Shown piece after piece: positions 1-64,000 of a DNA stretch of 64,000 nt (within the stretch, counting starts at the first letter, position 1; each line of letters begins with the position of its first letter). The translations under genes were made by a program, and so were the position numbers. This DNA is from a virus (Duplodnaviria; Caudoviricetes): IMG/VR virus record IMGVR_UViG_3300046779_001841, positions 192,001 through 256,000 of that record; one strand, given 5' to 3'. The notes under the pieces are model-generated. The model saw nothing but the letters and a program-made list of their open reading frames with translations, was not told the origin of the DNA and did not search any database.

Positions 1-1351
1 GATTAGTAGATGTGTCATTTGAAATCTCTACTTCTCTTTCACTGGAAATATTATCTTCGATTAGGCTTTCCCAATCATCTTCTTTCTCAACTGTGACTTG
101 AAGATTTTGAAAGCTAAAAGAGATCGTATCATCAATTAAAATAGGTTCTGCTTTTTTAAGAAATTTAGACATCAAATAAGCATTAGCTTTCATTTCTTGA
201 TAAATTTGATAAGCATTTTTATCCGCAGTGCTTTGAATTTTGCCAAAATTTTCACTATATAGAACTGCTATGTTCTTATTGTTTTCTTCTTGGATCTTTT
301 TAACTTCTTCAGTCATCTCTGGACTGTTAGTGAAAGATACCGAATCATAATATGAAAGTTCATTAACAAGATCTTTAACTTGTTGAAAAACAAATTCATC
401 GTCTACATCCAATTCATTTATTGATGATGGTGTTAAACTTAAAAAAATATCAGTAGAGATAAAAACACCACTTTCTATTTCAAAATGAGAACTCGTTTCA
501 TCAAAACCAGAAAACTTTTCCATAAGTTTCTTAATTTTAGCTTTCTTGATAATCTCTTGTTTATCACTTTTATTTGGAACAAAAGATGTATGATATGCGA
601 CTTCTAAAGTATCATCTGTTTCTTTTATCGTTTCTGTGAAAGCACCATTTTTTGACAATTCTAGTTTCATTAATGATTTTTCATATTCTATATACTTTTG
701 TTTGATCTGCTGGATATTTTCAGATTGAACTTTTAAATTACTCTTTTTAGGTTTGATTGTGAAAATATCATATTTTAAACCTTGTAGTGTTGTTCTTGAT
801 TCCACTTCAATATTTAAATCTCTAATTTTAGCAACTACTTGTATCCATTTAGATACAAGTTGCATAGTCTTTTTGAAAAAGGATTGCAACATCAATTCTT
901 TGTTCATTTTGATTGCATCTAAATAAACTTTTTCAAAATAAGTATCTTCATCTTTCATTGCTTGTTCGTGTGATGCTTTCATCTTTTCTTCAACAAAAGA
1001 ATCTGTTCGTCTAGCAAGTAAATTTAATTCTTCCCAGATCGCATTTAATTCACTTTCAAGATCACCTTTTTGTAGTTTGATACGATAATAAATAAAGCAA
1101 GATTTCAAATCTTCATAAAAATCCCATTTAATCACATCGTCTTTTTTAGATTGCATTTTTTCTTTGAAGTAATTCACAACATAGTCATCTAAGCCAATTA
1201 GTTGTTCATAATATGTGAAAACAAATTTGCCTTCTTTAGGTAAACGACCTTTAAGAACATTGCTACCATGATTATAAATTTGAATTAAAAATTGTCCCTT
1301 AAAAGGGTTCATACTTCTATTTGGATTATTTACAAGTTTTACCACTGGCAT
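1..1351 (-). CDS. Giant SNF2-family polyvalent protein, paralog C (N-terminal ~450 aa; runs off the left edge, absent from the ORF track)
   Basis: ATG at 1351 gives MPVVKLVNNPNRSMNPFKGQFL, matching the starts of 1682..8107 and 8193..14465. The frame is open in the stretches I translated and ends ...VTVEKEDDWESLIEDNISSEREVEISND, aligning with VTVEKLSDEMVDAIPGVEREIELSDD of paralog A. Confidence 0.85.
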   Translation of the reverse strand, partial: MPVVKLVNNPNRSMNPFKGQFLIQIYNHGSNVLKGRLPKEGKFVFTYYEQLIGLDDYVVNYFKEKMQSKKDDVIKWDFYEDLKSCFIYYRIKLQKGDLESELNAIWEELNLLARRTDSFVEEKMKASHEQAMKDEDTYFEKVYLDAIKMNKELMLQSFFKKTMQLVSKWIQVVAKIRDLNIEVESRTTLQGLKYDIFTIKPKKSNLKVQSENIQQIKQKYIEYEKSLMKLELSKNGAFTETIKETDDTLEVAYHTSFVPNKSDKQEIIKKAKIKKLMEKFSGFDETSSHFEIESGVFISTDIFLSLTPSSINELDVDDEFVFQQVKDLVNELSYYDSVSFTNSPEMTEEVKKIQEENNKNIAVLYSENFGKIQSTADKNAYQIYQEMKANAYLMSKFLKKAEPILIDDTISFSFQNLQVTVEKEDDWESLIEDNISSEREVEISNDTSTN

Positions 1352-1410
1352 TTTTATCAAATCCTTTGTTTTGTTTTTAATAACATACAAAGGATTTGAT
1401 AATTTAAAAA

Positions 1411-1680
1411 CTATTCACCATCTTCTGGCAAGATAGGATTTAAAAGTGCTTTATAATCTACAAGAATATCATCATACATTGGAATACGAAATCCATTATC
1501 TCTAAACTTTAAAGCGAAAGCCTTATGAATAGTTGTGATCTCATCCATTGTTAAACCATCTTCTGTAAGCATATCAATGAAGTTTTGTGTACCTGCAAAC
1601 TTTGCTTGAACAATTAAATCTTCATCTGCAATTTGGGAAACATATAAAACCCATTCTTTAAGTGTTTTTGGTTCTGACAT
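1411..1680 (-). CDS. Small acidic hypothetical protein (89 aa)
   Basis: ORF starts 1 nt after the stop of the 2141-aa gene and fills the gap before paralog C. Confidence 0.75.
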   Translation of the reverse strand: MSEPKTLKEWVLYVSQIADEDLIVQAKFAGTQNFIDMLTEDGLTMDEITTIHKAFALKFRDNGFRIPMYDDILVDYKALLNPILPEDGE

Positions 1681-1681
1681 T

Positions 1682-4600
1682 TTATTTGCCTTTCTTTTTA
1701 GTAAATGGATTTGAAACAGGTTTCAAATCACCTTTTAATACAGAAATTTCTTTTTGAATTTCTTTAACTTTTTCTTCATTTGCAAGTTCTTGATCAATAG
1801 AAGAAAGAAGTTCGCTATCTTGTTCTGCACTCTCAGCCATCATTTGTTCATAGGATTGAAATTCTTCATCTGCAAATTTCTTTTTTGCCACACGAATATT
1901 TGATGCTTCAGGATTTCGTTCTTTCCATGTTCTAATTTTCTTTAACAACTCTATTCTTTTACTTTCTTCCATTTTTAAAAGAACATCTTTCAAGTCTTTA
2001 CTATAAGACTTGAGAATTTGAATTTGGTCAGATTTTGGTAAACGACCAACACTTGGCAAATCGTCTTCAAAAAATCTTCTCCAGCAATTTTCTCTTGTTG
2101 TGTTAAAAGGTTCGACTGGTGATGCTAGATATTGTTCTAGTGTTTCAAATCCTGCTTCTTTAGCTTTTTGGTTCATATATTTTGTTAGTTTCTTATATGA
2201 CTTAGAATTTGAATTTAAATCTAGTTCATAATGTTGTGAAGATCCATATCTCTTCCAATATTCTTCACCTGCTCTAAAAGTTTTACCATTCTCATCTCTT
2301 GATGTTATATCATATAAATCTACAATATCAATATAACCATTGGGTGAGATTTTACCTGATTTTTGAATAATATAGGCCGCCTTAGCATATCTTACATCAT
2401 AAGCAGTTGCACCATCATTTCCCAACCAATTTTTAATCTCTGATGAATAGACACCTGCCTGAATATCAGATCTAATTTCTTTTAGATCTAGCGAAAACGC
2501 ATTTATAAATTTATATGATTCAGCTTCAAATCTTTGCTTTTCAGCATCATAATTTGCAAGACTTTGATTATAAATCACCATTGCTTGATTGTACTCTTCC
2601 ATTTTCACTTCATATTCAGCTAACTTTCTTGAAAAATCAATATTGGCTTCTTCTGTTCTTTGAACAGCAAGATCATATACATCTTGAATCTCTGCTTGAT
2701 CCAAGGGTCTTTTTGTGTCTTGAATCTTATTAAAGAGTGTTATTAATACAGAATTTTGTTGAGTCAATAGAGGTGTTACAAACTGATTAAAAAGATTTAA
2801 TCGGTTTGTAAATTCATTCAACGCACCTTGTCTTTGAGTATTATTATAATGAACCATATAAGCACGATCTCTATGGTCATAAAATCTACCACTTCCTGGT
2901 TCTAGTGTCATTGGATCGATTGTATTAAATGTTGTAAGAGGATATAAATTGTTTCTATATGCTTGATTGATAACAAGTCTTAGATTAATATGTTTTTCTT
3001 TTTCTTCATCTATATTTCTTTTGGCGAAATACATATAATTAAGAAAATCAGAAACATTTGATCCAAGACTACGCTCAATGCGTCTTTTTAATTCATCATA
3101 ATTACTCACACCAAAAATCCCTATTGCTAAAGATTTTTTTTGTTCCAACATTGCATCACCTGTAGATCTTTGTCCAATCAAAGTATTTGGATCTATACCA
3201 GTAGTTATTCTTTCGGGTCTTACAGGTTTTTGTGGTTGAACAGGTACAACCAAATTAAATGTAGTATTACTAACACTCGAAGATCCTAATTTTTCTATTA
3301 CCATCTTTTCAAACTTTTTTGCTCTTTCTTTCATAGAATCCACCTGTATTCCAACTTGAGCATTATAACCGAATTTTGGCCATACATAATATCCTATAAA
3401 CTCATTAGTTTCTGATAGACCTGTTTCTGGATTAAAAGAACCCCAACCACCTGCACCTAAAGTTTTTAAAGTAGATTTACCTTCTTTTTTCATGGATATA
3501 AGTTGAGTGAATAAAGCACGATTGCCTATACTATTTGGCGCACACTTAGATGTTTTAAAGATGTTGTTCTTTACATAATCATTATTAATAGTTCTTTCCA
3601 TAGTAAGAATCCAATCACCATAACTAGAAGCATTCCCATAGTTAAATTGAATATGTTCAGGTGCGACATTTGCAATACCAGAAAGACCCATTAAATCTAC
3701 AGTTTTCTTTGAAGATGCACTTAAATTTTGGAAACTTGGATGATTAAAACGATTTGGATCTAGTTGTGTATATTTGACTGGATCTTCTCTTAATCCTCTT
3801 TCTCTTTCTTCTATCTTTAATTGCATTTCTCTAGTAGGTGCTAATGCTCTAGCAAAATTTTCCAAGTTTGGTTTAGTTGCCTTTTCAGTAACTTTACTAT
3901 GTTCAATACTATCATAATTTGCAGATAAATTAATCGCACCACTTGTAGTGATAATATCACTGAAAAACTTTTGATCTACTTCATGTACAAGTCCTCTTAA
4001 TTTATCTATTGTAATATCTCCTGCCATCTCTTGTGGCATCACTGCATCTACCATTACTTCAATTACTGCATCTTCTTGTCCTTGTCTAAAAGCACGAGCA
4101 GTCCTTTGCTTTAATTCTTCACTATCCCACCCATCTCTATCTAAATGCACAACAGCCTTAAATTGTTGTAAATTAAATCCTCTTGCATAAGATGAGTTCG
4201 CTACCATTGTTGAAACTTGATTATTCTTAGCAATAAATTTCTTTACTGTATTTACTGCCCAAGTCATATCTTCTTCTTGTGGTTCAACTGTTGCGGCCGC
4301 AGTTCTTCCCATTCTCTTTTCAATTTGTTCTGTAGTCAAACCTGCTTGTTCTAATCTTTCTTTGATTTGTTCTTCAGTAAGTTCTTTTACCATGAAATTT
4401 TGAATCTTGGTCTTCTTTGTTACACGACCTTTTGTTAAAGGCTTACCTGCTTGATAGAACACAATCGCATTTGATAAACAAAGAGCATGGACTTTGGTTG
4501 GGATTCTTAAAGACAATTTAATAACTGTTTTCTTTGCAACATCATTATCTTCTGTGAAATACAATGTTCTCTTAGGTGCATTCCCTGTTAAGAATTGAAC

Positions 4601-7600
4601 TGCAAGTTCTTCAGCTTGATCTATCTTTGGATTACTGAAAGTGTATTCTTTAGGTGGATTACCTTTCATCTTATTAAACTTTTCCATTGCTTTATGTGGG
4701 TTCAAACTGAACATATGCAAGAGAGAAATCTTATCTTTCAAATTACCGACTGCAAAATCTTTTTCTCTTTGTACAGATGCTGGGATTTCTTCTATTGGTG
4801 TGTCCGCCAATAATAAAGAATATCTATCTTTAATCTGGTTCATTTGAACAGAGATAATATCTGAAATTTCTTTATAAGCAACTGCCACTTCTTTTGGCAT
4901 ATTCACATTTGTTGTCAATTTTTGTAATGGTTGTAAAGCTACTTGACCTGCTTCTTCATAATCAACATCCATCTTATCTGCAAAATAAGCATTTTGTTTC
5001 ACCCAGTTATTAAATTGATGTCTTACTTCAGGTTTAACACCTACAAACTTGCCACCAATATTTACTGCATACTTATCCATAAATGCTTTTTCTTTAGTAG
5101 GATCGACTGGATTACCTGTTGATAAAGAAACAAATCTAAACAAATCCATAGGTGATTTTTCTAAAGCACTACCTGTTAATAAAATCTTTCTTGGATGTTT
5201 TACATTACTGATAGCTTGTGCTTTCTTTCCTTTAAGTGCTTCATTGACTTCATCAAAGATCATGCAATAATATTGTTTGAAATCAGCACCTTCTTCATAC
5301 ATTCTAACAAATTCGGTATATCCAATTTCTGTTGTTCGATTTGTTAAATTTTCAGCTACTGCTTCTTCTAAGAAGAATTTCAATTCACCCATGAAGTTAC
5401 CAACAAGACGATCTGGACCCACAATTAAAAACTTTGCATTTGGTTTTTCTTTACTTGCAAGTTGCATAGATGCAACACCAACTAAAGTCTTACCAACACC
5501 AGTATCTAATGCCATCACACCTTTAAGACCATTAGATTGTAACCATGCTAATGCTTCAATTTGTTTATTGTTAAACTTTAATGGTTTATTTGGCAATACT
5601 TCTGCTTTGAAACCACCGATTGCTTGTGGTGTAAATTTTGCTAAATTCTCTGGTTGTAAAGCACGATCTTTTTGTAAAAGCATCTTGTAGTATTTTTGTA
5701 ATTCTTCATGTGCTTTCTTAGACATTAAGCATGAACCAAGACAATCCTTGATAGCTTCATAATCATCACCTTCAAAATAGAAAGACCACCTGCGTTTTTC
5801 ACTACCAGGAACTACTTCCATTGATGCTCTTGTGTCGGATAATTTTTTAATCGCTTTTCTTTCTGGAGTATGTTTAATATCATTTGGCAAACCAATTAAG
5901 AAACGATCTCTTGCCCATGTAATATATGGTTCTTCTAAAGCATCATAATTTACTTTTACTTCACCACTATCTGTTTCGATACTTTCATAAATAGATACAA
6001 TCTCACCATTTGAACTTACAGAATAACATTTACCATCACCTGTTAATCTACCTGTTGCATTTGCCAAGTCTTCAACAGAAAATCCTTTAAAGGGTCCTCT
6101 AGTAATAATATCTTTAGTGATACCATTAATAGTAGTAGTCTTTACTTTGACCATGTGTGCAAATTTTAATGGATTTGTTCTTTTAACTGCAGTATCGTCT
6201 GATAATTCAATTTCTCTTTCAACACCAGGAATAGCATCTACCATTTCATCAGATAACTTTTCTACAGTTACAGATGGTATATTTAATTTAACTTCTGTAA
6301 AGATTGGAATAGTGTTGTTTAAAGAATCCAACTTTGGATTGCCATCACTACCCATTTCAATTTCTTGAACTGGTTGTCCATCTACCATTAAAACATTTCC
6401 TGCATTGTCTTTCTTATATACAGGCACTTTTTTAATATGTTTAAAGACGAGTTCGTGTTTCTTTACTCTTTGACCTGCTTCATTTGTAACAGTTCTTGTA
6501 ACAATCTCTGGCAAAGCATCTCTTATACTCTTATTCTTCAAATCGCTTTCTAAACGCTTTTGTTGATAAACTTCATAAGCACTTAAACGATTTTCACCTT
6601 CTATAGTGCCAAGATGTTGACTATAAATGATATTTGCTTTCTTTAAAAACTCTTCTTGTTTTTCTTTGATTTCTTGTTGAAGTGTTTTCCCATTCACGAT
6701 AGAATTTGGTTTTTCTAATTCTTTTAATTTTTTATAAGCATCAGAAATGTTTTTCTTCTTATCGTTTAACCATTCTTGTCTTTCTTGTTTTTTGGCTTGT
6801 GCAAAATTTACCCAAGACATAAGATCTTCATATCGTTCTTCTGTCTTAAGAACAGCAGAAAGGTTATTAAAAATCTCTTTATATGGTTCAAGTTCAATAT
6901 CAAAGCCCTGTGCATTAAACCATTGTTTCAAAATAAATTGATATTTACTCGCACTATCAATCTTTGATTGTTTCAATTTAGTCAATAAAGATTTTAGTGA
7001 AAATTGAACACCTGTTGGAATGCGAGGAGATATTAGATAATAATTCATTTCAATATAATTATAGATTGTTAAATCAAATTTATCGTTTTTCTCAATAATT
7101 GATTGGATGAATAAGCCTACTTGAGAATACCTTCTTTCAGTTTCTTCTTTAAGACTTCTTGTTATGGCTTTTTGATTAAAAGATAGTGCTTTATCAAGTG
7201 CAACAGATTCAGTGTCTGTAGTAAAATCTATACCTGTACCTGCTCTTGTCATGAGAGCAAGTACAGCATCGTTTTCTATAAACTTTTTCTTTCTTTGTTT
7301 TAAAACATCAGATGGAGAGATATTTTGTTCTTTATTGTTGAAATAGAGATCTAACATATCACCATCAACAGATTTATAATCTGTATATGCACCACTTCTT
7401 GATAGTTTGTCTTTAATCAAAGATTGTTCATATTGTGAATACTTTTCTTTGAGTTCTCTTACTCGTTCAAGTTGTAATACTGCATCTGTTTTTGTTTCAT
7501 GTAATGTGAAAACATCAAATTTAGCACCACTTGTTGTAAATTTCTCACTAATTTCATATGGAATATTTTTAGCTTTACAAACTAACTGAATCCATGCAGA

Positions 7601-8107
7601 CAATAATCTTAAACTTTCCTTGAAGAATGGCTTCTTATTCAAGGTCTTGATCATTTCATATGCAGGTGATGTAACAGTTTCTAATTTTGCATCTGGATCG
7701 TTTGTAAAATTTGTCCAAATCTTCTTTAATTCTTCTTCAATAAAAGCATCCACTTTATTGACTTGAATACGCAAATCAGTCCAAATATCTGTTAAGACAT
7801 CATCATCTTCTCTATTGATGAAAAAAGTCTTATACCACAAATATGCTTTTGCCAAATTCTCATCCAAAGGATACTTGGAAAAAGAAGTATCTATCTTTTT
7901 AGATGCTACTTTTTCTGTTAATTCATCAATCAGATATTCTTCAAGTTCAATCAATTCTACATAATGATTAAACAAATAAGCACCTGCACCTTGTACTTTA
8001 CCTTTGGTTTGGTCATTTCGACTTGGATTTTTGACATACCATAAGAATTGACCCTTAAATGGATTTCGACTTCTATTTGGATTACTGATAAGTTTTACAA
8101 CAGGCAT
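1682..8107 (-). CDS. Giant polyvalent protein, paralog A: SNF2/SF2 helicase-ATPase with intact motifs plus GNAT-like domain (2141 aa)
   Basis: Motif I ALDTGVGKT, II FDEVNE, III LLTGS, V SSYARGFNLQQ, VI QRTARAFRQGQ. Downstream is APNSIGNRALFTQL...IGYYVWPKFGYNA, a GNAT-like pattern. Confidence 0.8.
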   Translation of the reverse strand: MPVVKLISNPNRSRNPFKGQFLWYVKNPSRNDQTKGKVQGAGAYLFNHYVELIELEEYLIDELTEKVASKKIDTSFSKYPLDENLAKAYLWYKTFFINREDDDVLTDIWTDLRIQVNKVDAFIEEELKKIWTNFTNDPDAKLETVTSPAYEMIKTLNKKPFFKESLRLLSAWIQLVCKAKNIPYEISEKFTTSGAKFDVFTLHETKTDAVLQLERVRELKEKYSQYEQSLIKDKLSRSGAYTDYKSVDGDMLDLYFNNKEQNISPSDVLKQRKKKFIENDAVLALMTRAGTGIDFTTDTESVALDKALSFNQKAITRSLKEETERRYSQVGLFIQSIIEKNDKFDLTIYNYIEMNYYLISPRIPTGVQFSLKSLLTKLKQSKIDSASKYQFILKQWFNAQGFDIELEPYKEIFNNLSAVLKTEERYEDLMSWVNFAQAKKQERQEWLNDKKKNISDAYKKLKELEKPNSIVNGKTLQQEIKEKQEEFLKKANIIYSQHLGTIEGENRLSAYEVYQQKRLESDLKNKSIRDALPEIVTRTVTNEAGQRVKKHELVFKHIKKVPVYKKDNAGNVLMVDGQPVQEIEMGSDGNPKLDSLNNTIPIFTEVKLNIPSVTVEKLSDEMVDAIPGVEREIELSDDTAVKRTNPLKFAHMVKVKTTTINGITKDIITRGPFKGFSVEDLANATGRLTGDGKCYSVSSNGEIVSIYESIETDSGEVKVNYDALEEPYITWARDRFLIGLPNDIKHTPERKAIKKLSDTRASMEVVPGSEKRRWSFYFEGDDYEAIKDCLGSCLMSKKAHEELQKYYKMLLQKDRALQPENLAKFTPQAIGGFKAEVLPNKPLKFNNKQIEALAWLQSNGLKGVMALDTGVGKTLVGVASMQLASKEKPNAKFLIVGPDRLVGNFMGELKFFLEEAVAENLTNRTTEIGYTEFVRMYEEGADFKQYYCMIFDEVNEALKGKKAQAISNVKHPRKILLTGSALEKSPMDLFRFVSLSTGNPVDPTKEKAFMDKYAVNIGGKFVGVKPEVRHQFNNWVKQNAYFADKMDVDYEEAGQVALQPLQKLTTNVNMPKEVAVAYKEISDIISVQMNQIKDRYSLLLADTPIEEIPASVQREKDFAVGNLKDKISLLHMFSLNPHKAMEKFNKMKGNPPKEYTFSNPKIDQAEELAVQFLTGNAPKRTLYFTEDNDVAKKTVIKLSLRIPTKVHALCLSNAIVFYQAGKPLTKGRVTKKTKIQNFMVKELTEEQIKERLEQAGLTTEQIEKRMGRTAAATVEPQEEDMTWAVNTVKKFIAKNNQVSTMVANSSYARGFNLQQFKAVVHLDRDGWDSEELKQRTARAFRQGQEDAVIEVMVDAVMPQEMAGDITIDKLRGLVHEVDQKFFSDIITTSGAINLSANYDSIEHSKVTEKATKPNLENFARALAPTREMQLKIEERERGLREDPVKYTQLDPNRFNHPSFQNLSASSKKTVDLMGLSGIANVAPEHIQFNYGNASSYGDWILTMERTINNDYVKNNIFKTSKCAPNSIGNRALFTQLISMKKEGKSTLKTLGAGGWGSFNPETGLSETNEFIGYYVWPKFGYNAQVGIQVDSMKERAKKFEKMVIEKLGSSSVSNTTFNLVVPVQPQKPVRPERITTGIDPNTLIGQRSTGDAMLEQKKSLAIGIFGVSNYDELKRRIERSLGSNVSDFLNYMYFAKRNIDEEKEKHINLRLVINQAYRNNLYPLTTFNTIDPMTLEPGSGRFYDHRDRAYMVHYNNTQRQGALNEFTNRLNLFNQFVTPLLTQQNSVLITLFNKIQDTKRPLDQAEIQDVYDLAVQRTEEANIDFSRKLAEYEVKMEEYNQAMVIYNQSLANYDAEKQRFEAESYKFINAFSLDLKEIRSDIQAGVYSSEIKNWLGNDGATAYDVRYAKAAYIIQKSGKISPNGYIDIVDLYDITSRDENGKTFRAGEEYWKRYGSSQHYELDLNSNSKSYKKLTKYMNQKAKEAGFETLEQYLASPVEPFNTTRENCWRRFFEDDLPSVGRLPKSDQIQILKSYSKDLKDVLLKMEESKRIELLKKIRTWKERNPEASNIRVAKKKFADEEFQSYEQMMAESAEQDSELLSSIDQELANEEKVKEIQKEISVLKGDLKPVSNPFTKKKGK

Positions 8108-8192
8108 TTTAAACCCCTTTTCTTTCTAAAAAAAAGTAATCTTTCTATGATACATACATTCCATAAATTTAATAATTATTAAACCACCAACA

Positions 8193-11100
8193 CTATTTCT
8201 TTTTTCCAAATGGATTTGTTACTGGTTTCAAATCACCTTTTAATACTGATATTTCTTTTTCTACTTGTTTCACTTTTTCTTCATTCGCTAGTTGTTCATC
8301 TAAAGCAACCATCATATCGCTATCTTGCTCTGCCATTTCATACATCATTTGTTCATAAGTCTTTGTACCACTCTCTATTGAAGCAAAACGAATATTTTCA
8401 GTAATGCGATTGAGCATCTTCCATTTTTTAAAAGTTTCTAAAAACTCTCCTACATAATATTGAGTTTCATTCATAAGAACATATTTTAAATCATTGCGAT
8501 AAGCCTTAATTACTTGTAACTTTTCTTCTCTGTTCATTTTAATATTGCCATCATTCAAGAAAGAAATCCAGCAAGTAATCTTTTTAGTATTAAATGGTTC
8601 AATAGGTAAGGATAAGTATTCTTCCAAGTTTTCACAACCAGCTTCTTTGACTTTATGATTCACATACTTTGTTAGTTTTTTATATGACTTGGAATTTGGA
8701 TCTACACTTAACTCGTATTCTGTACCCGTACCTACAAATTTCCACCACTCTTCTCCTGCTTTAAAGATTTTCCCATCGGATTCTTTAAATGTTATTTCAT
8801 ATAAGTCTAAGATTTCTATCAAACGACTTATTTTATTTGATAATTTTAGATAGAACGCAGACTTAGCATATCTTACTTTCCACCAATCTTTACCATTTCC
8901 CAACCATGATTTAATTTCTGATGTATATACATCTGCATCAAGATCTGCTTGAATTTCTTTTTTATCTATTTTGAAACTTGAGATGTCATTAATTTTTTGT
9001 TGAAAAAATCCATTAAATTCTTTCTCATATCTTGCATGAATTTGTTCATATACACTCACTGCTTGATTATACTCTTCTAAATCTTTTTGATATTTCTCTA
9101 CTCTCTCATCATAGATTTTCATCGTTTCTTCATATTCAATATTATTTTCTATTTGCACTTGCTTCATGTCTTCATAAATAGGTTGCATTTCTTCTACCGA
9201 TAATGGCATATCGGTATCTTGGATCTTATTGAATAATGCTATTTTTTCTGGATAATTTTTCATCAATGGTGTTGCAAAAAAATCCCATTGACTATTTAGT
9301 CTTTTTTCCCTTTCTATATCCTGTAAAACAGCATTGTGTAATTGCCAATCTACCATATCTTGAGGATATTTAGGTGTTTCTGTTTTTTTGAGATTCTTTT
9401 TATGAAAGGGAAAAAATTGTATTTCAAATCCAGAATAATAAGCAATTCTATTTTCTATATGATATGCTACATCTTCTGAATAGTTCTTTTTTTTAAAATA
9501 TCCATAATCTCTTACAATTTTAAAATCATCTTTTGCAAATTGAGAACCCATAGCACCTAGTCTTTGATCAACATATAAAGCAAATGCACGAACAGTTTTT
9601 TGTGGTGTAGTCGAAGCCAGTATCGCTTTTAATTGTAATTGTTTTCTTTCTTCACTAGAACCACTATTTGTCATCAATTCTTCTATGTCTAAATCTAATT
9701 CATAGTTTTCTTTGTATGGTCGTTCTCCTACATCTAGTGGATCAGGTGCTATGGGTTTTACTCCATCTGTAATCGCTTCAGTCCATTTTAATTTTTGGCT
9801 TACCATCTTTGCAAAGATGTTCGCAAATTCTTCTATTTGATCTAAATTAAGAAGAACTTCAGCATTATAACCAAATTTCGGCCACACATAATATCCTATG
9901 TAATTTTGACCTTTTGCTTCTCCTGTTTCAGGATCAAAAGAATTAAAACTACCTGCACCTAAACAAGCGATAGCATCTAATTTAGCTTTTTTGACTGCAA
10001 CAAGTTGACTAAATAACACATGAGTTCCTAATCCATTTGGCGCACAATAATTTGTTGTAAAAGCATCATTCCAAATATAATTCTCACCATAATATTTTCT
10101 TCTATCTGTACCATGTAGTGTAGTAATCCAATCTCCAACAGATTTCATTTCATTTTCTCTATCCGATGTCAATCTAAATTTAATATGTTCTGATGCAATA
10201 TTCGTAATACCTGTAAATCCTGTTAAATCTAGCATTTCTTTTTCATGTTCTGATAGATTTTCCATCGATGGATGGTTAAAACGATTTGGATCTAATTGTG
10301 TATATTTAATTGGATCTTCTCTTAATCCTTTTTCTCTCTCTTCTATCTTTGCCAACATTTCTCTTGTTGGCAATAATGCTCTAGTAAAATTCTCTAAATT
10401 CACTTTCTTGCTTGTTGTTAATTTTTCTATCGCTTCATATTTTTTTGTCAAATCCAAAGCACCACTTTCTCTAAGAATTTCACTAAAGAACTTTTGATCT
10501 ACCTCTTGCACTCGATCTCTTAGTTCATCTATTGATGTTGATCCTCCTACCACTGCATCCAAGATATATTCTGTTACAGGTTCTTCTTTTCCTACACCTT
10601 GTAGTCTTGCAGTTCTTTGCTTTAATTCTTCGCTATCCCATCCATCTCTATCTAAATGCACCACTGCATTGAATTGTTGTAAATTAAATCCCCTTGAATA
10701 AGATGAATTGGCAACCATCGTTGCGACTTGATTATTCTTAGCAATAAATTCCTTTACAGTCTTTACTGCCCAAGTTACATCTTCTTCTCCTATTTCATCT
10801 TCTTCTCTTGCCACTCTTCTCATTCTATCGTCTATCTCAACTTGTGATAATCCAGACCTTGACAAATTCTTTAGAATTTCTTCATCTTTAAGTTCTTCCA
10901 ACATAAAATTTTGAAGTTTGGTATTCTTATTCACAACACCTTTCTTTAAAGGCTTTCCTGCTTGATAAAAGACAATACTATCAGATAAACATAGTGCATG
11001 GATCTTGGTCGGTATTCTTAATGAAATCTTAATGATTGTCTTTTTTGCCACATCTGCATCTTCAGTGAAATATACTGTTCTCTTTGAATTTTCTACTAAA

Positions 11101-14100
11101 TGAACTGCAAGTTCTTCAGCTTGGTCAATTTTAGGATTACTGAATGTATATTCTTTTGGTCTATTTCCTTTTAATCTATCATACTGCACCATTGCTTTAT
11201 GTGGATTTAAACTAAATAGATGTAGTAATCCAATCTTATCTTTCAAGTTTCCTAATGCAAAATCTTTTTCTTTTTGTAAATCAGCTGGCATATCCATCTG
11301 GTTGAAAGAAAGATTAGAATATCTAACTGACATCTCTGTTAAAACTTCTTGAATTTCTTGAGCAATATCTTGATATGCACTCGCTACTTCGTCTGGCATA
11401 TTTACAGTTTGTGTTGTTTTATATAGATTTGTATAAATATACTTTTCCATAAAATGAATGTTTTGTTTCATCCATGTATAAAACTCATCTTTCACTTCAG
11501 GTTTAATGCCTACAAACTTACCACCTATCTCAACTGCATATTTCTCAACAAATGCTTTCTCTTTGTCTTTATCTACTACATTTCCAGTCGATAAATATAC
11601 AAGCCTAAATAAATCCAAAGGTGAAGATTGAATTGCACTATCTGTTAATAAAATCTTTCTTGGATGTTTTACATTTGTAATCGCTTCAACTTTATCACTA
11701 TTCATTTCTATATTCGCATCATCTAACACTAAACAATAATATTGTTTGAAATTAAAGTTTTGCTTATATCTCTGGATATATTCCGAATATCCTATCTCTT
11801 CTATGCTTTGTCTTAAATTAAAAATATAAAGATATTCTATATATTCTTCTATTCCAGAGATATATGAACCTACAAAACGATCTGTATTTACTATTAAAAA
11901 CTTCACATCAGGTAGCTTCTGTGTTGCAAGTATCAAACTTAATATAAAAAAAATCTTATTCTCTCCATATTCTCTAGGTAGTGATACAACTCCTTTGTAA
12001 TCATTTTTCTCTAACCATGCTAAAGCATTAATCTCACCTGTTGAAAACGCTAAGTATGGATTAATTCCTTTTAATTTTTCTTCTTGATAGTTTTCTCTCT
12101 CAGTAATACTTAATTTTAATTTTAACATCTCATAATACTTACGCAACTCTTCATGTGCTTTCTTAGACATTAAACATGAACCTAAACTATCTTTTATCAC
12201 TTCATAATCACTACCACCAAAATAAAAAGATAGATGACTACCTGCAACCATCTCCATTGATGTTCTATACCGAACTAAATTTTTTAATGTCTTAATTTCT
12301 GGTGCATACTTCTTATCTTTTGGCAAACATATCAAGAAACGATCTCTTGCCCAAGTAATATATGGTTCTTCTAACACATCAATATTTACTTTTACTTCTC
12401 CACTATCTATATCTATACTCTCATACCTAGACACTATCTCACCTTTTGTATTCATAGAATAACTTTTACCATCACCTATGATGCGACCTGTAATATTTGA
12501 TAAATCTTCAACAGAAAATCCTTTGAAGGGTCCTCTAGTAATAATATCTTTAGTGATACCATTAATAGTGGTGGTCTTTACCTTCACCATGTGTGTAAAT
12601 CTTAATGGATTATCTGTATGATCGTCTGATAACTCGATTTCTCTTTCTACACCAGGAATAGCATCTATCATTTCATCAGATAGTCTATCTACTGAATATG
12701 ATATTGTATCTAAGACTACATCTTTAAATACTGGTATAAGATTGCCTTTACTATCAAGTATGGTTTCTTGAACAGGTTGTCCATCTACCATTAAAACATT
12801 TCCTGCATTGTCTTGCTTATATACAGGTATCTTGTTTAAGTTTCTAAATACCAATTCATGTTTCTTTACTTTTTGACCTGCTTCATTAACTGTTCTTGTA
12901 ACAATCTCTGGCATATTGTTTTTTGAAAATGTTTTTCGTAATTCACTTTTCAATTTAATTTGCAGATAAACATCATAGGCACTTTGATTATAGTCAGGTT
13001 CGATCACACCAAATTTTTCACTATATATAGTTTTCGCTTTCTTTAAATACTCTTCTTGTTTCTCTTGAACTTCTTGTTGAAGTGTTTTCCCATCTACAAC
13101 AAGACTTGAATTTTCAAATTTTTTCAATTTTTGATAGAAGGATTGTACATTTTCTCTTACTTCATTAAACTTTTCATCTTCTCTTGCTTTTACACTACGA
13201 GCATAAGATTGCATATCAAGAAGGATTAAAAAATCATCTTGTGATGGTATTATATCTTTCAACATTAACCAAGTATTGGTATGTGGTTCTTGATTTATAT
13301 TCCAACCTTGTTCTGCCATCCATTCTGTTAAAATATCATAATAAGCATCTGCACTACCTATTTTAGATTTTCTCAATTTACCCATCAAAGATTTTTGTGC
13401 GGATACACTACTAAGTAGTTTTTTATTGACTATCCTATATTCAATAAAATTGAGAATGGACACAAACATTTTATTTTGTATCGCAAATCTTAGATTTTTA
13501 GTCATTTCACTATCTTGTTTTGAACCTATTTCACCTATACAAGCCGACCAAACTCGTTCGTTCTTTTCTCTTTCTAAAAATGAAATTGCTTCTTTCTCAC
13601 TAGATAATAATCTTTCAGATGTCATTCTATATTCATTTGAAAAATCTATTTCATCTCTTTCATTTACTAGATTGCTAATATATGTTTGTTTTCTTTCTTT
13701 GATTAGATCTTCTCTTTTCACTTGAATATTCGTTTGATCAAAATACAATTCCAAGAAATCATCATCAAGTCTTTTTGTTTGTGTAAATGCACCTGTTCTT
13801 AATAATTTCTCTTTAATCAAAGATTTCTCATACTCACTATATTTCTTTTTGATCTCTTTTACTTGTTTTACTTGCACATCCACAGGCACTGATTTACTTG
13901 ATACCTTGAAAGTATCAAATTTTGCACCACCAGGTAAAATTCTTTCGGTAATCTCATATTGAATATTTTTATATTTGCATACCAACTGAATCCATGCAGA
14001 CATCAGTTTTAAACTTTCCTTGAAGAATGGCTTCTTATTCAAAGTATTGATAAAAGGATAGATCTTCTCTTTTATATAATTATCACCAGTCCAAATCTTC

Positions 14101-14465
14101 TTCAATTCTTCTTCAATGAAAGCATCTACTTTGTTGATATTGATTCGCAAATCAGTCCAAATATCTGTTAATTCATTATCGTATTCTTCATTCTTAAAGA
14201 AAGTCTTATACCATAGATATGCCTTAGACATATCTTCATCCAAAGGATACTTTGAAACATTTGTAAAATCACCATTTTCTACTTTTTTTGTTAAGTAGTC
14301 ATTAAGATGATCTTCAAGTTCAATCAATTCTACATAATGATTGAATAAGAAATTCCCAGCACCTTGCACAACACCATTATTATGGTTTCGCATAGCGAGT
14401 AGGAATTGACCTTTAAATGGATTTAAACTTCTATTTGGATTACCAATAAGTTTTACAACAGGCAT
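8193..14465 (-). CDS. Giant polyvalent protein, paralog B: degenerate (pseudo) SNF2 ATPase plus GNAT-like domain (2090 aa)
   Basis: Collinear with paralog A. Motif I reads SLPREYGENK, II LDDANI, III LLTDS and VI QRTARLQGVGK. APNGLGTHVLFSQL...IGYYVWPKFGYNA is retained. Confidence 0.8.
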   Translation of the reverse strand: MPVVKLIGNPNRSLNPFKGQFLLAMRNHNNGVVQGAGNFLFNHYVELIELEDHLNDYLTKKVENGDFTNVSKYPLDEDMSKAYLWYKTFFKNEEYDNELTDIWTDLRININKVDAFIEEELKKIWTGDNYIKEKIYPFINTLNKKPFFKESLKLMSAWIQLVCKYKNIQYEITERILPGGAKFDTFKVSSKSVPVDVQVKQVKEIKKKYSEYEKSLIKEKLLRTGAFTQTKRLDDDFLELYFDQTNIQVKREDLIKERKQTYISNLVNERDEIDFSNEYRMTSERLLSSEKEAISFLEREKNERVWSACIGEIGSKQDSEMTKNLRFAIQNKMFVSILNFIEYRIVNKKLLSSVSAQKSLMGKLRKSKIGSADAYYDILTEWMAEQGWNINQEPHTNTWLMLKDIIPSQDDFLILLDMQSYARSVKAREDEKFNEVRENVQSFYQKLKKFENSSLVVDGKTLQQEVQEKQEEYLKKAKTIYSEKFGVIEPDYNQSAYDVYLQIKLKSELRKTFSKNNMPEIVTRTVNEAGQKVKKHELVFRNLNKIPVYKQDNAGNVLMVDGQPVQETILDSKGNLIPVFKDVVLDTISYSVDRLSDEMIDAIPGVEREIELSDDHTDNPLRFTHMVKVKTTTINGITKDIITRGPFKGFSVEDLSNITGRIIGDGKSYSMNTKGEIVSRYESIDIDSGEVKVNIDVLEEPYITWARDRFLICLPKDKKYAPEIKTLKNLVRYRTSMEMVAGSHLSFYFGGSDYEVIKDSLGSCLMSKKAHEELRKYYEMLKLKLSITERENYQEEKLKGINPYLAFSTGEINALAWLEKNDYKGVVSLPREYGENKIFFILSLILATQKLPDVKFLIVNTDRFVGSYISGIEEYIEYLYIFNLRQSIEEIGYSEYIQRYKQNFNFKQYYCLVLDDANIEMNSDKVEAITNVKHPRKILLTDSAIQSSPLDLFRLVYLSTGNVVDKDKEKAFVEKYAVEIGGKFVGIKPEVKDEFYTWMKQNIHFMEKYIYTNLYKTTQTVNMPDEVASAYQDIAQEIQEVLTEMSVRYSNLSFNQMDMPADLQKEKDFALGNLKDKIGLLHLFSLNPHKAMVQYDRLKGNRPKEYTFSNPKIDQAEELAVHLVENSKRTVYFTEDADVAKKTIIKISLRIPTKIHALCLSDSIVFYQAGKPLKKGVVNKNTKLQNFMLEELKDEEILKNLSRSGLSQVEIDDRMRRVAREEDEIGEEDVTWAVKTVKEFIAKNNQVATMVANSSYSRGFNLQQFNAVVHLDRDGWDSEELKQRTARLQGVGKEEPVTEYILDAVVGGSTSIDELRDRVQEVDQKFFSEILRESGALDLTKKYEAIEKLTTSKKVNLENFTRALLPTREMLAKIEEREKGLREDPIKYTQLDPNRFNHPSMENLSEHEKEMLDLTGFTGITNIASEHIKFRLTSDRENEMKSVGDWITTLHGTDRRKYYGENYIWNDAFTTNYCAPNGLGTHVLFSQLVAVKKAKLDAIACLGAGSFNSFDPETGEAKGQNYIGYYVWPKFGYNAEVLLNLDQIEEFANIFAKMVSQKLKWTEAITDGVKPIAPDPLDVGERPYKENYELDLDIEELMTNSGSSEERKQLQLKAILASTTPQKTVRAFALYVDQRLGAMGSQFAKDDFKIVRDYGYFKKKNYSEDVAYHIENRIAYYSGFEIQFFPFHKKNLKKTETPKYPQDMVDWQLHNAVLQDIEREKRLNSQWDFFATPLMKNYPEKIALFNKIQDTDMPLSVEEMQPIYEDMKQVQIENNIEYEETMKIYDERVEKYQKDLEEYNQAVSVYEQIHARYEKEFNGFFQQKINDISSFKIDKKEIQADLDADVYTSEIKSWLGNGKDWWKVRYAKSAFYLKLSNKISRLIEILDLYEITFKESDGKIFKAGEEWWKFVGTGTEYELSVDPNSKSYKKLTKYVNHKVKEAGCENLEEYLSLPIEPFNTKKITCWISFLNDGNIKMNREEKLQVIKAYRNDLKYVLMNETQYYVGEFLETFKKWKMLNRITENIRFASIESGTKTYEQMMYEMAEQDSDMMVALDEQLANEEKVKQVEKEISVLKGDLKPVTNPFGKKK

Positions 14466-14536
14466 TTTACCAAGTCCTTGAATTTTATACTTGAATGAAG
14501 ATTATTTTAAACAATAGGATATAAATATAAATAGTA

Positions 14537-14917
14537 TTAAATCTTTTCGATCTCATTTGTAATGGATAATTTATCTGTTCTATCCATCATAAACCATTCA
14601 ACACTCACTGGTTCAAATTGTGCAAATTTACCAAATACTGTTTCTTTATCAAATTCTTTACATGAATATACATCTAATTGAATAAGACCAGGACTATCTT
14701 CATCCCACACATGAATTGCAATATGTGATGTTTCAATAATTGTAACAGCTGTTAAACCTCTGTTGCCTGCTTTGTCTAAATACACTGCATGGGGTCCACT
14801 TAAAATTTTCATATCAATCGCATTGATTAAATCTTTTAACCATGTTTCAATAATATCTGTTGCCATAGGTGGCTTATTTACATAAGCACGGATTACGATA
14901 TGTTGATGTTGTAACAT
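14537..14917 (-). CDS. speD: S-adenosylmethionine decarboxylase proenzyme family (pyruvoyl-dependent)
   Basis: GLTAVTIIETSHIAIHVWDE (self-cleavage Ser) and IQLDVYSCKEFD; 126 aa fits class 1b AdoMetDC. Confidence 0.85.
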   Translation of the reverse strand: MLQHQHIVIRAYVNKPPMATDIIETWLKDLINAIDMKILSGPHAVYLDKAGNRGLTAVTIIETSHIAIHVWDEDSPGLIQLDVYSCKEFDKETVFGKFAQFEPVSVEWFMMDRTDKLSITNEIEKI

Positions 14918-14976
14918 CTATACCTTCTTTCTTAAAAAATGTTTTTTTAAGATATACAAAAAAGTTTTAATCATTA

Positions 14977-15408
14977 TTAAAATTCTAACATTCTTACTAC
15001 AATATATCCTCGCCTCCATGCTTCAATTAAATTTCTCTTTATTAAATTCATATCACCATCTACAATAAAACACTCTGGACAATCTTTATTCCTAAAATCA
15101 CACTTATTCGTATATGATGGACAACCTTTCTTTTCTACACATACACTATTCTTTATAGGCACTAATTTCAAACATCCTTTTGGATCTCTTAATCCACTCT
15201 GCATTAAACTTTTTGCATCACCTCTTAATGCACGATCTATATCTTCTTCTGATAGAACAGGCACTAACTTTTCCCAATCTTTTTCTTTTTCTAAGTCTTT
15301 ATACTCACCCCAATTACTATCATCTTTTGGTATTATTCTAGCTAGTTTTGGATTGCCATATCTTTCATCTGGTATCACACAAAAGATCATTCCATTTTCT
15401 CTATACAT
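14977..15408 (-). CDS. Hypothetical protein with Cys cluster
   Basis: 143-aa ORF in a tight operon, with C-terminal CLK..CVEKKGCP..CDF..CPEC. Confidence 0.7.
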   Translation of the reverse strand: MYRENGMIFCVIPDERYGNPKLARIIPKDDSNWGEYKDLEKEKDWEKLVPVLSEEDIDRALRGDAKSLMQSGLRDPKGCLKLVPIKNSVCVEKKGCPSYTNKCDFRNKDCPECFIVDGDMNLIKRNLIEAWRRGYIVVRMLEF

Positions 15409-15777
15409 TTAATTGTATCCTTTTTTCTTTTCTTCTATTTCTTTTACTGATTGCTCCACCATGTCTTGATCAAATATATCATGATCTGTAATTTGTTCTA
15501 AGACTTTCTTACTCGCACATAAGATATAAGATAAAATCTTTGTTTGATTTTCATCATTATTCACAATCAGTTTATGGTGTGGCAAAATATGAAACACATT
15601 TAATAACTGACCAATCTTAATCCATACTTTTAAAAGATCTTCTTCATTATCAAAATCGTTTGAACCAAAATAATATGTTTGTGCGAGTTGGCTTATTAGA
15701 TACTCAAATCCATCTTGATTAAATACATTGCTTGGCAATAAATCTCTATCATCTTCATTCTTGTCTTTCATTTTCAA
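15409..15777 (-). CDS. Hypothetical protein (probable ATG start at 15771)
   Basis: ORF overlaps the end of the primase zinc-finger gene and abuts the next gene. Confidence 0.7.
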   Translation of the reverse strand: MKMKDKNEDDRDLLPSNVFNQDGFEYLISQLAQTYYFGSNDFDNEEDLLKVWIKIGQLLNVFHILPHHKLIVNNDENQTKILSYILCASKKVLEQITDHDIFDQDMVEQSVKEIEEKKKGYN

Positions 15778-16279
15778 GTTTCCTGTATATCTTTAACCAT
15801 AGTTCTGGATCTGTTTTTTTGGCAAACAATAAAAAATCGACTGCTTCCCACAACTTTAAACATTCCTTTAAAGATAATACTTTTTCTTTTGAGATTCTTG
15901 ACAATTTATTTATTGTTTTTGTTTGCCAATCTACATCTTCATCTTCAAGATCGGTATCTTGAAACACATCTGGCTTTTCATATTCTTTCCATTCGCTTAA
16001 TCCAAATTTCTTTTCTAGCATCCTACAAGCGATACCAAAATCTACACCTTCTTTTTCCATTACTGTTGAAACAACATCTCTTACTTTTCCACAAGCAAAA
16101 CAATACCATGTTTTTGTTGAATGATAGTATCTAGCACTTGGCTTTGTATCTACACCACTACCATGCAAATCACATGAAAATTGTTGATCTGCACCATTTG
16201 TTCTTACATTATATCCATATGCACTTAGAATTTGGTCTAGTGGTACTTGATTTTTAAGTCTTTCTGCTCTTTTACTCAT
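15755..16279 (-). CDS. DNA primase CHC2 zinc-finger domain protein without TOPRIM domain
   Basis: FSCDLHGSGVDTKPSARYY...WYCFACGKVRDVVSTVMEKEGVDFGIACRML is the CHC2 pattern; the protein is only 174 aa. Confidence 0.8.
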   Translation of the reverse strand: MSKRAERLKNQVPLDQILSAYGYNVRTNGADQQFSCDLHGSGVDTKPSARYYHSTKTWYCFACGKVRDVVSTVMEKEGVDFGIACRMLEKKFGLSEWKEYEKPDVFQDTDLEDEDVDWQTKTINKLSRISKEKVLSLKECLKLWEAVDFLLFAKKTDPELWLKIYRKLENERQE

Positions 16280-16523
16280 CTTCCCTTCCTATAAATACAT
16301 TGTTAGAATTGACCCATGTGTGTTTTGGCAATGATCTTATACTAAATAAGATCATAGACTTTCTTATATTATCAGAATATATATAATAACCTTTTCCTTG
16401 TATATCACCAATACCATTTCTTTTTTGTGTAGATGATGTACTTGATAGAAATGTTGTAAATTGTTTAGCTGAATACAAACTATTAGTATCCCAATAAATA
16501 AAACAAAAAGGGTAGTTATCCAT
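16272..16523 (-). CDS. Tandem ~82-aa paralog 3 (FIGRE family)
   Basis: Shares RKSMILFSIRSLPKHTWVN..FIGREDE with both neighbours. Confidence 0.8.
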   Translation of the reverse strand: MDNYPFCFIYWDTNSLYSAKQFTTFLSSTSSTQKRNGIGDIQGKGYYIYSDNIRKSMILFSIRSLPKHTWVNSNNVFIGREDE

Positions 16524-16796
16524 TCACTCATCTTCCCTTCCTATAAATCTATCATGGTCAGTTATCCATGTGTGTTTAGCTAAAGACCTTATGGCAAATA
16601 AAGTTATTGATCTTCTTAGGTTTTCTATATTATTCTCATATATAAGGACACCTTTACCTTTAATCCTATTATCTTTATGTTGCATAGTATGGGTAGAGAA
16701 GATACTTGTATATTTTTTAGCATGGTATATGTCGTTATTCTCATAATACACAGAGAAGATAGCTTTAGACATAGGTGTTATTCCCTTCCTATAAAT
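16274..16796. repeat. Direct repeats at the 3' ends of the three tandem paralogs (~250-bp period)
   Basis: actcatcttcccttcctataaat at 16274-16296 and 16526-16548; ttcccttcctataaat at 16781-16796. On the minus strand the repeat encodes FIGRE and provides a GGAAGG Shine-Dalgarno for the next gene. Confidence 0.85.
16524..16772 (-). CDS. Tandem ~82-aa paralog 2 (FIGRE family)
   Basis: RRSITLFAIRSLAKHTWITDHDRFIGREDE. Confidence 0.8.
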   Translation of the reverse strand: MSKAIFSVYYENNDIYHAKKYTSIFSTHTMQHKDNRIKGKGVLIYENNIENLRRSITLFAIRSLAKHTWITDHDRFIGREDE

Positions 16797-17023
16797 TTGT
16801 TATTGTCATTTATCCAATTATGCTTAGGTAGAGATCTTGCACTAAATAATGCGATTGATCGCCTTATGCTATCTGTATTTGTCTTGTATATAAACACACC
16901 ATTTGTATAGCTTGACTGTTTGGCGTGTGTAGTATGGTTATTTGAAAAAAGACAAGTCCATTGTTTTGCCTCAAATAAACCATTAGCATTGCAATAAAAG
17001 AAAGCAATAGGATGATTATCCAT
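16778..17023 (-). CDS. Tandem ~82-aa paralog 1 (FIGRE family)
   Basis: RRSIALFSARSLPKHNWINDNNKFIGRE. Confidence 0.8.
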   Translation of the reverse strand: MDNHPIAFFYCNANGLFEAKQWTCLFSNNHTTHAKQSSYTNGVFIYKTNTDSIRRSIALFSARSLPKHNWINDNNKFIGRE

Positions 17024-17043
17024 AGTGTTTATTCACTTTCTCA

Positions 17044-18552
17044 TTAAATCACATCTGTTAATGGATCTGCTTTTGCATTACCTGTTAATGGCAATAAAGT
17101 CAAATTATCACTATTCGTGATTTTACCTGCTGGAAATAAAATGTTCGCATTAAATGTTGGAAATCCTGCTTGATCTCTACTCTTTAAACATTGATACTTA
17201 ATTTGCTTCTGCTCTCTTACATCATTCCCAAACCAATTCGCTATCACTATATCTGCACTTCTTTCTGCTTCATTCGCATAAGACAAGTGTGTTAATTGAT
17301 ACTCTCCATTCTTTTTAAGTGCATCATTATAACCATCACGACTGATTTGGAATAAACATAAAACAGGTATTCCTTGACCACGATTAAAATTCATTGCCAT
17401 TCTCTTCAAATCTCTAATCACTTCATTTAATCGTTCTGTAGTAGATCCATATTTTGTTCTACTTGCCAATAACAAAGCATGATCGACTACTATCAAGTCT
17501 ATCTTTTCTTTTTGACTTAACAATTCTGCTTTTGCTCTTAAATCTTCTACTGTAAAATCAAAGCTATCTGGATTATCACCTTCAATATGGATTGCTCCAT
17601 ATTCTCCACTTTCTCTACATTTCTTTAAATCTGGTACAACATGATTAAAAAAGAAATCTTTTTCTTCTGGTGTTAATTTACCACCACGAACTTTAGATGG
17701 GTCAATACCTTCATAGACTTCTACATTAGGTTTTTGTAAACCTAATGCTATTCTTACATTCTTAAATTTCGCATGACAAGAATGAATACAATAGATAGAT
17801 CGTCTTACTTGTGGATAGTGCATTTCTAATGAGAAATATAGTGTATTGGTTTTATCCCAAGTTGCTTGACTATATGCCCAATTTAATGCTGTTTTAGATT
17901 TAGCATGACCTGTAAATCCTGCAAGAATATACAATTCTTTCTTTCTAAATCCACCTATCGCATCATCTATGATTTTAATTCCTGTTGTAGGAATAACTTC
18001 TCTACCGGCCTCTTCAGCTTTGGTATATTCTTCTGCAAGATCATCTACATCTGTTAAAACTTCACCACCTAATTTTGATCCAAATGTTGGGGTCATAACA
18101 TCTACAAGTTTATTCGATAAGAAACGACCAGCATCTCTTGCACCTTTAAGTAGTGTTTTATGATTGCCTTTTTCTTTAATTTCCAATCCACTTTTAATAA
18201 TGGTTTTCACATCTGTGATGGTATTAGAAAGTTTAATAATTCTTGCTTCTTCTACATGGTTTTCGATTTCTGTTAAAAAATTTCCTTTGTAGATAGGTGT
18301 TATTGATGCTAATGCACGAACACGATCTGAACATTCAAATTCATTTTGTGTTTCAAAAAATTGAATAATGGTTTGATGATCTGGCAAATGTCCATGATTT
18401 GACATAAATCCTTTGATATAAGACCAAATCGCATTATCTTCTTTTGCTTCAAAATTAAATATGCTCTCTCTCAATGCCATGTAATTCATTTGCATTTGAT
18501 TAATATCATCACCTAGTCTTTGATCAGGTAAAATACTTCTTAAGATTTTCAT
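17044..18552 (-). CDS. dnaB: Replicative DNA helicase, DnaB-like
   Basis: IPTTGIKIIDDAIGGFRKKELYILAGFTGHAKS (variant Walker A), YFSLEM, LIVVDHALLL, LCLFQISR, ERSADIVI, CLKSRD. Confidence 0.88.
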   Translation of the reverse strand: MKILRSILPDQRLGDDINQMQMNYMALRESIFNFEAKEDNAIWSYIKGFMSNHGHLPDHQTIIQFFETQNEFECSDRVRALASITPIYKGNFLTEIENHVEEARIIKLSNTITDVKTIIKSGLEIKEKGNHKTLLKGARDAGRFLSNKLVDVMTPTFGSKLGGEVLTDVDDLAEEYTKAEEAGREVIPTTGIKIIDDAIGGFRKKELYILAGFTGHAKSKTALNWAYSQATWDKTNTLYFSLEMHYPQVRRSIYCIHSCHAKFKNVRIALGLQKPNVEVYEGIDPSKVRGGKLTPEEKDFFFNHVVPDLKKCRESGEYGAIHIEGDNPDSFDFTVEDLRAKAELLSQKEKIDLIVVDHALLLASRTKYGSTTERLNEVIRDLKRMAMNFNRGQGIPVLCLFQISRDGYNDALKKNGEYQLTHLSYANEAERSADIVIANWFGNDVREQKQIKYQCLKSRDQAGFPTFNANILFPAGKITNSDNLTLLPLTGNAKADPLTDVI

Positions 18553-18564
18553 TTGTAAAAAGCC

Positions 18565-19233
18565 TTAGATTTTAAGTGTTGTCACTTTTTTGTTTTCTGT
18601 TTCTTGTTGTTCTACAAGTCTTATATTATTCCATCCTAATAATACATCATCTACACCTCTTGACCATGCAATATGTCCTTCACATAATGGTCTGTTTGGA
18701 TCAACCACAATCCAAGTAGGTTTATTTAGATGTTGTCTTAACTCGATTGTTTCTATCAACACTTCTGGCATTGCTGAATTTCTTGCCATCTTCACACCTA
18801 ATCTTACTATCAAGAGTGCTGGTGCTTCTGCCATATCTTCTAAACCACGAACTGTAATTTCTCTTGTGAAATCTGGATCTACTATTTCAGATTGTGATGC
18901 AGAAATATTAGAAAGCCATGCACTCATTAAATTCGCATCAGATACTACTTTAATAAACAATGCTGGATTTTTTTCTAAGAAAATTGCACCTTTTAAATGA
19001 GAACACAATTCTGTTTTCTCTGCATGAATAATGATGTTCTCTTTTAATTTGCCTTTTAGTGGTGTTGTCTTTTTCGCAGGAAATTGACTTAACCCAGTCC
19101 ATGCTTTTTCACATTGGTTTTTCAAATGTATTTTAAACACACAAGAACATTGTGACATGATAGGTTCATCTCTATAAAATTGACCACTTGGAACTATTCC
19201 TATACCACCACATTTTTCACAAACTTTACTCAT
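18565..19233 (-). CDS. DnaC/IstB-like helicase loader homolog with degenerate ATPase motifs
   Basis: N-terminal CEKCGGIG..QCSC zinc knuckle, position just upstream of DnaB, and LLIVRLG..EVLIETIELRQHLNKPTWIV resembling the loader core. No GxxGxGK[TS]. Confidence 0.6.
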   Translation of the reverse strand: MSKVCEKCGGIGIVPSGQFYRDEPIMSQCSCVFKIHLKNQCEKAWTGLSQFPAKKTTPLKGKLKENIIIHAEKTELCSHLKGAIFLEKNPALFIKVVSDANLMSAWLSNISASQSEIVDPDFTREITVRGLEDMAEAPALLIVRLGVKMARNSAMPEVLIETIELRQHLNKPTWIVVDPNRPLCEGHIAWSRGVDDVLLGWNNIRLVEQQETENKKVTTLKI

Positions 19234-20834
19234 TCTTTTGCATCCTCTAGTAGACCATTGAAAATATCTTTGAGTTCTGTATCAGACACTCCTTGTATCT
19301 TATCACTTTCTTCATCATTTTTTAGTCTTTTTCCTAAAACATTTTCAATTAAATCCATTTTATTTGCTAATGCTTTCATTACTCGATCATCTATTGTCTT
19401 TGGACAAACTAAATGATAGCAAAATACACGATCATGTATACTACCAATACGAATCATACGACCAATAATCTGTAAATAATCTCCTGCACTCCAAGGACTA
19501 TCATAAAAAATCACTGCTTTTGCTAATTGTAAATTTACACCTTCTGCGGCCGCCATCGTAATTAACACCACTTTCACATCTGATTTCTCATCTTGAAATG
19601 CTTCTTGTGATTTCTTCCTCTCATCATCTTTCTCACCACCAGTAATTCTTACACTTTTAATTTTCTTCGCAGTCAATTCTCTTTCTAAAATATCTACCAT
19701 CTTTCTAAATCTTGAGAAAATGATAACTTTCTCACCATCCAATTCATCTTCTAGTAATTCAAACAAAGCATCTATTTTTCCACTATCACCTACACCATCT
19801 ACAAGTTCAAGATGATTTACTATCTGTTGGCAATACATGACTGCTGTTAGTTTTGTTACTTCTTTTTGTTTAATTTCACCAGTATTCGCATCATATTGTT
19901 CTAGTAATCCACTTAATGCTTCTTTATATTTTGATCTTTGAACATCTGATAATTCACATTCAATTCTCTTAGTAGTCAATGGTGGTAATTCACTCGCTAC
20001 TTCATGTTTTGGTCTACCTACAAAGAATGGATCTATCTTATCTTTAAATGCTTCAATATCTGATTTACGATGTCCAACTACAAACTTAATTCTTTTTCTA
20101 CCTATTTGCTTATCTACACATACACAATAGTTAGACATGAAAACATTTTTACTTGGCATAAGACCAGGTACAGTCACCTTGTAAATTGCCCAAGCCTCCA
20201 TAAGTCTATTCTTAATAATCGTTGCAGATAAAGACCAAACCTTTTCTGCACTACCAGATAAATGAGAACACACTTGATGAATTTGAGATGTATCATTTTT
20301 AAATGCAGTGGCTTCATCAAATACCATAACATTGCCAGTGATATTTTGTAGATTTTCAAAATCTATAACTGCAGTACGATAACCTAAGATCAAAACTTTA
20401 ATGGATGTACAAGCAAAGAAAGCATCATAAGTCTTTTGTCTTTTCTTTTTATCACCAGTAACAACAAAGCAATTAATACCACCATTGGTAAATTTTTCAA
20501 ATTCACTCGCCCACTGATTTAATGCAGATTTAGTAGTGCATATAACTGCTGGCATATCTGGTTTCTTTTCCCAAACATAACACAATGTAGCAATAACCTG
20601 CAAAGTTTTACCTAAACCCGTATCATCGCCAAGAACAAATCGTGGCATTGCAAGTAAATGTAAAATACCTTGTAGCTGGTAGTTTCTCAAAGTTAAAGGT
20701 TTGCCATTTGATAAGTGTGTTCTCAAGAAAGAATTTGCTGGCATCTTGATTTCTTGTTTAACACGGACTTCTCTTAATTTTTCAATAGTGGCAAGAAGTT
20801 TTGGATCTTTTAAATAATTCATATAAGTAGTCAT
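19230..20834 (-). CDS. SNF2-family helicase (534 aa)
   Basis: LRNYQLQG, LGDDTGLGKT, VFDEAT, LSAT, EKVIIFSRF, AAAEGVNLQ, SPWSAGDYLQIIGRMIRIG. Confidence 0.92.
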   Translation of the reverse strand: MTTYMNYLKDPKLLATIEKLREVRVKQEIKMPANSFLRTHLSNGKPLTLRNYQLQGILHLLAMPRFVLGDDTGLGKTLQVIATLCYVWEKKPDMPAVICTTKSALNQWASEFEKFTNGGINCFVVTGDKKKRQKTYDAFFACTSIKVLILGYRTAVIDFENLQNITGNVMVFDEATAFKNDTSQIHQVCSHLSGSAEKVWSLSATIIKNRLMEAWAIYKVTVPGLMPSKNVFMSNYCVCVDKQIGRKRIKFVVGHRKSDIEAFKDKIDPFFVGRPKHEVASELPPLTTKRIECELSDVQRSKYKEALSGLLEQYDANTGEIKQKEVTKLTAVMYCQQIVNHLELVDGVGDSGKIDALFELLEDELDGEKVIIFSRFRKMVDILERELTAKKIKSVRITGGEKDDERKKSQEAFQDEKSDVKVVLITMAAAEGVNLQLAKAVIFYDSPWSAGDYLQIIGRMIRIGSIHDRVFCYHLVCPKTIDDRVMKALANKMDLIENVLGKRLKNDEESDKIQGVSDTELKDIFNGLLEDAKE

Positions 20835-20891
20835 CCTTTAGAATAATGAACAATCTACTTATAAGATATTTATCTATGTTTTACATATAAA

Positions 20892-21338
20892 TTATAGAAC
20901 TTGTTTTTTCACAACACCAGTAAATGGTTTCCAATTCTCAATAAGATTAAATAAGATCGCATATTGTATATGTAGAGGCTTACCAGAATTTAAAAGTTTA
21001 GTCGTCTGTAAGCGAATGTTTTCCGAATTAAGTTGGATTTGTAAATGTCTTGCTTTCATCCATGTTCTTTGTATCCAGATAACAATTTTGCGAACTGCTT
21101 TCATGGCTTTCAAATAGACTTCACCTGTATATACAGGTTTTCTTTTTACTGAACCAAATTTAAGTTTAGCAATTCTTGTTAAAACTTTATATGTTTCTGT
21201 TTGATAGTTAAGACCAATTTTTCTTTTAGTAAAGAAATACCAAGCTACATTTGCTGATTCTGTATCACGATTAAAAAATTCTAAAATAAAATCAAATAAA
21301 GAATCTGTATGTTCATCTATATAAGTCATTACATTCAT
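20892..21338 (-). CDS. Hypothetical protein
   Basis: 148-aa ORF coupled to the upstream gene. Confidence 0.7.
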   Translation of the reverse strand: MNVMTYIDEHTDSLFDFILEFFNRDTESANVAWYFFTKRKIGLNYQTETYKVLTRIAKLKFGSVKRKPVYTGEVYLKAMKAVRKIVIWIQRTWMKARHLQIQLNSENIRLQTTKLLNSGKPLHIQYAILFNLIENWKPFTGVVKKQVL

Positions 21339-21339
21339 T

Positions 21340-21837
21340 TTAAGCTACCATCCTTAATCCAAGTTTATTGATAAATCGAATATAAAGATTTTTTACTTCG
21401 ATCACGACTTCTTTACTTTTTGGATGATCTGCTTGATCTAATGCTTCATCCCATTCACCAGCTAGTAAAAGTTGAATAACTACATCACCATTCATAGGTT
21501 CATGTATCATAATCTTATTTTGTCTTTTTTCATTAAGTATCATTGCAATAATTTTATCTCTTGCTTGTTTTACTCTTGCACTATGTTTTATTAAACTACC
21601 AATTAGATTTCTACTTGTCTTATGACTTGCCATTTTTAATGCAGTATCATAGTCATTTTCCATTAAGACATCTACTATCTTTGGATCATCAAATTTTTCT
21701 ATGGTTGCATATATATCTAATAAGGTAGCAATATTTTCTTCTGCATTTCGTGTTGGCAAAGAATGTGTTGAATATCCACCATAAGATTTATCTGATTTGT
21801 TCATTTTAAAACTCCTTTTACACAAATAGCTTTTCAA
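21340..21837 (-). CDS. Hypothetical protein (probable start ATG 21804, MNKSD)
   Basis: AAGGAG Shine-Dalgarno upstream of 21804; diverges from the tail operon. Confidence 0.7.
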   Translation of the reverse strand: MKSYLCKRSFKMNKSDKSYGGYSTHSLPTRNAEENIATLLDIYATIEKFDDPKIVDVLMENDYDTALKMASHKTSRNLIGSLIKHSARVKQARDKIIAMILNEKRQNKIMIHEPMNGDVVIQLLLAGEWDEALDQADHPKSKEVVIEVKNLYIRFINKLGLRMVA

Positions 21838-21895
21838 TAAATATTTTATTATTTTTTAAGTATAAAGATACTCTTATTTAAAAGGATAGATCATC

Positions 21896-22669
21896 ATGTC
21901 TAAAAATCCAGATCAAAATCCACAAAATGTTGGTGGCTTTGATGTTCAAGGTACTAGTGAACTTTACAAATTTAATACATCACCAAATACTCGTGTTGCT
22001 CTTTCTCAAAAGGTTAGAATACTTGCACCTTCTTATGGTAAAACAGGTCAATCTGCTTTAAAGAAATATCAATTAGGTGTTGTAGAATCTTTTTCTTATG
22101 AAGGTAACAGTAGATCTACTGAAGCTAGACGCGGTATTGGTTTCGGTGATCAAATTGCAGAACTTGTTCCAGGTTTAACAGACCCACCAACCATTTCTTT
22201 TACTCGTGCTTTATTCTATCTTTCAAATGCTTTTCAAACTATTGGTTTTGCTGGTGGTGTTGATGGACCCGTAAGAAGTGTAAAACATACAAGATGGCCG
22301 TTCGATGTTGAAGAACAACTTGTATTTAGTGATATTGCAGATAATCAATCAGATGGTACTGATGGCAACACTTATACACAAGGTATTGTTAAAGTAGATT
22401 ACTCTGCTCAAAATGTTACCGAACCTGATGTAGAAGCATTTAAATATAAGCAAAAAGTCCATAAAGCAATCTTAACTTATTTTGAAACTTGCTGGTTACA
22501 TTCTATCGACCACTCTGTTGATATTGGTACTGCACATATTATGGAAAGTGTTGCTTGTGGTGTTACAGATGTTCATGATGGTCTATCTACTTATGGTGAA
22601 TTTTTATCCACAGGTAATAATCCATATCTTGGTCAAGTCGCATCTAAACGATTCCCAGGCACTCGTTAA
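21896..22669 (+). CDS. Putative contractile tail tube protein
   Basis: First gene of the structural operon. The beta-rich pattern LGVVESFSY..RGIGFGDQIAELVPG..ISFTRALFY..YFETCWLHS resembles T4 gp19-like tubes. Confidence 0.6.
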   Translation: MSKNPDQNPQNVGGFDVQGTSELYKFNTSPNTRVALSQKVRILAPSYGKTGQSALKKYQLGVVESFSYEGNSRSTEARRGIGFGDQIAELVPGLTDPPTISFTRALFYLSNAFQTIGFAGGVDGPVRSVKHTRWPFDVEEQLVFSDIADNQSDGTDGNTYTQGIVKVDYSAQNVTEPDVEAFKYKQKVHKAILTYFETCWLHSIDHSVDIGTAHIMESVACGVTDVHDGLSTYGEFLSTGNNPYLGQVASKRFPGTR

Positions 22670-22718
22670 TATTTTTTTGTATGATTAAGATGACGATCTA
22701 TAAACGGAGAATATTAAA

Positions 22719-23324
22719 ATGTTTTTAAATGAAATCGAATCAGCTTTTAATGATCTTATTCAAATTGGCAATCTTGAAAAACAAGTTTCCATTGGCAATA
22801 TTTCTTTAGTGCTTAAAACACTCACACCTTCTGATGAAATTGAAATCCAAAAAGTCATTTCTTCTTTTAGAAATGATGATACACTCGCAGTTGAGTTTAT
22901 TGATCTTTTTAGAAAAGAAACTCTTTCCAGAGGAATTGTTGAAGTCAATGGTAAAAACTTGAGAAATGTTAGTGTTGTAGAAACTGATGAAAAATTAGAT
23001 AATGGTGTTTCTATTAAGATTACCAAACAAGAAGCACTTTATAAAATGCTGGATAAAATGCCTAAAGGTATTCTTGCACATCTTTTTAGTGAAATGACTG
23101 CTTTAACAGAACTTTCCGAAAAACAAGTAGAAAAATTGTTAAACATTAAAGAAAAAGACAATCTTGTTGAAGCTGACATTCTGGAAACTCGTGCAAATAA
23201 TTTAAGACAAGAAGATACTATTAAAAAGAATGAAGAAAAAACTAAACAAAGTCTGGCAACTTTGAATAATGTTAAGCAACCAAATTTTAGTGATGCTTTA
23301 AAGGAAATTGGATCTGTTGAATAA
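22719..23324 (+). CDS. Putative tail assembly chaperone
   Basis: Lies between tube and tape measure; LVLKTLTPSDEIEI..LSRGIVEVNG..ILAHLFSEM pattern. Confidence 0.55.
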   Translation: MFLNEIESAFNDLIQIGNLEKQVSIGNISLVLKTLTPSDEIEIQKVISSFRNDDTLAVEFIDLFRKETLSRGIVEVNGKNLRNVSVVETDEKLDNGVSIKITKQEALYKMLDKMPKGILAHLFSEMTALTELSEKQVEKLLNIKEKDNLVEADILETRANNLRQEDTIKKNEEKTKQSLATLNNVKQPNFSDALKEIGSVE

Positions 23325-23326
23325 AA

Positions 23327-24382
23327 ATGATAGATCATTATCAAGATTTAAGACAAGTCATTGAACAAGGCTTTCTTTCTTTTAAAATTCTTGTCAATCA
23401 CAAATATATTGTTTTCCGATCTCCATCTCTAAAAGATTTAGAAATTATGGAATCCTATTCTCTTAGACCTATGAGAGATATTATTCTCATGGCAAGATGT
23501 ATCTATTCTATTGGTTATGTTAAAATCAATCAAGATCGAGATTTCTACTATCTGATTGATTTCTGTAAAACTATTCCTATGTCTTGTTTTAATAAGATTG
23601 TGTTTTATCTTTATTCCATTACAAATAGATTACGAAGTGCTGGTACTTTACTTGAAGGATTTTGCTATGAAACAGAATCAAGACAAATTTGGAAAACATG
23701 GTTATCTAAAAATAAATTTCATAAATCCATAACCACTGATGAATTTGATACACTCCAAATCGCTTGGATTATCTGGAATGAAAGTGAAGATACTAAACAA
23801 ATTGAAGATGCACACTGGCAAAGGTCTTTATTTGTAGCAAGTGCTATGGCTTCTGGTGTAGATAAAATTAAAAAGAAATGGAAAGACCAAGAAGATTTAG
23901 AAAACAAGAGAAGAGAAGAAGTTAAGAAATATGCAAGGATGGGAAAGCCTATGCCTAAAGATGCCAAAGATATTATGTTAGACAATAATGAGAAATTAGT
24001 AGAAGAAATGAGAAGATGGTTAGCTGGTGAAGAAGATGAACATGATCGAGTGATAAGAGAACATAAAGAGTTTATGAAAGAACAGATCAATAATGCTAGA
24101 GTATATGCAGAAGAACAAAGGCAAATGGCAATAGAAAGAAAAGATGAAATACAAGCGATACCGATAGTCGGATATACTTTAGATGATATTAAACAAAAAG
24201 TAGTTACACAATCCACAACGATAGGTATTCAATTTGGCAAAGATACAGAAGCAGTATTGAATAAAATCATGGCAGATGTGATAGCACCAGAACCATTAAA
24301 TCCAGAACAAGATTCAATTTTCAATCAATCAAAAACATCTTTAATGGATAAAATTACACAAAGGCAACCTAAGATAGAATAA
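23327..24382 (+). CDS. Hypothetical tail-module protein (chaperone-like, coiled-coil C-terminus)
   Basis: 351-aa ORF immediately before the tape measure gene. Confidence 0.6.
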   Translation: MIDHYQDLRQVIEQGFLSFKILVNHKYIVFRSPSLKDLEIMESYSLRPMRDIILMARCIYSIGYVKINQDRDFYYLIDFCKTIPMSCFNKIVFYLYSITNRLRSAGTLLEGFCYETESRQIWKTWLSKNKFHKSITTDEFDTLQIAWIIWNESEDTKQIEDAHWQRSLFVASAMASGVDKIKKKWKDQEDLENKRREEVKKYARMGKPMPKDAKDIMLDNNEKLVEEMRRWLAGEEDEHDRVIREHKEFMKEQINNARVYAEEQRQMAIERKDEIQAIPIVGYTLDDIKQKVVTQSTTIGIQFGKDTEAVLNKIMADVIAPEPLNPEQDSIFNQSKTSLMDKITQRQPKIE

Positions 24383-24385
24383 AAG

Positions 24386-27300
24386 GTGGTATTTCAAATG
24401 GCAATTCCACAAATGCAATTAACAATAGATGAACTTAGAAAATTAGCAGACACTATCAGTAAAACAGATGATTCTCTTGCTAAAGTAATGGGTAATTTGG
24501 TTAAACAAACTGAAATTGTGGATCAATCAAAAACATCTTTTCAAACTACACTTGCCAAAGTTGCTCAACGAACTTTAGGTGATTATAAAGCACAAAAGAA
24601 ACAACTTGATGTAATCAATGCAAAAAATGAAGAATTTCGTAAAAGAGAAATTGAACGACTACAAGAAATCAATAGACTTCAAGATGCTGGTGCGGAAGCT
24701 AATAAAAATGAAATCCAAAATCAAAAAAGATTACTTGAGAGTTTACATAAAGAACATAAATTAATGCTTCAAGAAGAAAGAAAAATCTATGATGATATTG
24801 CGAAAAAAAATCTCAAGATAATTAAAGATTTTGAAATCGGTATTGAAAATATAAGAGATGATTTAGATAAAGCATTAACAGGTGGTAGTGTTTTTAAGAA
24901 AATATCATATATTGGTGGTGAATTACAAGAAACTTTAGAATCTGCTATGGAAGGTGGTGTTCGAGGTTTACAAACAATTCTTAAAAGTTCTTTAAGTGGT
25001 GTTACTCAAATTTTTCAAATGCAGGCTTTAAAACTAGCTGAACAAGGTCAAAAAGATATTGCTAGAATTGAAGAATTAAAATCTAAAGGTGCTGTTGCTG
25101 GTGGTGGTACTGATGAAGATAAAGAATTAACAAATCTTGAAACTAGAAGAGTTAGTTCTGAAAGTTCTGCTCAAGGCTTTCTTGCTATGAGTAAAGGATT
25201 GCAAGTTTTAAGCACCAGTATCATGGGTGTGGTTAGTGTTTTCCAAATGCTGATTGATGCAGAAGCTAAAGTTAAAGAATTTAATAAAGATATGTTAGAA
25301 GATGCTGGTGGTTCTTTATCTTTTCTTCGTTCTGGTCAAGAAAGTTTAGCTGAAAGTCTTAATACCTATCGTGAAGGGTTTGCTTCAATGTCAAACACTG
25401 TAGGTATGAAAGCTGAAGAAATTAAATCTCAATTTATTGCACTACAAGATACTAATTTATTCAATAAAGAAAAACTTAAAGATTTTGGTGGTTTTGAAAG
25501 AGCATTTAAAACTCTCTCTACTTATTCCAAAGGTTTTGGTCTTAGTATCACTGAAACCACAGAACTTACCGAATCTTTTGCTAGTAGTCTTGCTATTGAT
25601 ACTTCTACTCAACATGGTATGGAAACAATATCTGATAGTTTTCAAAATATCGGTTTCTATGCTAGTAAAACAAATATCTCTACTAAAGCATTTGCCAACC
25701 AACTTAAAGAAGTCAATGAGAAATCTACCACTTTCAATAAGTCCATTACTCAAACTGCTTCTGTTATGTTTAAATTAAATAAAACTCTTGGTGCAAGTAG
25801 AGCAAAAGATTTTTTTGAAGGTTTTGAAGATCTTAAAGAAAAAGAATTTGGTGATTTAATTAAGATGTCTGCTATGGCTGGTGGACCTGGTGGTGAAACT
25901 ATACAAAAAATCTTAAAACAAAATGCTTTAACTGCAACATCTGCACTCCAAAAGACTTTAGGTGGTAAAGAAGAAAAAGAAGCATTTGCCAAAGCATCTG
26001 CAGAATCAGGTCTTAATATTGATTTCACTTTGCCACTCGAACAAATTGTGGATCAACTTAAAGGTGTAGATATGAGTGGTGATGCTTTTATTAAATTATC
26101 TGGTAGCTTAGAAGATTCTGGATTATCAAATGCACCACAAATTCTCGAAAAACTTAAAGCATCCATAACTGCTACTCAAGGTTTAGGTAAAGAGAAAGGT
26201 TATGAAGAAGTTGCACCTGCATTAAAAGAATTAAGTATTGGTGGTCAATATGCTATGAAATTTGCTGAAATTAAAGCGATCATTGAAGCTGGAACAGATA
26301 AAGGTAAAACGATTAGTAATCTTGGACAAAAAAATTTAGAAATCGTTAAAACTGCTCTTAAAGGTACAGGTAAAACAGAAAAAGAAATCAATTCTTTAAT
26401 TGCTTTAGATATGAGAGCAAGAAGTGATTTTATGAAAGCACAAGATTTACAAAAAAAGTATGCAGGTGCTTCAAATGAAGATCGTAAAAAAATTGATGAA
26501 GAATTAAGTAAAATAGGTGTTATGATTAATGATGAAGGCAAACTTGTTACTAAAAACACTAAAGAACTTGTTTCTAATGTAGAAGATATGTATGTCGCAA
26601 CAGGTGAAATTTTTAGTGAAGAAGAAAAACTTAAACAACCACAAGTTAAATCTGAACAAGAACTTATGCAAGATCAAGTTGATGCTACTTGGGGTGTAGG
26701 TGATCGTCTTTCTGCATCTTTTGGTGTTTATCTTGAACAACTTAATTCTTATGTTGCTCGTATTTTAAGTTATATTTCTTCTTGGTTTGGTTCGCAATCA
26801 AATGAAGAAATGAAAACACAACAAAGACTTCAAGAAGAAAAAATTAAAGAACAAGAAAATATTAGAGATCAGATGAAAGCTGAAAAGAGAAAGATTGATG
26901 AACTTAATAAAAAAGGCAAAAATTTAACAGATCAAGAGAAAGCACAATTACAAGAAAGCACTGATAAATATAAAGCACTCGAACAACAATCTTTAGCGAG
27001 TGAAAAATCTTTAGAAATGTTGAAAAAAGGTATTGAACTTAAAGGTAGTAAAATAGCACAAGAACAAGAACTTGCTACTTCAAGTAAAGCATTAGCAGAA
27101 TTAGAATATGGTAAAGGTAGTACAGGTGCGGGTATTGGTCAATTAAAAGAATCTCTTGGTGTTAGTAGTAATGAACAAATTCTAAAAACACTCGATCAAA
27201 TGAGAGATATTTTTGAAGCACAAAGATCTGGTAAAGCTAGTGAAGGAGAAATTAAACTTCTTGATGAATTTAAAAAGAAAGTATCAGGTGCGGGTTTAGA

Positions 27301-28171
27301 ACTACAATTAGATAAAACATTGTTAGGTACTGATTATGCTAAAATCAAATCCAAAGAAGGCAAAGACTTATTTGAATCTATTGAAGGAACTATTTCTGAT
27401 ACTAATAAAACAAAAGTTAATTTAGGTGCTACAAAAACTCAAAAAAACAAACTCGCTTCTTTCTATAAAGACTTAGGTATTACTAATCAAGATGAACTCA
27501 GATCTAAAATTGAAGAGTATAGACAAATTCTTGAACAAGAAAATGATCTCATTTTTAATGATTTAACTGAAGAACAAAAAAAGAAAAAAACTCAAATCGA
27601 AGAAGCGATGGCAAAACATAATATCACTAAGTCTTTTGAATCGGGTTTGACACAATCAGATCTTGAATTTAGAACCGATGGTATGAGAATAGGGTATGCA
27701 GGTATTGGTAGTGGAAAAATAGAACAATATGGTGCGGATGCTTTCACTTCCGAAAATATTAATGCTCAAGCACAAGCTAATGCCAAAGCACAATCTGAAG
27801 AAGATAAAAAAAATGAACAAGCTAAAATAGATGCTAATGCTAAAGGTGTTCAACAAGGTCTTGAACAACATGATTTAGCTAAATCTACTATGATGATGCC
27901 TACTACACCTATGAACGATTTTATTTGGCGTGAAAAAGGTGGTCTTCAATCTTTCTCTCCACAAGATAATGTTATTGGTTTTAAAGATAATGGTATCATG
28001 GGTCAAGCTGTAAATAATATGATGGCTGGCAATACTACTACTAACAACAATAATAATAGAGCATTGTTTAATATCAATATTAATGGTGGTAATAAAGATG
28101 AAGTTCTTAAAACTATCACTGATGCTCTTAAACGAGCAGGTGTTGTTACCGAACGAACTTCCTATGCTTAA
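24386..28171 (+). CDS. Tape measure protein-like (probable ATG start at 24398)
   Basis: 1261 aa, helical/coiled-coil, rich in K/E/A/S/G; canonical position; C-terminal NDFIWRE..FSPQDNVIGFK..NININGG tail. Confidence 0.7.
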   Translation: MVFQMAIPQMQLTIDELRKLADTISKTDDSLAKVMGNLVKQTEIVDQSKTSFQTTLAKVAQRTLGDYKAQKKQLDVINAKNEEFRKREIERLQEINRLQDAGAEANKNEIQNQKRLLESLHKEHKLMLQEERKIYDDIAKKNLKIIKDFEIGIENIRDDLDKALTGGSVFKKISYIGGELQETLESAMEGGVRGLQTILKSSLSGVTQIFQMQALKLAEQGQKDIARIEELKSKGAVAGGGTDEDKELTNLETRRVSSESSAQGFLAMSKGLQVLSTSIMGVVSVFQMLIDAEAKVKEFNKDMLEDAGGSLSFLRSGQESLAESLNTYREGFASMSNTVGMKAEEIKSQFIALQDTNLFNKEKLKDFGGFERAFKTLSTYSKGFGLSITETTELTESFASSLAIDTSTQHGMETISDSFQNIGFYASKTNISTKAFANQLKEVNEKSTTFNKSITQTASVMFKLNKTLGASRAKDFFEGFEDLKEKEFGDLIKMSAMAGGPGGETIQKILKQNALTATSALQKTLGGKEEKEAFAKASAESGLNIDFTLPLEQIVDQLKGVDMSGDAFIKLSGSLEDSGLSNAPQILEKLKASITATQGLGKEKGYEEVAPALKELSIGGQYAMKFAEIKAIIEAGTDKGKTISNLGQKNLEIVKTALKGTGKTEKEINSLIALDMRARSDFMKAQDLQKKYAGASNEDRKKIDEELSKIGVMINDEGKLVTKNTKELVSNVEDMYVATGEIFSEEEKLKQPQVKSEQELMQDQVDATWGVGDRLSASFGVYLEQLNSYVARILSYISSWFGSQSNEEMKTQQRLQEEKIKEQENIRDQMKAEKRKIDELNKKGKNLTDQEKAQLQESTDKYKALEQQSLASEKSLEMLKKGIELKGSKIAQEQELATSSKALAELEYGKGSTGAGIGQLKESLGVSSNEQILKTLDQMRDIFEAQRSGKASEGEIKLLDEFKKKVSGAGLELQLDKTLLGTDYAKIKSKEGKDLFESIEGTISDTNKTKVNLGATKTQKNKLASFYKDLGITNQDELRSKIEEYRQILEQENDLIFNDLTEEQKKKKTQIEEAMAKHNITKSFESGLTQSDLEFRTDGMRIGYAGIGSGKIEQYGADAFTSENINAQAQANAKAQSEEDKKNEQAKIDANAKGVQQGLEQHDLAKSTMMMPTTPMNDFIWREKGGLQSFSPQDNVIGFKDNGIMGQAVNNMMAGNTTTNNNNNRALFNININGGNKDEVLKTITDALKRAGVVTERTSYA

Positions 28172-28189
28172 CAGAAAGGATTTGTTTAA

Positions 28190-28783
28190 ATGCCTAGCTT
28201 ATTAGATCTCAATAATGGATCTGGTGTTAAACCTGTTATTTTTGATATTGTTGCTCCAGATGGATACACTTCTCTCTTAAATGATGGTCAATCAGATCTT
28301 AGACTTGTTCTTCAAGTCAATCCCACTTCACTTAAATTCTCTTACACTAAAAAAATCACTCGTACTCAAACATTCGGTGGTTTTATTGAAACTCATTGGG
28401 GTGATGAACCTATTACTACTACTATTGATACTGCTACTGGTGGTTTTATTCGTGTTGGCACTGGTCTTTCTGCTATCACTGGTTCAGTCCCAAGTGTTGG
28501 TGGTTCTGATAAAAATGATGGCACTCGCATGGATACTTTAGCTTATGATAAATACCTAGATTTCCTTGCTCTTTTCCATAACAATGGTGCTTTATATGAT
28601 GCTTATGGCAATATCGTTGTTCATGGTCGCATTAAAATGTCTTTTAATGGTGGTACTTGGTTTGGTTGGTTTCAATCTTTTACTGTTACTGATAGTGCAG
28701 AAACTCCTTTTAGTTTTGCTTTAAGTGCTAATTTCCAAGTCGAAAGAGAAGTCCATGAAATTAGAACACAGATGGGAATATAA
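28190..28783 (+). CDS. Putative tail tube initiator / baseplate protein
   Basis: LVLQVNPTSLKFSYTKKITRTQTFGGFIETHWGDEP motif; follows the tape measure gene. Confidence 0.55.
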   Translation: MPSLLDLNNGSGVKPVIFDIVAPDGYTSLLNDGQSDLRLVLQVNPTSLKFSYTKKITRTQTFGGFIETHWGDEPITTTIDTATGGFIRVGTGLSAITGSVPSVGGSDKNDGTRMDTLAYDKYLDFLALFHNNGALYDAYGNIVVHGRIKMSFNGGTWFGWFQSFTVTDSAETPFSFALSANFQVEREVHEIRTQMGI

Positions 28784-28786
28784 AAT

Positions 28787-29854
28787 ATGAAACCTACTCT
28801 TGATATTAGTCAATTTACTCAACTCGCTACAGGCGAACTTTTTCAAATGTACAGTAATGAAGTTTCTAATGGTGCTTATCCTGTTGATACTTCTGATCCT
28901 GTTGCTCGATCTTATTCTCCTTTTGTTCTTTATATTGAACCACCAGATGTTATCTTTCCTAGAGTAGTTAGGAAACAAAGTGAAATCTCTTCTACTAAAA
29001 TTCCACCTTTTGCATCACCTTTACGAAATCGTGCTTATCTTGCCACGAATGTTAATTCTCTCAATGGTGCTTCTATTTCTTCTAATGCTAGAAATCCTAT
29101 CTATTCTTTTAATAGTCAAGTTACTGAAAATAATACTTCTCAAGCTGGGCTTTCCGATAGAGATGTTGCACTAGATATTATTGATCAATACAAACAACTT
29201 AGAGATTTACCTCCAATGGTCTTTTTAGTCAATCCACAATCTTTAGGCTTGTCATATAATAAAGTTCAACAATATAGTGAAAGAACTCGATTTGGTTATG
29301 TCTTTCAAGCATGGGGTGAAGAATTACCTGATCTTGATGTTCAATGTAAATCAGGTGCTTATATTGCTTATGGTGATTCTAGTAAAACTGCTACTGGTTT
29401 ACAATTCGCATCTATGAGAGATAGTGCTAGTTTTAGACAAATCCTTGCTATCCTTGCCATGTATCGCAATGGTGCTACTATTCGTGATCGTGTTGGTAGA
29501 TCTGAAGTCATACATGAAGTCGGTCGCTTTGTTATTGAATATGATGGTACTCGATATAAAGGCACTCTTGAATCCTTTGAATATGGTTATGATGAAACAC
29601 AAATGTTAGGTGGTATGGATTTTTCTTTTAAAATGAAAGTCCATGAAATGACTTATTTTGAACCAACTAAGATACAGAATAAAGCTACACCTAAAATTTC
29701 TTTTGATTCAGAAAACATCGAACTCAATCAAGATATTCTTGAAGATAATCAAACTACTAAACCTGTTGGTACAGGTGTTTTACTTCCTACTGAAGAAAGC
29801 CAACAAACTCAAGTTAATGCTTTGTTTAATTCTTCTTTCCAACAAGGACAATAA
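28787..29854 (+). CDS. Putative tail tube initiator / baseplate protein, paralog of 28190..28783
   Basis: MVFLVNPQSLGLSYNKVQQYSERTRFGYVFQAWGEE aligns with the previous gene. Confidence 0.55.
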   Translation: MKPTLDISQFTQLATGELFQMYSNEVSNGAYPVDTSDPVARSYSPFVLYIEPPDVIFPRVVRKQSEISSTKIPPFASPLRNRAYLATNVNSLNGASISSNARNPIYSFNSQVTENNTSQAGLSDRDVALDIIDQYKQLRDLPPMVFLVNPQSLGLSYNKVQQYSERTRFGYVFQAWGEELPDLDVQCKSGAYIAYGDSSKTATGLQFASMRDSASFRQILAILAMYRNGATIRDRVGRSEVIHEVGRFVIEYDGTRYKGTLESFEYGYDETQMLGGMDFSFKMKVHEMTYFEPTKIQNKATPKISFDSENIELNQDILEDNQTTKPVGTGVLLPTEESQQTQVNALFNSSFQQGQ

Positions 29855-29855
29855 T

Positions 29856-32800
29856 ATGAGTACAACCACTAAAGGCACTAGCTTTATCAATACTTCAAGA
29901 ATTGAAAATAGACCTTATGCTGGATCTTGGAAACCTAATTTTAGAAAAGTCCATACTTGGTCACCCGATGCTCTTGTTTATATTAATGGTGATACTGCTT
30001 TAATTGGTTGCCAAGAATGTAAAAACAAAATCGATTTTCAACCTTTCATCACTTCTGTTAATGTTGAAGCTGGTAACACATCTTCATCTTCTTCATCTTC
30101 TATTAATTTCTCTATTCCCAAGCATCATGGTGATAGCATTTTTAAAGATGGTACTTTTATCTTATGTGTTGGTCTTGAAGTCAATGTTTATTATCGTGGT
30201 TATTTTAATGTTCAAAACCTTTTAGAATCCGAAACACTTGATTATGGTGATGAAGTTTATGATTTAGCTGATCTACAAATGAAACCTTATTATCCTGTTT
30301 TTCATGGTGTTGTCACTAATGTTTCTTATTCTTATAGTGGTGGCTTTTATACTGGTTCTCTTTCTTGTAATGGTTTGTTACACTTTTGGCAATATCAACA
30401 TATTGTCACTCAAGCGGCCGCACTCGAATCTATTCCAAATGCTCAAATGCAACCAACAGGTCATGTTTTCACTGGATGGACACCACATCAAATTATCAAA
30501 TATTTGTTTAAAGATCGTGGTGGCGCTCAAAAAAATGATCTTGGCTTTGGTATCAATAATGCTACTAATTTGTCTTCTCAAGGTGGTGATGAACTTTGGC
30601 AACAAGCACTTCAATATTGGGAAACTAGATTTTCTCAAGGTCTTTATAATTTAAGAATGTATGGTGCAAGTGGTAATCTTCTTTCTAATGGTGCAGATGC
30701 TTATATTGATACTCTTATTGTTCAAAGTGGTGCTTTAAGTCCAAGATCTCAAAATGGTCTTCCATCTATGAACTCGCAACAAAAAATTGAAAATACACTC
30801 GATCCTAAAGTTCTTAGACAATATGATTTAATTGAAATTCCTTTGACTGGTACAGATCCAGAACAAATCCAACCTTTCACTTTAGATGTTGGTCAAGTTG
30901 GTCAATTAGATTCTTATCAATCTACTTATGAAACTAAACTTGGTATTGCAGATACTGTTGTTGAAAAAACTAATTGGGAATTTTTTCAAGATGTAGATGG
31001 TGATCTTGTCTTTAAACCACCTATGTTTAATCTTAATGTTAAAGGCAATCGTGTCTATACTATTAAACCTGAAGATATTATTGATATTGGTTTTTCACAA
31101 AAAGAACCTAATGCTACTTATGTTGTTTGTAAAGGTAGTGTTATGGGAAACATGGGTGGTGTTGTAGATAATCAACAAATTACACCACAAGCACAATATG
31201 TTGATTATCGTCTTGTTGCTAAATTTGGTTGGCGTGAAAACCAATTCGATGCTACTCATATCAAAGATCCTAAATCTGCTTTTTATATGGCAAGTGCAAG
31301 ACTTGATCTTTTAAATAAAGATGTAGAAGGTTGTACTTTAACTATTCCACTTAGACCAGAATTAAAACCAGGCTATCCTATCTATATTGAACACATTGAT
31401 TGTTTCTATTATGTAGATTCAGTCAGTCATTCTTTTTCATTTGGTGGTGATTGCAATACATCTTTAACACTTGTATGTAGACGAAAGAAATTTATATTGC
31501 CTGGTAGTGCAAATACATCTTATGCACAAGATAGCAGTAAAGCGATTGATCTTGCTAATATTTCTCAACCAAGTAAATATCTAAACACTTTAGATTCTGA
31601 AGGTAATATTCGTGTTACTGGATTTCCTAATGTTGTTATGGCAATAGATCAAACTAAAATCAATCCTGCATCTTTACCTAGTGGTCAAGATAATATTGAA
31701 ATCACTACTCCAGAACATCTTAATATGCTTATTCTTGAAGCACACAATGCTGGTATTTTACAAATCGCACCACAAGCAAGTAGTGATTTAGGTAAAGGCA
31801 ATCCTTTATTTACGGGTCCATTCTTTGTTAGAAATCCTGCATCTACAGATGGTGAAGGTGAAATCATTGGTATTCTTGATCTTAAAGACACATCAAATCA
31901 AATATCATCACAAGCGAACATAACACCAAATAGTAATAATAATGCAGTGCAACCTAAAGACACTTCTATTAAAGCGAATGATAAAGATCTAAATGAAATC
32001 AGTGCAGAACAACTTAAAGTTCAAAATGTAGAACCTATCGAACTTATCAATAATAGTGATACTACAAGTGGATTAGGTCAACAACAAACAGTCGCAAATC
32101 AAAAAGTAACATTAAAACAATTAATCGAACTTGTTAAGTCATATAGATCTTCTAACACCACTGCTTTTGGTCAAGGTAGTAAAGCAAATATTCTTGCCAA
32201 TCTTGCTACACGAAAATCTACTTTTGGTGGTGCGATTGCTGGTCATTATAGATATTATAGTTGCTCTCATCCAGATGTTCAAATGCAAGGTGCTATTGAA
32301 ATTTCAGTAAAGAAAGGCAAGATTGATTTTAAACAACCACCTTTAATAGAACCTAAACCTAATCTCAAAAATGTGAATGTTGTTTTACCAGATCCTACTA
32401 CTGCTAATGATGGTAATCTTATTGAATTTGTAGACGATCCAAATTTTGTTAAAACAGGTATTCGCATTTTTAAGAATATTGGCGAACCACAAGAAATTGT
32501 ACCTACAAGTGAAATCAAAGGTCTTGCTTTTCAAAAAGTCGATTTGGAATATCCTACTACTGTTATTACAGATCAAACACAAGGCACTCCTATGGGAAAA
32601 ATGCTTGGCATTTCTTATTCTCAAATTGCCAAAATTGTTCGTGATCAATTATTCAGTAATGGCAGACCTTTACTTAGACAAAATAAGATTAGTGTTAATG
32701 ATCCACAAATCAATAAAAAAATCACTGAAGCATTATTTGATCCAACCAAAATAGATGATGTCAGTGAAGATATTTTAAAAGCATATGCAGATGGTTCTTT

Positions 32801-34322
32801 ATGTGATGGTGATGGTTCTTCTCTTGTAGGTGATTACATAGAAGTTAATGGTGAAGGTATTCAAAGAATAATGTCTGTTGCGATAAGAGAATGGTCAAGA
32901 AATATTTATGATGCACCTGTTGCAAATGAGAATGGACTTAGTAAAGAACAAGCTAGAAATCATCCAGCTAATATACAATGGAGTACAACACCAAGTAAAC
33001 AGTATATAGATATATATACAGGACAAGATTATCGTTTTGATTGTCAAGTCGCATGGTGTGGCTTATTTGCACAATATTGTATTAAAGAAAGTGGTGCAGT
33101 TAAACCAAGTGTTTATAGTGGTGGTTTTCTTGGTGGTTGTAGTGGTATCTATTCTAAATGGGGCAACACACCTAGATTTTTTAATTTCTATCAAAACAAA
33201 AACACTGAAATCAAAGTGGGTGATATTGTCATCTTTAATGGTATTGATAGTAACACTGGACTACCTACTCAAAATTCAAGTGATTATGGCAAACATATCG
33301 CTTTATGTGCAGAAGTACATAAAGATTTTATTATCTGTATAGATGGTAATTCTCTTGGTGAACATCCTGATGGTAAAAAAGGTTCTGGTGTTGTTAAAAC
33401 TAAAAGAAGTAAAGATATTATATGGTATCTTTATCGTTTCCTACCTGAAGATTTTATTCCACTAACACAAACAAATCAATCTAATCCAAATGATAGTGTA
33501 TATAAGATTAAACTTAACAATGTTGTTACCAATCTTATGACTAAACTTGAATCAAAACATACTGTTCTTGCAGATCTTAAAAAAGCTAAAGAAAATACAC
33601 AAGCCATTCAAAAGATTTTTAATGATCAAGGTGTAAATATAGAGAAACTACAAACAGATTTAAAAATTCTTTTAGATCGCATTGGTGGTTTCAAACTTAC
33701 ACCAAGCAATAGTTTTACTGCAGGTGAAGGTCAATATAATAATGATCCTACTGTTATGCCAGTATTTCCTGTTTCTGATGAAAATGGTTATGAAGTGTTT
33801 GGTAGTTATCCTTATGGTCGTGGTCTTACTTTAAGAAAAGGTGGTACTTTTGAAAAACTTTTAAAGAAAGATAAAACATCATCTGTATCTTTAGAAGATA
33901 CAAAAGAAGATATAGCTGGTAGTGAATTGGCAAATATCACTATTCAAGAAAGCAATAACACAATAAAAAATGCAGTCAGTTCGGATGTCAATCTCAATAA
34001 AGAAATGGCATCAAATATAATTGATAGTGGTCTTGCTAATCAGCCAGTCAATCAAACTGCAGTGGATCAAGGTCTTATTATTGAAACAGTGCCAAAGCGA
34101 CTACAAGATATTATTCCAAACTATGATAAAAAAGGTGCAGTTTGTGATTGCAGATCTTATGATAGAGATTTACAACTTTTAGGTATCAGTTTAGATGGTG
34201 CATATAATTATGTAAATGTTGGTCAAGAACAACTTGTAAAGAAAATGGCAAATGATAATTTCTCTAAAGCAGAAGTTTGGATTTCTAACCAAAAACAATT
34301 AATAGGCGGTGAAAAGAAATGA
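29856..34322 (+). CDS. Baseplate hub (gp27/gpD-like) with inserted CHAP/NlpC-P60-like cell-wall hydrolase domain
   Basis: ATG 1 nt after the upstream stop. Hub pattern WEFFQDVDGDLVFKPP..GCTLTIPLRPELKPGYPIYI; AWCGLFAQYC..KVGDIVIF..GKHIAL..IDGNS gives a Cys/His amidase signature. Confidence 0.7.
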   Translation: MSTTTKGTSFINTSRIENRPYAGSWKPNFRKVHTWSPDALVYINGDTALIGCQECKNKIDFQPFITSVNVEAGNTSSSSSSSINFSIPKHHGDSIFKDGTFILCVGLEVNVYYRGYFNVQNLLESETLDYGDEVYDLADLQMKPYYPVFHGVVTNVSYSYSGGFYTGSLSCNGLLHFWQYQHIVTQAAALESIPNAQMQPTGHVFTGWTPHQIIKYLFKDRGGAQKNDLGFGINNATNLSSQGGDELWQQALQYWETRFSQGLYNLRMYGASGNLLSNGADAYIDTLIVQSGALSPRSQNGLPSMNSQQKIENTLDPKVLRQYDLIEIPLTGTDPEQIQPFTLDVGQVGQLDSYQSTYETKLGIADTVVEKTNWEFFQDVDGDLVFKPPMFNLNVKGNRVYTIKPEDIIDIGFSQKEPNATYVVCKGSVMGNMGGVVDNQQITPQAQYVDYRLVAKFGWRENQFDATHIKDPKSAFYMASARLDLLNKDVEGCTLTIPLRPELKPGYPIYIEHIDCFYYVDSVSHSFSFGGDCNTSLTLVCRRKKFILPGSANTSYAQDSSKAIDLANISQPSKYLNTLDSEGNIRVTGFPNVVMAIDQTKINPASLPSGQDNIEITTPEHLNMLILEAHNAGILQIAPQASSDLGKGNPLFTGPFFVRNPASTDGEGEIIGILDLKDTSNQISSQANITPNSNNNAVQPKDTSIKANDKDLNEISAEQLKVQNVEPIELINNSDTTSGLGQQQTVANQKVTLKQLIELVKSYRSSNTTAFGQGSKANILANLATRKSTFGGAIAGHYRYYSCSHPDVQMQGAIEISVKKGKIDFKQPPLIEPKPNLKNVNVVLPDPTTANDGNLIEFVDDPNFVKTGIRIFKNIGEPQEIVPTSEIKGLAFQKVDLEYPTTVITDQTQGTPMGKMLGISYSQIAKIVRDQLFSNGRPLLRQNKISVNDPQINKKITEALFDPTKIDDVSEDILKAYADGSLCDGDGSSLVGDYIEVNGEGIQRIMSVAIREWSRNIYDAPVANENGLSKEQARNHPANIQWSTTPSKQYIDIYTGQDYRFDCQVAWCGLFAQYCIKESGAVKPSVYSGGFLGGCSGIYSKWGNTPRFFNFYQNKNTEIKVGDIVIFNGIDSNTGLPTQNSSDYGKHIALCAEVHKDFIICIDGNSLGEHPDGKKGSGVVKTKRSKDIIWYLYRFLPEDFIPLTQTNQSNPNDSVYKIKLNNVVTNLMTKLESKHTVLADLKKAKENTQAIQKIFNDQGVNIEKLQTDLKILLDRIGGFKLTPSNSFTAGEGQYNNDPTVMPVFPVSDENGYEVFGSYPYGRGLTLRKGGTFEKLLKKDKTSSVSLEDTKEDIAGSELANITIQESNNTIKNAVSSDVNLNKEMASNIIDSGLANQPVNQTAVDQGLIIETVPKRLQDIIPNYDKKGAVCDCRSYDRDLQLLGISLDGAYNYVNVGQEQLVKKMANDNFSKAEVWISNQKQLIGGEKK

Positions 34323-36541
34323 GTAATACTGCACTCACTAATAACCTAAGAAATGAACTATCACCTAAATCATCTTCTCAAGGATGGACTAAACTTTCTA
34401 TTTCACTCGCAAGTATCATTAAAGTTTATGCTGAAGAACTTAGATGTGATATTAAAGTTGTTCAAGGTGAAAAAGATGAACCTATCTATTCTGGTGTTGA
34501 AATCATTTTACCAGCATTTGGTGCTAGACATTTTCTTGGTGCTATTCCAGATGTTAATGATCTTTGTATCGTTGGCTGGATGGTCGTTGATCAAGATGGT
34601 AAAAGAAAACCTGCTATCTTAGGTTGGTTTCCTAAAACTCCTTTTCTTGGTCATGACTGGTTGCCTACTCAATCTACTACTACCGAAGAAGGTATGCTTA
34701 ATACACCAAAAGATAGACTTGAACTTAAAGGTATCTCTCATCGTATCAGAAATAAATTAAGACACTTTCAAGCTGGTAATATTGGTGCTTCTTCTTCTCA
34801 AGGTGCTGATCTTGTTTTAGATGAAAGTGTTTTATTATCTAACAGAAGAGCAAATGAAATTCGTTTAAGAGATCAAGATCAAGCACTGGTTGTTAGATCG
34901 CAACAACAATTTCACACAATGAGTGGTGCTAGAATTTATGGTGGTATTGTTCAAAGAGATGCTAGAACTTTACCTAAAGAACTTATTTCCGATGGTAGTG
35001 ATTGGGCTGATCCTTATCAATTAGATGTAGATGGTAAACCTAAACGAAATTTTAAAAACGATAATGTTTCTCAAGATAACTACAAACCACATAATCTTTT
35101 TAGAAAAGAAAGTCTTAAAGAAAAGAGCAACTTTGAAAAAGATGGTGGCTTTATCACTTTAGATCCTTATAAATTCGTTTATAATGCAAATCTTGTTAAT
35201 GAGTTTTTTGAAAATGAAAGCGAAACAAGAAGTCTTGTTTATGGTGGTAAAGCTATTCTTAGACTTAATACAGAAGGCAAACCATCTTTTAACACAAACA
35301 TGGCAACTGAATATCGTATTGAACTTAATCATCTCACTGATGGTACTTTACCTGTTAGCGAACAAACAGATGGTTTTGATGTTGATCGTTTATCCGAAGT
35401 AAAAGAAAGCAAAGACAAACTACCTTTTGTCGAATTTGTTTTAGGTTCTGTTGTTGGCAATGAAGCATTTACTCTCACTGGTAAAGATTTATATGGCAAA
35501 CCATTATCACCTAAAATTGAATTTGGTGCAGGTTCTTCTCTTGTAGATGCTTCGGTTTTAGATTTAGAAGAACATTCTGCAACACTTATAAAAGTCCAAC
35601 CTGTTGTTGGCGATGACCCAGCATCTTTTATTTCTTTTACCAAAGGTGGTGCTTTAAGAGCATTTATTGGAAATTCCACTACTGAATATGGTGTTAAAGC
35701 CAAAGTAAATAGTGGTGTTGGTCTTTCTGCACAAAAAGTTAATGTACAAACAACATCTAATTTAGATATGGTTGTAGGTGGTCAAGCCAATATCAATGCA
35801 AATAACAATATAAGTGTTTCATCCAATAAGACTATCAATATCAATGCAGTCAATACGATCAATCTTAATTCAAGTGAAAGAATAAATCTATCAGCACCTG
35901 TAGTGTCTTTAGCAGATGCAGGACAAGTAGTTCTTAAATCTCAAAGTGCTTTAAATTTTAATAGTAGTGAAACGATCAATTTATCATCTAAAGGTAAAAA
36001 TGAAACTATCATGGGTGGTTCAAACACTACTATTAGTGGTCCCAAAGATTTTAATATGTTATCGGGTCCACCAAGATCGACTAAAATCTTGGCATCACCA
36101 GCAACAGGTCAAGTCGCTGGGATTGTAGATGAAAAAATAGTAGCTTATGGTGATGAACTAAATACCTATTTAACAACAAGCAATATCACTGATCTTATTA
36201 CATCTGGAACAAAAAACATTGTGATTGGTGCGGGTGCTTTAAATATGACTGTTGGTACAAATGCTATCAATCTTACACCAGCGACTGCAATTATTAATGC
36301 TACTACTGGTGTTGCATCTGTAAATGCTTTAAGTGGTATTGCGAGTATGGTAGGTATAGGTGGTGCTGTTGTTAGTAGTGAAGCAGTTACTACTATTCGT
36401 GGTGGTGGTGCTTTAATTTTAGCAAGTAAAGGCACGAGTGTTGGTTTTATTATGTGTGGTTCAGATAGAGATACTATTACAGGTTTGCCATATACTGCAT
36501 TAGGTTTAATTCCAAGAGGACAAGTTTTAAGTGTTGGTTAA
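34319..36541 (+). CDS. Putative baseplate central spike / gp5-VgrG-like protein
   Basis: N-terminal OB-fold-like IIKVYAEELRCDIK..IPDVNDLCIVGW; C-terminal beta-helix-like low-complexity repeats (NINANNNISVSSNKTININAVNTINLNS). Confidence 0.6.
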   Translation: MSNTALTNNLRNELSPKSSSQGWTKLSISLASIIKVYAEELRCDIKVVQGEKDEPIYSGVEIILPAFGARHFLGAIPDVNDLCIVGWMVVDQDGKRKPAILGWFPKTPFLGHDWLPTQSTTTEEGMLNTPKDRLELKGISHRIRNKLRHFQAGNIGASSSQGADLVLDESVLLSNRRANEIRLRDQDQALVVRSQQQFHTMSGARIYGGIVQRDARTLPKELISDGSDWADPYQLDVDGKPKRNFKNDNVSQDNYKPHNLFRKESLKEKSNFEKDGGFITLDPYKFVYNANLVNEFFENESETRSLVYGGKAILRLNTEGKPSFNTNMATEYRIELNHLTDGTLPVSEQTDGFDVDRLSEVKESKDKLPFVEFVLGSVVGNEAFTLTGKDLYGKPLSPKIEFGAGSSLVDASVLDLEEHSATLIKVQPVVGDDPASFISFTKGGALRAFIGNSTTEYGVKAKVNSGVGLSAQKVNVQTTSNLDMVVGGQANINANNNISVSSNKTININAVNTINLNSSERINLSAPVVSLADAGQVVLKSQSALNFNSSETINLSSKGKNETIMGGSNTTISGPKDFNMLSGPPRSTKILASPATGQVAGIVDEKIVAYGDELNTYLTTSNITDLITSGTKNIVIGAGALNMTVGTNAINLTPATAIINATTGVASVNALSGIASMVGIGGAVVSSEAVTTIRGGGALILASKGTSVGFIMCGSDRDTITGLPYTALGLIPRGQVLSVG

Positions 36542-36585
36542 TAACCATTTTATTCTTTTTTGTTTCTAAGAAACGAGGTCAAAAA

Positions 36586-37617
36586 ATGAATAAATATGCC
36601 ATCCAACAAATCTATCAATTAGCTTTGCATGAACAACATTCTAATACTTTAAGAATGGCTTGTATTAAAGCACTTAAAACATCATCTAAAATTCAAAAAT
36701 TCGGTAGTGATGAAAGTCATGCAAATGCTTTGAATAATCTATCACCATCTGAACAACAAGAAGTGAAAATTGGTATCTTTACACAAATCACAAATAAAAT
36801 TAAATCACTTGTTGAAACAGAAATTGGTCAAGATGTTTTGGAAACGATTACTGATTTAATCAACACTTCTGGTATTTCACATAAGATCAACAAGATCGAA
36901 ACAAAATTGAAAGCACCTAGCAATGAATTTGAAAAGATGATAAGTAATAAAGCGAAATCTTATGCTAAGGCATCAGATGCTTTAGCTTTTATTGCTAGAT
37001 TAACACAAGCTGAGAAACCAGAAGATATTGTTAAAGCCTTAGATGTATCTATGGATGAATTAGAACAAACTATTATGAATGTCACTGGTGAAAGTGTTGG
37101 TGGTTTTATTAAAGAGAAACCTGCTAATTGGTATAGACATTTTTATAAAGCTATTGCAGATATTAAAGAAGTATCTAAACTTTACACAGTAGAGTTGGCT
37201 GTTACTTTATTAGAGATTTCTATTGTTGGTGGTATTGGTATGTTTTTAGCAGGCAATCATGATGTTATGAGTATTTTTGGAAACTTATGGCATGGTGTAA
37301 AAGAAGTAATCACTTTAGTGATTGTGTCTGTAATACTCATGGATGTAAAAGACTCTGCTCAATTTATTAGAAAACAAGATATTTTTATCAAAGCGATACC
37401 TGTTGTTCTTATGAATGATCTTATTCGTGTTTTAAAATGGTCTTGGTCTAAAGTTGTTAGTTTCTTTAGTGATAAAATAGACGATGTTTCTGATTTCTTT
37501 TCTGATTGGTTAGGCAATGATAGTAAGACTGCATCGAACAAAGTATTTTTAGAAACTTTAAAATTAGCTAAACAAAATCCACATTTCCAAAACCAACTTC
37601 TACAAGTCATTTCTTAA
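36586..37617 (+). CDS. Hypothetical membrane-associated protein, paralog of 55998..56984
   Basis: Hydrophobic segments LAVTLLEISIVGGIGMFLAG and VITLVIVSVILM; IPVVLMNDLIRVLKWSWSKVVSFF matches LPLAILNDAISVLRWGFSEIKSFF. Confidence 0.7.
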   Translation: MNKYAIQQIYQLALHEQHSNTLRMACIKALKTSSKIQKFGSDESHANALNNLSPSEQQEVKIGIFTQITNKIKSLVETEIGQDVLETITDLINTSGISHKINKIETKLKAPSNEFEKMISNKAKSYAKASDALAFIARLTQAEKPEDIVKALDVSMDELEQTIMNVTGESVGGFIKEKPANWYRHFYKAIADIKEVSKLYTVELAVTLLEISIVGGIGMFLAGNHDVMSIFGNLWHGVKEVITLVIVSVILMDVKDSAQFIRKQDIFIKAIPVVLMNDLIRVLKWSWSKVVSFFSDKIDDVSDFFSDWLGNDSKTASNKVFLETLKLAKQNPHFQNQLLQVIS

Positions 37618-38182
37618 CAATTTTAGCTTGAACTTTCTTTTTTCTTTGTAGATTTAATTTAGCTTCTCGCTTCATCAAATCATAAGCATGGAACTTTTGC
37701 TTGGCATCTAATTTCATATTGCCTTCTATTGTTGCAAATCCACTATCTTTATCTATTCTTCTGGATGTTAAACCTAACACATTTGGCATAAGTGTCTTGA
37801 TAAGTTTAGGATCTATCATGTTAATAGAAATATCCCAAACCATAGCTAAGATCATAGGCGCACATACTTTTAATGGTTTTCCATCATATTCGCATGGCAT
37901 CTTTTCTTTATATAAAGAAACACCACTTTGTGTTTTTAATTCCATATCAAAGAAATAAACATCTTTAGGTTCTTGATTAAAAAATTCAAAATTGAAATGT
38001 AGATGTAAATTCTTATCACCAAAGATTGGTTTAATTTCTGTAATCGTTTGCCAACCATGTATCACGATTTGCAAATCTCTTGATTCGACTAAACGACTAA
38101 TAAATTCTTGTTCGATTTCTGTTAGTGGAATATATAAAGAATTTTTATTTCCACCACCAAACAAATTAGTGTCTTTACTCAT
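37607..38182 (-). CDS. Hypothetical protein
   Basis: 191-aa ORF coupled to the upstream small gene. Confidence 0.7.
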   Translation of the reverse strand: MSKDTNLFGGGNKNSLYIPLTEIEQEFISRLVESRDLQIVIHGWQTITEIKPIFGDKNLHLHFNFEFFNQEPKDVYFFDMELKTQSGVSLYKEKMPCEYDGKPLKVCAPMILAMVWDISINMIDPKLIKTLMPNVLGLTSRRIDKDSGFATIEGNMKLDAKQKFHAYDLMKREAKLNLQRKKKVQAKIVKK

Positions 38183-38406
38183 TTGTTTAATCCTTCTGGT
38201 CTTTCATCAAAATCACAAGTTTCTGGATTTACATCACATTGGTTATTGCAATCACATTTTGTAGTCGCATCACACCTAAATGGTGAATCTAAATGTTTTT
38301 GTTTTTCATCTTTAGATAATGCACACCAATCTGCTTTAGATCTTACTTCTTTATGTTGCACATGACCAATATTCAGTATCATTAAAAATAAGATTAAGTT
38401 TTTCAT
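38179..38406 (-). CDS. Small Cys-rich putatively secreted peptide
   Basis: Hydrophobic N-terminus MKNLILFLMILNIG, six Cys, upstream AAAGGG Shine-Dalgarno-like site. Confidence 0.55.
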   Translation of the reverse strand: MKNLILFLMILNIGHVQHKEVRSKADWCALSKDEKQKHLDSPFRCDATTKCDCNNQCDVNPETCDFDERPEGLNK

Positions 38407-38477
38407 AGATATTTACCCTTTCTTTGTATATATATTATACACTACAATATAAATAATTTCTTATTTATATTTTTTAT

Positions 38478-38550
38478 GGACTCGTAGCTCAATGGTTTGA
38501 GCAATGCTCTCATAAAGCAGAGGTTCTGGGTTCAATCCCCAGCGGGTCCA
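38478..38550 (+). tRNA. tRNA with CAT anticodon, probably Ile2 (lysidine-type); elongator Met not excluded
   Basis: Acceptor GGACTCG/CGGGTCC, D arm GCTC/GAGC, anticodon loop CTCATAA, T arm CTGGG-TTCAATC-CCCAG, discriminator A, no encoded CCA. G1-C72 excludes initiator; A3-U70 and C4-G69 resemble Ile2 tRNAs. Confidence 0.9.
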
Positions 38551-38565
38551 CTTTCTTAAAAAAGG

Positions 38566-38763
38566 ATGGTTATTATGGCAATGATGAAAACAGGCACACC
38601 TGCAACACAAGTAAATACTGAAACTATTCGTGGTTATCAAGATGGACTACAAGGCAATTCCAATCCACCAGAAGATAATGTACAACTTCAATTCTATAAT
38701 CAAGGATATGAACTTGGTCAAAAAGTTAAAAATGGTCAAGCACAAGCACCTATTTGGGCTTAG
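38566..38763 (+). CDS. Hypothetical protein (65 aa)
   Basis: AAGGA Shine-Dalgarno; GYQDG..YNQGYELG pattern. Confidence 0.65.
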   Translation: MVIMAMMKTGTPATQVNTETIRGYQDGLQGNSNPPEDNVQLQFYNQGYELGQKVKNGQAQAPIWA

Positions 38764-38795
38764 TTCAATAGTTTATTTATATTAATATATTAAAT

Positions 38796-38880
38796 GTAGT
38801 CACCTCCTGCAATTAGGTGTTCCTTGTTCGTGCGCACGAAACGATCCTACAAAAATTCGTGCAATTATCTTCTTTTCTTT
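38796..38880. ncRNA. Candidate structured non-coding element 1
   Basis: GC-rich island in an AT-rich spacer: outer GTAG/CTAC, hairpin CACCT/AGGTG, palindrome TTCGTGCGCACGAA (38827-38840), then AAAAA-TTCGTGC-AATTATCTT and a T-run. Confidence 0.4.
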
Positions 38881-38917
38881 GTATATCTTATTAAATTCTT
38901 AAAGAAAGGAATGACTT

Positions 38918-39316
38918 ATGAAATATCTTATCTTTTTCTCCTTGTTGCTTAATCATCTTTCTCTCTTTGCTCAAGAAGATAACCAACAATTATTATTGCC
39001 AGAATATCAACTTGTTAAGACTGCAGAAACAATTAAAGAATCTGCTAAAGTAGATCTAAGCACAATGGCAATTTTGCCTTTCTTAAATGATAATGTTAAG
39101 AAACTTGAATCGCTTTTAAAAGAAAAAGACAATCTTTTAAGAGAAAAAGATGCAGAGATATTAAAACTTATTCGTGCAAATACTCAACTTTCTCTTGAGA
39201 AAAAAGAATGTGAAGTAGATTATAAACATTGTAAAAATAGCACTTATCTACAATTAGGTATCACTGCACTTTCTACTGTTTCATCTGTATATGCAGGTGT
39301 TAAATGCACTCAATAA
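38918..39316 (+). CDS. Hypothetical exported coiled-coil protein
   Basis: Signal-peptide-like MKYLIFFSLLLNHLSLFA, coiled coil, hydrophobic C-terminus. Confidence 0.65.
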   Translation: MKYLIFFSLLLNHLSLFAQEDNQQLLLPEYQLVKTAETIKESAKVDLSTMAILPFLNDNVKKLESLLKEKDNLLREKDAEILKLIRANTQLSLEKKECEVDYKHCKNSTYLQLGITALSTVSSVYAGVKCTQ

Positions 39317-39360
39317 ATAAAAAAAGAGTGGATTTATTTTAAAGAATAATATAATCTGTA

Positions 39361-40488
39361 TTGCAGATACAATCATTTACACAAAAGGTTATAAATGTCG
39401 TGGATACTACCAAAAAATTTAATCACATCTCTTTATGCGCAGGATACGGAGGCATTGATCTTGGATTGTCAAGAGTTATCTCAAACTTGCGAACCATTGC
39501 TATTTGTGAGATCGAACTATATCCAATCCAAAACTTGGTTGCAAAAATGGAAAAAGGAATGTTACCTCCAACCCCCATTTGGCCGGATGTTAAAACTTTC
39601 CCATACCAAGACTTTTATGGAAAAGTGGATTTCTTTAGTGGAGGATTCCCATGTCAACCTTTTTCCAGTTCAGGAAAAAGAAAAGCAGATGACGACCCAA
39701 GACATCTCTTCCCTTATTTCAAAATGGGAATCCAGTTATGTAGACCTGCCTTTGTTTTTCTTGAAAATGTCAGAGGAATCATCTCAAGTACCATCAACAA
39801 TGATGGATGGTCAGATCCCAAAGGAACTCCAGTTTTGCTTCATGTCTGCAGGGAATTGGAAAGAATTGGTTATCAAGTTAAGTGGGGATTGTACACTGCG
39901 AGTGAAACAGGCTTGCCACATTCAAGACACCGAGTTTTTATCTTGGGTGCAAGAAATGACATCAAACAAGACCAATTCAAAGAATTTTCAAAATACTTCT
40001 CTTCTACCGAAAACAGTCAAGAATCAAACTTACAAAGAATTGGACAAGATTTTGCAGGTGTCGAAACCATCAAATCTAAGTACATTGCCACACCTAGAGG
40101 AAGAAACAGACAACAAGATAGACTTGAACCAAGAAGAACAAGATTACGAACTTCTAATGGAAGCGAATTGGGTAACACCAACCAAGAGCGATCCAGTGAA
40201 CATAGGCTTCGAGTATGTGATGAGAAGGTATCTGAACAACAGACAATTAATGGTAGCGGAACAGATAGCATTAGACATGAAACATCAATATCAGAGCCAA
40301 GAGAAATTAGATGTGAATCCACGATGGGTAGAAATGTTAATGGGTCTTCCGATTGGCTGGACTATGAAAGACTCTGCAACAGTTTTTCAAATATACAAGA
40401 TGAAATAGCTTTGCTTGGTAATGGTGTTGTCCCTGCTACTGCTGAAGTTGCTTTTAGAGATTTATTTAAACAACTGCTCGATGAATGA
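39361..40488 (+). CDS. C5-cytosine DNA methyltransferase, alpha polypeptide (probable GTG start at 39400)
   Basis: Motif I SLCAGYGG, IV GGFPCQPFS, VI FLENVRG, VIII HSRHRVFILG, X LLGNGVVP. No motif IX in this frame. Confidence 0.9.
   Translation: MQIQSFTQKVINVVDTTKKFNHISLCAGYGGIDLGLSRVISNLRTIAICEIELYPIQNLVAKMEKGMLPPTPIWPDVKTFPYQDFYGKVDFFSGGFPCQPFSSSGKRKADDDPRHLFPYFKMGIQLCRPAFVFLENVRGIISSTINNDGWSDPKGTPVLLHVCRELERIGYQVKWGLYTASETGLPHSRHRVFILGARNDIKQDQFKEFSKYFSSTENSQESNLQRIGQDFAGVETIKSKYIATPRGRNRQQDRLEPRRTRLRTSNGSELGNTNQERSSEHRLRVCDEKVSEQQTINGSGTDSIRHETSISEPREIRCESTMGRNVNGSSDWLDYERLCNSFSNIQDEIALLGNGVVPATAEVAFRDLFKQLLDE
39395..40408 (+). CDS. C5 methyltransferase beta polypeptide in an overlapping frame (carries motif IX)
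   Basis: 337-aa ORF almost wholly inside the alpha gene; ends VNPRWVEMLMGLPIGWT (motif IX-like); its ATG is 5 nt before the alpha GTG. Confidence 0.75.
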   Translation: MSWILPKNLITSLYAQDTEALILDCQELSQTCEPLLFVRSNYIQSKTWLQKWKKECYLQPPFGRMLKLSHTKTFMEKWISLVEDSHVNLFPVQEKEKQMTTQDISSLISKWESSYVDLPLFFLKMSEESSQVPSTMMDGQIPKELQFCFMSAGNWKELVIKLSGDCTLRVKQACHIQDTEFLSWVQEMTSNKTNSKNFQNTSLLPKTVKNQTYKELDKILQVSKPSNLSTLPHLEEETDNKIDLNQEEQDYELLMEANWVTPTKSDPVNIGFEYVMRRYLNNRQLMVAEQIALDMKHQYQSQEKLDVNPRWVEMLMGLPIGWTMKDSATVFQIYKMK

Positions 40489-40549
40489 AACTCAATAATT
40501 TATTTATATATCTTCTATTAATAGATTTTTCTAAAAAAGGGTTTCTAAA

Positions 40550-40829
40550 ATGAGATTTACTAGCTAAATTCTTTGTAGGTTGGTTATTAGAATCTGATTG
40601 CATTATTCAATATAAAAACAATAAAACTACCTTTAAAGATAATGTTTGGAATGGTGGTATCAAATATTACGATTGGACAAGACAAGCTGAACAAAAGTTG
40701 GCTAAAATTCATCAAGAACTTGATGAATTTCAATATGATTTAATCAAGTCTTTTTGTGAAGATATAGGTAAGTATCTTATGAGTATGATTGATGAATTAA
40801 TCAGATTAACAGCACTTTTTCAATCTTAA
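40550..40829 (+). pseudogene. Frameshifted small ORF (91 codons open from 40554)
   Basis: ATG at 40550 after an AAGGG site stops after 5 codons. The frame from 40554 reads DLLAKFFVGWLLESD...LTALFQS* with no start codon near its 5' end. Confidence 0.5.
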
Positions 40830-40847
40830 AAAGATGAATCTAATGGT

Positions 40848-41843
40848 TTAATAAAATATATGTGCTTGGCTTTCTGCATAAGCCTGATTACTAATTTCCA
40901 CCCATTTCGCTTTAAATTGTAATTCTCTTATTGTTCTTGCTCCACTATAACTCAATCCACTTCTTATATTGATTGCTATCTCATCCAATATATCATCTAC
41001 AGATCCTTTATATCCTACTTGATGACTTACACCTTCTACTGATCTCACTGTTCCTCTCCATTGTGATTGTGCTTCTTTACTTGCCATTCCTACATACTTC
41101 TTATATTTATTTCCATGTTCATCTGTATGCACTTTACCTGGTGCTTCATCTGTACCTGCTAAATATGAACCTAGCATTACAAAATTCGCACCACCTGCTA
41201 GACACTTAACCATATCACCTGTTGTCTTAATCCCACCATCTGCAATAATTGGCATCTCATAAGTTGAACTTGCACAATCAAATACACTCGCAAGTGTTGG
41301 AATACCATGTCCTGTTTGTATTCTTGTTGTACAAATAGAACCACCACCTATTCCTACACGAACTGCATTTGCACCAGCATCTATTAAAAATTCATAACCA
41401 TCTTTAGTCGCTACATTTCCAGCGATTACATATACTTTACCATAACCATATCTTCTTCTGATCTCTTTTAAAGCATCTCCTACAACTTTTGTATGTCCAT
41501 GTGCAACATCCAAACAAAAATCTGTAATTCCCATTTCTACAAATTTATCCAAATCATTGATCTCATTACAACCTATCGCAACACATGAACTTCTTGATCT
41601 GGATGAAAGTGAAATTCTTTCTTCTATGGTATTATATCTATGAATAACACCATAACCACCTTTTTTATTCATTGCCAAAGCCATTTCATCTTCTGTTACT
41701 GTTGTCATTGGTGATGACATAACAGGTAAAGATAAAGAACGATCACCTAGTTTAGAAGATAAATCTATTTCATCTCTGGATGCTATATCTGAATATTGTG
41801 GTGAAATAAGATAGTCATTGAAAGTTTTTAAAAGCATTTGCAT
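40848..41843 (-). CDS. guaB: IMP dehydrogenase / GMP reductase family protein without CBS domains
   Basis: [84 protein letters not shown]. Confidence 0.85.
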
Positions 41844-41909
41844 ATTCCTTATATAAAAGACAAACCAAATAATTATACTATCTATTTCTATCCTACAAGC
41901 ACGAATTTT

Positions 41910-44900
41910 TTATTGATTTTTAAAATACCTTCTTGTGAATAAGACCAAGATCATTAGCATAAACAATAAATTCGCTGTGTGATCTATATTCTGGCAACTA
42001 CCACCTTGAAATTTTGTCTTTTTAGTTGTGCCTTTGTCTTCATACATTATAGGATACATATCATCTAGTGGTTGCACTTTCATGTCTTTAATCATTTGAT
42101 CTAAAAGCATATCAATATCTTTATCTACTCGCATATCATTTTCTATACTCATATCATTTTCTTGAACATTAAGATTATTGTCACTTAACACTCGTATTCT
42201 AAATGACTGTTCTGTTCTACCACCATCATATAGATAATGATCATCACTTCCTTGATAATCTAATGCGATCAAATTTACACTCGCTTCTGTTCCTGCTAAA
42301 TTTGATGCTACTCTCCATTCTAATCTAAATAAATTCTCATCTATCTGTTCGATTGTCATTTCTGTTGGTGACCCTGCACCTAATTTCACTTCAATCAAAT
42401 CAAACTTTCCTTGATCTTTCACTTGTATATCATATTTATATATCCTACCTGCATAAGCTATTGTATCTGGCAAACTAATAAATACTGGTGCAGTGTTTGT
42501 GACATGAACTCTAATCTTGTTATAGTAACCAAATGGTGAAATCATTTTAATCGTGTAAATACCATCATCTTCAAATAAATATGATACTTCTTCTCCATGC
42601 TTATCCACTTCATTTTCCAGCAACCATAAATAATCACTCGTTTCATCTGTTTCAAGATTACAATTTTCCAAATTCACTTTTGGATTATCTATTTCTGTTG
42701 CACTTAATACTACACAACGACCTTCTTCACTTTGAATATTATCCACTGTTAATAACCATGCTTCTACATCTACTTGCTTGATTATTTCTGTTGTTGTATT
42801 TGACCACTCATCATGTATTAATATTTTCACTGGCATTACACCTGCTCTATGTGCTTCATATATTTGATTACCACTCCAACTTCTTTCTCTCTCAAACACA
42901 CCATCATTCTCAAAATCTATCGTATATAACAAGTCATCTACATCTATGTCATTTGCCATAACATTTAATGTTAATACACCATCATCTTGCCATACTTGAA
43001 CTTCATTTAATTCTGTTGGATGATTTACTACTTGGATTTCTTTTGTAAAAATTTCCGATTGTCTGTTTGATGTGAAACCTTTAATCTTTACTAGATATGG
43101 TGTTTCTTTCCACTCATATTTATGTTCAAGAGAATTATTGACTACACCATCATTCCAATCCACTTCATAGTTAAGAAATAAAGTATCACTGATTACTCTT
43201 AAATTTACTAATCCACCTGCACCTATCTCTACATCTACATCCGAAATCAAAGGTGTTGGTTGTGGTTCAATTACAATAGAAATCTCTGTTTCTACATTTG
43301 ACCAAGTATCTTTGACTTTAAGATATAAGGTATGTTGCTGATTTACATCTAAATCAAAGATCTCTAAATTTGTTCTTTCTTCATATTCTTGATCTGCATT
43401 TACTTTCCAATAATATTTTAAGACACTTGTATCTGGATCTGTTGCATTTACTACAATTAGATAACTACCACCTGCTAATAAATGTTTATTCATGTTTAAG
43501 ATTGTAGGTGCATCTGGAATAATAATCTCTGTAATTCTTGAAGTGCTTAAACCATTTGTGTCTTTAACTGTTATTAAAGCAGGATAAGGTTCTGTTCGAT
43601 AAGGTAAATCAAAATCTAATTGTGTATATGTATTACCATTCACTTCTACTATATAAGATAACTCATCATTGTTTGGATCTTTGGCATCTACAATAAGCCA
43701 ACATTTACCTGCATATCCTATGAGATTTGTGATCGAATTAATCATAGGTGCTTGGTTTTCCATGAAGTTTAATGTTTCTAATATTTGTTGTGATTGCGAA
43801 CCACGACTATCCATTACACTCACACTTGGAGTAAAACTACCATAAGATGTATATGTATACACAAATATGCCAGTGTTATTTGTTATAGACGAACTACCAT
43901 CACCTGCATTAAATACATATTGCAAACTATCATTATCCATATCAGTCGCATTTACAAACACTGTTATCGTATTTGTGTTTTGTGTTACATCTACATCTAA
44001 AACTAATGGTGCTTGATTAAAAGTATTTAAATTGACTTGATATTCTCTCTCTAAACCTAAATTGTCTTTTACTATAATGCGAACTGGTGTTTCATCACTT
44101 GTAGCTTTAAATGTATATGTATTCAAACTACTATTCACTACTTCTACATAAGCAATATCATTTATATCTATTGTGTAAGATAAGCTATTCGCCTTGTTAA
44201 ATGAATATGCTTGACTATATAGACTACTTGTATCTGAACCATCAAATGCACTTACTGTAAAAATACCAGTGTTTAGACTTACTATATATGGTGTAATAAA
44301 TGGTGGTGTATCTACAACAATATTGTCATTAAAAGTAGCAGTGATGAATGGATCAAAATCTGTTATTGTTGCAATACCTTTTACTTCGATCATTGGATTT
44401 GGTTCTGCATAGATTTGTATCTCATAGAAACCATTACCTTGTTTTTCTATTTCTACTGATGAAATAATTGGACTTAAATTTCTATGCTCAACTAAAAGAC
44501 TTTCTATCACTGGTGGAATATTTGGCACTTCTACATATATACTTTTTGTTGATACTAGACCACCACTATCAGTAGCAGTCACTTTAATCGTATCTATTCT
44601 ATAACCATCGCCTACAGGTATATATTCATACACACCTGTTGCGATTTCATTAAAACTACCTTGACCTGATATAACTTCTACTTGATAAGACACATTTAAA
44701 TTCTCAGGATCAAAAGATTGATTAAGATCTATGAGATTATTCGATACTGTTTCTACAATGACTGGTGGTTGAGTATTTGGCAAAATATTTACGATCACCG
44801 AACCAAAAGAACATAAAGAACAATCTGTTTTTTCTACACCATCAAGACAACTATCTGTCCATTGACCATCATCACAAATTTTAAAAGGAATAGATATTTT

Positions 44901-47063
44901 AGATAGATTACTTGGTAAAACATAAGATGCTTCTTGTTGTGTAAATACACCATCAAGATTGCTATCAAATTCCACTGATGAAATGAAATCTCTTGGATGA
45001 TTACCAAAAGGATCTTGATTTACATCTGCATCATAAGAAGAGTTAGCATTTAAAGTTAAAGTTTGACCTGTATATCCAGTAAAGATTTCAGTGATTGGAA
45101 CAGGTGCATGATTATATTTGCTTATGCTTATAGATACTGCATCTACATCATCTACAATTCGATTAAGATTATCTATTGTTCTAAGTGTTACTTTTTGTTT
45201 AAGTGTTTGACCCCAATCTACATTATTTGTGTAGGTATATGTAAATTTTTCATTGATGTCATTTGTTGTGAAATCCCAGATTGTTTCATTTTCGTCAACA
45301 ATAAGGTTCTTATTTATATCTTCATTGCAGTTATTAATCTCATTTATGGAACAATCGGGTAAAGTATGATCTATATGGTCGATCACATTCCATTTAAATG
45401 TAGTAATGCTTACTTCTGGATCAAGAACATAAGACCATGAATGATCAAAAGTAACAGTATTGTTAGGTGAAATAAGTTGTGGTGTTGCTTTGGCATAAGG
45501 TTGAACTTCTAACCAAGATTGAATAATTTGTGTAATAACAGATGTTCTTTCATTAGTAGAGAAAGAACCACTCCAAAGCCAATTACCAGTCCAAGTCCAA
45601 GTACCATTTGTTTGTTGTTTAGAAGAACCATTAGAATTTTTATTTGGATTTTTTCCAGTGATAAAGAAATCAGTAAATTCATTTGACCAATGAATACCAT
45701 TTGGCAAATAAGTTATTTCTGGTGAAAAAGATCTAAGACCTTTTGTAGAAGCGTAGATATAGTAAAGACCCCAATGGTTACTATCAGTAAGATACCAAGA
45801 TTGGATAGCATTAATAGAATTATTAACTTGTGCATTTGTGTTTAAGTCCTCGTTTTCAGTCCATCCATAACCAACAAGTGTATTACCTGCTAGTTTGCCA
45901 TTACCATTACCATCATAATAACATATACCATTTGGACAATAAAGTGACAACCAATCTCTTTGTTTTGTTTTAAAAGTTTCATAATCTACATTATTAAATT
46001 TTCTTTTAAGAATACGAATAGCTTCTGGTGCCCAACCATTTGTTGAAGCATCATCTGTTGCACCAGCAAGATTACTGCAAGTATAAAACCATGCACCATC
46101 TGAAGTAGTGCATTGTAAAAGACCATCAATAATATCTTGACCAATATTTTTAAGATCTACACCAAAGATACCTTGCCTACCTACAGGTGAAATATAAGAA
46201 GAATTACCAAAATTTGCCAAAGGTTCTGACCATGCAGTCGATTCATAACTTGACCAAAAGAAAGCATTAAGATTATTTAATGCTACAAATTCCATTCCTT
46301 TACCTGCATTACCTAAAACATCAGTATCTGTAAATCCTATGTTCTTTAATTGCATTGTAGATAAAATAGAATGTAATCCACATTGTGTAAGATGTCTATA
46401 ATATGGATCGTTATCTTTATTTAAACCAAAACCATGTCCTCGTCTTAGAAAAGCATTTAAAGCCATACCTGTAGAATATAATGTTTGATTGCCAGGTACA
46501 TAACATAGGTGTTCATTATGACCAAGAGAATCATTTCCTTTATGAATAGCTTGTCTAAACAAATACCATAAAGCTATATCTACTGCACGACTAGAATAGA
46601 TTTGTCTTGTTAAATTAAGATTGCCATCGTTCGCATTACAATTCGCATTTAAAGGATCGTTGTAGTAATTATTGCAAATACGATCTACATGGATAAGAAC
46701 AGGCATGATAGCAGATGCAATTTCATTACCACAAGACACTTCTACTTTAGGATATATATAAGTGTTACCTAAAACATTTGGATATTGATATGAGAGATGA
46801 AGTGGTGCAAAAAAAGGATTGCCAGTGATTGAGATACTTGTTTCACTCGCATCATCAAAATCACCATCACCATTTACATCCCATCGATAAGAATAAGATG
46901 CACAATTACCACCTTCAACAATAGCTTGTAAATGAGTAGGCAAACCATTTAGTGCGATATGTGGAATATCTGGATTAGATTGCACATAAGGAATAGTAGA
47001 TACTTTTAAAGGTTCAGCATAAAGAGAACTGAATAAAAGTAGGAATATAAGCAGGTATTTCAT
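41910..47063 (-). CDS. Large secreted cell-surface protein: prenyltransferase/squalene-cyclase-like barrel, PKD/Ig-like repeats, MYXO-CTERM-like anchor
   Basis: Signal peptide MKYLLIFLLLFSSLYA; AVDIALWYL, DGAWFY, YYIYASTKGL, QQTNGTW motifs; repeated NQAP/YxWxxxxDG/GDGSS units; DM-rich linker; GGSCQ plus hydrophobic helix plus RR at the C-terminus. Confidence 0.7.
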   Translation of the reverse strand: MKYLLIFLLLFSSLYAEPLKVSTIPYVQSNPDIPHIALNGLPTHLQAIVEGGNCASYSYRWDVNGDGDFDDASETSISITGNPFFAPLHLSYQYPNVLGNTYIYPKVEVSCGNEIASAIMPVLIHVDRICNNYYNDPLNANCNANDGNLNLTRQIYSSRAVDIALWYLFRQAIHKGNDSLGHNEHLCYVPGNQTLYSTGMALNAFLRRGHGFGLNKDNDPYYRHLTQCGLHSILSTMQLKNIGFTDTDVLGNAGKGMEFVALNNLNAFFWSSYESTAWSEPLANFGNSSYISPVGRQGIFGVDLKNIGQDIIDGLLQCTTSDGAWFYTCSNLAGATDDASTNGWAPEAIRILKRKFNNVDYETFKTKQRDWLSLYCPNGICYYDGNGNGKLAGNTLVGYGWTENEDLNTNAQVNNSINAIQSWYLTDSNHWGLYYIYASTKGLRSFSPEITYLPNGIHWSNEFTDFFITGKNPNKNSNGSSKQQTNGTWTWTGNWLWSGSFSTNERTSVITQIIQSWLEVQPYAKATPQLISPNNTVTFDHSWSYVLDPEVSITTFKWNVIDHIDHTLPDCSINEINNCNEDINKNLIVDENETIWDFTTNDINEKFTYTYTNNVDWGQTLKQKVTLRTIDNLNRIVDDVDAVSISISKYNHAPVPITEIFTGYTGQTLTLNANSSYDADVNQDPFGNHPRDFISSVEFDSNLDGVFTQQEASYVLPSNLSKISIPFKICDDGQWTDSCLDGVEKTDCSLCSFGSVIVNILPNTQPPVIVETVSNNLIDLNQSFDPENLNVSYQVEVISGQGSFNEIATGVYEYIPVGDGYRIDTIKVTATDSGGLVSTKSIYVEVPNIPPVIESLLVEHRNLSPIISSVEIEKQGNGFYEIQIYAEPNPMIEVKGIATITDFDPFITATFNDNIVVDTPPFITPYIVSLNTGIFTVSAFDGSDTSSLYSQAYSFNKANSLSYTIDINDIAYVEVVNSSLNTYTFKATSDETPVRIIVKDNLGLEREYQVNLNTFNQAPLVLDVDVTQNTNTITVFVNATDMDNDSLQYVFNAGDGSSSITNNTGIFVYTYTSYGSFTPSVSVMDSRGSQSQQILETLNFMENQAPMINSITNLIGYAGKCWLIVDAKDPNNDELSYIVEVNGNTYTQLDFDLPYRTEPYPALITVKDTNGLSTSRITEIIIPDAPTILNMNKHLLAGGSYLIVVNATDPDTSVLKYYWKVNADQEYEERTNLEIFDLDVNQQHTLYLKVKDTWSNVETEISIVIEPQPTPLISDVDVEIGAGGLVNLRVISDTLFLNYEVDWNDGVVNNSLEHKYEWKETPYLVKIKGFTSNRQSEIFTKEIQVVNHPTELNEVQVWQDDGVLTLNVMANDIDVDDLLYTIDFENDGVFERERSWSGNQIYEAHRAGVMPVKILIHDEWSNTTTEIIKQVDVEAWLLTVDNIQSEEGRCVVLSATEIDNPKVNLENCNLETDETSDYLWLLENEVDKHGEEVSYLFEDDGIYTIKMISPFGYYNKIRVHVTNTAPVFISLPDTIAYAGRIYKYDIQVKDQGKFDLIEVKLGAGSPTEMTIEQIDENLFRLEWRVASNLAGTEASVNLIALDYQGSDDHYLYDGGRTEQSFRIRVLSDNNLNVQENDMSIENDMRVDKDIDMLLDQMIKDMKVQPLDDMYPIMYEDKGTTKKTKFQGGSCQNIDHTANLLFMLMILVLFTRRYFKNQ

Positions 47064-47166
47064 ATTTACCTCGTCAAAGAAAAAGTCTTAAACAAAGTAA
47101 AAACATTTAAAGTTTAATAAATGATTTATTTTAAAAGTCTTTGTTAAAAAACATTTAAAATAAAGG

Positions 47167-48168
47167 ATGGTAAAAATGGCTGTTCATTATGTAGATATAA
47201 CCAAAGACGATTTAGAGAATTGGTTGGATAGTTTAGGTAAAAAATGGACAAAAGATGTCACAAAAGCAGGTATTTATTACATACATTTATCAAATACTGT
47301 TGCTGTTAAACTATCAAGTACTTTGTCTGGCACTCAAACAACAATGGATTATGCCAAAGCATCAATGAAGTTATCTTTAGTAAGTTTGGTAACAAAGAAA
47401 CTCTTAAATAAGAAAGATGCAGATCGTTCGCATTTTAAGAGAACTACAAATTGGAAAACAACATGGAAAGAAGGTGTTGATCATTGGGAATCCGTGTATA
47501 AAAATGCCAAAGGTTTTTATGATCGTATATCAGTAGTAGAAGACCAAGAGCAATATAAAGAAAATTGGTTATCTAAAATAGAGAGTGTTCAAAATTGGGA
47601 AAGTGTTTCTATCTTATCTCAATTACATAATAAGGTGCAAACAGGCACGATTTTAAGTCCAAATCAAGAAGGTGCGATTCTTAAATTTGTTAAGAATGTA
47701 AGATCAGTGCCAACACCTGTTGTGGAAGAATCAAGAACACCAGTATCATCTTATAAAGAAGAATGGTTATCTAAGATAGAAATTGTTCCAAATTGGGAAG
47801 ATATAGATTTCTTATCACAAGTACATGATAAAGTGTTAAGAGGTGTGAGATTAAGTCCAAATCAAGAAAATGCCATTCTTAAATTTGTTAATAATGTAAA
47901 ATCAAGGTCAAGACCTGTCCATGTAGAACAACAAAGACCTGTAATGCAACAAAGACCTGTTCATGTAGAGCAACCTGCAACACAAGTACATTTTACACCA
48001 GAGCAACAAAGAGCAATGGCAAGATTAGAAGCATTAGTAGAAGTAGCAAGTCCAGTGGATTCAACTTTTACACTGATCATGATCAATAAAGCTAAAAAAG
48101 GCATTAAGTTGTCTGATGAAGAAAAACAAAAACTTATTGGCTTATTAAGACAATATAACATTCAATAA
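47167..48168 (+). CDS. Hypothetical protein with two ~66-aa internal repeats (start may be 47176)
   Basis: YKENWLSKIE..LSPNQEGAILKFV and YKEEWLSKIE..LSPNQENAILKFV. Confidence 0.75.
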   Translation: MVKMAVHYVDITKDDLENWLDSLGKKWTKDVTKAGIYYIHLSNTVAVKLSSTLSGTQTTMDYAKASMKLSLVSLVTKKLLNKKDADRSHFKRTTNWKTTWKEGVDHWESVYKNAKGFYDRISVVEDQEQYKENWLSKIESVQNWESVSILSQLHNKVQTGTILSPNQEGAILKFVKNVRSVPTPVVEESRTPVSSYKEEWLSKIEIVPNWEDIDFLSQVHDKVLRGVRLSPNQENAILKFVNNVKSRSRPVHVEQQRPVMQQRPVHVEQPATQVHFTPEQQRAMARLEALVEVASPVDSTFTLIMINKAKKGIKLSDEEKQKLIGLLRQYNIQ

Positions 48169-48179
48169 GGAGAAGATAA

Positions 48180-51100
48180 ATGGCTAAGAGTAGAAAAATA
48201 GCTATGTCTGATGAACAAGAAGAAGTCTTAGATAAAAAGACTTTACTCGATCTAACAAGATTTCTTTTAATTTTAAAGAAGTGTGTTGATCTTCAGTTGC
48301 CTGAAAACATTATAAATGATGGTTTAGATCTATATCGTTTAAATATTTCTAAGATTCAAGAAATAGGCGATATGCTCTTTGATGAGATCGTAGCTAATAG
48401 TTCTCGTCTGAATCCTTTTTATACCAAATATCGTTTAGCTAAAAAAACCTTTGATGTAGAATCCTTAAATAACAGGATTCCTTTAATAGAAGGTTGTTTT
48501 AAGTATTTGCATTTAAATCAAGTTTCTTTAATAGAATTTGCAGAAAATGAACCAGTATTGGTATTGAACCTTAAAGATATTATTCAAGGTATTTTAGAGA
48601 ATAATTTGAATGAGAGTTTAAAGCTACTATTGAACATTCCATCATTCTTATTTTTAAAGTCTGGTGCAAGATCACCACAAAATTGGATTGAGGCTTTAAT
48701 TAAAGCAAATATTACAGGTGCAAGTAAGACACAAAAAGTCGATGCAATCTTGGCAATCAATCAAAGCTATGTAAATCTTGCTAAAGATATTAGAACTCTT
48801 GATACACAGATTAGAAGTTTCACTCCAAATTCAAGAGAATTTATAGAGAAACAAGAGCAAAGACAAGAGTTATTAACAAAACTTATAAATGAAGTTCAAG
48901 ACAAAGAAGGTAATGATGCTAAGAATATCTTGTCAAATTTGACAAGTATCATTCATAGTAGTGAAACACATCAAACTGTAGTCGGTGCTAGATTAAAATT
49001 AACACCTGAACAAGAAAATGCCATGATGGTAGATGGTAAATCAATTATCGCGGCTGGTGCAGGTTCTGGTAAAACTCGTGTCTTGGCTGGTCGTGTTGCT
49101 TGGCTGATTCAAGAAAAAGGTGTTCCTGCATCAAGTATCATGGCAACATCCTTTACAGCCAATTCTGCAACAGAATTAAAAGAAAGAATTGAAAAACCAG
49201 AATTTGCAGGTGATGGTGCAATTCAAGGTAAAGGTTTTGGTACTTCACACTCAATCGCATTTAGTATCTTGCAACAATTTAGTCCAGTATCAAATGTAGA
49301 TTTCAATTTAGATAGTAAGTTGATGATTTTAGCTTTAAAGCAAGTACAAATGTCACCTACAAGTGGAGTACCTTTAGGCAAGATGTCTAATAAGCCAATC
49401 TTTAATCAATATACACAAAACGATATTGATAACTATATTAAGATGGTCAATACCTTTATGGACTATGCAAATTATTTTCTTTCTCAATCTAGTACACCAC
49501 CAGATGCAAAAGAAGATTTGAAAAAAGATATTGTTGTTTTGAACCAAATTATTCAAAACAAGTTATTGCCTTATGATCTTTCTAAAGATCAAAAAGACCA
49601 TTTAAATAATATGATTGCATCACCTAGAGGCAAACAAGTTTTTAATAGGTTAATAGGTGAATATAAACTTACTCATTTAGAGAGATTACAAAAAATAGGT
49701 TCAGAAGAAGAGAACCAACCATATAGAGATTTACAGCGTGAATCTGATAAAAGACAAAAAGGCAAATCTCCAAAAGATTCACCTTATAACACTGAACCTG
49801 CGAATATGTGGTTTAATTTAGGATTAAATCAAGAAGGAATAGAAGCACAAGCTAGTCTATTAAAAAATGCTGGTTTATTTGATAAGGCAGATAATTTACA
49901 AGATGATTTTGAAGAATTTTTAAAAAAGGCACATGGCGAATCCAAGTTCTTCCAAAAGCAAGTTTCTAAATGTTATAACAATGTGATGTCTGTAAAACAA
50001 CTTAAAGATTCTTTAAAGCCTAATTTCTTGAATAATGCTTTAGTTGCAGTTTATGGTGCTTATTTGTGGCTAAAAGAAAATGATCTTACTTTTGCTAATA
50101 CTATCAGTGGTGATGATATGTTAATTAAGGCAATAGGTTTGATGTTAGAAAAGCCCAGTGTTTTAAGTGCATTACAAACTCAATATAAACATATCATGGT
50201 AGATGAAGCACAAGACTTAAATAAATCACAACATATCTTCTTTGGATTGATCGCAGGGACAATCAATCCTGGTAATTTATTACCATATACAGATGGTAGA
50301 CCAATGAGAGCAAAATCTTTTGTTTTGATTGGTGATGATAAACAAGCGATTTATGAATTTAGAGGTGCTACACCACAAACATTTATTGAGAAGTCTGATT
50401 TATTACAAGGTGATTTTAAGACTGCTATTATTCCTACAAACTTTAGAAGTGGAAATAGTATTGTAGATTCAGCTAATAAATTGATTGCATATAATGATCA
50501 AATTCCTATGACTTGTGTATCTGTACCATCCAAAGGATTGGGAACAATCTATACAGAAAAAACACCAGATCCATCATTTACTGCACCTGCTATTCATTTG
50601 ATGGCTGAGATTAAAACACATATTGGATTAGGTGGTAAAATAGAAGATTATGGTGTGGCAACAAGAAGTAAAAAACAAGCATTCCCATTCTTATTAGAAG
50701 CATTAAAAGAAAAGATACCATTTAGATCACAAATTAATCCTTTATCTAAAGAAAACTTTCAAGCTATTTTTAGATGGCTTGAATTTATCAGTCTTCCAGA
50801 TAGTGATGTTTCTAAATTAAATAGTTTGATTTTAGAACTATATAAGGGCGGTACTGTTTTCTATTTAGGTGAAAAGAACTTTACTGAACCTTTAAAAGAA
50901 TATCTACAAGCTAATAGAAATGCCAATCTATTAACAAATATGCCACTTCATTTATTCCCACAAACATCAACTTCTTTTGTGAAGAGTAGTGTTGAGAAAT
51001 ATTTGAATGTTTTAGTATCTGCAAGACAAATTCAAGGTAGTGCGACTGATTGTCTTGTGAAATTATTAAAACTTAAAGATTTAAAGAAACATACTTTTGC

Positions 51101-51662
51101 AGAAGTTTTCTTTCCTATACAAGAAGATGATGGCAAAGAAAAAGATGATGAAGAAGAAGATAAATCAAAAGATTATGAGATCATGTTATCTTTATTAGAT
51201 TTTACAGATAATCCAGCAGTAGTAACTTTAGCAGATGTTATTGTAGAGATTAAAAAATTCACTAAAACTGTAGAAGAAGGTAGAAAAGAAAACAAAGGTA
51301 TGTTGATAGACACTATGCACCAATGGAAAGGTTTAGAGTGTAAATATCTCACCACTATTTTTGCTGATAATTTCCCAAGAATGAAAGGTGATGATATGAC
51401 TGATGAAGAGTATGAAGCAGAATTAGCAAGTGAAAGAAGACTTGCTTATGTTGCTTTAACTCGTGGTCAAGATCAAGTGCGTGTTATATCTAATACTCAA
51501 GTTAAAGTATGGGATAGTACTGTAAAAGATTGGAAAATGAAAAATGTTACACCATCTAGGTTTATTGAAGAGGCTTGTATTCCACAAAAATTTAAAGTAG
51601 AAAAACAATCTTCATTGGAAATTCATGTAGAAGATATATTGCATTTCATGATTAAAAAATAA
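48180..51662 (+). CDS. uvrD: UvrD/REP-family SF1 helicase with long N-terminal extension
   Basis: LTPEQENA, AAGAGSGKT, VDEAQDLN, IGDDKQAIYEFRGA, NFRS, TMHQWKGLE, ERRLAYVALTRG. Confidence 0.9.
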   Translation: MAKSRKIAMSDEQEEVLDKKTLLDLTRFLLILKKCVDLQLPENIINDGLDLYRLNISKIQEIGDMLFDEIVANSSRLNPFYTKYRLAKKTFDVESLNNRIPLIEGCFKYLHLNQVSLIEFAENEPVLVLNLKDIIQGILENNLNESLKLLLNIPSFLFLKSGARSPQNWIEALIKANITGASKTQKVDAILAINQSYVNLAKDIRTLDTQIRSFTPNSREFIEKQEQRQELLTKLINEVQDKEGNDAKNILSNLTSIIHSSETHQTVVGARLKLTPEQENAMMVDGKSIIAAGAGSGKTRVLAGRVAWLIQEKGVPASSIMATSFTANSATELKERIEKPEFAGDGAIQGKGFGTSHSIAFSILQQFSPVSNVDFNLDSKLMILALKQVQMSPTSGVPLGKMSNKPIFNQYTQNDIDNYIKMVNTFMDYANYFLSQSSTPPDAKEDLKKDIVVLNQIIQNKLLPYDLSKDQKDHLNNMIASPRGKQVFNRLIGEYKLTHLERLQKIGSEEENQPYRDLQRESDKRQKGKSPKDSPYNTEPANMWFNLGLNQEGIEAQASLLKNAGLFDKADNLQDDFEEFLKKAHGESKFFQKQVSKCYNNVMSVKQLKDSLKPNFLNNALVAVYGAYLWLKENDLTFANTISGDDMLIKAIGLMLEKPSVLSALQTQYKHIMVDEAQDLNKSQHIFFGLIAGTINPGNLLPYTDGRPMRAKSFVLIGDDKQAIYEFRGATPQTFIEKSDLLQGDFKTAIIPTNFRSGNSIVDSANKLIAYNDQIPMTCVSVPSKGLGTIYTEKTPDPSFTAPAIHLMAEIKTHIGLGGKIEDYGVATRSKKQAFPFLLEALKEKIPFRSQINPLSKENFQAIFRWLEFISLPDSDVSKLNSLILELYKGGTVFYLGEKNFTEPLKEYLQANRNANLLTNMPLHLFPQTSTSFVKSSVEKYLNVLVSARQIQGSATDCLVKLLKLKDLKKHTFAEVFFPIQEDDGKEKDDEEEDKSKDYEIMLSLLDFTDNPAVVTLADVIVEIKKFTKTVEEGRKENKGMLIDTMHQWKGLECKYLTTIFADNFPRMKGDDMTDEEYEAELASERRLAYVALTRGQDQVRVISNTQVKVWDSTVKDWKMKNVTPSRFIEEACIPQKFKVEKQSSLEIHVEDILHFMIKK

Positions 51663-51697
51663 TTGCAAATTTAGAATTTCTGTGTAATGTAATAATC

Positions 51698-51780
51698 GTG
51701 ATTGCTAAAGTGGACTTAGCTTTTTCCACCTGTATGACATAGGCAGGTATCACAAAAACTATGTCAATTATCTTTTTTTT
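51698..51780. ncRNA. Candidate structured non-coding element 2
   Basis: Outer GTGAT/ATCAC, hairpins GCTAA/TTAGC and ACCTG/CAGGT, then AAAAA-CTATGTC-AATTATCTT and a T-run. The tail CTATGTCA is complementary to internal TGACATAG. Confidence 0.45.
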
Positions 51781-51785
51781 ATATA

Positions 51786-51834
51786 TGTTGCAAAGATAGC
51801 TAAACCACAAGTGTTATATATATGTCGATAATGA
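51786..51834 (+). promoter_or_regulatory. Duplicated promoter-like element, copy 1
   Basis: tgttgcaaagatagct-aaaccac-aagtgttatatatatgtc-ga-taatga is near-identical to 53738-53786 and lies ~28 nt before an ATG. Confidence 0.65.
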
Positions 51835-51861
51835 CAAACTCTCAAAAAAGGAAAATGAGAT

Positions 51862-52083
51862 ATGAAAACTTTTACTCACAATGAAATTTTAGCAATGATA
51901 CAGGAAGCATTTCTTAAACCAATGTCTGAGATACTTGAAACAATCACAAAACTTGAAGCAAATGAAGTAAGAGATGAAGTAAGAATTGCTTATCTTTATA
52001 AAGAATACCATTCTAAAAACTCTGAAAGAGAAAAAGCAGTAAAAGCTATGGAAGACTACTATTTTAGAGAAGGAAAAAAATAA
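51862..52083 (+). CDS. Hypothetical protein (73 aa)
   Basis: AAGGA Shine-Dalgarno; downstream of the duplicated promoter. Confidence 0.7.
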   Translation: MKTFTHNEILAMIQEAFLKPMSEILETITKLEANEVRDEVRIAYLYKEYHSKNSEREKAVKAMEDYYFREGKK

Positions 52084-52367
52084 TGACTATCATCTATGAA
52101 ACTACCAATCCAATGTTTGAAACTATCTGTTCAAATATTGAACATTCTCATTCAATAGCTATAGTAACATATATTCAGAATATTGATGGTGGTGTTATTG
52201 TAAAACTTGATGATGTAGAAAGTATCTATGATAAGATAACTATCTTAGAAAAAGATGACAAGTATGATGTTTGTTTTGAATATCATGGTTCAAAGCCACA
52301 TACTGAAATCATAGAAAAAGAAAACTTAGGAATGTATTTAAGAAAAAAGACCACCATGTTTGTTTAG
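52083..52367 (+). CDS. Hypothetical protein (94 aa)
   Basis: TAATG stop/start overlap with the previous gene. Confidence 0.7.
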   Translation: MTIIYETTNPMFETICSNIEHSHSIAIVTYIQNIDGGVIVKLDDVESIYDKITILEKDDKYDVCFEYHGSKPHTEIIEKENLGMYLRKKTTMFV

Positions 52368-52813
52368 CAAGGTGTCACTTTTAAAGGATATTTGAAAGTA
52401 TAATAAGTTGCCATGCAACCATGAATAGTTTTATGAACATATTCATGATCGTCTGGATTATCACTTTCAAAATAAAAGCGAACATAATCATAAGTTGTAC
52501 GATAGACACATAGAAAAAGAATTACATCTTCTCTCTTTCTATATTTAGAAAGCAATTCTTCATATATAGAAAAAGCACAATCATATTCCGATCTACCGAA
52601 AAGAACAGATTCGTATTTAGTATCATCATCAAAACGAAAAGGTGTGATCTGATTTTTTTTACAGAATGGGTAAAAAAACTTATTTCTTTCTTTAGCATTT
52701 AAATCTTTCACATCAAATCGGTATTCATCACCATATTTTTTTATGAGATTTTTATCAGTGCTATTTGCCAGTGCATCTAGCAGTATGTCTTTATCTTTAA
52801 AATAGAGATACAT
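52364..52813 (-). CDS. Hypothetical protein
   Basis: ATG at 52813 with AAGGA Shine-Dalgarno; the ORF-track start at 52870 is probably overextended. Confidence 0.65.
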   Translation of the reverse strand: MYLYFKDKDILLDALANSTDKNLIKKYGDEYRFDVKDLNAKERNKFFYPFCKKNQITPFRFDDDTKYESVLFGRSEYDCAFSIYEELLSKYRKREDVILFLCVYRTTYDYVRFYFESDNPDDHEYVHKTIHGCMATYYTFKYPLKVTPC

Positions 52814-52872
52814 TTTTAATAATCCTTTTATATGTTGATAAATATATTGAAAGAATACAAAGGACTTCAATT

Positions 52873-53121
52873 ATGTTTAAACGATTCGCTAGAAATCTTA
52901 AAATAGAAAATGCTATTCATAATATAGATGATATGCTTGATGATATTATGGAAATAAAAGTATCTTTTCAAGATACCGAATCAATAGCATATACTGAAAT
53001 TCAAAATAGTAATCTCTTTCAACAAAACATTGGTGGTGTAATGCCAGCACTTAAAGCGATTTCCGAAGCAGAAAAACAACTTAATATTGCTAAAAACCTA
53101 TTGTTAAGACAAGGTAGATGA
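52873..53121 (+). CDS. Hypothetical protein (82 aa)
   Basis: AAGGA Shine-Dalgarno; helical composition. Confidence 0.65.
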   Translation: MFKRFARNLKIENAIHNIDDMLDDIMEIKVSFQDTESIAYTEIQNSNLFQQNIGGVMPALKAISEAEKQLNIAKNLLLRQGR

Positions 53122-53122
53122 A

Positions 53123-53722
53123 ATGAGAAAATTAAGAATTTTAAGAGCAAAACTCGAATTTGTTAAAAACAAATTTATGGATCTTGATAATGCAACATTG
53201 CAAAATCACCCAGAAGATCAAGAAGAAATTTGGAATATGTATGAACAATCATACAAGAATATTGGTATGCACTTAAACAAGACTAAATTATTGACTAAGT
53301 ATGATGATTGGGCTTTAGAAGATGTGGATGAAGATCCATATGCAGACATTTTCATTACATTTACAGATACACCACATGGTAAAAAATTAGGTGTTGCTGG
53401 TAATGATGGTGGTTCTGAAGCTAAAACTGCTATTAAAAATGCTATTGGAAAATATCTTACAAAGCCAGGATATTATGCAGAACTTTCTTTAACTTTAGAA
53501 TACATTGCACAAAAACGCGGAGTGCCTTTCATTGATAATGAAGAAATTGTTACCGAAGTTTTAGGTGGCAAAGCGATTGAATGGGAAGGTGATGGTTATT
53601 ATTCAAGACAATTAGGTGAAATGGGTCGTGTTTCTAAAAGACTTTATGGTTATCCAAAAGGTGTAGATCAAGCATTATTACAAGATAGTCTTAGATTTAA
53701 AGGTGAAGTTAGAAATCATTAA
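53123..53722 (+). CDS. Hypothetical phage protein
   Basis: 199-aa ORF; YEQSYKNIG..KKLGVAGNDG..GYYAELS..GYYSRQLG pattern recalled from large-phage hypotheticals. Confidence 0.7.
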   Translation: MRKLRILRAKLEFVKNKFMDLDNATLQNHPEDQEEIWNMYEQSYKNIGMHLNKTKLLTKYDDWALEDVDEDPYADIFITFTDTPHGKKLGVAGNDGGSEAKTAIKNAIGKYLTKPGYYAELSLTLEYIAQKRGVPFIDNEEIVTEVLGGKAIEWEGDGYYSRQLGEMGRVSKRLYGYPKGVDQALLQDSLRFKGEVRNH

Positions 53723-53737
53723 AATATTTTTCATTTC

Positions 53738-53786
53738 TGTTGCAAAGATAGCTTATCCAGAAGTGTTATATATATGTCAGTAATGA
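53738..53786 (+). promoter_or_regulatory. Duplicated promoter-like element, copy 2
   Basis: tgttgcaaagatagct-tatccag-aagtgttatatatatgtc-ag-taatga. Confidence 0.65.
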
Positions 53787-53811
53787 ATAACAAAACACAA
53801 AGGAAAAAAAA

Positions 53812-54102
53812 ATGATTGCACAAGAAATCTTAAATCAATTAGGTGGTGGTAGAAAATTAAGTTTCATGATTGGTCTTAAAAATGCTATTGGTAAACCTAA
53901 TGGACTTGATCTCAAGTTTCCTAAATCACCAAAAAAAATAAACTATGTCAAGATCACTTTGAATGAAAAAGATTTATATGATCTTGAGTTTTGTACTTTA
54001 CATAATAGTGTTCTTAAAACTATCTCTGTTGAAAATGACATCTATGCAGAAGATTTGAAAAGATGTTTTGAAAGAAACACTGCATACTATTTAACTTTTT
54101 AA
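53812..54102 (+). CDS. Conserved hypothetical phage protein (ILxQLGG family)
   Basis: EILNQLGGGRKLSFMIG..NYVKITLNEKDLYDLEF..IYAEDL..FERNT. Confidence 0.75.
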   Translation: MIAQEILNQLGGGRKLSFMIGLKNAIGKPNGLDLKFPKSPKKINYVKITLNEKDLYDLEFCTLHNSVLKTISVENDIYAEDLKRCFERNTAYYLTF

Positions 54103-54152
54103 TTTATCAATTTTCTTATCCTATATATATAACATCTAAAAAAGGATAAGTC

Positions 54153-55148
54153 ATGTTTAAGCATATATCTAAAGAACGATCTGATGAAGAAAAAAAAGAA
54201 ATCTATGACAAATGGAAAAAACTTATTAATATGTCTGAGAAAGAACTTAAAGAATGGGGTGATAATCCAGATCATCTTGAAGCATCTTTAAATAGAGAAG
54301 AAGCTAAAGATAATGGCAAAATCCAATCAGGTTATGATTCTTTTCATCGTATCAAAAGAAGAAAAGACAAACCATTTGAAGAATGGACTGCACAAGATTT
54401 TGATAATGCAAGTCAAGAGAATGGTTTTAATGGTCGTATGCTTGGTGGTAATCCAGGTAAACCTGTAGGTTCAACAGGTAGAAGTAAATGGGAAATATCT
54501 TTAAGAAATTGGGGTCATGATCCAAGTAAAGCAAATAGTCCTGGTCATAGTAAATGGAAAAAATGGAAAAAAGATAATGAAGAAGAAATTAAAAAATCTA
54601 AAGCTAAAAAAGAAGCATCTCTTGTTATGCGTGCCTATGAATTAAGCTACCTTTTTGAGAATACTAATGATCTTAGAACTGCTTGTGTGAATTGCCTTTT
54701 ACAATCCAATCCACAAACAAAAAACGAATTTAAAAAAGAACTTTTAAGAGTAGCTAGTAGAAACCATGTATTTAATGAAAGCATAGTTTCTAATACTTTT
54801 GCCATGCGAAAAGCAACAACAATCAATCAAATCAAATCTGCATTAAATCCATCTATTGTACCTAGCACAAAACAAATCATTGGTGAATACACTGGCAAGA
54901 ATAAAGTAAACACTTTTCAAGTCGGTGAATATCAAGTAAATGTTTTACTTGATGCAAATGATAATGTGTTTGTAAATTGTGATTGTGGTTTCTGGAAATA
55001 TCAAGGTGCAGAATATCATGCGAAACAAGATGGTTATTTACTTGGTAATCCAAAAGGCACTGCAGAAAAGCCACAAGTAAAAGATCCAAATGGAAATAAT
55101 AAAGTTTGCAAACATATCTTAGCAGTCTTAGAGAAAATAAAAAGTTAA
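54153..55148 (+). CDS. DUF3140-like domain fused to a SWIM-like zinc finger
   Basis: KWKKLINMSEKELKEW..SKWEISLRNWGHDP (DUF3140 pattern); VNCDCGFWKY..VCKHILAVL. Confidence 0.7.
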   Translation: MFKHISKERSDEEKKEIYDKWKKLINMSEKELKEWGDNPDHLEASLNREEAKDNGKIQSGYDSFHRIKRRKDKPFEEWTAQDFDNASQENGFNGRMLGGNPGKPVGSTGRSKWEISLRNWGHDPSKANSPGHSKWKKWKKDNEEEIKKSKAKKEASLVMRAYELSYLFENTNDLRTACVNCLLQSNPQTKNEFKKELLRVASRNHVFNESIVSNTFAMRKATTINQIKSALNPSIVPSTKQIIGEYTGKNKVNTFQVGEYQVNVLLDANDNVFVNCDCGFWKYQGAEYHAKQDGYLLGNPKGTAEKPQVKDPNGNNKVCKHILAVLEKIKS

Positions 55149-55183
55149 GATCTCTTGTATAATAAATAAAAACAGGAGTTATT

Positions 55184-55576
55184 ATGCCTACATATACATA
55201 TCAATGTAAAGAATGTGAATTAGAATTTAATGTCACAAAAAAGATGTCTGAATCTTCAACACCAGAAAATTGTCCAGATTGTTCTGCGAGTGATTGTGTT
55301 AAAATACCATCTATGCCACAAGTCATGTTTAAAGGTGATGGTTGGATTGATAAAAACAATCGTATAAGTAAACAAATGGAAAGTAAAAATAAGAAACTCG
55401 AAGTAAGAGAAAATGAAATGAAAAGAGATGCACCTAGTGTTAAACTTGTACCTAATGTAGATGGTGAAAGAGTAGATTCATGGTCTGATGCTCAAAAGTT
55501 GGCAAAAGACAAAGGCAAGAATACAGAAAGCTATAATGATCTTGTTAAGAAAGAAGATACTTTAAAGAAAAATTAA
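55184..55576 (+). CDS. FmdB-family zinc-ribbon protein
   Basis: MPTYTYQCKEC..CPDC..PSMPQVMFKGDGW. Confidence 0.85.
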   Translation: MPTYTYQCKECELEFNVTKKMSESSTPENCPDCSASDCVKIPSMPQVMFKGDGWIDKNNRISKQMESKNKKLEVRENEMKRDAPSVKLVPNVDGERVDSWSDAQKLAKDKGKNTESYNDLVKKEDTLKKN

Positions 55577-55601
55577 TACATATTCTATAAGTATTTCATA
55601 T

Positions 55602-55937
55602 ATGAACATAAACACAAAAGGATTAAAAATGAAAAAGCTATCATCTCTTAAAAGAAGATTAAAGAAAGCCAGTGAAATGCTTTCACACACCATGTTTGAA
55701 GAATATGATTTTAATGAAGATCAAATGATTGGTCGTGATGAATGGGAAGGTGAAGATGAAGTATTTTCTTTATTAGATACTAATAAAGATGAATATCTGG
55801 ACAATGATGAAATAGGATATGGTGTTGGTCAATCCTTTGCAAGACAAGCGAGTGATGAAGAATATTTAACACCACAAGAAATTGCAGATATTTTAGGTGG
55901 AACATTAATGTCTGTTAGAAGAAATGAAAGACCTTAA
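55602..55937 (+). CDS. Small EF-hand calcium-binding protein (probable start 55629)
   Basis: DFNEDQMIGRDEW and DTNKDEYLDNDEI both fit the 12-residue EF-hand loop. Confidence 0.7.
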   Translation: MNINTKGLKMKKLSSLKRRLKKASEMLSHTMFEEYDFNEDQMIGRDEWEGEDEVFSLLDTNKDEYLDNDEIGYGVGQSFARQASDEEYLTPQEIADILGGTLMSVRRNERP

Positions 55938-55997
55938 ATATCAATAATCTTTTTATTTTCTATCTTTGTTTGTTAATAAAAACCACAAGGATTAAAA

Positions 55998-56984
55998 ATG
56001 AATAGATCACAAACTATCGCTACATTATATAAATTATCTTTCCAATCACCACAAGGTCATAATTTAAGACAGGCTTGTCTTATGGCAATGGGTAAAATTC
56101 GTCTTGCAAATGAACAAGACAAAGTAGAAACTATTGTTGAAGATTTGGAAAATGCACCTAAAAATGTTCAAGATGAAACTAAGCTAAATATAGTTAGTGA
56201 ATTGGCAATCAAAACTATTGAAGAAGAAACCAAAAGACTTGCACCTAAAGGTTTGAACTTAATTAAAGCATGGATTAAGAAACATAGTGTTCAAATAAAA
56301 GATATTCAAAACAAAGCATTTGCAATAGCGACTTCTCCTATTGATGCAGTTTCCATCGCTTTTGATGTTATACAATTTAATCTAAACAAAAAGAAAGATG
56401 GTGGTGATCTTGTAGGCACTATTGGTTTTATTGCATCTGTTCTTTCTGCTGATTCTCCAGAAGATCTTGTTGAATCAGAAAGTAAAGAATGGGAAAAATT
56501 TAAACCTTATTTACCAGCATTTTTAGGTTTGGGTGCGGCCGCTGTTGATGAACATTGGATTCATATTCAAAAATATGTTTTGAAATATGGATATGAAACA
56601 ATGACTGCAGTTAAGATGTGGATAAAAGGTGCATCTTGGTTAAAAATTGTAGGTACTGTAGCAGGTTCTTTTACAATCATTTTAGCACTATGTGTTCTTT
56701 TTGGCACACATAACATTTATATGTTACTTAAAAAAATCGCAACACTTGTCTTTGGTTTACCTTTAGCTATTCTTAATGATGCTATTTCTGTTTTGAGATG
56801 GGGATTTAGCGAAATTAAATCTTTCTTTAATAATGCTGGTAAAAAAGTTCAAGACTGGTGGGATGAAGAAGAAGGTGAGATTGTTAAAAAAACTGCCAAT
56901 CGTATTGTCCTTCGTGAATTTAAAAAACTTGCTTTACATGATGAAAGATTTTATCGTCTTGCAAATAAATCCTTTGGTCTTTAA
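55998..56984 (+). CDS. Hypothetical membrane-associated protein, paralog of 36586..37617
   Basis: IVGTVAGSFTIILALCVLFG and IATLVFGLPLAIL hydrophobic segments; shared terminal modules. Confidence 0.72.
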   Translation: MNRSQTIATLYKLSFQSPQGHNLRQACLMAMGKIRLANEQDKVETIVEDLENAPKNVQDETKLNIVSELAIKTIEEETKRLAPKGLNLIKAWIKKHSVQIKDIQNKAFAIATSPIDAVSIAFDVIQFNLNKKKDGGDLVGTIGFIASVLSADSPEDLVESESKEWEKFKPYLPAFLGLGAAAVDEHWIHIQKYVLKYGYETMTAVKMWIKGASWLKIVGTVAGSFTIILALCVLFGTHNIYMLLKKIATLVFGLPLAILNDAISVLRWGFSEIKSFFNNAGKKVQDWWDEEEGEIVKKTANRIVLREFKKLALHDERFYRLANKSFGL

Positions 56985-57041
56985 TATTTTTTTAATTAAA
57001 TCCTTTCTTGTATATGATACTCATTTTTAAGGATTTATTTT

Positions 57042-57758
57042 ATGTCAAGAGGTAGATTAGCACCAAGTCTTAACACTAGATCTAAAGGTCTAGTCGATAT
57101 GTCATTGCGAAATGATTTATTACGAGGTATGGATCAAATTGAAATTGCTGGTGCGAGTAATATCACTACTGCATATAATGCACCTAAATCCATGTTCACT
57201 GTTAAAGTAGGTTCTTCTTTTAGATCTGTTACTATTAAAACTACTAAAAGTTTAGCTGATGAAAATAATAGAGATTTAACACGATGGATTTTTGATCCTA
57301 ATGATTATGCAGATACTATTCCTGTTGATCCTGCTGATACTAAATTACCACCAGATACTGATGTTCTTTATATTCGTGTTCGTGGTAAATATAGACATAA
57401 TCAACAATGGTCGGATTACGGACCCATTATTTGTATTCCACCTTTTGATTTCTTTACTACTGCACATCCTGTTTTTACTTTCACTGGTACTGCACCTGCT
57501 TTAGCAACTGAACCTGATGTTATGGATTTTGGTTCTATGAATATTCATTTACCTTATTTCTCTCATACAATTAGTGTTGCCAATTTAGATGATACCGATT
57601 CAGGTTATGTTGCTTTTCATCCTGGTATGAATCCTACGATAATAAGACCTTATGGTGAAATTGGTTTAACTGGTGGTGGTGCGCCTGAATTGTTTATTGC
57701 AGGTGCTGGTGCTGAAATTCGTTTCACTGTTAGAATGGTTTTAGTAAATCATTCTTAA
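57042..57758 (+). CDS. Hypothetical, putative virion structural protein
   Basis: 238 aa, beta-rich composition, first gene of a structural-looking operon. Confidence 0.6.
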   Translation: MSRGRLAPSLNTRSKGLVDMSLRNDLLRGMDQIEIAGASNITTAYNAPKSMFTVKVGSSFRSVTIKTTKSLADENNRDLTRWIFDPNDYADTIPVDPADTKLPPDTDVLYIRVRGKYRHNQQWSDYGPIICIPPFDFFTTAHPVFTFTGTAPALATEPDVMDFGSMNIHLPYFSHTISVANLDDTDSGYVAFHPGMNPTIIRPYGEIGLTGGGAPELFIAGAGAEIRFTVRMVLVNHS

Positions 57759-57814
57759 TAAACATTTAATAATTATTCTTTAATAAGAAAGATTATACAA
57801 AAGGAGATACCGAA

Positions 57815-58495
57815 ATGCCTTATGTGCTACCAAGAAGAACTGACTTGCAAGATGGTGCAATTCAAATCAAAGATTTATTTTTCAATAAATCTCAATACAA
57901 AGCAACTACCGAACCTTATGCACAGGGTCCCTTATATGTGAGAGCATCCGATTTGAACAAATCAGGTCATACTGCACCTATGATTGTTTCAAATGGTGAT
58001 GAAAGATCATTTTTAAGAGCAACACATGGTCTATTAGCTTATGTTTTAGTTTATGTCGATAATAATGGTGTTGCATTAACAAAAGCACAAGCTATTGAAG
58101 TTGTAGATGCTATTCAACAAGAACTTGTTGATGGTAATGTTTTAAATAATTTACAAGCAGTTGTAACAGCGATTGATGCAGATTATGATTTCAATGGTGA
58201 AGTAGAAGATGTTCTTCGTATTTTATCAGGCGATAAGTTTGAATTTAATGCTGGTGTTACATTCCAAGATGATGCAGGTGCTTATGTAGTTCCTGTAGGT
58301 GTTGGTAGTTTCTCAACACCTAATGATAGAAGATTGATCACTGGTGATACTACTTGGGAAACTTCTCTTGCAAGTGGTGAATTGTATCAATATTCAACAA
58401 ATGTTACTACTTATGCTGGATCTAAACAAAAAGATTCAGCTAATAACGATATTCCTTTAATCATTGTTTATAAAAACGATGGCACTTTAGCTTAA
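57815..58495 (+). CDS. Putative virion structural protein, paralog of 58508..59212
   Basis: RRTDLQDGAIQIKDLF.NKSQY..QGPLYV..LIIVYKNDGTL. Confidence 0.65.
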   Translation: MPYVLPRRTDLQDGAIQIKDLFFNKSQYKATTEPYAQGPLYVRASDLNKSGHTAPMIVSNGDERSFLRATHGLLAYVLVYVDNNGVALTKAQAIEVVDAIQQELVDGNVLNNLQAVVTAIDADYDFNGEVEDVLRILSGDKFEFNAGVTFQDDAGAYVVPVGVGSFSTPNDRRLITGDTTWETSLASGELYQYSTNVTTYAGSKQKDSANNDIPLIIVYKNDGTLA

Positions 58496-58507
58496 TAGGA
58501 GATTCAA

Positions 58508-59212
58508 ATGGCTAATGTATTTATTACTCTTAAAAGAACAGATATTCCAAATGGTACTATGATCATTCGTGATCTATGGCCTAATCCTTCTCAATACAAT
58601 CCTGTTATTGATCCACTACCACAAGGACCCTTTTATCTTAGCAATGTATCTAATGGTTCTGTTACTGTTGTTGTTAATGGTGAAGTTCGTACTTTGAAGA
58701 AAGCATCAACAGGTTTAACAGCTTATTTACTAGCTACCATGAATGGTGTATCTAATGGTGTTGCAGATTTTAATTCTTTGACACAAGCAGAAGCTACATC
58801 GATTGCAACAGCTATTATCACTCGTATGCAAAATGGTTTGAAATTAGAAGATACTGATATTGAAACTTTGGCACAAGCAGTTCAAGCTGATGTTGATCTA
58901 GCTGAAAGTACAATTAGTGTTGCTAATATTCTTGCTATTCTTTCAGGTGCAGTCTTTACTTTACCTGCAGGTCATCAAATTCAACAAGCAGGTGCTGGTA
59001 CTGGTATTTTCACATCACTATCAGTAAATAATCAAGCACAATATTTTGTAGGCGATACACATCAACGATTAGTAACTAGCGATTTGGCAGTATCAAGTGC
59101 AGAAGGTGCTTTATCTGTTATGCTTACAGATGCCTTTACTTATAAAGGTATTGAAGCACAAGCAGTTGTCATTTATAATGATGATGGTACATTGTACGAT
59201 CCTAATGCTTAA
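58508..59212 (+). CDS. Putative virion structural protein, paralog of 57815..58495
   Basis: KRTDIPNGTMIIRDLWPNPSQY..QGPFYL..AVVIYNDDGTL. Confidence 0.65.
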   Translation: MANVFITLKRTDIPNGTMIIRDLWPNPSQYNPVIDPLPQGPFYLSNVSNGSVTVVVNGEVRTLKKASTGLTAYLLATMNGVSNGVADFNSLTQAEATSIATAIITRMQNGLKLEDTDIETLAQAVQADVDLAESTISVANILAILSGAVFTLPAGHQIQQAGAGTGIFTSLSVNNQAQYFVGDTHQRLVTSDLAVSSAEGALSVMLTDAFTYKGIEAQAVVIYNDDGTLYDPNA

Positions 59213-59244
59213 TTGAGATTTTAAAGTTATAAAGGAAATAACTG

Positions 59245-59454
59245 ATGAAATTAAATTTAGAAGATAAGAAAGTGATACAGGCTTTCTTCAATAAAAAGAA
59301 ATTTGAATCAAGATGTTTTACATCTGATGGTTTCAAATTAAATGCCACTTGGGGCGAACAAGTTGCTGAATGGAAAGATAATAATATTGTCTATAATACA
59401 GAAAGCAAGAAAACTAAACAAATCCTTGATCAAGTAAAAAGTCTTTTAAAATGA
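59245..59454 (+). CDS. Hypothetical protein (69 aa)
   Basis: AAGGA Shine-Dalgarno; coupled to the next gene. Confidence 0.65.
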   Translation: MKLNLEDKKVIQAFFNKKKFESRCFTSDGFKLNATWGEQVAEWKDNNIVYNTESKKTKQILDQVKSLLK

Positions 59455-59687
59455 TTTATAAAACATCAGATCTGTACTTTGCATCTTTTCTTAAAGCCAA
59501 AGGTATTATCCTTCAAGCTACCGAAAAAAATGACTACAAAGTTACTTTTCTTTTCCAAGATGATGGTTCAATTAAAGATTTGAAAAAAGAATATTTTAAC
59601 AGACAAGCTACTATCACTGCTCTTGATCTTGTAGATGAAATTCGTTCTATGAAATCTTTAACATATATGTCTAAAAAGGAATCTTAA
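59451..59687 (+). CDS. DUF5659-like small winged-helix protein
   Basis: YKTSDLYFASFLKAKG..KVTFLF..EYFN pattern. Confidence 0.6.
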   Translation: MIYKTSDLYFASFLKAKGIILQATEKNDYKVTFLFQDDGSIKDLKKEYFNRQATITALDLVDEIRSMKSLTYMSKKES

Positions 59688-59688
59688 C

Positions 59689-60018
59689 ATGGCAATTTAT
59701 CCAAATGATGTATATGCACATAATGTCTTTTTTACTTCACCTGAAGGTATTCCTATTGTTGCCACTGATACTACATATACCTTATATAGATTTACTGATG
59801 AAAATGTCATTGAAAAGTTAATTGAGAATGAACCTATGGAATTGCTTGATGAAGATGAACCATCTAGCTGGACTGCTTTTATTACTATTCCTAGCGATAC
59901 TGCAGGTCAAACTCTATATATAAAAGTGAATGCTTTAAATCTGGATGAAGAAAGAATTGTAAGAGAATCTACAATCAATATAGATTCTGTTCGTGGTATG
60001 AAAATTAGTTTTGTATAG
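59689..60018 (+). CDS. Hypothetical Ig-like structural protein
   Basis: 109-aa beta-strand pattern. Confidence 0.55.
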   Translation: MAIYPNDVYAHNVFFTSPEGIPIVATDTTYTLYRFTDENVIEKLIENEPMELLDEDEPSSWTAFITIPSDTAGQTLYIKVNALNLDEERIVRESTINIDSVRGMKISFV

Positions 60019-60051
60019 TAGTTAAACTTTTTCCCAACAAAGGAATAAAAA

Positions 60052-60372
60052 ATGACTATTGATTTAAGCACTCAAATGAAACCTGTTTTTGAATGTCTAA
60101 AAGACAAACTATCTTTCACTGATGAAGATATTCAACATCTTAGAAATAATGGCAAGATCATTTTTAATGATTTAAAGATCAAATACTATTTCAATCATGC
60201 AGGTCAAACTCGATTTAAAGTTAAATCCAGTAAAACCAAAGATGGTATTACTTTCTCATGTGAAGAAATCTTTTTCAAACCAAGTATTGTTACAGATAAA
60301 GACATCAAGAAATTTGAAAAGAAGCTATCCAAATTTCTTGGAAATAAATATGAAAACCATATTGTAGATTAA
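60052..60372 (+). CDS. Hypothetical protein
   Basis: AAGGA Shine-Dalgarno, 106 aa. Confidence 0.65.
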   Translation: MTIDLSTQMKPVFECLKDKLSFTDEDIQHLRNNGKIIFNDLKIKYYFNHAGQTRFKVKSSKTKDGITFSCEEIFFKPSIVTDKDIKKFEKKLSKFLGNKYENHIVD

Positions 60373-60373
60373 A

Positions 60374-60523
60374 ATGTTCGCACAAGCACTCAAAGATTTA
60401 CTAGAGAAAAAAATCATCGTTAAATATGATCTCACTAAAGATGAACTTTTACTTATCTGGGATATTGCTTTTGCTTTAGGTTACACTACAGAAACCAAAG
60501 AAGAATTTTTAAAGAATTTATAA
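60374..60523 (+). CDS. Small hypothetical protein (49 aa, below the ORF-track cutoff)
   Basis: ATG 1 nt after the upstream stop; MFAQALKDLLEKKIIVKYDLTKDELLLIWDIAFALGYTTETKEEFLKNL. Confidence 0.55.
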   Translation: MFAQALKDLLEKKIIVKYDLTKDELLLIWDIAFALGYTTETKEEFLKNL

Positions 60524-60561
60524 ACTGCACTTTGTTGATTATTTGAACAAGGATAAAGACA

Positions 60562-60867
60562 ATGGCAGTCATATTTAAACAAGGTGATACACCTACTAAA
60601 TGGGATTTAAGAATTTATATTCGTGATGACAAGAATAGATTTTTTGACCCTTATTCTATCACTTATGCTTTTTATTCAGTAGCTGGAAAAAATAGAATAG
60701 GTATGGCAGAAAGAACACCTATCAAGGAAAGCACTGGATATTACTTTGTAGGTGAGAAATTTAACACTGCATTTATAAAAGGCGATCATTATGTTGAATG
60801 GTCGATACAAAGAGATCCAACATCACCAATAGAAGTTGCAAGACAAGAATTTGCTATTGTTGGTTAA
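60562..60867 (+). CDS. Hypothetical Ig-like structural protein
   Basis: IFKQGDTP..DLRIYI..GYYFV..GDHYVEWSI pattern. Confidence 0.55.
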   Translation: MAVIFKQGDTPTKWDLRIYIRDDKNRFFDPYSITYAFYSVAGKNRIGMAERTPIKESTGYYFVGEKFNTAFIKGDHYVEWSIQRDPTSPIEVARQEFAIVG

Positions 60868-60870
60868 GAC

Positions 60871-61605
60871 TTAATATGGAGGATCAAAATCATCTTCTCT
60901 ATAACCAGATACATCATATAACACTTCAACATCAAAAAGAAAATTGAGTTTATTGCCACTCCAATCTACATCTTTAAAAGTAACAAAGGCTTCCGCCAAA
61001 TACTGTTCTCCTTTTTCTAAATTACGATTAAGAGATACATAATCTTTATCCAAATCATGATTCACTAAAAAATCTTCTATATCTTCACCTGTAAATTCAA
61101 CTTTTGATTTCTTAATTTCTTGCTTAATAAACATTGCGACTGCATTTAAATAAGAACCTTCTTTAAGACTTTTTAGAATACCAGCAGGCAAGATCTTACC
61201 ACTTAAGAATGATTTGGCTTTTTCATTTAAATCTTTAGATAATTCTTCTGCTACTTGTTGTAAGTCTACACCCACATTTAATGTTAAAAATTGACCCATC
61301 GGACCCCTTTGTGTGTCTTGTTCCCAACCTGTATCACGCCAATATTTACCTTCTCCTATAAGCACTACTTCATCTTCAATAATTTCTTGCTTTACAACTT
61401 TCAAATCATAATTATAATCTGAATAAAAATGCAGAATATTAGGATAAATGTTTGCAAGACTTTCAACAATCACATCAGATACATGATCTTTAGCTTGATT
61501 GGATAATTCTTTTAATGCGAACATTACACTGGGAAATGCAAGTAAAGAACCATTACCTGCTTGTTTTTGCATATATAACTTAGCAATCTTTTGATTTAAT
61601 CTCAT
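60871..61605 (-). CDS. Hypothetical protein
   Basis: 244-aa ORF with an AAAGG site upstream. Confidence 0.7.
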   Translation of the reverse strand: MRLNQKIAKLYMQKQAGNGSLLAFPSVMFALKELSNQAKDHVSDVIVESLANIYPNILHFYSDYNYDLKVVKQEIIEDEVVLIGEGKYWRDTGWEQDTQRGPMGQFLTLNVGVDLQQVAEELSKDLNEKAKSFLSGKILPAGILKSLKEGSYLNAVAMFIKQEIKKSKVEFTGEDIEDFLVNHDLDKDYVSLNRNLEKGEQYLAEAFVTFKDVDWSGNKLNFLFDVEVLYDVSGYREDDFDPPY

Positions 61606-61694
61606 TTTTAAAACCTTTCGTTTAGTTTCTTTAATAACAAATTTATAAATACTTTATTGCAGAGATTACTTTAATTTTTATAAAGGAATGAAAA

Positions 61695-62126
61695 ATGGCA
61701 AAGAAGAAAGCTACATTACCACCATCACCATATACCTATTATGCAGATGTCTTAGAAGTCTATGATGGTGATACACTCACTGTTACTATTGATCTTGGTT
61801 TTAGTTTAACTGTTAAAACTAAAGTTCGTCTTATGGGTATTGATACTGCTGAAATGAAATCAGAAGATCCAGAAGTTAAGAAACTCGCTATTGCTAGTAG
61901 AGATTTTATTCGTTCTCAAGCACTCGATAAGAAAGTTTTATTGAAAAGCCATAAGCCAGATAAGTATGGTCGTGCTTTAGCTGATATTTGGACTTTAGAT
62001 GCTCAATGGCAACCAGCACCTAAGACTTTAAGTGAAATGATGATTGAACAAGGATTTGCCAAAGCATATGATGGTGGTACTAAAGATCAATTTACTGCAG
62101 ATGATGCACTCAATGGTGTTAAATAA
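61695..62126 (+). CDS. Thermonuclease (staphylococcal nuclease-like) family protein
   Basis: VLEVYDGDT, VRLMGIDTAE, DKYGRALA, MIEQGFAKAYDGG. Confidence 0.88.
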   Translation: MAKKKATLPPSPYTYYADVLEVYDGDTLTVTIDLGFSLTVKTKVRLMGIDTAEMKSEDPEVKKLAIASRDFIRSQALDKKVLLKSHKPDKYGRALADIWTLDAQWQPAPKTLSEMMIEQGFAKAYDGGTKDQFTADDALNGVK

Positions 62127-62202
62127 AGTGTAATTCTTTTTTTAGAAAATATAAGTGTTTTTGTCTATGTAGACAAAACACATTTCTTAAAAAGGATAAA
62201 CC

Positions 62203-62463
62203 ATGTCTTTAAGTTCGCATTATGAAATCTTTTCTTATGTTAAAGAAAACTTTAGTGATATATTGAGTAATATTGACCATCTTGCTGGTGATATATTTGG
62301 ATATGTAAAGAATACACATAAACCTATTATCTTCTTTTATGCACATGATACAGATGATTGTATTGGTATTAGTCTAGTGTATGATGATAGAACTTTAAAA
62401 ACTCATTTTCCATGCAATGATTTAGAAAGTATTAAAAAGTATTTAATCGAAGAATGTGCATAA
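62203..62463 (+). CDS. Hypothetical protein (86 aa)
   Basis: AAGGA Shine-Dalgarno. Confidence 0.65.
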   Translation: MSLSSHYEIFSYVKENFSDILSNIDHLAGDIFGYVKNTHKPIIFFYAHDTDDCIGISLVYDDRTLKTHFPCNDLESIKKYLIEECA

Positions 62464-62550
62464 TCAAAAAAAATCATAATCTTGTGTAAAATTTAAGAAT
62501 AAAAATATAAGTAAATACAACATTAAATCACTTAAAAAAGGATAGTAAAA

Positions 62551-63063
62551 ATGGCAAGAGCTATATCTAAAGATCTTGTTGTTCTTGAAAGATTATATCG
62601 TAGGCTTTCAGGACATAAATGTAATAAAGGTCGTGTTCATACATATCATCTAGGCAATCTTTATTGTAGATTTTGGGGTTATGGTCAATGGGCAGGATTA
62701 GGTTCAGTACAACCTATTGAACCTAAGGAAAAACTTAGTGATGCTACTCGTCAAGAATATGAAAAAATGGCTAATGAAGCTATTAAACTCCAAAACACGA
62801 TTGATACATCTGTGGTACGATTGAACACACTCAGACAAGAAATTTCAACATACCTTTGTAGTAAAGGTGTTGAACCAGAACACATCCACAAAGATTTTTT
62901 TGTTGTTGACGATTATGAAAACTATAAAACAATAGAAACAAAAATCAAAGATTTAAGAAAGCAACTTAAACCCTTACCTAAAGACAAAACAACACTTTCA
63001 CTAAGAAAATCCTTAAAACTTGAAATTAAAAACTTACAAAACCAACTGGCAAAACTTAAATAG
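62551..63063 (+). CDS. Tandem ~170-aa paralog 1 (LERxYxxxSGH family)
   Basis: LERLYRRLSGHKCNKG..YCRFWGYG..HIHKDF, then a coiled coil. Confidence 0.8.
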   Translation: MARAISKDLVVLERLYRRLSGHKCNKGRVHTYHLGNLYCRFWGYGQWAGLGSVQPIEPKEKLSDATRQEYEKMANEAIKLQNTIDTSVVRLNTLRQEISTYLCSKGVEPEHIHKDFFVVDDYENYKTIETKIKDLRKQLKPLPKDKTTLSLRKSLKLEIKNLQNQLAKLK

Positions 63064-63074
63064 GAGCAAATATC

Positions 63075-63584
63075 ATGAGAGTTATTTCCAAAGCAAAAGC
63101 TACTCTTGAAGAAAAATATCGTCAAATCACAGGTCATCCATCTAATGATGGTTATGTCGAAAATTATATCATCAATAATATGTATGAAAGATTTATTGGA
63201 TATGGTCGTAGTGTATGGTTAGGTGCATATTATTGGCTTCCCAATGATCATGGTTTAAGTCCAGAAGTTGAAGCTGAATACAATGCTCTTTATAAGAGAT
63301 TTCAAGAATTAGATCGCGCTCTTGATTCTACTGTTAAAGAAATGAACAACCTTAGAATTGAAGGTGTTGAATTTCTTCAAAGACAAGATATTGATAGAAA
63401 AGACATCCACAAAGAGTTTATTGTCATCAATGATTTTGAAACATATACTGCACTTGAAACCAAGATTAAAGCACTGAAACAAATTCTAAAAGAAACACCA
63501 AAGAATAAATCTACTCTTGCAGATAGAGAACACTTAACACAACAAATCACTGACTTAGAAACACAACTAAGACAAGTGAAATAG
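63075..63584 (+). CDS. Tandem ~170-aa paralog 2
   Basis: LEEKYRQITGHPSNDG..YERFIGYG..DIHKEF. Confidence 0.8.
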   Translation: MRVISKAKATLEEKYRQITGHPSNDGYVENYIINNMYERFIGYGRSVWLGAYYWLPNDHGLSPEVEAEYNALYKRFQELDRALDSTVKEMNNLRIEGVEFLQRQDIDRKDIHKEFIVINDFETYTALETKIKALKQILKETPKNKSTLADREHLTQQITDLETQLRQVK

Positions 63585-63596
63585 GAGTTATAAATC

Positions 63597-64000
63597 ATGG
63601 GAAGAAAAAGAGGCATTACTCAAGAAAGAGCAACACTTGAAAGAGTATATCGTAATCTCAGTGGTCATAAATGTAATGATGGCTGGGTTATGGACTGGAA
63701 ATCTTGGAACTGCAGTTATAGATTTTGGAGTTTTAATCGCAGTGCTTGGCTAGGAGAATTTTATCCTATTGAAAAAGATGAACACATCAGTGATGAACTT
63801 CGTGCTGAGTATGAAGCCATTCAAAAACAAGCTACTGAACTTCAAAGAACTATCGATTATTCTATTTCTACATTAAACGATCTTCGTAGGCAAGGTGTTG
63901 AGTTTTTTACCAAGCATGGTATTGATAGAAAAGACATCCATAAACCTTTTGAAATTCGTCAAGATCCAGATTACGAACAAAAGTACCAAGCACTTGAAAC
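63597..64000 (+). CDS. Tandem paralog 3 (partial, runs off the right edge; absent from the ORF track)
   Basis: ATG 63597 after AGGAG: MGRKRGITQERATLERVYRNLSGHKCNDGW..YRFWSF..DRKDIHKPF. Confidence 0.8.
   Translation, partial: MGRKRGITQERATLERVYRNLSGHKCNDGWVMDWKSWNCSYRFWSFNRSAWLGEFYPIEKDEHISDELRAEYEAIQKQATELQRTIDYSISTLNDLRRQGVEFFTKHGIDRKDIHKPFEIRQDPDYEQKYQALE

Follow-up and report, generated by a model that had tools for sequence, protein, structure and literature searches.

Why does a phage from lake water carry a gene for a 1717-aa protein that appears built to leave the cytoplasm, and what could such a protein do for it? The gene, named here P0001 after its product, lies in the window that we analysed (a stretch of 64,000 nt, positions 192,001 to 256,000 of IMG/VR record IMGVR_UViG_3300046779_001841). 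Its source is a 316-kb freshwater jumbo phage with a GC content of 31% (31–36% for the phage and its relatives), and about 9 independent studies of lakes yielded metagenomes in which the gene is present. We consider the source a phage because it has portal, head protease and tail matches, is an IMG/VR virus record and has a CheckV completeness estimate; Pfam Terminase_6N was not found in its genome. As for FGE-sulfatase genes, just one small FGE-like ORF is present in the phage, distant from the P0001 gene.

The ORF originally predicted at 41910–47063, with a product of 1717 aa, is borne out and lies on the minus strand, which the prediction left unstated. It is a genuine gene, far beyond chance expectation, as seen from its large homologue family and a dN/dS of 0.19. 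Table 1 lists its features. The start codon is preceded by a Shine-Dalgarno sequence (GAGGT, then 4 bases, then ATG). The upstream region contains two local copies of TTTAAATGTTTTT..AAGACTTTT; TTTAAATGTTTTT was considered as a genome-wide promoter motif and rejected, the repeat being local. A palindrome, ATAAAT(C/G)ATTTAT, is found at 47117–47129, with its end 53 nt before the ATG. It occurs in 5 copies in the genome (0.28 expected), three of them 51–52 nt before leader-tagged genes; upstream of the relatives' genes it is absent, so it is not conserved.

Table 1. Features of the P0001 gene and its product (positions in the window; residues of the 1717-aa product).
Feature	Position	Strand	Basis
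Whole gene P0001, 1717-aa putatively exported multi-domain protein	41910..47063	-	ORF list, translation, homologue family
Stop codon	41910-41912	-	counted within whole-gene span
Putative signal peptide, residues 1-16, MKYLLIFLLLFSSLYA cut before EP	47016..47063	-	read by eye
N-terminal beta-sandwich, residues ~20-125	46689..47006	-	AF2 model, invariant alignment columns
(alpha/alpha)6 toroid head, residues ~149-514	45522..46619	-	
Three beta-sandwich domains, residues ~525-846	44526..45491	-	AF2 model
Stalk, 8-9 Ig/PKD-like beta-sandwich domains, residues ~853-1627	42183..44507	-	AF2 model of C-terminal half
Pfam PKD match, residues 1026-1093	43785-43988	-	within stalk
Disordered acidic Met-rich linker, residues ~1629-1684	42012..42179	-	pLDDT 30-39
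MYXO-CTERM-like tail, residues 1685-1717	41913..42011	-	register with cellular tails
C1690 codon	41994-41996	-	within tail
Upstream region, common to divergent gene at 47167	47064..47166	-	sequence

Reading the translation by eye, we agree with the signal peptide proposed originally (MKYLLIFLLLFSSLYA, then EP); all homologues of P0001 have a hydrophobic N-terminus, and residues 3–10 form a low-confidence helix in the AlphaFold2 (AF2) model. The model of residues 1–860 (pLDDT 89.3, pTM 0.86) contains a beta-sandwich, a helical toroid and three further beta-sandwiches, and the model of residues 845–1717 (pLDDT 79) continues with 8–9 beta-sandwiches, a disordered stretch at ~1629–1695 (pLDDT 30–39) and a terminal helix at ~1696–1716. 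The original prediction had put the PKD/Ig-like units at about ten: the Ig-like repeats are there, but the AF2 models give about 12–13. Pfam PKD is passed by one unit only, that at residues 1026–1093 (PF18911, PKD_4, 35.7 bits vs a cut-off of 27; PF00801, 31.9 vs 23.5), and the remaining beta-sandwiches are visible solely in the models. The N-terminal ~850 residues constitute a conserved module, which shares 42–44% identity even with proteins that have other C-terminal halves. Its first beta-sandwich carries an invariant W-D-x-N-x-D-x-D-x-x-D motif in the homologue alignment (residues 61–71), resembling a calcium site, and the three-sandwich region has two invariant cysteines (C730 and C748). 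The toroid is the best-conserved part of the protein, with the family motifs YRHxTQCGLH, GQDLADGL and DASTNGWAPEALR, and the linker is variable in sequence among relatives.

An alpha/alpha-barrel-like enzymatic domain had also been proposed. The barrel is recovered as the modelled (alpha/alpha)6 toroid, with an enzymatic role that is putative; the defining terpene cyclase and thioester motifs are absent. A class II terpene cyclase (squalene-hopene cyclase type) was rejected because the DxDD general-acid motif is not conserved in the toroid, and a thioester (TED) domain of the complement/alpha-2-macroglobulin type because the CGEQ motif is absent from it. The named comparison is with secreted prenyltransferase/squalene oxidase repeat toroids and with the fold of class II terpene cyclases (1gsz, 8zg0; exported YPO2471, 7tem), but P0001 has no Pfam match to these families and its own family has invariant motifs of its own. 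A sequence search of the PDB with P0001 returned no relative, and the viral fold matches cover generic Ig domains only. P0001 is not TraA either: Pfam and NCBIfam find in it no PA14 domain and no Cys-rich TIGR04201 repeats, and its head is a toroid.

The tail stands at the extreme C-terminus (1685–1717 of 1717) of a protein with a putative signal peptide (1–16). It was originally described as FQGGSCQ-N9-helix-RR; this layout is right (F1685-Q-G1687-G-S-C1690, hydrophobic helix L1699–T1710, R1711-R1712) except for the spacer, which has 7 residues (NIDHTAN) between C-Q and the helix. The helix segment LLFMLMILVLFT, free of charged residues and Pro, is followed by RRYFKNQ, a weaker basic end than the cellular RRRR, and the tail has a single Cys in GGSC, not the frequent GCGC. 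An alignment of 17 collinear sequences has G1687 and C1690 in every one of them and F1685 in nearly all, and the Cys column is invariant in 29 of 29 cellular tails. Of the 669 phage ORF C-termini compared with a profile built from these 29, that of P0001 ranks highest, although the match is weak (E 0.04; next best 0.6), and the profile also recovers the phage-clade tails. The P0001 tail is the sole one of its type in the phage genome. Across phage relatives that are 38–53% identical overall, F-x-G...C is kept and the neighboring linker changes freely.

Against curated models, the MYXO-CTERM-like signal claimed in the original prediction fares unevenly: the tail is in register with those of full-length cellular homologues, four of which pass TIGR03901 (P0011 29.2, P0015 20.7, P0025 26.0 and P0033 23.1 bits; cut-off 20), but with E values allowed up to 10, TIGR03901.2 itself (MYXO-CTERM, cut-off 20 bits) matches neither whole P0001 nor the isolated tail. 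The other sorting classes give no score either: at the same limit, none of the NCBIfam models for PEP-CTERM, GlyGly-CTERM, JDVT-CTERM, Synerg-CTERM, CGP-CTERM or LPXTG matches the tail. The tails of a moderate-GC cellular clade (P0017, P0029 and P0019) likewise fail TIGR03901. One of them, P0019 (encoded at L029), comes from a genome, G001, that has a myxosortase (140 bits), so failure of the model does not bar a protein from being a substrate. The myxosortase core NF040914 scores 137–150 bits (cut-off 100) in 5 of 5 homologue source genomes tested, and the phage genome contains no CPBP protease, i.e. the phage encodes no myxosortase. The tail comparisons thus support reading the P0001 tail as a diverged MYXO-CTERM.

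Every named cellular homologue of P0001 belongs to Myxococcota, so that the homologues outside this phylum against which the original prediction was to be checked do not appear among them. A search of 41 genomes found the family in 23 (G001 and relatives), a single genome having as many as 8 matched places. One locus (L020, 54% in its best segment) was set aside as a frameshifted cellular copy with high identity confined to the toroid. The phage-context homologues form one clade (SH-aLRT 100), in which at least 9 diverged sequences have kept the ~1700-codon frame unbroken. A scan of viral contigs with P0001 found no relatives; in a phage isolate collection, the matches of P0001 were confined to PKD domains of Salinibacter phages. 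Between P0001 and P0003 (78% identical) dN/dS is 0.19 with dS of 0.73–1.3; by part, dN/dS is 0.11–0.16 for the toroid head, 0.27–0.34 for the linker and ~0.5 for the tail. The gene is therefore under purifying selection in the jumbo phage, and its GC content matches that of the phage. Judging by these homologies, the protein appears to have been taken from myxobacteria by a low-GC freshwater jumbo phage lineage and then kept.

The original prediction had likened the protein to TraA, and in this it is strengthened by the genes that accompany the family. At two cellular loci (L039 and L040) a partner gene lies directly 3' of the P0001-family gene, and P0032 and P0035 are A-B fusions, in which the internal tag is kept at the seam and is followed by a second signal peptide. 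The best NCBIfam match of the partner is TraB (cellular copies E 1e-58 and 1e-67; a copy on the phage contig L037 1e-34; the phage's own copy, P0052, 1e-16). P0052 is encoded at 87727–89157 of the genome, 145 kb from the P0001 gene, and is ~33% identical to the cellular partners (E 1e-75 to 1e-79); P0052 had no match in the phage isolate collection. It appears to consist of a signal peptide, an outer-membrane barrel (Phenol_MetA_deg, 26 bits vs a cut-off of 22), TSP3 repeats and an OmpA-like domain (TSP_3 22.8 and OmpA 19.8 bits, each below its own cut-off), with similarity to NF033763. In the phage clade the OmpA domain of the partner is degenerate, its GHTD..N and GYGE..NRRVEF segments being deleted or replaced. 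L037, whose partner aligns to positions 11–480 of the 522 in the TraB model, is the one other phage contig on which both A and B are present within the flanks examined. P0052 scores 60 bits against the 700-bit TraB equivalog cut-off and is a TraB paralogue rather than TraB. A complex prediction of partner residues 19–476 with P0001 residues 1440–1690 scored 0.00, which speaks neither for nor against binding.

We favor, with moderate confidence, an envelope module of the TraA/TraB kind that derives from the host: P0001 would be its 'A' half and would reach the surface of the infected cell via the host myxosortase pathway. Following the published sorting and receptor pathways (PMC11980579, PMC3325183, PMC12045341), the signal peptide would carry the protein through Sec, and the C-terminal helix would keep it anchored to the inner membrane, RR facing the cytoplasm. 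The host MYXO-CTERM machinery would then lipidate Cys1690, the host myxosortase would remove the helix, and the type II secretion system would bring the protein to the cell surface, where ~12 Ig-like domains would hold the beta-sandwich-plus-toroid head tens of nanometres from the cell. P0052, as the 'B' half, is most likely its outer-membrane partner. The phage A/B module would thus probably re-equip the surface of the infected cell, and by analogy with TraA/TraB the likely purpose is to alter what that cell adheres to or recognizes. Counting against this explanation are the curated sorting models that miss the tail, the GC gap to all known carriers of the family, the 145 kb between the A and B genes, the single further phage contig with both, and the segments missing from the partner's OmpA domain. 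The closest cultured phage by portal protein, moreover, has an Acidobacteriota host, at only 37% identity.

In another reading, which we consider unlikely, the phage infects something other than a myxobacterium. Its tail would have ceased to be a sorting tag and become a simple C-terminal anchor, so that P0001 would only be tethered to the inner membrane and act in the periplasm, e.g. on envelope polymers. The tail, unmatched by any curated sorting model and with the dN/dS given above, would fit this reading, and the degenerate OmpA domain of the partner could mean that the original system is decaying. The wide GC gap between the phage and all known carriers of the family would fit this reading too. 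We sought a low-GC Myxococcota host among the 33 loci with homologues (44–75% GC) and 20 sampled G001 relatives (49–73%) and found none below 44%. A Myxococcota host, to which the original prediction pointed, is suggested by the affiliation of the named cellular homologues, but it has the gap (31% vs at least 44%) against it. Such a gap, however, has a precedent in phage Mx1 (~50% GC, host ~68%; PMC6070905). Also against a simple tether are the retention of F-x-G...C while the linker drifts, and the fact that both halves of a surface module are kept in the phage. In addition, a stalk of ~12 domains would be hard to fit in a periplasm tens of nanometres wide.

Surface display as in the favored explanation could also serve another purpose, namely superinfection exclusion or protection of progeny, with the phage copy replacing or masking a host A/B complex that would be the receptor; the T5 lipoprotein Llp masks FhuA in a comparable way. 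As a purpose, this is our second choice after altered adhesion or recognition, and we regard it as improbable. Both halves of a host surface complex have homologues retained in the phage, and the loss of peptidoglycan-binding motifs from the partner might be expected of a decoy or dominant-negative copy; but the strong conservation of the toroid better fits retained binding or catalysis than mere occupancy. A more speculative version of altered recognition, and a long shot, is a viral 'greenbeard' that works through a bacterial design for kin recognition, in which a phage-specific, TraA/TraB-like receptor pair on infected cells binds neighbors that carry the host version or are themselves infected. 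If true, fresh hosts would be tethered to a lysing cell, or outer-membrane contact or exchange would be triggered, spreading phage-made envelope proteins.

It is very improbable that P0001 is instead a virion protein, a tail fibre or decoration binding the host via its toroid and Ig-like domains. Virions often carry domains of the latter kind, and Ig-domain proteins are what the viral fold matches consist of; a large ORF 7.6 kb from the gene has weak tail and CHAP matches, and the upstream palindrome is common to putative late genes. However, P0001 has no PHROG match, virion or otherwise, contrary to what the tail-fibre alternative named in the original prediction would lead one to expect, and a signal peptide with a C-terminal membrane helix is ill-suited to cytoplasmic assembly. 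Its immediate neighbors are GMP reductase, C5 methylase and UvrD helicase, the portal, head protease and identified tail/structural genes lying elsewhere (~47–68 kb and 280–300 kb of the genome), and the homologues in cells are surface proteins encoded on the chromosome and accompanied by an outer-membrane partner. Finally, a passenger gene recently picked up from the host and without a role in the phage would agree with the flanking genes, which differ among close relatives, as if the gene moved alone as a single mobile unit, but this reading is close to refuted by the selection data; the intact frames and the phage-like GC content also speak against it.

Among known systems, TraA/TraB, the outer-membrane-exchange receptor pair of Myxococcus xanthus (PMC3325183, PMC12045341, PMC11980579), is similar in pairing a head-stalk-MYXO-CTERM protein with a barrel/TSP3/OmpA partner, each having a signal peptide, and the sorting route (myxosortase, then the type II secretion system) is presumably common to both. 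They differ in the head (PA14 in TraA; beta-sandwich plus (alpha/alpha)6 toroid in P0001), in the stalk (Cys-rich TIGR04201 repeats vs Ig/PKD-like domains) and in the partner, as the P0001-family partners score 60–228 bits against the TraB cut-off, i.e. as a paralogue. Moreover, the module described here is phage-encoded, with two unlinked genes and a degenerate OmpA domain, and homotypic recognition or membrane exchange by it would be hypothetical. In MXAN_5598-type fusions an adhesin and an internal MYXO-CTERM are followed by an outer-membrane barrel and an OmpA domain (PMC11980579, Discussion); the cellular P0032 and P0035 are of this type, whereas the phage halves are separate genes. The myxosortase-dependent M36 metallopeptidases (NF038112) also have a long PKD-like stalk ending in MYXO-CTERM, and the stalk region of P0011 scores 295 bits against that model, but their head domain is another one and no peptidase domain is present here.

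Envelope proteins of huge phages have been described, including beta-barrel outer-membrane proteins as well as sortase B and its PXTG-tagged substrates (Yuan & Chen, bioRxiv 10.64898/2026.10.24.761521). These systems likewise have proteins meant for display on the host surface, in which a signal peptide is combined with a tag at the C-terminus (motif, helix and basic tail), and OmpA-type outer-membrane proteins encoded by phage are among them. There, however, the sortase systems are Gram-positive and the phage supplies the sortase, whereas P0001 has a Gram-negative type of cysteine tag in a phage without a sorting enzyme. Myxococcota are absent from that paper (10.64898/2026.10.24.761521), and the 2026 preprint covers phage-encoded envelope proteins in general, not the P0001/P0052 system. 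New here are the cellular pairing and fusion with a TraB-like partner, the phage's own partner 145 kb away with its degenerate OmpA domain, and the single clade of the phage-context homologues, with a dN/dS of about 0.19.

The P0001/P0052 module would extend the surface-display modules of huge phages from the Gram-positive sortase type to a Gram-negative lipid-anchor type that uses the host enzyme. For an uncultured group of phages found in many lakes, it offers a host assignment that can be tested, and its highly diverged natural tags may serve as a probe for what myxosortase recognizes. To our knowledge, MYXO-CTERM sorting and TraA/TraB-type pairs have been known only as myxobacterial chromosomal systems governing cell contact and kin recognition. 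The retention of both halves, under selection, in jumbo phages of a lineage widespread in lakes suggests that viruses may tamper with this layer of bacterial social life.

The source of the window is one 316,221-bp contig (31% GC), a virus record by IMG/VR classification with a CheckV completeness of 100%. The large gene had been placed at 41910-47063, which is correct, and it is a 1717-residue ORF on the minus strand. Its product (P0001) begins with MKYLLIFLLLFSSLYA followed by EP, a putative Sec signal peptide as read from the sequence. In the model of residues 1-860 (pLDDT 89.3, pTM 0.86, using a 36-sequence alignment), a predicted beta-sandwich (~20-125) is followed by a helical toroid (~149-514) and three beta-sandwiches to ~846; residues 845-1717, modelled separately (pLDDT 79), are predicted to form 8-9 beta-sandwiches to ~1627 and an acidic, Met-rich, disordered linker, and to end in a helix (~1696-1716). 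Only one unit (residues 1026-1093) passes the Pfam PKD threshold. The N-terminal beta-sandwich carries an invariant W-D-x-N-x-D-x-D-x-x-D motif, which resembles a calcium-binding loop.

The language-model neighbours of the head are 'prenyltransferase/squalene oxidase repeat' proteins (scores 0.81-0.86), which are leads only. The defining motifs of the candidate families, DxDD and CGEQ, are both absent from the head family, which has its own invariant motifs; the enzymatic nature claimed for this barrel in the original prediction is therefore not borne out, and such a role stays a candidate only. These motifs and ~60 invariant residues (including nine Cys) would suit an extracellular binding or catalytic head. 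According to the ESM Atlas, the sandwich-plus-toroid module is also found in other phyla, and 74% of the members of one toroid cluster end in PEP-CTERM.

The tail of P0001 reads F1685-Q-G-G-S-C1690-Q, seven polar residues, LLFMLMILVLFT and RR, and is the only one of its type among 669 ORFs of the phage genome. NCBIfam gives no match to P0001, either as the whole protein or as the isolated tail, so curated-model membership in MYXO-CTERM fails. The full-length homologues form a large family with C-termini aligned in register with the phage tail; across 17 collinear sequences G1687 and C1690 are invariant, and F1685 nearly so. Four high-GC cellular members (P0011, P0015, P0025 and P0033) pass the curated MYXO-CTERM model TIGR03901 (cut-off 20 bits) with 29.2, 20.7, 26.0 and 23.1 bits, respectively. 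Members of the moderate-GC cellular clade (P0017, P0029 and P0019) also fail TIGR03901, and P0019 is encoded at locus L029 of a cellular genome (G001) that has a myxosortase scoring 140 bits. The domain is short and highly divergent, as noted by the model's own author. Using a custom profile of 29 tails, all cellular, we found phage-clade tails ranking top (P0018 with E 0.002, P0001 with E 0.04; next phage ORF E 0.6). The proposed MYXO-CTERM-like signal thus stands by its register with cellular tails but not by the curated models, and we take it to be a diverged MYXO-CTERM.

In cellular genomes, a ~670-aa protein with TSP3 repeats, OmpA and SPOR domains is encoded downstream of the gene (22-nt or 1-nt gap), and the two are fused into one protein in P0032 and P0035. 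Where they join, these fusions retain an internal tag made up of FAGTGHGPxGC, a helix and then a basic stretch; a second signal peptide and QDLQLF, the mature N-terminus of the partner, come next. The same layout has been published for MXAN_5598 (PMC11980579). TraB is the top NCBIfam match of the cellular partners (E 1e-58 and 1e-67) at scores far under the equivalog cut-off, hence a paralogue of TraB. The phage has its own partner, sharing ~33% identity with the cellular ones (E 1e-75 to 1e-79) and containing a barrel match, TSP3 repeats and an OmpA-like end. Its close relatives (65-81% identity) are ~475 aa long, after which identity drops to no more than 37%, in cellular proteins, and its informatively named cellular matches are from Myxococcota or 'Deltaproteobacteria'. 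The GHTD and NRRVEF segments of the OmpA domain are missing in the phage clade and kept by all cellular partners. Another phage contig (L037) contains both genes, separated by one gene. TraB consists of a signal peptide, a barrel, TSP3 repeats and an OmpA domain, and forms 1:1 complexes with TraA (PMC3325183, PMC12045341, PMC11980579); the partner family has the same part list.

The Myxococcota affinity first proposed holds for the homologues: among 33 loci in species-representative genomes (including Bradymonadia, Nannocystaceae and 'Myxococcales', with several of lake origin), every named one is Myxococcota and the remainder are MAGs. The family is present in 23 of 41 genomes searched (G001 and relatives), with as many as 8 matched places in a single genome. 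A myxosortase above cut-off is found in all five source genomes tested, and no CPBP protease was found in the phage. One MAG, O_MB67, has a family copy broken by a frameshift near residue 470-500 and additionally an intact fused form (L003). We consider it probable that the phage carries a TraA/TraB-like envelope module of host origin and that infected cells display it via the host pathway.

The host is the main weakness of this displayed-module reading. Among loci with homologues and sampled relatives, the lowest GC of any family carrier is 44%; a precedent for a large GC gap is myxophage Mx1 (~50%, host ~68%; PMC6070905). The nearest isolate by portal protein is an Acidobacteriota-infecting phage, at only 37% identity. 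That P0001 is an inner-membrane tether in a non-myxobacterial host is unlikely in our view, and we give still less credence to P0001 masking a receptor and thereby excluding superinfection. The closest portal relatives are found in the uncultured 485-kb phage LR745208.1, at 71% identity, in Tunturiibacter phage Tunturi_5, which has a 308-kb genome and an Acidobacteriota host, at 37%, and in Bacillus phage G, at 26%; by tblastn of the phage collection, neither envelope gene was matched in LR745208.1.

PHROG matches confirm a tailed phage: at ~47-68 kb and 280-300 kb, the genome encodes a portal (E 2e-32), a protease for head maturation (E 1e-14) and a protein matching a structural/tail family (E 2e-85). 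The large gene is at 234-239 kb, between genes for GMP reductase, C5 methylase and UvrD helicase, and a virion role for P0001 seems very improbable. At 7.6 kb from it, an ORF of 1554 aa weakly matches CHAP (E 0.001) and a tail-protein PHROG (E 6e-4) and is flanked by large ORFs of 1261 aa and 740 aa without any family match; together they may represent a block of tail or lysis-associated genes.

The closest relatives of P0001 (38-99% identity) are on phage-like contigs of 31-36% GC, one with a close relative being 300,949 bp, and genes near them include DNA polymerase A, ThyX, methylases, KilA-N and VapE. Phage-context sequences form a single clade with an SH-aLRT of 100, support that common low-GC composition may inflate. 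The gene is found in freshwater/lake metagenomes from ~9 independent studies. Comparison with the 78%-identical relative gives a dN/dS of 0.19 (dS 0.73), with the toroid most constrained (0.11-0.16) and the linker least; that the gene is a passenger is hardly credible. Neighbours are entirely different around close relatives (67-78% identity; L066 and L067, the flanks of P0003 and P0004), and therefore the gene moves, or stays, as a single-gene unit in a variable region.

Tandem arrays of FGE-sulfatase-fold paralogues (~300 aa) surround the large gene in two related phage contigs (L036 and L037). Four L036 copies inspected share the start MLENLR(R/K)KSLV and diverge towards the C-terminus, and in cellular relatives P0039 and P0045 the N-terminal module is fused to this fold. 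These arrays and fusions suggest a functional link with the large gene, or a diversified binding set. The phage under study has only one FGE-like ORF, a small one. Small Hc1 (histone H1-like, PF07432) genes are near the large gene in two related phage contigs.

Upstream of the P0001 gene is the palindrome ATAAATGATTTAT, with 5 copies genome-wide (0.28 expected), 3 of which sit 51-52 nt upstream of genes starting MISQK; its end is 53 nt from the P0001 gene and 37 nt from the divergent gene. The region also contains two local copies of TTTAAATGTTTTT..AAGACTTTT. ATAAATGATTTAT may be an operator or promoter element; it is not conserved ahead of the gene in the relatives.

Coordinates of the features described
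Feature	Location	Strand	Details
P0001 gene	window 47063 to 41913 (coding); stop codon 41910-41912	minus	1717 residues; ORF list and translation
Invariant motif	residues 61-71; window 46851-46883		
Palindrome	window 47117-47129		within upstream region 47064-47166
1554-aa ORF	window 29658-34322	+	
Phage partner (P0052)	L042:349-1779 = genome 87727-89157	+	outside window; 476 aa; signal peptide ending SYA, then QDVQNF
Portal ORF	L043:16497-18230 = genome 296496-298229	minus	
FGE-like ORF	genome 15745-16146		
FGE array, L036	2900-9849 and 15729-17589		7+2 copies
FGE array, L037	1-2973, 4945-5886, 14847-17016		5 copies upstream, 2 downstream
Hc1 genes	L001:3591-3788; L036:1981-2175		
Frameshifted copy, O_MB67	L020:5878-11527		

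Our literature search found no paper on a phage-encoded MYXO-CTERM protein or TraB-like partner; an October 2026 preprint (bioRxiv 10.64898/2026.10.24.761521) describes sortase B and tagged substrates in huge phages, together with many outer-membrane proteins encoded by phages, and does not mention Myxococcota. Beyond the first reading, we mainly add the TraB-like partner; our further contributions are the phage's own unlinked copy, the degeneration of its OmpA domain, the analysis of selection and formal tests of family membership. As a displayed envelope module, P0001 would be exported through host Sec, lipidated by the host pathway, processed by host myxosortase and brought to the surface via the host type II secretion system, where the displayed head would act in adhesion or recognition.
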